Assembly: GCA_037917685.1 (NCBI GenBank)
Contig: JAVCBU010000015.1
Span: 1-13,834, forward strand
Length of the DNA stretch: 13,834 bases
Reading direction: 5' to 3'
DNA from: Thermoproteota archaeon
GTDB lineage: Archaea > Korarchaeota > Korarchaeia > Korarchaeales > JAOZGB01
Positions 1 to 13,834 of this stretch are shown here, one piece after another. The position numbers were made by a program, and so were the translations under genes. The notes beneath the pieces were generated by a model. The model searched no databases, was not told the DNA's origin, and saw nothing but the letters and a program-made list of their open reading frames with translations. Position 1 is the stretch's first letter; each line of letters opens with the position of its first letter.

Positions 1-73
1 GAATTTTAGCCTTCTATTCAGATAGGAGGCGGCCTATGCCAAAGTCTATCACGGGACCAACGTCGAAGCTACC

Positions 74-301
74 GTGCTGACAAAGAATTTCACAGGGTAG
101 GATGAGTTCTTCTTTGTCAAGAGGGAGGGCGGAATAATAGATCTGAAGAGCCGCCGTGAAATCGTTTATGATTATTTGAAAGATTTACTTTTAAGGGAGG
201 AAGGGAAGAGGATAGTTATTGATGAGTTTCAGCGTTTGCCTAGCGACTTCCATGACTTCCTGCAGGCTTACGCTGAAAAACTGAGTTTAAGCGCGCGCTA
301 A
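74..301 (+). pseudogene. Internal remnant of an archaeal ATPase (ATP-binding protein) gene
   Basis: Frame +2 reads VLTKNFTG*DEFFFVKREGG...KRIVIDEFQRLPSDFHDFLQAYAEK. IVIDEFQRL is a Walker B motif typical of archaeal ATPases. There is an in-frame TAG at 98-100 (possibly from TGG), no Walker A upstream and an early TAA at 299-301. Confidence 0.6.
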
Positions 302-405
302 AGGGGAGCTAGTCTACATGCTTGACTTCATCTGTTCAAAAAGTGGGGGTTACTTAGGTGGGTACTTGGTTCTAATCCTGCCTTCTTTCACAGAGGAAAA
401 TCTCT

Positions 406-424
406 ACCCTGAAATTTCACGGGT
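406..424. promoter_or_regulatory. Palindromic putative operator upstream of the GNAT-thiolase-DUF35 operon
   Basis: Perfect 10-bp palindrome TGAAATTTCA (410-419), extended by ACCC/GGGT with a 1-nt bulge. Extra TTTCAC half-sites at 386-391 and 435-440. Confidence 0.4.
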
Positions 425-450
425 TTGATGTGGGTTTCACTTGTAGATTT

Positions 451-464
451 GGAAAGTTTTTTAG
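451..464 (+). promoter_or_regulatory. Putative archaeal BRE/TATA promoter
   Basis: GGAAAG (BRE-like) followed by TTTTTTAG, ~23-30 nt upstream of ATG 487. Confidence 0.45.
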
Positions 465-486
465 AAAGCTGCACAATGTATGGGTG

Positions 487-1158
487 ATGGCGGAAAGTGT
501 TGAATCCCTGCTAGCTGTGGACTGGGATGTTCCCCGGAAGCCTTACCCACCTAAGTATGTCATACTTCCAACCGGGGAGAGGATGGTGGTGCGTGAGGCT
601 TCTAGAGAGGAGGTTCCCCTACTTTTGGAGGCGATTAAACCACTGTTTAATGTTAGGGCTGACTACTATGACGTTGTTAGTGCGAGGATGTATGCTGAGC
701 TGCTTGGCTGGTACCGGTATAGGGTGAGAAATGAGTACTGCCTCGTGGGCGTGGTGGACGGCAAGCTAGTCGGGATTGTGAACAACAGGCTCTACGATCA
801 GAAAACGTGTGTAAGCCTGCACACAATAGCGTTGAAGAGGGGGAGGAGGATAGGCGCCCACCTCTTCGCGGCGAAGCATGAGCATGCCATGGAGAATTAT
901 GGGGTTGAGGAGATACTTATCACCGCCGAAAGCCCCAGGGGATTTAGGAGGTGGATGCTTGAGTGGGGCCTTGAATACAGGCCGGGCATTCAGCACGAGC
1001 TTGGGGGAGCAGCCTGCTGGGTCCTGACCAGGGAAAACTATTACAGGCAAAGGTCTAAACTTGTCTTCGGCAAGAGGCCGGTTCCCGAGGACATGCTGGA
1101 AAGATCTATGAAGCTTGAAATAGTAACCCCTGACATTCTAAAGGAGGAGAGTGATTAG
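487..1158 (+). CDS. GNAT-family N-acetyltransferase-like protein
   Basis: ORF 430-1158; ATG 487 (MAESVESLL) is the preferred start given the promoter position. GNAT-like pattern: VVREASREEV, CLVGVVDGKLVGIV beta-hairpin and the acetyl-CoA-binding motif A KRGRRIGAHL. Confidence 0.75.
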   Translation: MAESVESLLAVDWDVPRKPYPPKYVILPTGERMVVREASREEVPLLLEAIKPLFNVRADYYDVVSARMYAELLGWYRYRVRNEYCLVGVVDGKLVGIVNNRLYDQKTCVSLHTIALKRGRRIGAHLFAAKHEHAMENYGVEEILITAESPRGFRRWMLEWGLEYRPGIQHELGGAACWVLTRENYYRQRSKLVFGKRPVPEDMLERSMKLEIVTPDILKEESD

Positions 1159-1160
1159 GG

Positions 1161-2345
1161 ATGAGGGAGGTCGCCATAGTTGGCTGCGGGATGACAAAGT
1201 TCGGCCGCCACGACGGCAAAAGCCTGATGGACCTCATGTTGGAGGCCTCCGTGAAGGCTATAGAGGATGCAGGCATAGACAAGAGGATGATAGATGCCTT
1301 GTACGTTGCGAGCATGCTGTGCGGAGAACTCACACATCAAACAGCCGTTGCAAGCGCCGTCGCAGACGAGCTCAGCATCCTTCCCGCCGCCGCTGAGCGG
1401 GTGGAGAACGGGCCCGCATCCGGGGGGTCAGCTGTTAAAAACGCCTTTCTCGCAGTGGCATCGGGACTCTACGACTTCGTTCTCGTAACGGGCGGGGAGA
1501 AGATGAGGCATGTAAGTGGAGACGTGGTCACCGATCTCCTCGCAACCATGACACATCCAACAGCAGAGTACATACATGGGGTTACATTGCCATCGCTCGC
1601 GGCAATGTTTACCAGGCTATACATGAAGAAGTACGGGGTGACACGTAAACATCTCGCCCTTGTAGCGGTTAAAAATCATGCAAACGCGTTGAAAAACCCA
1701 TATGCCCACATTCACAGGCCCCTTACACTCGAGGGGATATACTCGGCGCCGGAGGCCGAGGTTAACAATCCGGTGGTAGCCGACCCCCTAAGGCTCTTCG
1801 ACTTCTGCCCCGTGACCGACGGGGCTGCCTCGGTTCTCCTCTGCCCCGTTGAGAAGGCTAGGGAGCTCCATGATACGGTGGTGGCTATAAGCGGCTTTGG
1901 CCACGCAACCGACACGCTTGCAGTCCATGAAAGGGAAGACCCAACAGTCCTGAAGGCTGTGAGGCTCTCAGCCGAGATGGCGTTTAAAATGGCTAAGACA
2001 AGCCCGAAGAACATAGACGTTGCGGAGCTTCACGACGCATTCACAATCCTAGAGATAGCTGAGAGCGAGGATGCAGGGTTCTTCAAGAAGGGAACCGGGC
2101 ATAGGGCGCTGGAGGAGGGGGTTACAGCCCTAGACGGAGACCTCCCGATAAACCCCTCCGGGGGGCTCAAGGCGAGAGGCCACCCTGTCGGTGCAACCGG
2201 GGTAGCCCAGCTCGTCGAGCTGACATGGCAGCTGAGAGGGGAGGCCGGCAGCCGTCAGGTAGAGGGTGCGGAGCAGGCTTTCAGCTGCAACTTCGGAGGC
2301 TTCGGGAACAATGTTGTCTCATTCGTCCTTAAAAGGGTGAGATGA
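1161..2345 (+). CDS. Thiolase-domain protein (archaeal/SCP2-like acetyl-CoA acetyltransferase family) with atypical active site
   Basis: VAIVGCGMTKFG N-terminus, GGEKM, KNHANALKNPYAH, CPVTDGAA, ELHDAF, INPSGGLKARGHPVGATG and NFGG motifs. The usual EAACASG nucleophile motif reads ENGPASG. Confidence 0.93.
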   Translation: MREVAIVGCGMTKFGRHDGKSLMDLMLEASVKAIEDAGIDKRMIDALYVASMLCGELTHQTAVASAVADELSILPAAAERVENGPASGGSAVKNAFLAVASGLYDFVLVTGGEKMRHVSGDVVTDLLATMTHPTAEYIHGVTLPSLAAMFTRLYMKKYGVTRKHLALVAVKNHANALKNPYAHIHRPLTLEGIYSAPEAEVNNPVVADPLRLFDFCPVTDGAASVLLCPVEKARELHDTVVAISGFGHATDTLAVHEREDPTVLKAVRLSAEMAFKMAKTSPKNIDVAELHDAFTILEIAESEDAGFFKKGTGHRALEEGVTALDGDLPINPSGGLKARGHPVGATGVAQLVELTWQLRGEAGSRQVEGAEQAFSCNFGGFGNNVVSFVLKRVR

Positions 2346-2346
2346 C

Positions 2347-2685
2347 ATGGAGAAGATGGTTGGAGTCAAATGTAGAGACTGCGGCAGAGTCTCATACCCC
2401 GAGAGAAGATTCTGCATAAAATGCGGGAGCGACAGGCTTGAAAAAGTAGAGCTCGAAGGCGAATGTGAACTTCTAACCTACACAGAGCTCTACGCCATAC
2501 CAGTAGGTGTAGACCAGCTCCCACTCGTCCTAGGCATGGTGGAGTTCAAGAACGGTGCAAGAGCAACAGGCCAAATAACAACAAGAAAAGTGAGAATAGG
2601 CATGAAGCTACGCCCGGAATGGGGGGCTTTAAGAACAGTCAAAGGGGAGAAGGTCTACGGATTCAAGTTCAAACCGTTAGAGTAG
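2347..2685 (+). CDS. DUF35-family Zn-ribbon/OB-fold protein (thiolase partner)
   Basis: CRDC...YPERRFCIKCGS zinc ribbon, then an OB-fold (LLTYTE, VLGMVEF, VRIGMKL). Starts 1 nt after the thiolase stop. Confidence 0.92.
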   Translation: MEKMVGVKCRDCGRVSYPERRFCIKCGSDRLEKVELEGECELLTYTELYAIPVGVDQLPLVLGMVEFKNGARATGQITTRKVRIGMKLRPEWGALRTVKGEKVYGFKFKPLE

Positions 2686-2886
2686 CCACGCAAGGGTCAA
2701 CCATCCCCCACCGGGCTTCCTCCAGAACCCTCAGAGCACAAAGATTTCCAGCAGAGTACAGAGAATTCCAGGGCGAACACTATACTCAGCAAGGAAGAGC
2801 TTGACACAGCAAATGAACCTCCTGTCTGGAGGGTCGTAGTATTGCCTGCCGTGGCGCAGCCTATCATCCGGATGTCCCCTCTAGTC

Positions 2887-3213
2887 CTACGCCTGGGACT
2901 CTTCAGGCTCAACCCCTTCTATTACTAGCCATCCTGCGTTGAGCATTGTCAAGAGTAGGAGTGCAGCCCTCTCCTCGGAGACGCCCATGCTTCTTGAAAC
3001 CTCGCCAACAGAGTAGTAGGTCACACCCGGCCTGGCAGGCCTAACATACCTCACCTTTAGCCTGACACCCCTAAGGATCTCCAGGGCCTCCCCGACAACT
3101 CTAGAACGCTTCGAACGGTAGGCGTAGATGCCTGCAGCCACGAGCAGGACGCCTAGGGCGGCGAAAACCATGTCTAGCAGGCTTCTCCCGCCTGAGAGGC
3201 CGACGTAGACCAT
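2887..3213 (-). CDS. Small membrane-anchored hypothetical protein, possible C-terminal winged helix
   Basis: Hydrophobic helix MVFAALGVLLVAAGIYAY followed by basic RSKRSR. The C-terminal SVGEVSRSMGVSEERAALLLLTMLNAGWLVI has a wHTH-like pattern. ATG at 3213. Confidence 0.65.
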   Translation of the reverse strand: MVYVGLSGGRSLLDMVFAALGVLLVAAGIYAYRSKRSRVVGEALEILRGVRLKVRYVRPARPGVTYYSVGEVSRSMGVSEERAALLLLTMLNAGWLVIEGVEPEESQA

Positions 3214-3403
3214 CAACCCGCCCAGACCCGGAGGATAGCTTCGTTTCTAGCTGGGCTTAGTTGCTTGTTACAAACCAGGCTTGAGGAAGTGATTTATGTC
3301 CTGTTTAAGTTAGGGTGGCCTGCTTATAGCTGTTCTGCGATCTCTTAGAAGGCATGGTTTGCTTGTAGTTGGTTGTTCAGCGCTTGCGCCCCCATGTTTA
3401 GGG

Positions 3404-3898
3404 TTAAGATGTCTGGGGATTTGGGTGTTTGGGGGAAGCTGATATTTTGGCCCATAGGTTTTTTAGGGCTTGCATCTGGCTTTGGGTTTCTATGGAGCAT
3501 GGCCTTCTCCTCCTGGTTTCCTCCGCCGCCTTTAGGGGTGTGTATCCGCTTGCTATTAGGAGTGCTGCGAGCATGGTTCCCGTTCTCCCGCATCCGGCGT
3601 AGCAGTGGACTAGGATTTTCGTGTTCCTCCTTTCAGCTTCTCTAACTATGCTTATGAATCTTAGCATTTGGCTTATGGTTGGTGGCGAGAGCTCCGCTAC
3701 CGGTATTACTATGTGGTGGAATCCCAGGTCTCTTATGGCCTGGAGGACTTCGCCGGGCATGTCTGGGTCCAGGGATACTATTATTCGGTGGCCCTGCCTC
3801 CACAGCCAGTATATCTGGCCGGGTGTCGCCGGCATGGCGGAGGCTGAGACTATCGGCGTGAACCTGGAGTAGTTGCTAGGCGGTTCAACCCCTTGCAT
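3404..3898 (-). CDS. Dual-specificity / protein-tyrosine phosphatase family protein
   Basis: P-loop VHCYAGCGRTG (CX5R), IIVSL strand and RRRRPCSIETQSQ loop. Confidence 0.92.
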   Translation of the reverse strand: MQGVEPPSNYSRFTPIVSASAMPATPGQIYWLWRQGHRIIVSLDPDMPGEVLQAIRDLGFHHIVIPVAELSPPTISQMLRFISIVREAERRNTKILVHCYAGCGRTGTMLAALLIASGYTPLKAAEETRRRRPCSIETQSQMQALKNLWAKISASPKHPNPQTS

Positions 3899-3959
3899 GA
3901 GACCTGCACCATCATTATTATTGTTCGGGTGTTCTCTTAATATTGTAGGTGTAGGGTTG

Positions 3960-4433
3960 ATGAGGGTTTACATTGGCTCCGACCATGCTGGCTACAGGTT
4001 GAAGGAGGACTTAAAGGTGCTTCTTAGGGGGCTGGGTGTCAGCATTGTTGACGTAGGCTGCTACTCTGAGAGCCCTGTAGACTATCCAGACATAGCTTTA
4101 AAGGTTGCCGGGGCTGTTAGCAGGGGGGAGGCTGACAGGGGCGTGCTGGTATGTGGCACGGGGATAGGGATGTCCATAGTTGCTAACAAGTTCAGGGGGG
4201 TGAGGGCTGCTGTATGCTGGAGTGTTGAAACCGCGAGGCTGAGCAGGCTCCACAACGACTCCAACATTTTATGCCTCGGCGGTAGAGTGCTCAGCAGCGA
4301 TTTGGCATGTAGGATTCTCGAGGAGTGGCTTAGGACAGGGTTTGAGGGGGGTAGGCACAGGCGTAGGGTTGAGAAGATACTGTCGATTGAGAAATCACGT
4401 CTCGCAGGCGGGGACGCTGAAAATCTCAGGTAG
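3960..4433 (+). CDS. rpiB: Ribose-5-phosphate isomerase B
   Basis: Starts MRVYIGSDHAG at ATG 3960. DYPD, CGTGIG, ANKFRGVRAA, RLHNDSN, LGGR and FEGGRHRRR are RpiB/LacAB signature motifs. Confidence 0.95.
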   Translation: MRVYIGSDHAGYRLKEDLKVLLRGLGVSIVDVGCYSESPVDYPDIALKVAGAVSRGEADRGVLVCGTGIGMSIVANKFRGVRAAVCWSVETARLSRLHNDSNILCLGGRVLSSDLACRILEEWLRTGFEGGRHRRRVEKILSIEKSRLAGGDAENLR

Positions 4434-4470
4434 CTGCTGAAAGTTTCGAGTAGCTACTTTCCCTGTGTCC

Positions 4471-4530
4471 TTATATTTGCCCGTATACTTTTCTCCAATG
4501 CCCAACTGTTAATAGGATTACCTGTTTGAA
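4471..4530 (-). pseudogene. C-terminal remnant of a RelE/ParE-like toxin
   Basis: Minus strand reads FKQVILLTVGHWRKVYGQI*, resembling the RelE C-terminal pattern (V-x-V/L-x-x-V-G-H-R-x-x-V-Y). A stop lies 4 codons upstream and there is no start. Confidence 0.45.
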
Positions 4531-4676
4531 GCCGAGTTGGGGCTAGCTGGAGGTTTAAGAGCTTGTTCTCCAACCTGTTATTCGAGGTAAGATAGCTGGC
4601 GAAACTCTCAAGCTGGGGTAGAGTTGGAGGAACTGGAGGTGTGTTTTATAAGGGTCAAGGTCAGGTATGGGGTCAA

Positions 4677-4805
4677 TCACTGTTTCAACCCCTCCGGATA
4701 TTCTAACACTTCTATTAACTCTAGAAGCTCCTCTAGGAGATCATTAATCTTCAAGTTCCTCGAGAGTTCCCTGTCTCTTATGAGCTCTCCTACTAAATTT
4801 TCGGA
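4677..4805 (-). pseudogene. Gene remnant resembling an archaeal RelB/Phd-type antitoxin
   Basis: Minus strand reads SENLVGELIRDRELSRNLKINDLLEELLELIEVLEYPEGLKQ*. It is an acidic helix similar to the LEELxETLEIL-x-D-P-E antitoxin pattern, lies upstream of the RelE-like remnant and has no start codon. Confidence 0.35.
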
Positions 4806-4960
4806 TTAATTTAATTCTAGCCCAGCAAATAGTTTGGGGAATAGCAGGGGAATATTAATGTGTCTTCTACTCCTGAGTATAACTCAGTTGCGGCCAGCTG
4901 GGAATAGTGAGTATGCGGTTGAGCTTGGCATGTAGATCATGGAAGGATACAATGTTGAGT

Positions 4961-5350
4961 TTAGTATTTAGGGCTCTCTTTCTGCCTTGTTTTTATTTTT
5001 ATGTCTGATAGTTCTCCTATAGCCGTGTGTAGTAGTCTATCGTAGACTTTTGGGTTGTCTTTCAGTATGATCCCCTCTGTTAGAGCTTTATATCGTAGTA
5101 GGGGTGGCGCTCTGTCTAGGGGGACAATGTCGACGGGTATGTTCAGGGTTTCATCTAATACATACCAGGCTCTAAGTAACTCTTTAATACTGAATCTCTC
5201 TTTCAACACTACCCCTATGTCTATATCTCCCACTCTTCTCTGTCTCACTGCAGACCCGAATAGGATGGCGAATGCAACCTGGTTCATCTCTGAGACTGCC
5301 TTCCTGGCCTTGGATAGAATCTCTTTGAGGGATGTGTTGTAGCGTCTCAT
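4961..5350 (-). CDS. Minimal nucleotidyltransferase (MNT/MntA-like antitoxin), copy 1
   Basis: LFGSAVRQRRVGDIDIGV (GS...DxD) and VDIVPL motifs. Its start overlaps the HEPN stop (ATGA, 5347-5350). Confidence 0.9.
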   Translation of the reverse strand: MRRYNTSLKEILSKARKAVSEMNQVAFAILFGSAVRQRRVGDIDIGVVLKERFSIKELLRAWYVLDETLNIPVDIVPLDRAPPLLRYKALTEGIILKDNPKVYDRLLHTAIGELSDIKIKTRQKESPKY

Positions 5351-5760
5351 AGATATGCCTCCCTAATCTTTTCAAGCAGTTTTTCTACACATCTAAAGTT
5401 CTCCTTTACCATGTTGTATACTTTACTGTCGTCTATCACCCAATACCTGTGGATTAGAAGGTTTCTGAGGCCTATAAGCAGCTCAACCTCCCTTATACAT
5501 CCTATGTTTAACCCAATCCTCCCCCCAACTATTCTAACCGCATCCCTATAGGAGCTGGGTGTAACATTGTAAGCCCTTACTGCGATATGGCTGCAGAGGC
5601 TAGCAATGGATTCTACAAGCACCACCAAATTATATCTCATGGAGTAGACCATGTCAATGCTCAACTTAGGAAACGGTGTTTTGCAGATCCTCGCCACCTC
5701 CTCCATGGCATTCCTAGCCTCATATATCTTACTCGTGACAATTTCTTTATCGATAGGCAT
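5347..5760 (-). CDS. HEPN/DUF86 ribonuclease toxin (HepT-like), copy 1
   Basis: RNLLIHRY matches R-X4-H-X-Y. ATG 5760 (MPIDKEIV, 137 aa) is the likely start, matching the length of the second HEPN and the promoter position. Confidence 0.9.
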   Translation of the reverse strand: MPIDKEIVTSKIYEARNAMEEVARICKTPFPKLSIDMVYSMRYNLVVLVESIASLCSHIAVRAYNVTPSSYRDAVRIVGGRIGLNIGCIREVELLIGLRNLLIHRYWVIDDSKVYNMVKENFRCVEKLLEKIREAYL

Positions 5761-5783
5761 CCCACAATAGGAGACCGTTGAAA

Positions 5784-5797
5784 ATATTAATGTTTCT
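5784..5797 (-). promoter_or_regulatory. Putative BRE/TATA promoter of HEPN-MNT pair 1
   Basis: Minus strand AGAAAC-ATTAATAT, with the AT box 24-31 nt upstream of ATG 5760. Confidence 0.5.
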
Positions 5798-5811
5798 ACA
5801 ACAAAGCGCAA

Positions 5812-6066
5812 GTGGAGTACGGCTACGACCCTAGGGGGAGGCTTACAACAGTGCACGCCTTGCTCGACGGCCAGACACTGCTCCTCCTAAACTACACCTA
5901 TGACCCCGAGGGGAACATTGTGGAGCTGCAGACGGAGACACACCTCGAAACCTACACCTACGACCAGGCAGACCGCCTAACCAGTTGGACAGGACCCCTA
6001 GGAGTATGGAGGTACCAGTACGACCTCGCCGGGAACAGGGTTGAACTGCAAACCCCCGAGAAATAT
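5812..6066 (+). pseudogene. RHS/YD-repeat protein fragment
   Basis: Four YD repeats: YGYDPRGRLTTV, YTYDPEGNIVEL, YTYDQADRLTSW and YQYDLAGNRVEL. The repeat pattern ends at ~6066 although the frame runs to 6141. No N-terminus or RHS core end (DPxG) is present. Confidence 0.85.
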
Positions 6067-6171
6067 ATACCCAGGCCAGGGTGGCGGGGGTTGAGGTTAA
6101 AGAAATTATATGGCTACCTGAATATTACATGTGGTGGATGAGGTACTGATTGGGTTGAAGGGGTGGGGGCC

Positions 6172-6288
6172 ATGTCGACTTCGGAGGGCTCCGAACATAG
6201 GTTGAGGATGTTATTGGGGTGTTTGGGGAAGCCGTTTCTCAAGCTTTACAGGGTGCAGCAGAAGTATGGTAAGTATATTGACCCCTGA
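6172..6288 (+). pseudogene. Short ORF / truncated 5' part of a gene downstream of the RHS remnant
   Basis: G-rich SD-like GGGTGGGGG precedes ATG 6172. Translation: MSTSEGSEHRLRMLLGCLGKPFLKLYRVQQKYGKYIDP* (38 aa). Confidence 0.3.
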
Positions 6289-6458
6289 TTATCATTTTCT
6301 TTTATTTTGCCAAGGTGATAGTTGAGCTTCCACTACCATTCAAGATTATTTTTATTACCTCCATTGTAGCTATAGATCTAGTGGTGGTATACCTCTTTGA
6401 GAGGCTTATGGAGAGGAAAAATAGGGAGTGGAAGGGAGTGAGTATTTGGAAGATATGA
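6282..6458 (+). pseudogene. 3' remnant of a membrane-protein gene
   Basis: PLIIIFFYFAKVIVELPLPFKIIFITSIVAIDLVVVYLFERLMERKNREWKGVSIWKI*: hydrophobic helices followed by a charged tail, no convincing start. Confidence 0.4.
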
Positions 6459-6524
6459 TTTCGCCTTGGGTCGCCGAACCCGTAAAGACGTTTATGCCTT
6501 ACAAGATATGGACATGGACACCAG

Positions 6525-6646
6525 TGAGGTTACAGTCGTTATCATAGGATTTCTCAAGAAGAGATATACTTAATATCGAAGAAGATACATGAGAAGTATC
6601 AAGATGTAATATAATATTTGCCAGGTGGAGGATATGGTTGAGATGA
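6525..6646 (+). pseudogene. Degraded copy A of an unrecognised protein C-terminus
   Basis: *GYSRYHRISQEEIYLISKKIHEKYQD[frameshift]NIIFARWRIWLR*, which aligns with the frame at 8035-8163. Confidence 0.6.
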
Positions 6647-6659
6647 ATACGAGGAGCCG

Positions 6660-6686
6660 TGCAATTCCCAGTAACCGTGAATTGCA
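6660..6686. repeat. Inverted repeat / hairpin with 8-bp stem
   Basis: TGCAATTC (6660-6667) and GAATTGCA (6679-6686), just downstream of the copy A stop. Confidence 0.5.
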
Positions 6687-6948
6687 AGGACAAAGGCCTA
6701 TAAGCCTCATGGCGTGGTGTAAGGCTGAAAATCTTTACGCTAGATGCTCCAGATTAGGAGGGCTGAAATTGCTTCAAAGACTCCTGCCAGGGTGAATGGC
6801 CGCTCAGGGCGTTCATCGAATATGAATAAGGTTGTAGAAGATTTTCCTATCATGCGCGGTAATTTTAAGGCGTGTTTGTCAGGTCGTCGGTTATGTTCGG
6901 TAAATGTTTGAGGGGATGTCGTTTGGCTGTTATGTTGGTAATAATCGT

Positions 6949-7314
6949 TTAGGTTTTCCGCATCAGTGTCAATTCGTCGTACACCTGGTTTAGTAATGCT
7001 TCGTAGAGCCCTGGAGTAGATTCTAGTATTAGTTTCCCCTTTACAAGGATTTTATGTCTGAATCTAGTTGGTATCTCGTCCAATGGGACTATATCAACGG
7101 GTATCCCGAGTTCAAGCTCAAGCTTTGCGGTCAGCCTCGAATAGTGTTCAAGGTTTCCTCTAGGAGAATAAACCGCAATGTCTAAATCCCTAAAACTTTC
7201 TAGTTCTACAAAACTCCCGAAAGCAATGGCAAGTAAAACATCCTCTTTACTAAGAATAGCTCTAATCCTTTTCACCAAGGCCTCCCTGTCGCCACGGTAA
7301 TATCTAAACTTCAA
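6949..7314 (-). CDS. Minimal nucleotidyltransferase (MNT/MntA-like antitoxin), copy 2
   Basis: AFGSFVELESFRDLDIAV and VDIVPL motifs. TTG 7314 (MKFRYY, compare MRRYN of copy 1) is the likely start, overlapping the HEPN stop; the ORF track extends it to 7377. Confidence 0.9.
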   Translation of the reverse strand: MKFRYYRGDREALVKRIRAILSKEDVLLAIAFGSFVELESFRDLDIAVYSPRGNLEHYSRLTAKLELELGIPVDIVPLDEIPTRFRHKILVKGKLILESTPGLYEALLNQVYDELTLMRKT

Positions 7315-7723
7315 GCCTATCCCTAATCCTATTAGTAAAGCTTCGTATATTTTTGAAATCTTCCCTGATACTTTCATATATCAGTTTGTCATCCACAGCC
7401 CAGTACCTATGAACAATCAAGTTTCTAAGCCGCACAAGTTTCACTGCATCGTTAAATTCCGTGTCAGCCATCAAGCCTTTGTCTACAAGAACCTTAAAGG
7501 CGCTAACCGGGGTTTCAGGCTCGGCAAAATACATTCTCCTTGCCAGGTGAAGAGCGAGTGCCATAAGTGCTTCAACAAGCACAATAACGTAATATCTTAT
7601 CTCACTTCTCTCAGGACGCGAAAGAGAATTAAAAGGCTTCGAAGCATCGCTCAGAATAATATTTATAGCTTCATCAATATCCGCCAAAAGCCTCCCAACA
7701 AACTCAATGTTAATCTTGCTCAA
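7304..7723 (-). CDS. HEPN/DUF86 ribonuclease toxin (HepT-like), copy 2
   Basis: RNLIVHRY (R-X4-H-X-Y). Homologous to 5347-5760 (RY..VLVE, LRNL..HRYW..DD). TTG start with GTGGTTGA upstream. Confidence 0.9.
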   Translation of the reverse strand: MSKINIEFVGRLLADIDEAINIILSDASKPFNSLSRPERSEIRYYVIVLVEALMALALHLARRMYFAEPETPVSAFKVLVDKGLMADTEFNDAVKLVRLRNLIVHRYWAVDDKLIYESIREDFKNIRSFTNRIRDRLEV

Positions 7724-7754
7724 TCAACCACAGCTCATATAGAAAAATGCGACC

Positions 7755-7770
7755 TTAAATTTAAAAGCCT
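7755..7770 (-). promoter_or_regulatory. Putative TATA promoter of HEPN-MNT pair 2
   Basis: Minus strand AGGCTTTTAAATTTAA, ~32-47 nt upstream of TTG 7723. Includes the palindrome TTAAATTTAA. Confidence 0.4.
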
Positions 7771-7855
7771 TAACCGTTCGAGAAGCTTTACCTTAAGATA
7801 AAGTATTCTTAGCTGGCTGATAATACTGTCAAGTTAGGACTTAAAGGTTTAATAA

Positions 7856-7984
7856 TATTTCTGCTTAGCGAAGTGGAGTGGTCTCGGCTTGGGGACTGTA
7901 GTAGCCTTCGGCATCGGCTGCTTCCTGGTCAGCTTCTGGGTTGAACTTTTAAAGCATGCACTATCAAATGTCCGGGTAGAGTAA
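7856..7984 (+). pseudogene. Possible 3' remnant of a membrane-protein gene
   Basis: YFCLAKWSGLGLGTVVAFGIGCFLVSFWVELLKHALSNVRVE*: one transmembrane-like helix, no convincing start. Confidence 0.3.
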
Positions 7985-8163
7985 CAGAGGTTGAGGTTGT
8001 GATAGAGAGGGAATCTGAGGTTGCACGCTGCTGGTGGGGTTACTGTGGTGGTTATGGGAGACTTCACCCTGAGATGGCCGCTGAGATTTCATGTATGGTG
8101 CATGAGGAGTACCCTGAGGCAAACATAGTATTTGTCAGGTGGAGGGTGGATTGGCCGATGTGA
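7945..8163 (+). pseudogene. Copy B of the unrecognised protein C-terminus (open frame, 5' truncated or short CDS from GTG 7999)
   Basis: ...VTEVEVVIERESEVARCWWGYCGGYGRLHPEMAAEISCMVHEEYPEANIVFVRWRVDWPM*. Homologous to 6525-6646 and absent from the ORF track. Confidence 0.6.
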
Positions 8164-8323
8164 AATTTCTATAAGGGGATAAAAATAGATCTGGGGAGCA
8201 GTTGTTAAGGCTTCTAAGGACCCGGCGGAGAATCTGGCATGCGATGGGGGTCTTCGGCCTTCTAGCTATACTCCCCGGGAGAGTTGACCGCTGAAGGGAG
8301 ACACTGATGGATGGTGGTGTGGA

Positions 8324-8665
8324 ATGGGGTTTAGATTCCTGTTTGTGCTTATAGTCTTGTTTTGGCTATCGGTTGGTTTGACTGGGATTTTATACTTTTA
8401 CTCTACCCGTGGCTGGGCTAAGGTTTACGTTGGGGCTGACGGTCCACCCTGCTATGGTTTCAGTCTTGGTGACAGTGTTCTATATGTTGGCAGTCATTCT
8501 GTTTTTAGAGTTGGTATTGAGGATGGTGTGGTTTCAAGCTCCTGGAGGCTCAGGGGTTTCGATGTTGTTGATGGCTCGTGGGGAGGGGCCGCTATGCCTT
8601 CTGCGGATGGTGCTGTGGGAACCCTTGTGGACTTTTGCTCCTCGACAGCCAGCTTAGACCCGTGA
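8324..8665 (+). CDS. Secreted/membrane-anchored hypothetical protein, probably a truncated beta-rich (propeller-like) surface protein
   Basis: SD-like GGTGGTG. Hydrophobic N-terminus FLFVLIVLFWLSVGLTGILYFY, then WAKVYVG...SVLYVGSHSVFRVGIEDG strands. Ends 10 nt before the convergent type I RM operon. Confidence 0.55.
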   Translation: MGFRFLFVLIVLFWLSVGLTGILYFYSTRGWAKVYVGADGPPCYGFSLGDSVLYVGSHSVFRVGIEDGVVSSSWRLRGFDVVDGSWGGAAMPSADGAVGTLVDFCSSTASLDP

Positions 8666-8675
8666 AAGCTTATTA

Positions 8676-9017
8676 TCAGCTGTTTAGTTTAGATCTAGCT
8701 TGTTTCAGTAGCTCCTCCTTACCATTTTCATAATCGGGATAAATGCGCTTCACTATTTCCCAGAACTTCCTAGTATGTCGCTTAACAACTAGATGAGCAA
8801 GCTCGTGAGCAATTATGTATTTCAAGACGTGTTCAGGGTACTTTGCCGCATCTAAGTTCACGTATATCTTGTTCCTCTTTATTAGAGCCAAAGCATCCAT
8901 GTTAGCCACTTCTATCTTTAAGTTTCCATGAATCTCCACATCGCTTTTTTCTAAAAGCTCCTGAAGTATTCTCTCAACCTTTTTCTTAAAGATCTCCGAG
9001 GATTTCTCTTTCATCAT
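8676..9017 (-). CDS. YgjP/DUF45-like zinc metallo-hydrolase (M48-like) associated with type I RM
   Basis: YIIAHELAHLVVKRHTRKFW (HExxH...H..FW) and YPDY. Its start overlaps the hsdR stop (ATGA). Confidence 0.88.
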   Translation of the reverse strand: MMKEKSSEIFKKKVERILQELLEKSDVEIHGNLKIEVANMDALALIKRNKIYVNLDAAKYPEHVLKYIIAHELAHLVVKRHTRKFWEIVKRIYPDYENGKEELLKQARSKLNS

Positions 9018-12000
9018 CCATACACCTCCTCAAGGTTTCTGAATATCCTCATCTCTATCTCATCTATCTTCTCGATTAGGCCGAAGTTCTTTATGATCCC
9101 CTCCCTTATTATCCTCCTTATCTTCTTCCTTTGTCCCTTCTTCAAGAAGCTCTCCCCGCTTAACAAATCTTTATTCCTAAGTCCTTCGAGTATTTCCCTT
9201 GAAACTTCCCTAACCTTTATGTGGTCTGAGAAATAGTCCCTCAACACGTCGAATATCGGAAATATTTCCTTTAGCCTCCTCCTTTCAGCCTCCCTTTCTT
9301 CTACCTTTCGCTTAATTGACCTGATCCTCTCTATGATGTCCCTTGTCAGTTTCTTCTCCTTCCTTATCTCCTCATATATCTTCTCTATTTCCTTCCTTAG
9401 GCTTACGTAGAACTCAGACCCGAGCCTGGATGCTCTCCTTTCAAGATCTCCGAGAACCCTAATCCCTGATATTGGTTCTCCTCCAGATTCTAGCTCTACA
9501 ACCTCAACTTCCCCTATCTTCTCTATTCTATCAACGCCTATCGTTTCCTTTATTAGATCGTAAGTTTTCCTCGCCATCCTCTCTATCTCCTCAAGTCTCA
9601 TTCCTATCTTCCTGTACCTATTCAACGCTACAGAAATGCAGATTACCCATTTGTAAAAATCGATGTGTTTGAAGACTACTTCACACGGAGAAATTAGTTC
9701 GTAAAGGGTTCTTAACTCCTTAGCCTTCTCCTCAAACTCCTTCTCCTTCCCACTCACAACTAACATCTCAACAGCCTTGTCCACGTCCTCTATTCCCTCA
9801 ATCCTGATATCTCTAAGCATTTCCTTGAGCTCTTTAATGAGCCTTTCAAAATCCTCCTCAGAGCTCTTTACATCCTTTATGAAGAGCATGGCTTCCTTGA
9901 CGAATCCCCTTTCGAACTTCTGTAGAGCCTTCTCTAGGTTCTTCGCTACCCCTACGTAATCGACGACAAGACCGAACTCCTTCAACTCCTTGAAAGGTCT
10001 GTTGGTCCTAGCTATTGCCTGTAACAAGCGGTGTTCCTTCAGAGGTTTGTACAAGAAGAGTATCCAGAGGTTTTTAGCGTCAAAACCTGTCAGCAGCATG
10101 TCGCTTACTATAAGGATCCTTGGGAACTCCTCGTTCCTGAACTTGAATATTATGTCCCTGTTTATCCTATCAAAATCAGAGTGTCCGAACCTCCTTGCAA
10201 GCTCCTCTTTGTACTCCTCCACTTCCCTCGACTTTTCCCTAGCCTGGTAGGTCATGACTATCTCTGAGTACTTGGGATCCAGGTGCTTGTCAAGCTCTTT
10301 CTTGAACAAAACGCAGCACTCCCTATCCACAGTTGCGACCATGGCCTTGAGAGGAGTCTTCTCAACCTTCGCTTTGAAGTATTCTGCTATGTCCTTGCAA
10401 ACCTTCTCTACCCTCTCAGCGCCCTTCAACAAAGCTATCCTCGGCCTGAGCTTCCTCCTCCAAAGCCTCCTTTCTTCTGGTGTTAGCTCTTGTATTACCT
10501 CTTCCTCATACTCAGCAAGCCTTTCTATCTCTTCCTGTTTAAGGTGAAGCTCTGGAAGCCTTGCCTCATACCGTATAGGTAAAGTAAAACCGTCCTTTAT
10601 CGAGTTGAGCATCCCGTACCTGCTTAGGTAAAGCTCCCCTTTTGGAGAGAACTTCTGAAAAGTATTCCTTTCTGGCTTTGTTAAGGGAGTTCCTGTAAAT
10701 CCGAAGATCTTCGCGTTCCTGAATATTCCTCTCATCACGTTCGCAAGGATTCCGTACTGGCTCCTATGGCTTTCATCAGTGAATATTATTATGTTCTCCC
10801 TTTCAAGATCTATTTTCCCAGCATCGTGGAGCTTCTTCAGCTTTTCAGGCTTGAACTTCTGAATTAAACAGATGAAAATGCCTCTCTTACCTTCCCTCTC
10901 CTTCCCTCCCCATCTTAGGATTTTAACAAGGTCTCTAATCGTTCTTATCCTCTCTATCTCTATTCCAATCGGAACGAACTCCTCCTCAACTATCTGCCTC
11001 TCTATATCCCTTCTATCAACCACTATGAATATGGAGGGAACTTCAAGCTTGGGATTTCTCAGGAGCTTCCAGGAGGCGAATGCCATAGTCAAAGTCTTTC
11101 CAGACCCCTGCCAATGCCATATCAACCCCACTCTCTCCTTTTCTTCGACCACTCTTTTTACTATCAGGTTTGTCGCCTCAAACTGCATGTACCAAGCCAT
11201 TATCTTCGTGTAGGTGTCCTTGAACCTCTTCACGAATATGAAGTTCTCAATCAAATCAAGGAGGTTTCCCTTTGAGAGGATTCCGAATATTGTAGAGTCA
11301 AGGTAAGGGAACATCTTTAGGGGCTTAACCTCTTCCTCAGTAAAGGGATAGAAGCTCTTCCAAACACCTTTGTCCTTCTCTAGAAGGTTTGAGTAATCTC
11401 CAGCGTAGCAATTTGGGAAGTGCTTCGTTACATATCCATCTGAAACTATGCAGAACTGAACGTACTTGAAAATGCTAGGAACAGATCTCTCGTACTCCAA
11501 AATCTGCTCATAGGCATCGTACCACGTTGTCCCTTCTTCCTCCTTACTGAAAGGGTTCTTAGTCTCTATCACAACTAAAGGAATACCGTTTACAAAGAGG
11601 CAGAAGTCGAAGCGCCTCCTCCTCTCATTCTCCTCTATCTCAAACTCCCTAACTGCGAGAAAATCGTTATTCTCAGGGTTTTCAAAGTCAAAAAGGTAAA
11701 TTATCTTGCTTATCTCCTCTCCATTCCTCCTTATTCTAAGAGGAATTCCATTCTTAACGAAATCCAAGAAGTTCTTTATCCCCTCAATCGTGTTGGGCAA
11801 CAAAATTAGCCTAGAAAACAGATCGCTTCTCTCATCCTCGTTCAAGGTTATGCCGTTAATTCTTTCTAATGCCTTGAACAACCTTTCCTTTAGGAATATT
11901 TCCTCAAGGGATTCCCTCTCTCCCTTTACTCCTGGCCCCCACTTAACTACTTCCCATTTTAGATCTCTTCTCAATCTTTTTGCAATGTACTCTTGAAGGT

Positions 12001-12019
12001 TACTTTCAGCTAACATCAT
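9014..12019 (-). CDS. hsdR: Type I restriction enzyme endonuclease/translocase subunit R
   Basis: RFDFCLFVNGIPLVVIETKNP and QILEY nuclease motifs; HWQGSGKT, DESHRSQYG, FTGTP, LLTGFDA and QAIARTNR helicase motifs. ATG 12019 (MMLAES) after GGGGGT is the likely start rather than 12127. Confidence 0.97.
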   Translation of the reverse strand: MMLAESNLQEYIAKRLRRDLKWEVVKWGPGVKGERESLEEIFLKERLFKALERINGITLNEDERSDLFSRLILLPNTIEGIKNFLDFVKNGIPLRIRRNGEEISKIIYLFDFENPENNDFLAVREFEIEENERRRRFDFCLFVNGIPLVVIETKNPFSKEEEGTTWYDAYEQILEYERSVPSIFKYVQFCIVSDGYVTKHFPNCYAGDYSNLLEKDKGVWKSFYPFTEEEVKPLKMFPYLDSTIFGILSKGNLLDLIENFIFVKRFKDTYTKIMAWYMQFEATNLIVKRVVEEKERVGLIWHWQGSGKTLTMAFASWKLLRNPKLEVPSIFIVVDRRDIERQIVEEEFVPIGIEIERIRTIRDLVKILRWGGKEREGKRGIFICLIQKFKPEKLKKLHDAGKIDLERENIIIFTDESHRSQYGILANVMRGIFRNAKIFGFTGTPLTKPERNTFQKFSPKGELYLSRYGMLNSIKDGFTLPIRYEARLPELHLKQEEIERLAEYEEEVIQELTPEERRLWRRKLRPRIALLKGAERVEKVCKDIAEYFKAKVEKTPLKAMVATVDRECCVLFKKELDKHLDPKYSEIVMTYQAREKSREVEEYKEELARRFGHSDFDRINRDIIFKFRNEEFPRILIVSDMLLTGFDAKNLWILFLYKPLKEHRLLQAIARTNRPFKELKEFGLVVDYVGVAKNLEKALQKFERGFVKEAMLFIKDVKSSEEDFERLIKELKEMLRDIRIEGIEDVDKAVEMLVVSGKEKEFEEKAKELRTLYELISPCEVVFKHIDFYKWVICISVALNRYRKIGMRLEEIERMARKTYDLIKETIGVDRIEKIGEVEVVELESGGEPISGIRVLGDLERRASRLGSEFYVSLRKEIEKIYEEIRKEKKLTRDIIERIRSIKRKVEEREAERRRLKEIFPIFDVLRDYFSDHIKVREVSREILEGLRNKDLLSGESFLKKGQRKKIRRIIREGIIKNFGLIEKIDEIEMRIFRNLEEVYG

Positions 12020-12020
12020 G

Positions 12021-12530
12021 CTACCCCCAATAGACAGACTGAAGGAATGGATTCTCTTCAAACCACTCCGTAAATTCCTCTCTGTTCTTATCGAATCGGA
12101 CAAGCACAAAAGAATGGTAAACGCCACCCTTTAACTTTGATATGAGAAAGGTAACTTTTAGAAGACGTTTTATTTCCTCTGGAATGGGCTCTAAGGAGAC
12201 TAAGAAGGCAAACCTAGCTTCGAAGAGGTCAGCATACTTTTTTAGCTGATAAATGTCATCCAGCTCTATTTTACCTCGTTTAACCTCAGCTACAACGAAG
12301 CCTGGTAAACGACATCCCTCTACAAACCCTGTGATGTCAGGAGCCAATTTTTTGAGAAAAATAAAAATGATTTCTCGACCAGAAGGAATCTTGCTTTTCA
12401 ATTTGTTACTAAATTTTCCTCTTGCTGTGATTTCCAAGTATATTTTAACGCTCTTTTCTTTAAACAGTTCTGCTAACTTTTTCTTTACAACATCGTAATA
12501 CTCTTCCTCCTTCCTTTCCTCATGAGGCAT
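12021..12530 (-). CDS. Stand-alone PD-(D/E)XK nuclease-fold protein (NucS/Mrr-like) inside the hsd operon
   Basis: APDITG...FVVAEVK...DDIYQLKKYADLFEARFAFLVS gives PD, E-x-K and Q-x-x-x-Y motifs. 1-nt gaps to hsdS and hsdR. Confidence 0.75.
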   Translation of the reverse strand: MPHEERKEEEYYDVVKKKLAELFKEKSVKIYLEITARGKFSNKLKSKIPSGREIIFIFLKKLAPDITGFVEGCRLPGFVVAEVKRGKIELDDIYQLKKYADLFEARFAFLVSLEPIPEEIKRLLKVTFLISKLKGGVYHSFVLVRFDKNREEFTEWFEENPFLQSVYWG

Positions 12531-12531
12531 T

Positions 12532-13761
12532 CTAATTCACCTTAACCCTAATTTTCCCAGTTAACAACAAGTCCATTAGACCTTTCTTTATCCGCTCTAG
12601 CTTTTCTTTCCTTTTTATTTCGATCCTAAGCTTCCTATCAACGGTTAAAATCATTTCAACGATTTTGTTTTGTTCGGTGAGAGGTGCAAGAGGTATTTTA
12701 AGGTTAAGTAAATCTCCTTTGTTGATTCCTGCTTGATGAACGTGTGGATGACATATTGCTTTAAAAACACGAAGCCACCATTTTCTAATAAGTATATATA
12801 AGATCCATTCCGGGATAACTTTAGCAGGATTCACTCTTATTCTTGTGAGATGATTACTATATACGCACTGGGAAAATTCCCCTCTAAAAATCGCTGTTTT
12901 CCCTATTAAGTCTATGCTATTAGTATTGTTAAATAAAATATCCCCTGGTCTAAGGAAATATTCCTTGACGTTTTTAGGAGGAGGAACTTTAACGTATGCT
13001 TTAGGATTTATCCACCCTTCTGTATCTATACTATCCATCCTTAACTGTATTACTCCATTCTTATCTCTTTTACCACATGCAAAACCAGGCTTTGCTTCTA
13101 GGATAACATCCCTTAATCTAACAACTTCCCATTCCTTCGGTATCCTTCCTATTTCTGTATCCTCAAACTCCTTATGCCCTATTCCCTTCGTTAAAAGCTC
13201 CTGCATCAAACCCTTCTTAAGCCTCTTAGTTTTCTCGATAATTTCATTTGTTTTTTGAATGGCTTCATCAACGGTTGAAAGAATTTCAGCGATTTTTTGT
13301 TGTTCTGTAATAGGTGGAAGTGGGATATGTACTCGAAGGAGTGACTGTTGAGTAATTTTGGGTCGTGTACTACCTGTGGCTAGTCTTCTCCAATCGAGCC
13401 TCTTAAAGACATAATATGAAAACTTTGGGAAAACAGAAGATTTAGTTTTAATTACCCACACGTGATTATTTGCCCAAAACTTTCCGTTAAAATAGTGAAT
13501 TGCACCGATTGATCCGTCTTGAGCGACAATAATATATTCTCCATCAAAGATGTAATCTTTAACATAGTCTATTATTCCATTAGCTCCAAAGTATGGATAA
13601 GGACCTTGAACTCTATCCTGCTGCTTTACAGGAATCCCGGTTTTGCATTCGGTTACTATATTATCCAATTTACTTATTTTCCAATCTTTGGGAATTTTGC
13701 CAATTGGTGTTTCCTTGAATTTTTCTTCTCTGTAAAATGTTATATTTAAATCAGCTTTCAT
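12532..13761 (-). CDS. hsdS: Type I restriction-modification specificity subunit S
   Basis: Two TRD units with repeated conserved regions: KETPIGKIPKDW/EDTEIGRIPKEW and PLPPITEQQKIAEIL...KKGLMQELLT/PLAPLTEQNKIVEMI...KKGLMDLLLTGK. ATG 13761 after AGGTGG is the likely start (GTG 13770 is an alternative). Confidence 0.97.
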   Translation of the reverse strand: MKADLNITFYREEKFKETPIGKIPKDWKISKLDNIVTECKTGIPVKQQDRVQGPYPYFGANGIIDYVKDYIFDGEYIIVAQDGSIGAIHYFNGKFWANNHVWVIKTKSSVFPKFSYYVFKRLDWRRLATGSTRPKITQQSLLRVHIPLPPITEQQKIAEILSTVDEAIQKTNEIIEKTKRLKKGLMQELLTKGIGHKEFEDTEIGRIPKEWEVVRLRDVILEAKPGFACGKRDKNGVIQLRMDSIDTEGWINPKAYVKVPPPKNVKEYFLRPGDILFNNTNSIDLIGKTAIFRGEFSQCVYSNHLTRIRVNPAKVIPEWILYILIRKWWLRVFKAICHPHVHQAGINKGDLLNLKIPLAPLTEQNKIVEMILTVDRKLRIEIKRKEKLERIKKGLMDLLLTGKIRVKVN

Positions 13762-13762
13762 C

Positions 13763-13834
13763 TTATCCACCTATTAGCTGAGTTAGCTGGGAAATGTATC
13801 CCTCTAGTTTCCTTTCAACTTCCTGCCTTTCAGC
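13763..13834 (-). CDS. hsdM: 3' end of the upstream gene, probably type I methyltransferase subunit M (partial)
   Basis: Open frame AERQEVERKLEGYISQLTQLIGG* ending 1 nt before the hsdS ATG. The helical tail and position fit HsdM; the identity is inferred from context only. Confidence 0.6.
   Translation of the reverse strand, partial: AERQEVERKLEGYISQLTQLIGG

What the first reader, a model, noticed from the sequence alone, without database searches (positions are those of the whole stretch)
487..2685. GNAT + cysteine-less thiolase + DUF35 operon: candidate uncharacterised acyl-CoA pathway
Seen: three genes separated by 2-nt and 1-nt gaps. In the thiolase the nucleophile motif reads ERVENGPASGG, with Pro85 (CCC at 1413-1415) where EAACASG has Cys, and the SCP2-type HDCF motif reads HDAF. 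His291 and GH341P are retained. Established: archaeal thiolase-DUF35 pairs usually work with HMG-CoA synthase in the mevalonate pathway; Ltp2 with the ChsH2 DUF35 domain is a Cys-less thiolase-fold aldolase; PhlABC is an acyltransferase. Inference: this protein cannot use the classic acyl-cysteine mechanism and a GNAT is the third partner, so the trio may do aldol/retro-aldol or acyl-transfer chemistry with CoA-ester channelling to the GNAT.
Basis: partly seen in the sequence, partly recalled or inferred. Interest (0 to 1): 0.75.

Follow-up and report, generated by a model that had tools for sequence, protein, structure and literature searches.

The report
GNAT, cysteine-less thiolase, DUF35 complex
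Three tightly packed genes encode what looks like one enzyme complex, built from an acyltransferase-fold protein, a thiolase-fold protein that has lost its catalytic cysteine, and a small zinc-ribbon scaffold; it is conserved in many uncultivated anaerobes and nobody appears to have studied it.

Summary
Genes at 487-1158, 1161-2345 and 2347-2685 are separated by 2 nt and 1 nt. The thiolase-like protein reads ENGPASGG, with Pro85 where thiolases have the nucleophilic Cys.

This is not a local defect. No Cys occurs at that position in 116 close homologues or in 70 syntenic thiolases. In 70 of 70 metagenome loci with enough downstream DNA, the GNAT-like gene is followed by this thiolase. The first protein has a GNAT fold (Z 13.3). 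A complex model docks it (ipSAE 0.89, best control 0.01) on a 7-residue insertion found only in this thiolase clade.

The genome also holds a canonical HMGCS-thiolase(Cys)-DUF35 trio, so this unit is not the mevalonate module. Elsewhere the trio often sits beside AllF/AllG/AllH-like genes and a PF04199 cyclase. Molybdenum hydroxylase, carbamate kinase and methylmalonyl-CoA mutase genes turn up in some clusters. This points to anaerobic breakdown of nitrogen-rich compounds.

The Ltp2/Sal aldolase signature is absent and no relocated Cys is conserved. The chemistry remains inferred: non-covalent enolate chemistry, or CoA handling, coupled to the GNAT subunit. I rate it a new variant of thiolase/DUF35 assemblies.

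The parts
487..1158 (+). Gene for the GNAT-fold subunit (223 aa). It belongs to a family with no Pfam or NCBIfam model that sources call 'hypothetical'.
   Evidence: ORF. Pfam hit sub-threshold, NCBIfam none. 1434 homologues. AF2 pLDDT 91.6. GNAT fold Z 13.3. The ATG at 487 agrees with the N-termini of homologues.
1142..1147 (+). AGGAGG ribosome-binding-like site 14 nt before the thiolase ATG, inside the end of the GNAT gene.
   Evidence: Read directly from the sequence.
1161..2345 (+). Gene for the thiolase-fold subunit (394 aa) that lacks the nucleophilic cysteine.
1413..1415 (+). CCC codon for Pro85, at the position of the thiolase nucleophile Cys (EAACASG becomes ENGPASG).
   Evidence: HMMER alignments to 7yvy and 6esq. 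47 of 48 Pro in the clade against 90 of 90 Cys in canonical representatives.
1743..1763 (+). Residues 195-201, a 7-residue insertion found only in the trio clade. It is the core of the predicted docking site for the GNAT subunit.
   Evidence: These columns are gaps in at least 80% of 90 Cys-bearing representatives. The insertion is absent from 15 S-type and 6 other P-type rows. 5 of the 7 residues lie in the predicted interface.
2031..2042 (+). HDAF motif (His291-Phe294). The His is retained and the Cys of HDCF is absent.
   Evidence: 121 of 121; 60 of 60; invariant.
2178..2186 (+). Gly340-His341-Pro342 (the GHP motif), retained.
   Evidence: (59 of 60).
2286..2291 (+). Cys376-Asn377. Residue 376 is His or Gln in canonical relatives and variable (C/L/V/I) in this clade. 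Asn377 is invariant.
2347..2685 (+). Gene for a short DUF35 protein (112 aa): zinc ribbon plus OB fold.
   Evidence: Pfam zf-ChsH2 and OB_ChsH2_C. Follows the thiolase in every locus that reaches that far.
2371..2424 (+). The four zinc-ribbon cysteines of DUF35 (Cys9, Cys12, Cys23, Cys26).
   Evidence: Cys9, Cys12 and Cys26 are invariant and Cys23 is at least 90% conserved across 48 sequences.

Best explanation
The three genes encode the subunits of one complex. The thiolase-fold subunit has lost the nucleophilic Cys (Pro85) and the His/Gln at position 376. It keeps His291, His341, Asn377 and Gly380, the residues that polarise a thioester. A GNAT-fold subunit docks on a clade-specific insertion of the thiolase loop domain, which from memory lies near the CoA entrance. 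A short DUF35 zinc-ribbon/OB protein completes the assembly, as in other thiolase/DUF35 complexes. The complex cannot perform thiolysis or Claisen condensation through an acyl-cysteine. Most likely (inferred) the thiolase-like subunit binds an acyl-CoA and does non-covalent enolate chemistry, either decarboxylation of a malonyl-type ester or C-C cleavage or formation. The GNAT subunit would then move the acyl group between CoA and a nitrogen atom, with the same CoA ester passed between the two sites. The module serves anaerobic catabolism of nitrogen-rich compounds (ureides or N-heterocycles) and not the mevalonate pathway. Shown here: the residue losses, the conservation, the synteny and the GNAT fold. 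Predicted: the complex. Inferred: the pathway and the chemistry.
For: Loss of Cys is fixed in the clade. Among the query and its 120 best homologues, 116 carried the motif: 109 have Pro, 6 Thr, 1 Ala and none Cys; 5 did not match the search pattern. Among 70 syntenic thiolases, 68 have Pro and 2 Thr. Position 376 is His in 47 and Gln in 24 of 90 canonical representatives, but C/L/V/I in the clade. HDAF, GHP, Asn377 and Gly380 are invariant. Of 31 clade-specific positions, 14 lie within 10 residues of the four catalytic motifs (p 0.0024), so the pocket looks remodelled, not decayed. Synteny: 70 of 70 metagenome loci with at least 300 bp downstream of the GNAT-like gene carry the thiolase, followed by DUF35. 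Gene ends often abut or overlap. GNAT fold. Complex model: ipSAE 0.89 in three runs, best control 0.01. That mark was reached by 58 of 80 solved complexes and 2 of 110 mismatched pairs. The runs agree in at least 90% of contacts and the partner pLDDT is at least 87. The interface falls on the insertion unique to this clade. Not the mevalonate module: a canonical HMGCS-thiolase(Cys)-DUF35 trio exists in the same genome (L003) and in G043 (L103). Context: of 37 non-duplicate loci of at least 5 kb, 21 hold a PF04199 cyclase, 16 AllG, 11 FdrA/AllF-like and 4 AllH; 24 hold at least one. The G041 cluster adds a Mo-hydroxylase, carbamate kinase, CoA-transferase, methylmalonyl-CoA mutase and an epimerase. 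Within the phylum, the thiolase orthologue is in 3 of 43 genomes, the GNAT-like gene in 4 of 43 and AllG in 4 of 43. All 3 thiolase holders also hold the GNAT-like gene, and 3 genomes hold both the GNAT-like gene and AllG.
Against: There is no biochemical or expression evidence. In the window's own genome the AllG-cyclase pair, FdrA, AllH and carbamate kinase lie on other contigs or far away. The window starts 486 bp upstream of the operon, so the pathway context comes from other organisms. 13 of 37 loci of at least 5 kb show none of the four linked families. In G041 the GNAT-like gene lies 14 kb from the thiolase. GNAT-like paralogues also occur without this thiolase (L010; G040), so the GNAT protein can work alone. 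Invariance of the remaining active-site residues is weak evidence, because the clade is 61-75% identical overall. The complex score used my own alignments on three chains, which the calibration did not cover. Pro is not the Gln of known decarboxylating Cys-less ketosynthases (recalled), so the decarboxylase idea has no direct support.
Confidence: 0.55

Rival explanations
1. The thiolase-like subunit is a catalytically dead scaffold or CoA-binding platform. The GNAT subunit is the only catalyst, an N-acyltransferase whose acyl-CoA is presented by the thiolase/DUF35 pair.
For: Two catalytic residues are gone. The predicted interface puts the GNAT P-loop region (residues 119-128) against the thiolase insertion. 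In known complexes thiolase/DUF35 pairs act as platforms for a second enzyme (passages).
Against: The changes around the old active site are themselves invariant in the clade and enriched near the catalytic motifs. His291, His341 and Asn377 are kept. GNAT-like paralogues exist without a thiolase, so a mere platform seems dispensable, yet it is kept in 70 of 70 loci.
Confidence: 0.25
2. It is a retro-aldolase of the Ltp2/Sal kind: a Cys-less thiolase fold with DUF35 that cleaves a 3-hydroxyacyl-CoA.
For: It shares the Cys-less thiolase fold and the DUF35 partner. PDB 6ok1 (lipid-transfer protein) is hit at E 4.4e-29.
Against: The Tyr base of YDHF/YDCY, shown by mutagenesis to be needed (passages of PMC12329534), is His here (HDAF; 121 of 121). 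DUF35 is free-standing and not fused to a hydratase. No hydratase or steroid genes were seen nearby. The protein lies in another clade, next to ST0096-like Ser-type proteins.
Confidence: 0.08
3. It is a normal thiolase that uses another cysteine (Cys376 or Cys216) as nucleophile.
For: Cys216 is invariant in the clade, and the window protein has Cys376.
Against: Position 376 is Cys in only 28 of 58 and 21 of 48 sequences, otherwise L/V/I. Cys216 is also Cys in 37 of 90 canonical Cys85-bearing thiolases, so it is not a replacement.
Confidence: 0.03
4. It is a spare or decaying copy of the mevalonate or fatty-acid thiolase/DUF35 pair that sits next to an unrelated acetyltransferase by chance.
For: Sources name many members 'acetyl-CoA C-acetyltransferase'. 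The operon has unusual GC and lies in a region of defence genes. The G036 orthologues carry in-frame stops.
Against: Gene order is conserved in 70 of 70 loci from many environments. Identity is high over full length and frames are intact. A clade-specific insertion matches the predicted GNAT interface.
Confidence: 0.02

Closest known systems
[quoted passage not shown]
   Same: SCP2/archaeal-type thiolase fold (E 3.4e-84). A free-standing DUF35 gene follows the thiolase. It is a three-gene unit with a second enzyme, for which a shared CoA site and channelling have been described. That paper is recalled and was not read; it is described second-hand in passages.
   Different: The nucleophile Cys is replaced by Pro, and His/Gln376 is lost. 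The third partner has a GNAT fold and is not HMGCS. The predicted partner contact is mainly with a thiolase insertion and only two DUF35 residues. The gene context is not isoprenoid. The same genome keeps a canonical trio (L003).
ST0096 of Sulfolobus tokodaii (PDB 4yzo, 'putative acyl-CoA acyltransferase', thiolase-like protein)
   Same: It is a close solved relative (E 2.6e-78) and also lacks the Cys, with Ser at that position. A representative with the same motif falls in the sister group inside the same all-Cys-less clade.
   Different: It has Ser and not Pro, lacks the 7-residue insertion (alignment; S-type rows), and reads HDMxx, not HDAF. No function or GNAT partner was reported in what I saw (one passage of PMC6392133).
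Ltp2 / Sal steroid side-chain aldolases with ChsH2/Shy DUF35 domains
   Same: A thiolase fold without the nucleophilic Cys that works with DUF35 and performs non-thiolytic C-C cleavage on a CoA ester.
   Different: Their catalytic Tyr of YDHF/YDCY is absent here (HDAF). Their DUF35 is fused to a hydratase. They serve steroid degradation in actinobacteria and proteobacteria (passages of PMC12329534).
PhlABC / MucABC Friedel-Crafts acyltransferases and BbsAB benzoylsuccinyl-CoA thiolase
   Same: They pair a thiolase-like subunit with DUF35, and PhlABC has a third subunit. PDB 5m3k and 7pxp are hit.
   Different: PhlC and MucB keep the catalytic Cys (Cys88/Cys87; passages). That BbsB also keeps it is recalled. 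The partner PhlA has a thiolase fold, not a GNAT fold.
Cys-less decarboxylating ketosynthases (KSQ, chain-length factor) and GNAT-fold malonyl-CoA decarboxylases (MCD, CurA GNAT-L). All recalled; no call.
   Same: They are precedents in which a thiolase-superfamily site without Cys, or a GNAT fold, decarboxylates a malonyl thioester to an enolate.
   Different: Those use Gln at the Cys position and act on ACP esters. No sequence or structural match to them was obtained here.

Membership tests
Thiolase superfamily, SCP2/archaeal type (fold) | Thiolase_N plus thiolase C-terminal domain over the full length | tested here: met
   Pfam Thiolase_N 2.6e-31 and Thiolase_C_1 4.4e-46. NCBIfam PRK06064 452 bits against a cut-off of 420. 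PDB 7yvy E 2.8e-91.
Catalytically competent thiolase (acetyl-CoA C-acetyl/acyltransferase) | Nucleophilic Cys in the CxS loop (EAACASG) | tested here: not met
   Pro85. None of 116 homologues or 70 syntenic thiolases has Cys there.
Catalytically competent thiolase (acetyl-CoA C-acetyl/acyltransferase) | A second catalytic residue: Cys of HDCF, or the residue before Asn in the C-terminal xNxGG loop | tested here: not met
   The motif is HDAF. Position 376 is His in 47 and Gln in 24 of 90 canonical representatives, but C/L/V/I in the clade. That His/Gln376 is catalytic is my inference.
Catalytically competent thiolase (acetyl-CoA C-acetyl/acyltransferase) | His of HDxF and His of GHP (thioester polarisation) | tested here: met
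   His291 and His341 are invariant in 48 sequences.
Equivalog NF053570 AcCoTHIOL_METTL (archaeal acetyl-CoA acetyltransferase) | Score above the curated cut-off | tested here: not met
   392 bits against a cut-off of 600.
Thiolase/HMGCS/DUF35 mevalonate module | An HMG-CoA synthase gene in the same unit | tested here: not met
   No HMGCS in the window. The canonical unit lies at L003 on contig C6.
Thiolase/DUF35 assemblies in general | A DUF35 (zinc ribbon plus OB) gene directly after the thiolase-like gene | tested here: met
Ltp2/Sal aldolases | Tyr base in the YD[HC][FY] motif | tested here: not met
   HDAF in 121 of 121 and 60 of 60. The requirement is taken from passages of PMC12329534.
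Ltp2/Sal aldolases | DUF35 fused to a MaoC-type hydratase of the preceding step | tested here: not met
   The DUF35 here is a free-standing 112-aa protein.
GNAT superfamily | GNAT fold | tested here: met
   AF2 pLDDT 91.6. Foldseek top hits are all GNATs. VIA-align Z 13.3, rmsd 3.0 A, 163 residues.
GNAT superfamily | Pfam Acetyltransf_1 at the gathering score | tested here: not met
   19.4 bits against a cut-off of 20.7. No NCBIfam hit.
GNAT superfamily | Pyrophosphate-binding loop Q/R-x-x-G-x-G/A (the motif is recalled) | tested here: inconclusive
   The conserved stretch RGxRxGAH (Gly119, Gly123 and His125 invariant) resembles the motif but does not match it exactly. CoA binding was not tested.
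PhlABC-type acyltransferase | Catalytic Cys in PhlC and a PhlA partner | tested here: not met
   Pro85; the partner has a GNAT fold. Cys88 of PhlC is taken from a passage of PMC6392133.

The most novel reading that the evidence does not exclude
The complex conserves energy by turning an amide into a thioester. The GNAT subunit would run 'backwards', transferring the acyl group of an amide left over from ureide or N-heterocycle breakdown (a malonamate-type compound released by the AllFGH-like carbamoyltransferase) onto CoA and releasing ammonia. The Cys-less thiolase subunit would pull this uphill step by decarboxylating the bound malonyl-type CoA ester through its retained oxyanion hole. Both the carbamoyl phosphate and the acyl-CoA would then yield ATP. 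This would be a new reaction type for both folds and a new strategy for life at the energy limit.
Probability: 0.1. Interest if true: 0.9.

Novelty: new variant of a known kind. Interest (0 to 1): 0.72.

Why it matters
Thiolase/DUF35 assemblies are known as platforms that hold a second enzyme: HMG-CoA synthase, PhlA, reductase/dehydratase, or a hydratase. This unit adds a different kind of partner, a GNAT fold, and a thiolase subunit that cannot be a thiolase.

The unit is common in metagenomes. There are 1434 GNAT-like homologues. Names given by sources and the Atlas place members in Bathyarchaeia, Hadarchaeales, Aigarchaeota, Chloroflexota and other bacteria.

Sources label these proteins 'acetyl-CoA C-acetyltransferase'. 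Metabolic reconstructions of such uncultivated anaerobes may therefore count a thiolase that is not one.

More broadly, 48 of the 139 closest family rows aligned (the query and 138 representatives) carry another residue at the nucleophile position. Non-thiolytic use of this fold seems much more common than the few studied cases suggest.

The link to AllFGH-like genes also offers a handle on what those recently named proteins do outside E. coli.

Tried and rejected
- **Relocated nucleophile.** Cys376 is not conserved, and Cys216 is shared with canonical thiolases. Rejected.
- **Ltp2/Sal-type aldolase.** The Tyr motif is absent. Rejected as membership.
- **HDAF as a sign of inactivity.** Canonical Cys-bearing thiolases also carry it. 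Rejected.
- **Single-protein scan of genome contigs** with the GNAT-like protein gave only one locus.
- **Thiolase-first sampling in the class of G043.** The orthologue was found in 1 of 301 genomes searched, G043 itself, so this gave no test of linkage in the thiolase-to-GNAT direction. That direction rests on 3 of 3 genomes in the phylum and on G043.
- **RNA evidence.** No RNA holder was listed for window:400-2700.
- **Literature.** Four searches found no paper on a GNAT plus Cys-less thiolase plus DUF35 unit in the library held: '4YZO'; DUF35, thiolase, archaea; DUF1116, DUF35, FdrA, thiolase, DUF2877, cyclase; at least 3 terms; thiolase-like, DUF35, ST0096, SCP2-thiolase-like, 'lacks the catalytic cysteine'; at least 2 terms. 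Subscription journals are not covered.
- **Structural measurements.** No structural model of the thiolase subunit was made, and the tools return no coordinates. Distances in the pocket, and the position of the insertion relative to the CoA site, could not be measured. The statement that the insertion lies near the CoA entrance is recalled from thiolase structures.
Full report
**1. The observation**

The window carries three + strand ORFs at 487-1158 (the frame is open from a GTG at 430), 1161-2345 and 2347-2685. The gaps between them are 2 nt and 1 nt. An AGGAGG lies 14 nt before the second start. The second protein reads ERVENGPASGG, with Pro85 encoded by CCC at 1413-1415. It also reads LHDAFT (His291), ARGHPVGAT (His341) and AFSCNFGG (Cys376).

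It is a full-length thiolase-fold protein. It hits Pfam Thiolase_N and Thiolase_C_1 and NCBIfam PRK06064 at 452 bits against a cut-off of 420. It scores only 392 against 600 for the archaeal acetyl-CoA acetyltransferase equivalog.

HMMER alignments to solved structures put Pro85 exactly on the Cys of 'EAACASG' in 7yvy and 6esq. The third hit, 4yzo, has Ser there. The third gene is a short DUF35, with zf-ChsH2 and OB_ChsH2_C domains and four zinc-ribbon cysteines.

The first protein reaches only 19.4 bits for Acetyltransf_1 against a cut-off of 20.7, and has no NCBIfam hit. Its AlphaFold2 model (pLDDT 91.6, pTM 0.90) matches GNAT structures. Foldseek gives E 1.2e-7 and TM 0.51-0.60 to 8gxj_C. 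VIA-align gives Z 13.3, rmsd 3.0 A over 163 residues to 1yre_A, and all 50 listed rows are acetyltransferase-type GNAT entries or uncharacterised proteins.

**2. The loss of the cysteine is a fixed trait of a clade**

I examined the query and its 120 best homologues (66-92% identical). Their source names include Bathyarchaeia, Aigarchaeota and Hadarchaeales, and many are labelled 'acetyl-CoA C-acetyltransferase'. The motif was found in 116 of the 121: 109 have Pro, 6 Thr, 1 Ala and none Cys. Five did not match my pattern. HDAF is present in 121 of 121.

An exhaustive HMMER search of 50%-identity representatives returned its best 150. I aligned the 138 of at least 340 residues together with the query. 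Of these 139 rows, 90 have Cys, 48 another residue (S 19, P 8, D 8, G 5, N 3, E 2, A 2, Q 1) and 1 a gap.

A FastTree of 150 rows used these 139, three paralogues from the same genome and eight trio members. It places the window protein in a 10-row all-Pro clade (SH-like support 99). That clade lies inside a 32-row clade (support 99) that contains no Cys at all (P 16, S 15, 1 gap). Its sister rows include a representative with the motif of 4yzo/ST0096. The tree is a quick one with local supports only and a midpoint root.

**3. What else changed in the thiolase**

I compared 48 trio thiolases (alignment A2) with the 90 Cys-bearing representatives. 31 positions are at least 90% fixed in the clade and rare (under 20%) in canonical proteins. 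14 of them lie within 10 residues of the four catalytic motifs, which cover 87 of 394 positions (hypergeometric p 0.0024).

Position 376, just before the invariant Asn377, is His in 47 and Gln in 24 of 90 canonical proteins. In the clade it is C 21, L 16, V 9 and I 2 of 48. In the syntenic set it is Cys in 28 of 58. The 'relocated Cys376' idea therefore fails. The invariant Cys216 is also Cys in 37 of 90 canonical proteins, so it is not a replacement either.

His291, Asp292, His341, Asn377 and Gly380 are invariant. Residues 195-201 are a 7-residue insertion. These columns are gaps in at least 80% of the 90 canonical rows, and the insertion is absent from 15 S-type and 6 other P-type rows.

**4. 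Linkage with the GNAT-like gene**

The GNAT-like protein has 1434 homologues with E up to 0.001. They carry no Pfam domains and are mostly named 'hypothetical'.

Of these, 548 encoded a relative and the best 80 were kept. Of these 80 loci, 70 have at least 300 bp downstream of the GNAT-like gene. All 70 carry the thiolase next, with DUF35 after it wherever the DNA reaches. In one locus (L041) the thiolase-DUF35 pair is inverted.

Among 70 of these thiolases that cover the motif (including L006 and L008), 68 have Pro and 2 Thr. HDAF is present in 60 of 60 and GHP in 59 of 60. Gene ends abut or overlap in many loci.

In the window's phylum (43 species genomes) the thiolase orthologue (E up to 1e-100) is in 3 genomes: G000, G036 and G041. 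The GNAT-like gene is in 4: the same three plus G040. In G041 the two lie 14 kb apart in one cluster.

GNAT-like paralogues also occur without this thiolase. One is a second copy in this genome beside a glutamine-synthetase-like gene (L010). Another is in G040 beside CoxG, a PnrA-type ABC transporter and an AMP-binding enzyme.

**5. A predicted complex**

I submitted alignments of the three proteins (A2, A3, A4) with the GNAT-like protein as partner. The model supports binding but does not show it. The score was 0.89 in each of three runs and the best of three controls was 0.01. That mark was reached by 58 of 80 solved complexes and 2 of 110 mismatched pairs. The runs agree in at least 90% of their contacts and the partner's pLDDT is at least 87. 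The calibration holds only roughly, because my own alignments and three chains were used.

The confident contacts on the thiolase are residues 16, 185-189, 191-193, 196-198, 200-204 and 213. This includes 5 of the 7 insertion residues and 4 of the 31 clade-specific positions. On the GNAT side they include residues 25-30, 119-128 (the conserved RGxRxGAH stretch), 154-158, 191-195 and the C-terminus. Only two DUF35 residues touch the partner.

I know of no solved GNAT-thiolase complex, so recall by the model is unlikely; this is from memory. An insertion that exists only in the clade that always has the GNAT neighbour, and that is also the predicted docking site, is the strongest internal consistency in the data.

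**6. Not the mevalonate or beta-oxidation thiolase**

The same genome has three other thiolase-type units:
- HMGCS-thiolase(EAACASG)-DUF35 on C6 (L003).
- A thiolase(EAACASG)-DUF35 pair between 3-hydroxyacyl-CoA dehydrogenase-like and acyl-CoA dehydrogenase-like genes on C4. These two names are read from the translations (L002).
- A further Cys-less thiolase-like/DUF35 pair beside CoA-transferase genes on C18 (L004).

G043, another holder of the trio, also keeps a canonical HMGCS-thiolase-DUF35 unit (L103).

**7. Genomic context elsewhere**

I clustered neighbour ORFs and annotated them with Pfam (on cluster representatives). One search covered 114 of the 211 neighbour ORFs of at least 110 aa, chosen as those nearest the trio. 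The same families recur.

I counted 37 loci of at least 5 kb, after dropping L018 and L072 as near-duplicates. Among them, 21 hold a PF04199 'cyclase' (the kynurenine-formamidase-type amidohydrolase family; that description is recalled). 16 hold AllG (PF06545), 11 an FdrA/AllF-like CoA-ligase-fold protein and 4 AllH (PF11392). 24 hold at least one of the four and 13 hold none.

Typical orders are FdrA-AllG-cyclase-GNAT-thiolase-DUF35 with AllH on the other strand, as in L058, L059 and L089. A variant is FdrA-GNAT-thiolase-DUF35-AllG-cyclase, as in L056, L063 and L068.

Other recurring neighbours are RidA, Amidohydro_2, xanthine-dehydrogenase-type molybdenum enzymes with their FAD subunit, PnrA-type ABC transporters, a xanthine/uracil permease, and B12-binding/CobA/MeaB/methylmalonyl-CoA mutase genes.

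The 20-kb cluster of G041 unites many of these. It holds two methylmalonyl-CoA mutase genes, CobA, the thiolase-DUF35 pair, a glyoxalase-fold protein (probably the epimerase), AllG and AllH. It also holds the three Mo-hydroxylase subunits, FdrA, an amino-acid-kinase-family protein (probably carbamate kinase), the two CoA-transferase subunits, the GNAT-like gene and CoxG.

AllFGH is the oxamate carbamoyltransferase of E. coli, which works with carbamate kinase in anaerobic allantoin use (PMC11326118, abstract and passages; PMC12625717, passage). In the phylum AllG occurs in 4 of 43 genomes (G000, G040, G041, G042). Three of these also hold the GNAT-like gene. Kinship inflates this overlap.

In the window's own genome these genes exist but are scattered. 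AllG-cyclase is at C1:200-202 kb, FdrA at C1:142 kb, carbamate kinase at C1:373 kb, and AllH lies near a Mo-hydroxylase on C7. The window begins at a contig end 486 bp upstream of the operon. The pathway inference therefore rests on other organisms.

**8. Origin in this genome**

The operon has 54.7% GC against 44.8% for the genome, which puts it in the top 1.4% of 2.2-kb windows. It is rare in its phylum. It lies beside two HepT/nucleotidyltransferase pairs and a type I restriction system. This fits acquisition by transfer but does not prove it.

**9. How it most likely works**

Shown: thiolysis or condensation through an acyl-cysteine is excluded for the clade. The pocket residues that polarise a thioester are kept. 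The pocket surroundings are remodelled and then fixed. The three genes travel together.

Predicted: the GNAT subunit docks on the clade-specific insertion.

Inferred: the thiolase-like subunit binds an acyl-CoA and stabilises its enolate without a covalent intermediate. This would be decarboxylation of a malonyl-type ester, or aldol- or Claisen-type C-C chemistry with an outside partner. The GNAT subunit would carry out acyl transfer between CoA and a nitrogen atom on the same ester. The recurrent methylmalonyl-CoA mutase, CoA-transferase and carbamoyl-transfer genes suggest substrates of the malonamate or methylmalonamate type, or similar products of ureide or pyrimidine-like breakdown. That is conjecture.

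The main rival is that the thiolase subunit is only a CoA-holding platform. Precedents for decarboxylation by Cys-less ketosynthases and by GNAT-fold enzymes are recalled, not tested.

**10. Comparison with what is known**

Thiolase/DUF35 platforms with a second enzyme are established:
- HMGCS in archaea (recalled; second-hand).
- Reductase and dehydratase in the Sulfolobus fatty-acid synthase (bioRxiv 10.1101/2024.07.05.601840; outline and sections 7 and 8 read).
- PhlA/MucA (PMC6392133 and PMC12960953, passages).
- Hydratases with Ltp2/Sal (PMC12329534, passages).

None of what I read mentions a GNAT partner, and four literature searches found nothing on this unit. The supplements of these papers were not consulted. 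Their phylogenies might include this clade without comment.

I therefore file it as a new variant of a known kind. The architecture follows the same logic (thiolase fold plus DUF35 plus a partner enzyme). The partner fold is new, the thiolase subunit is non-thiolytic and forms its own clade, and the metabolic setting is different.

Noticed in passing
L004 (G000:C18:30032-33862): A second Cys-less thiolase-like protein in the same genome (RVESGGATP at the nucleophile site, 429 aa), followed by a long 241-aa DUF35. It lies divergent from two CoA-transferase subunit genes. The first of these is 73% identical to the CoA-transferase that sits next to the GNAT-like gene in the G041 cluster.
   Followed up: partly
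L010 (G000:C1:126502-130086): A second copy of the GNAT-like gene (61% identical) lies directly upstream of a glutamine-synthetase-family gene, with no thiolase nearby. An FdrA-like gene lies about 14 kb further on.
   Followed up: partly
window 4961-5856 and 6949-7723, - strand: Two HepT-like RNase / nucleotidyltransferase (MNT) gene pairs, apparently toxin-antitoxin modules.
   Followed up: no
window 8676-13770, - strand: Type I restriction-modification genes: HsdR (9014-12127) and HsdS (12532-13770). A 113-aa YgjP-like metallopeptidase fragment sits at 8676-9017, and an unassigned 169-aa ORF at 12021-12530 overlaps the HsdR start.
   Followed up: no
window 487-2685 against the rest: The operon has 54.7% GC against 44.5% for the rest of the window and 44.8% for the genome, which puts it in the top 1.4% of 2.2-kb windows.
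   Followed up: partly
proteins P0244-P0393: Of the 139 closest family rows aligned (the query and 138 representatives), 48 carry Ser, Pro, Asp, Gly, Asn, Glu, Ala or Gln at the nucleophile position. Several Ser-type ones are 455-539 aa long, which suggests fusions. Loss of the thiolase cysteine looks frequent and repeated (at least 6 changes forced by well-supported branches).
   Followed up: partly
G036:C226 (L008, L098) and L036: The G036 orthologues carry in-frame stops: one TAG in the GNAT-like gene and one TGA in the thiolase. The L036 GNAT-like gene also holds a stop. These may be decaying copies or assembly errors.
   Followed up: no
window 3404-4433: A dual-specificity/tyrosine phosphatase-like gene (3404-3898, -) and RpiB (3873-4433, +) start back to back with overlapping 5' ends as called from the first start codons.
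   Followed up: no
L101 (G000:C7:80000-93000): The AllH-like gene of this genome lies next to a carboxyltransferase read as two adjacent ORFs (173 and 271 aa) and a biotin ligase. It is about 6 kb from a Mo-hydroxylase large subunit.
   Followed up: no
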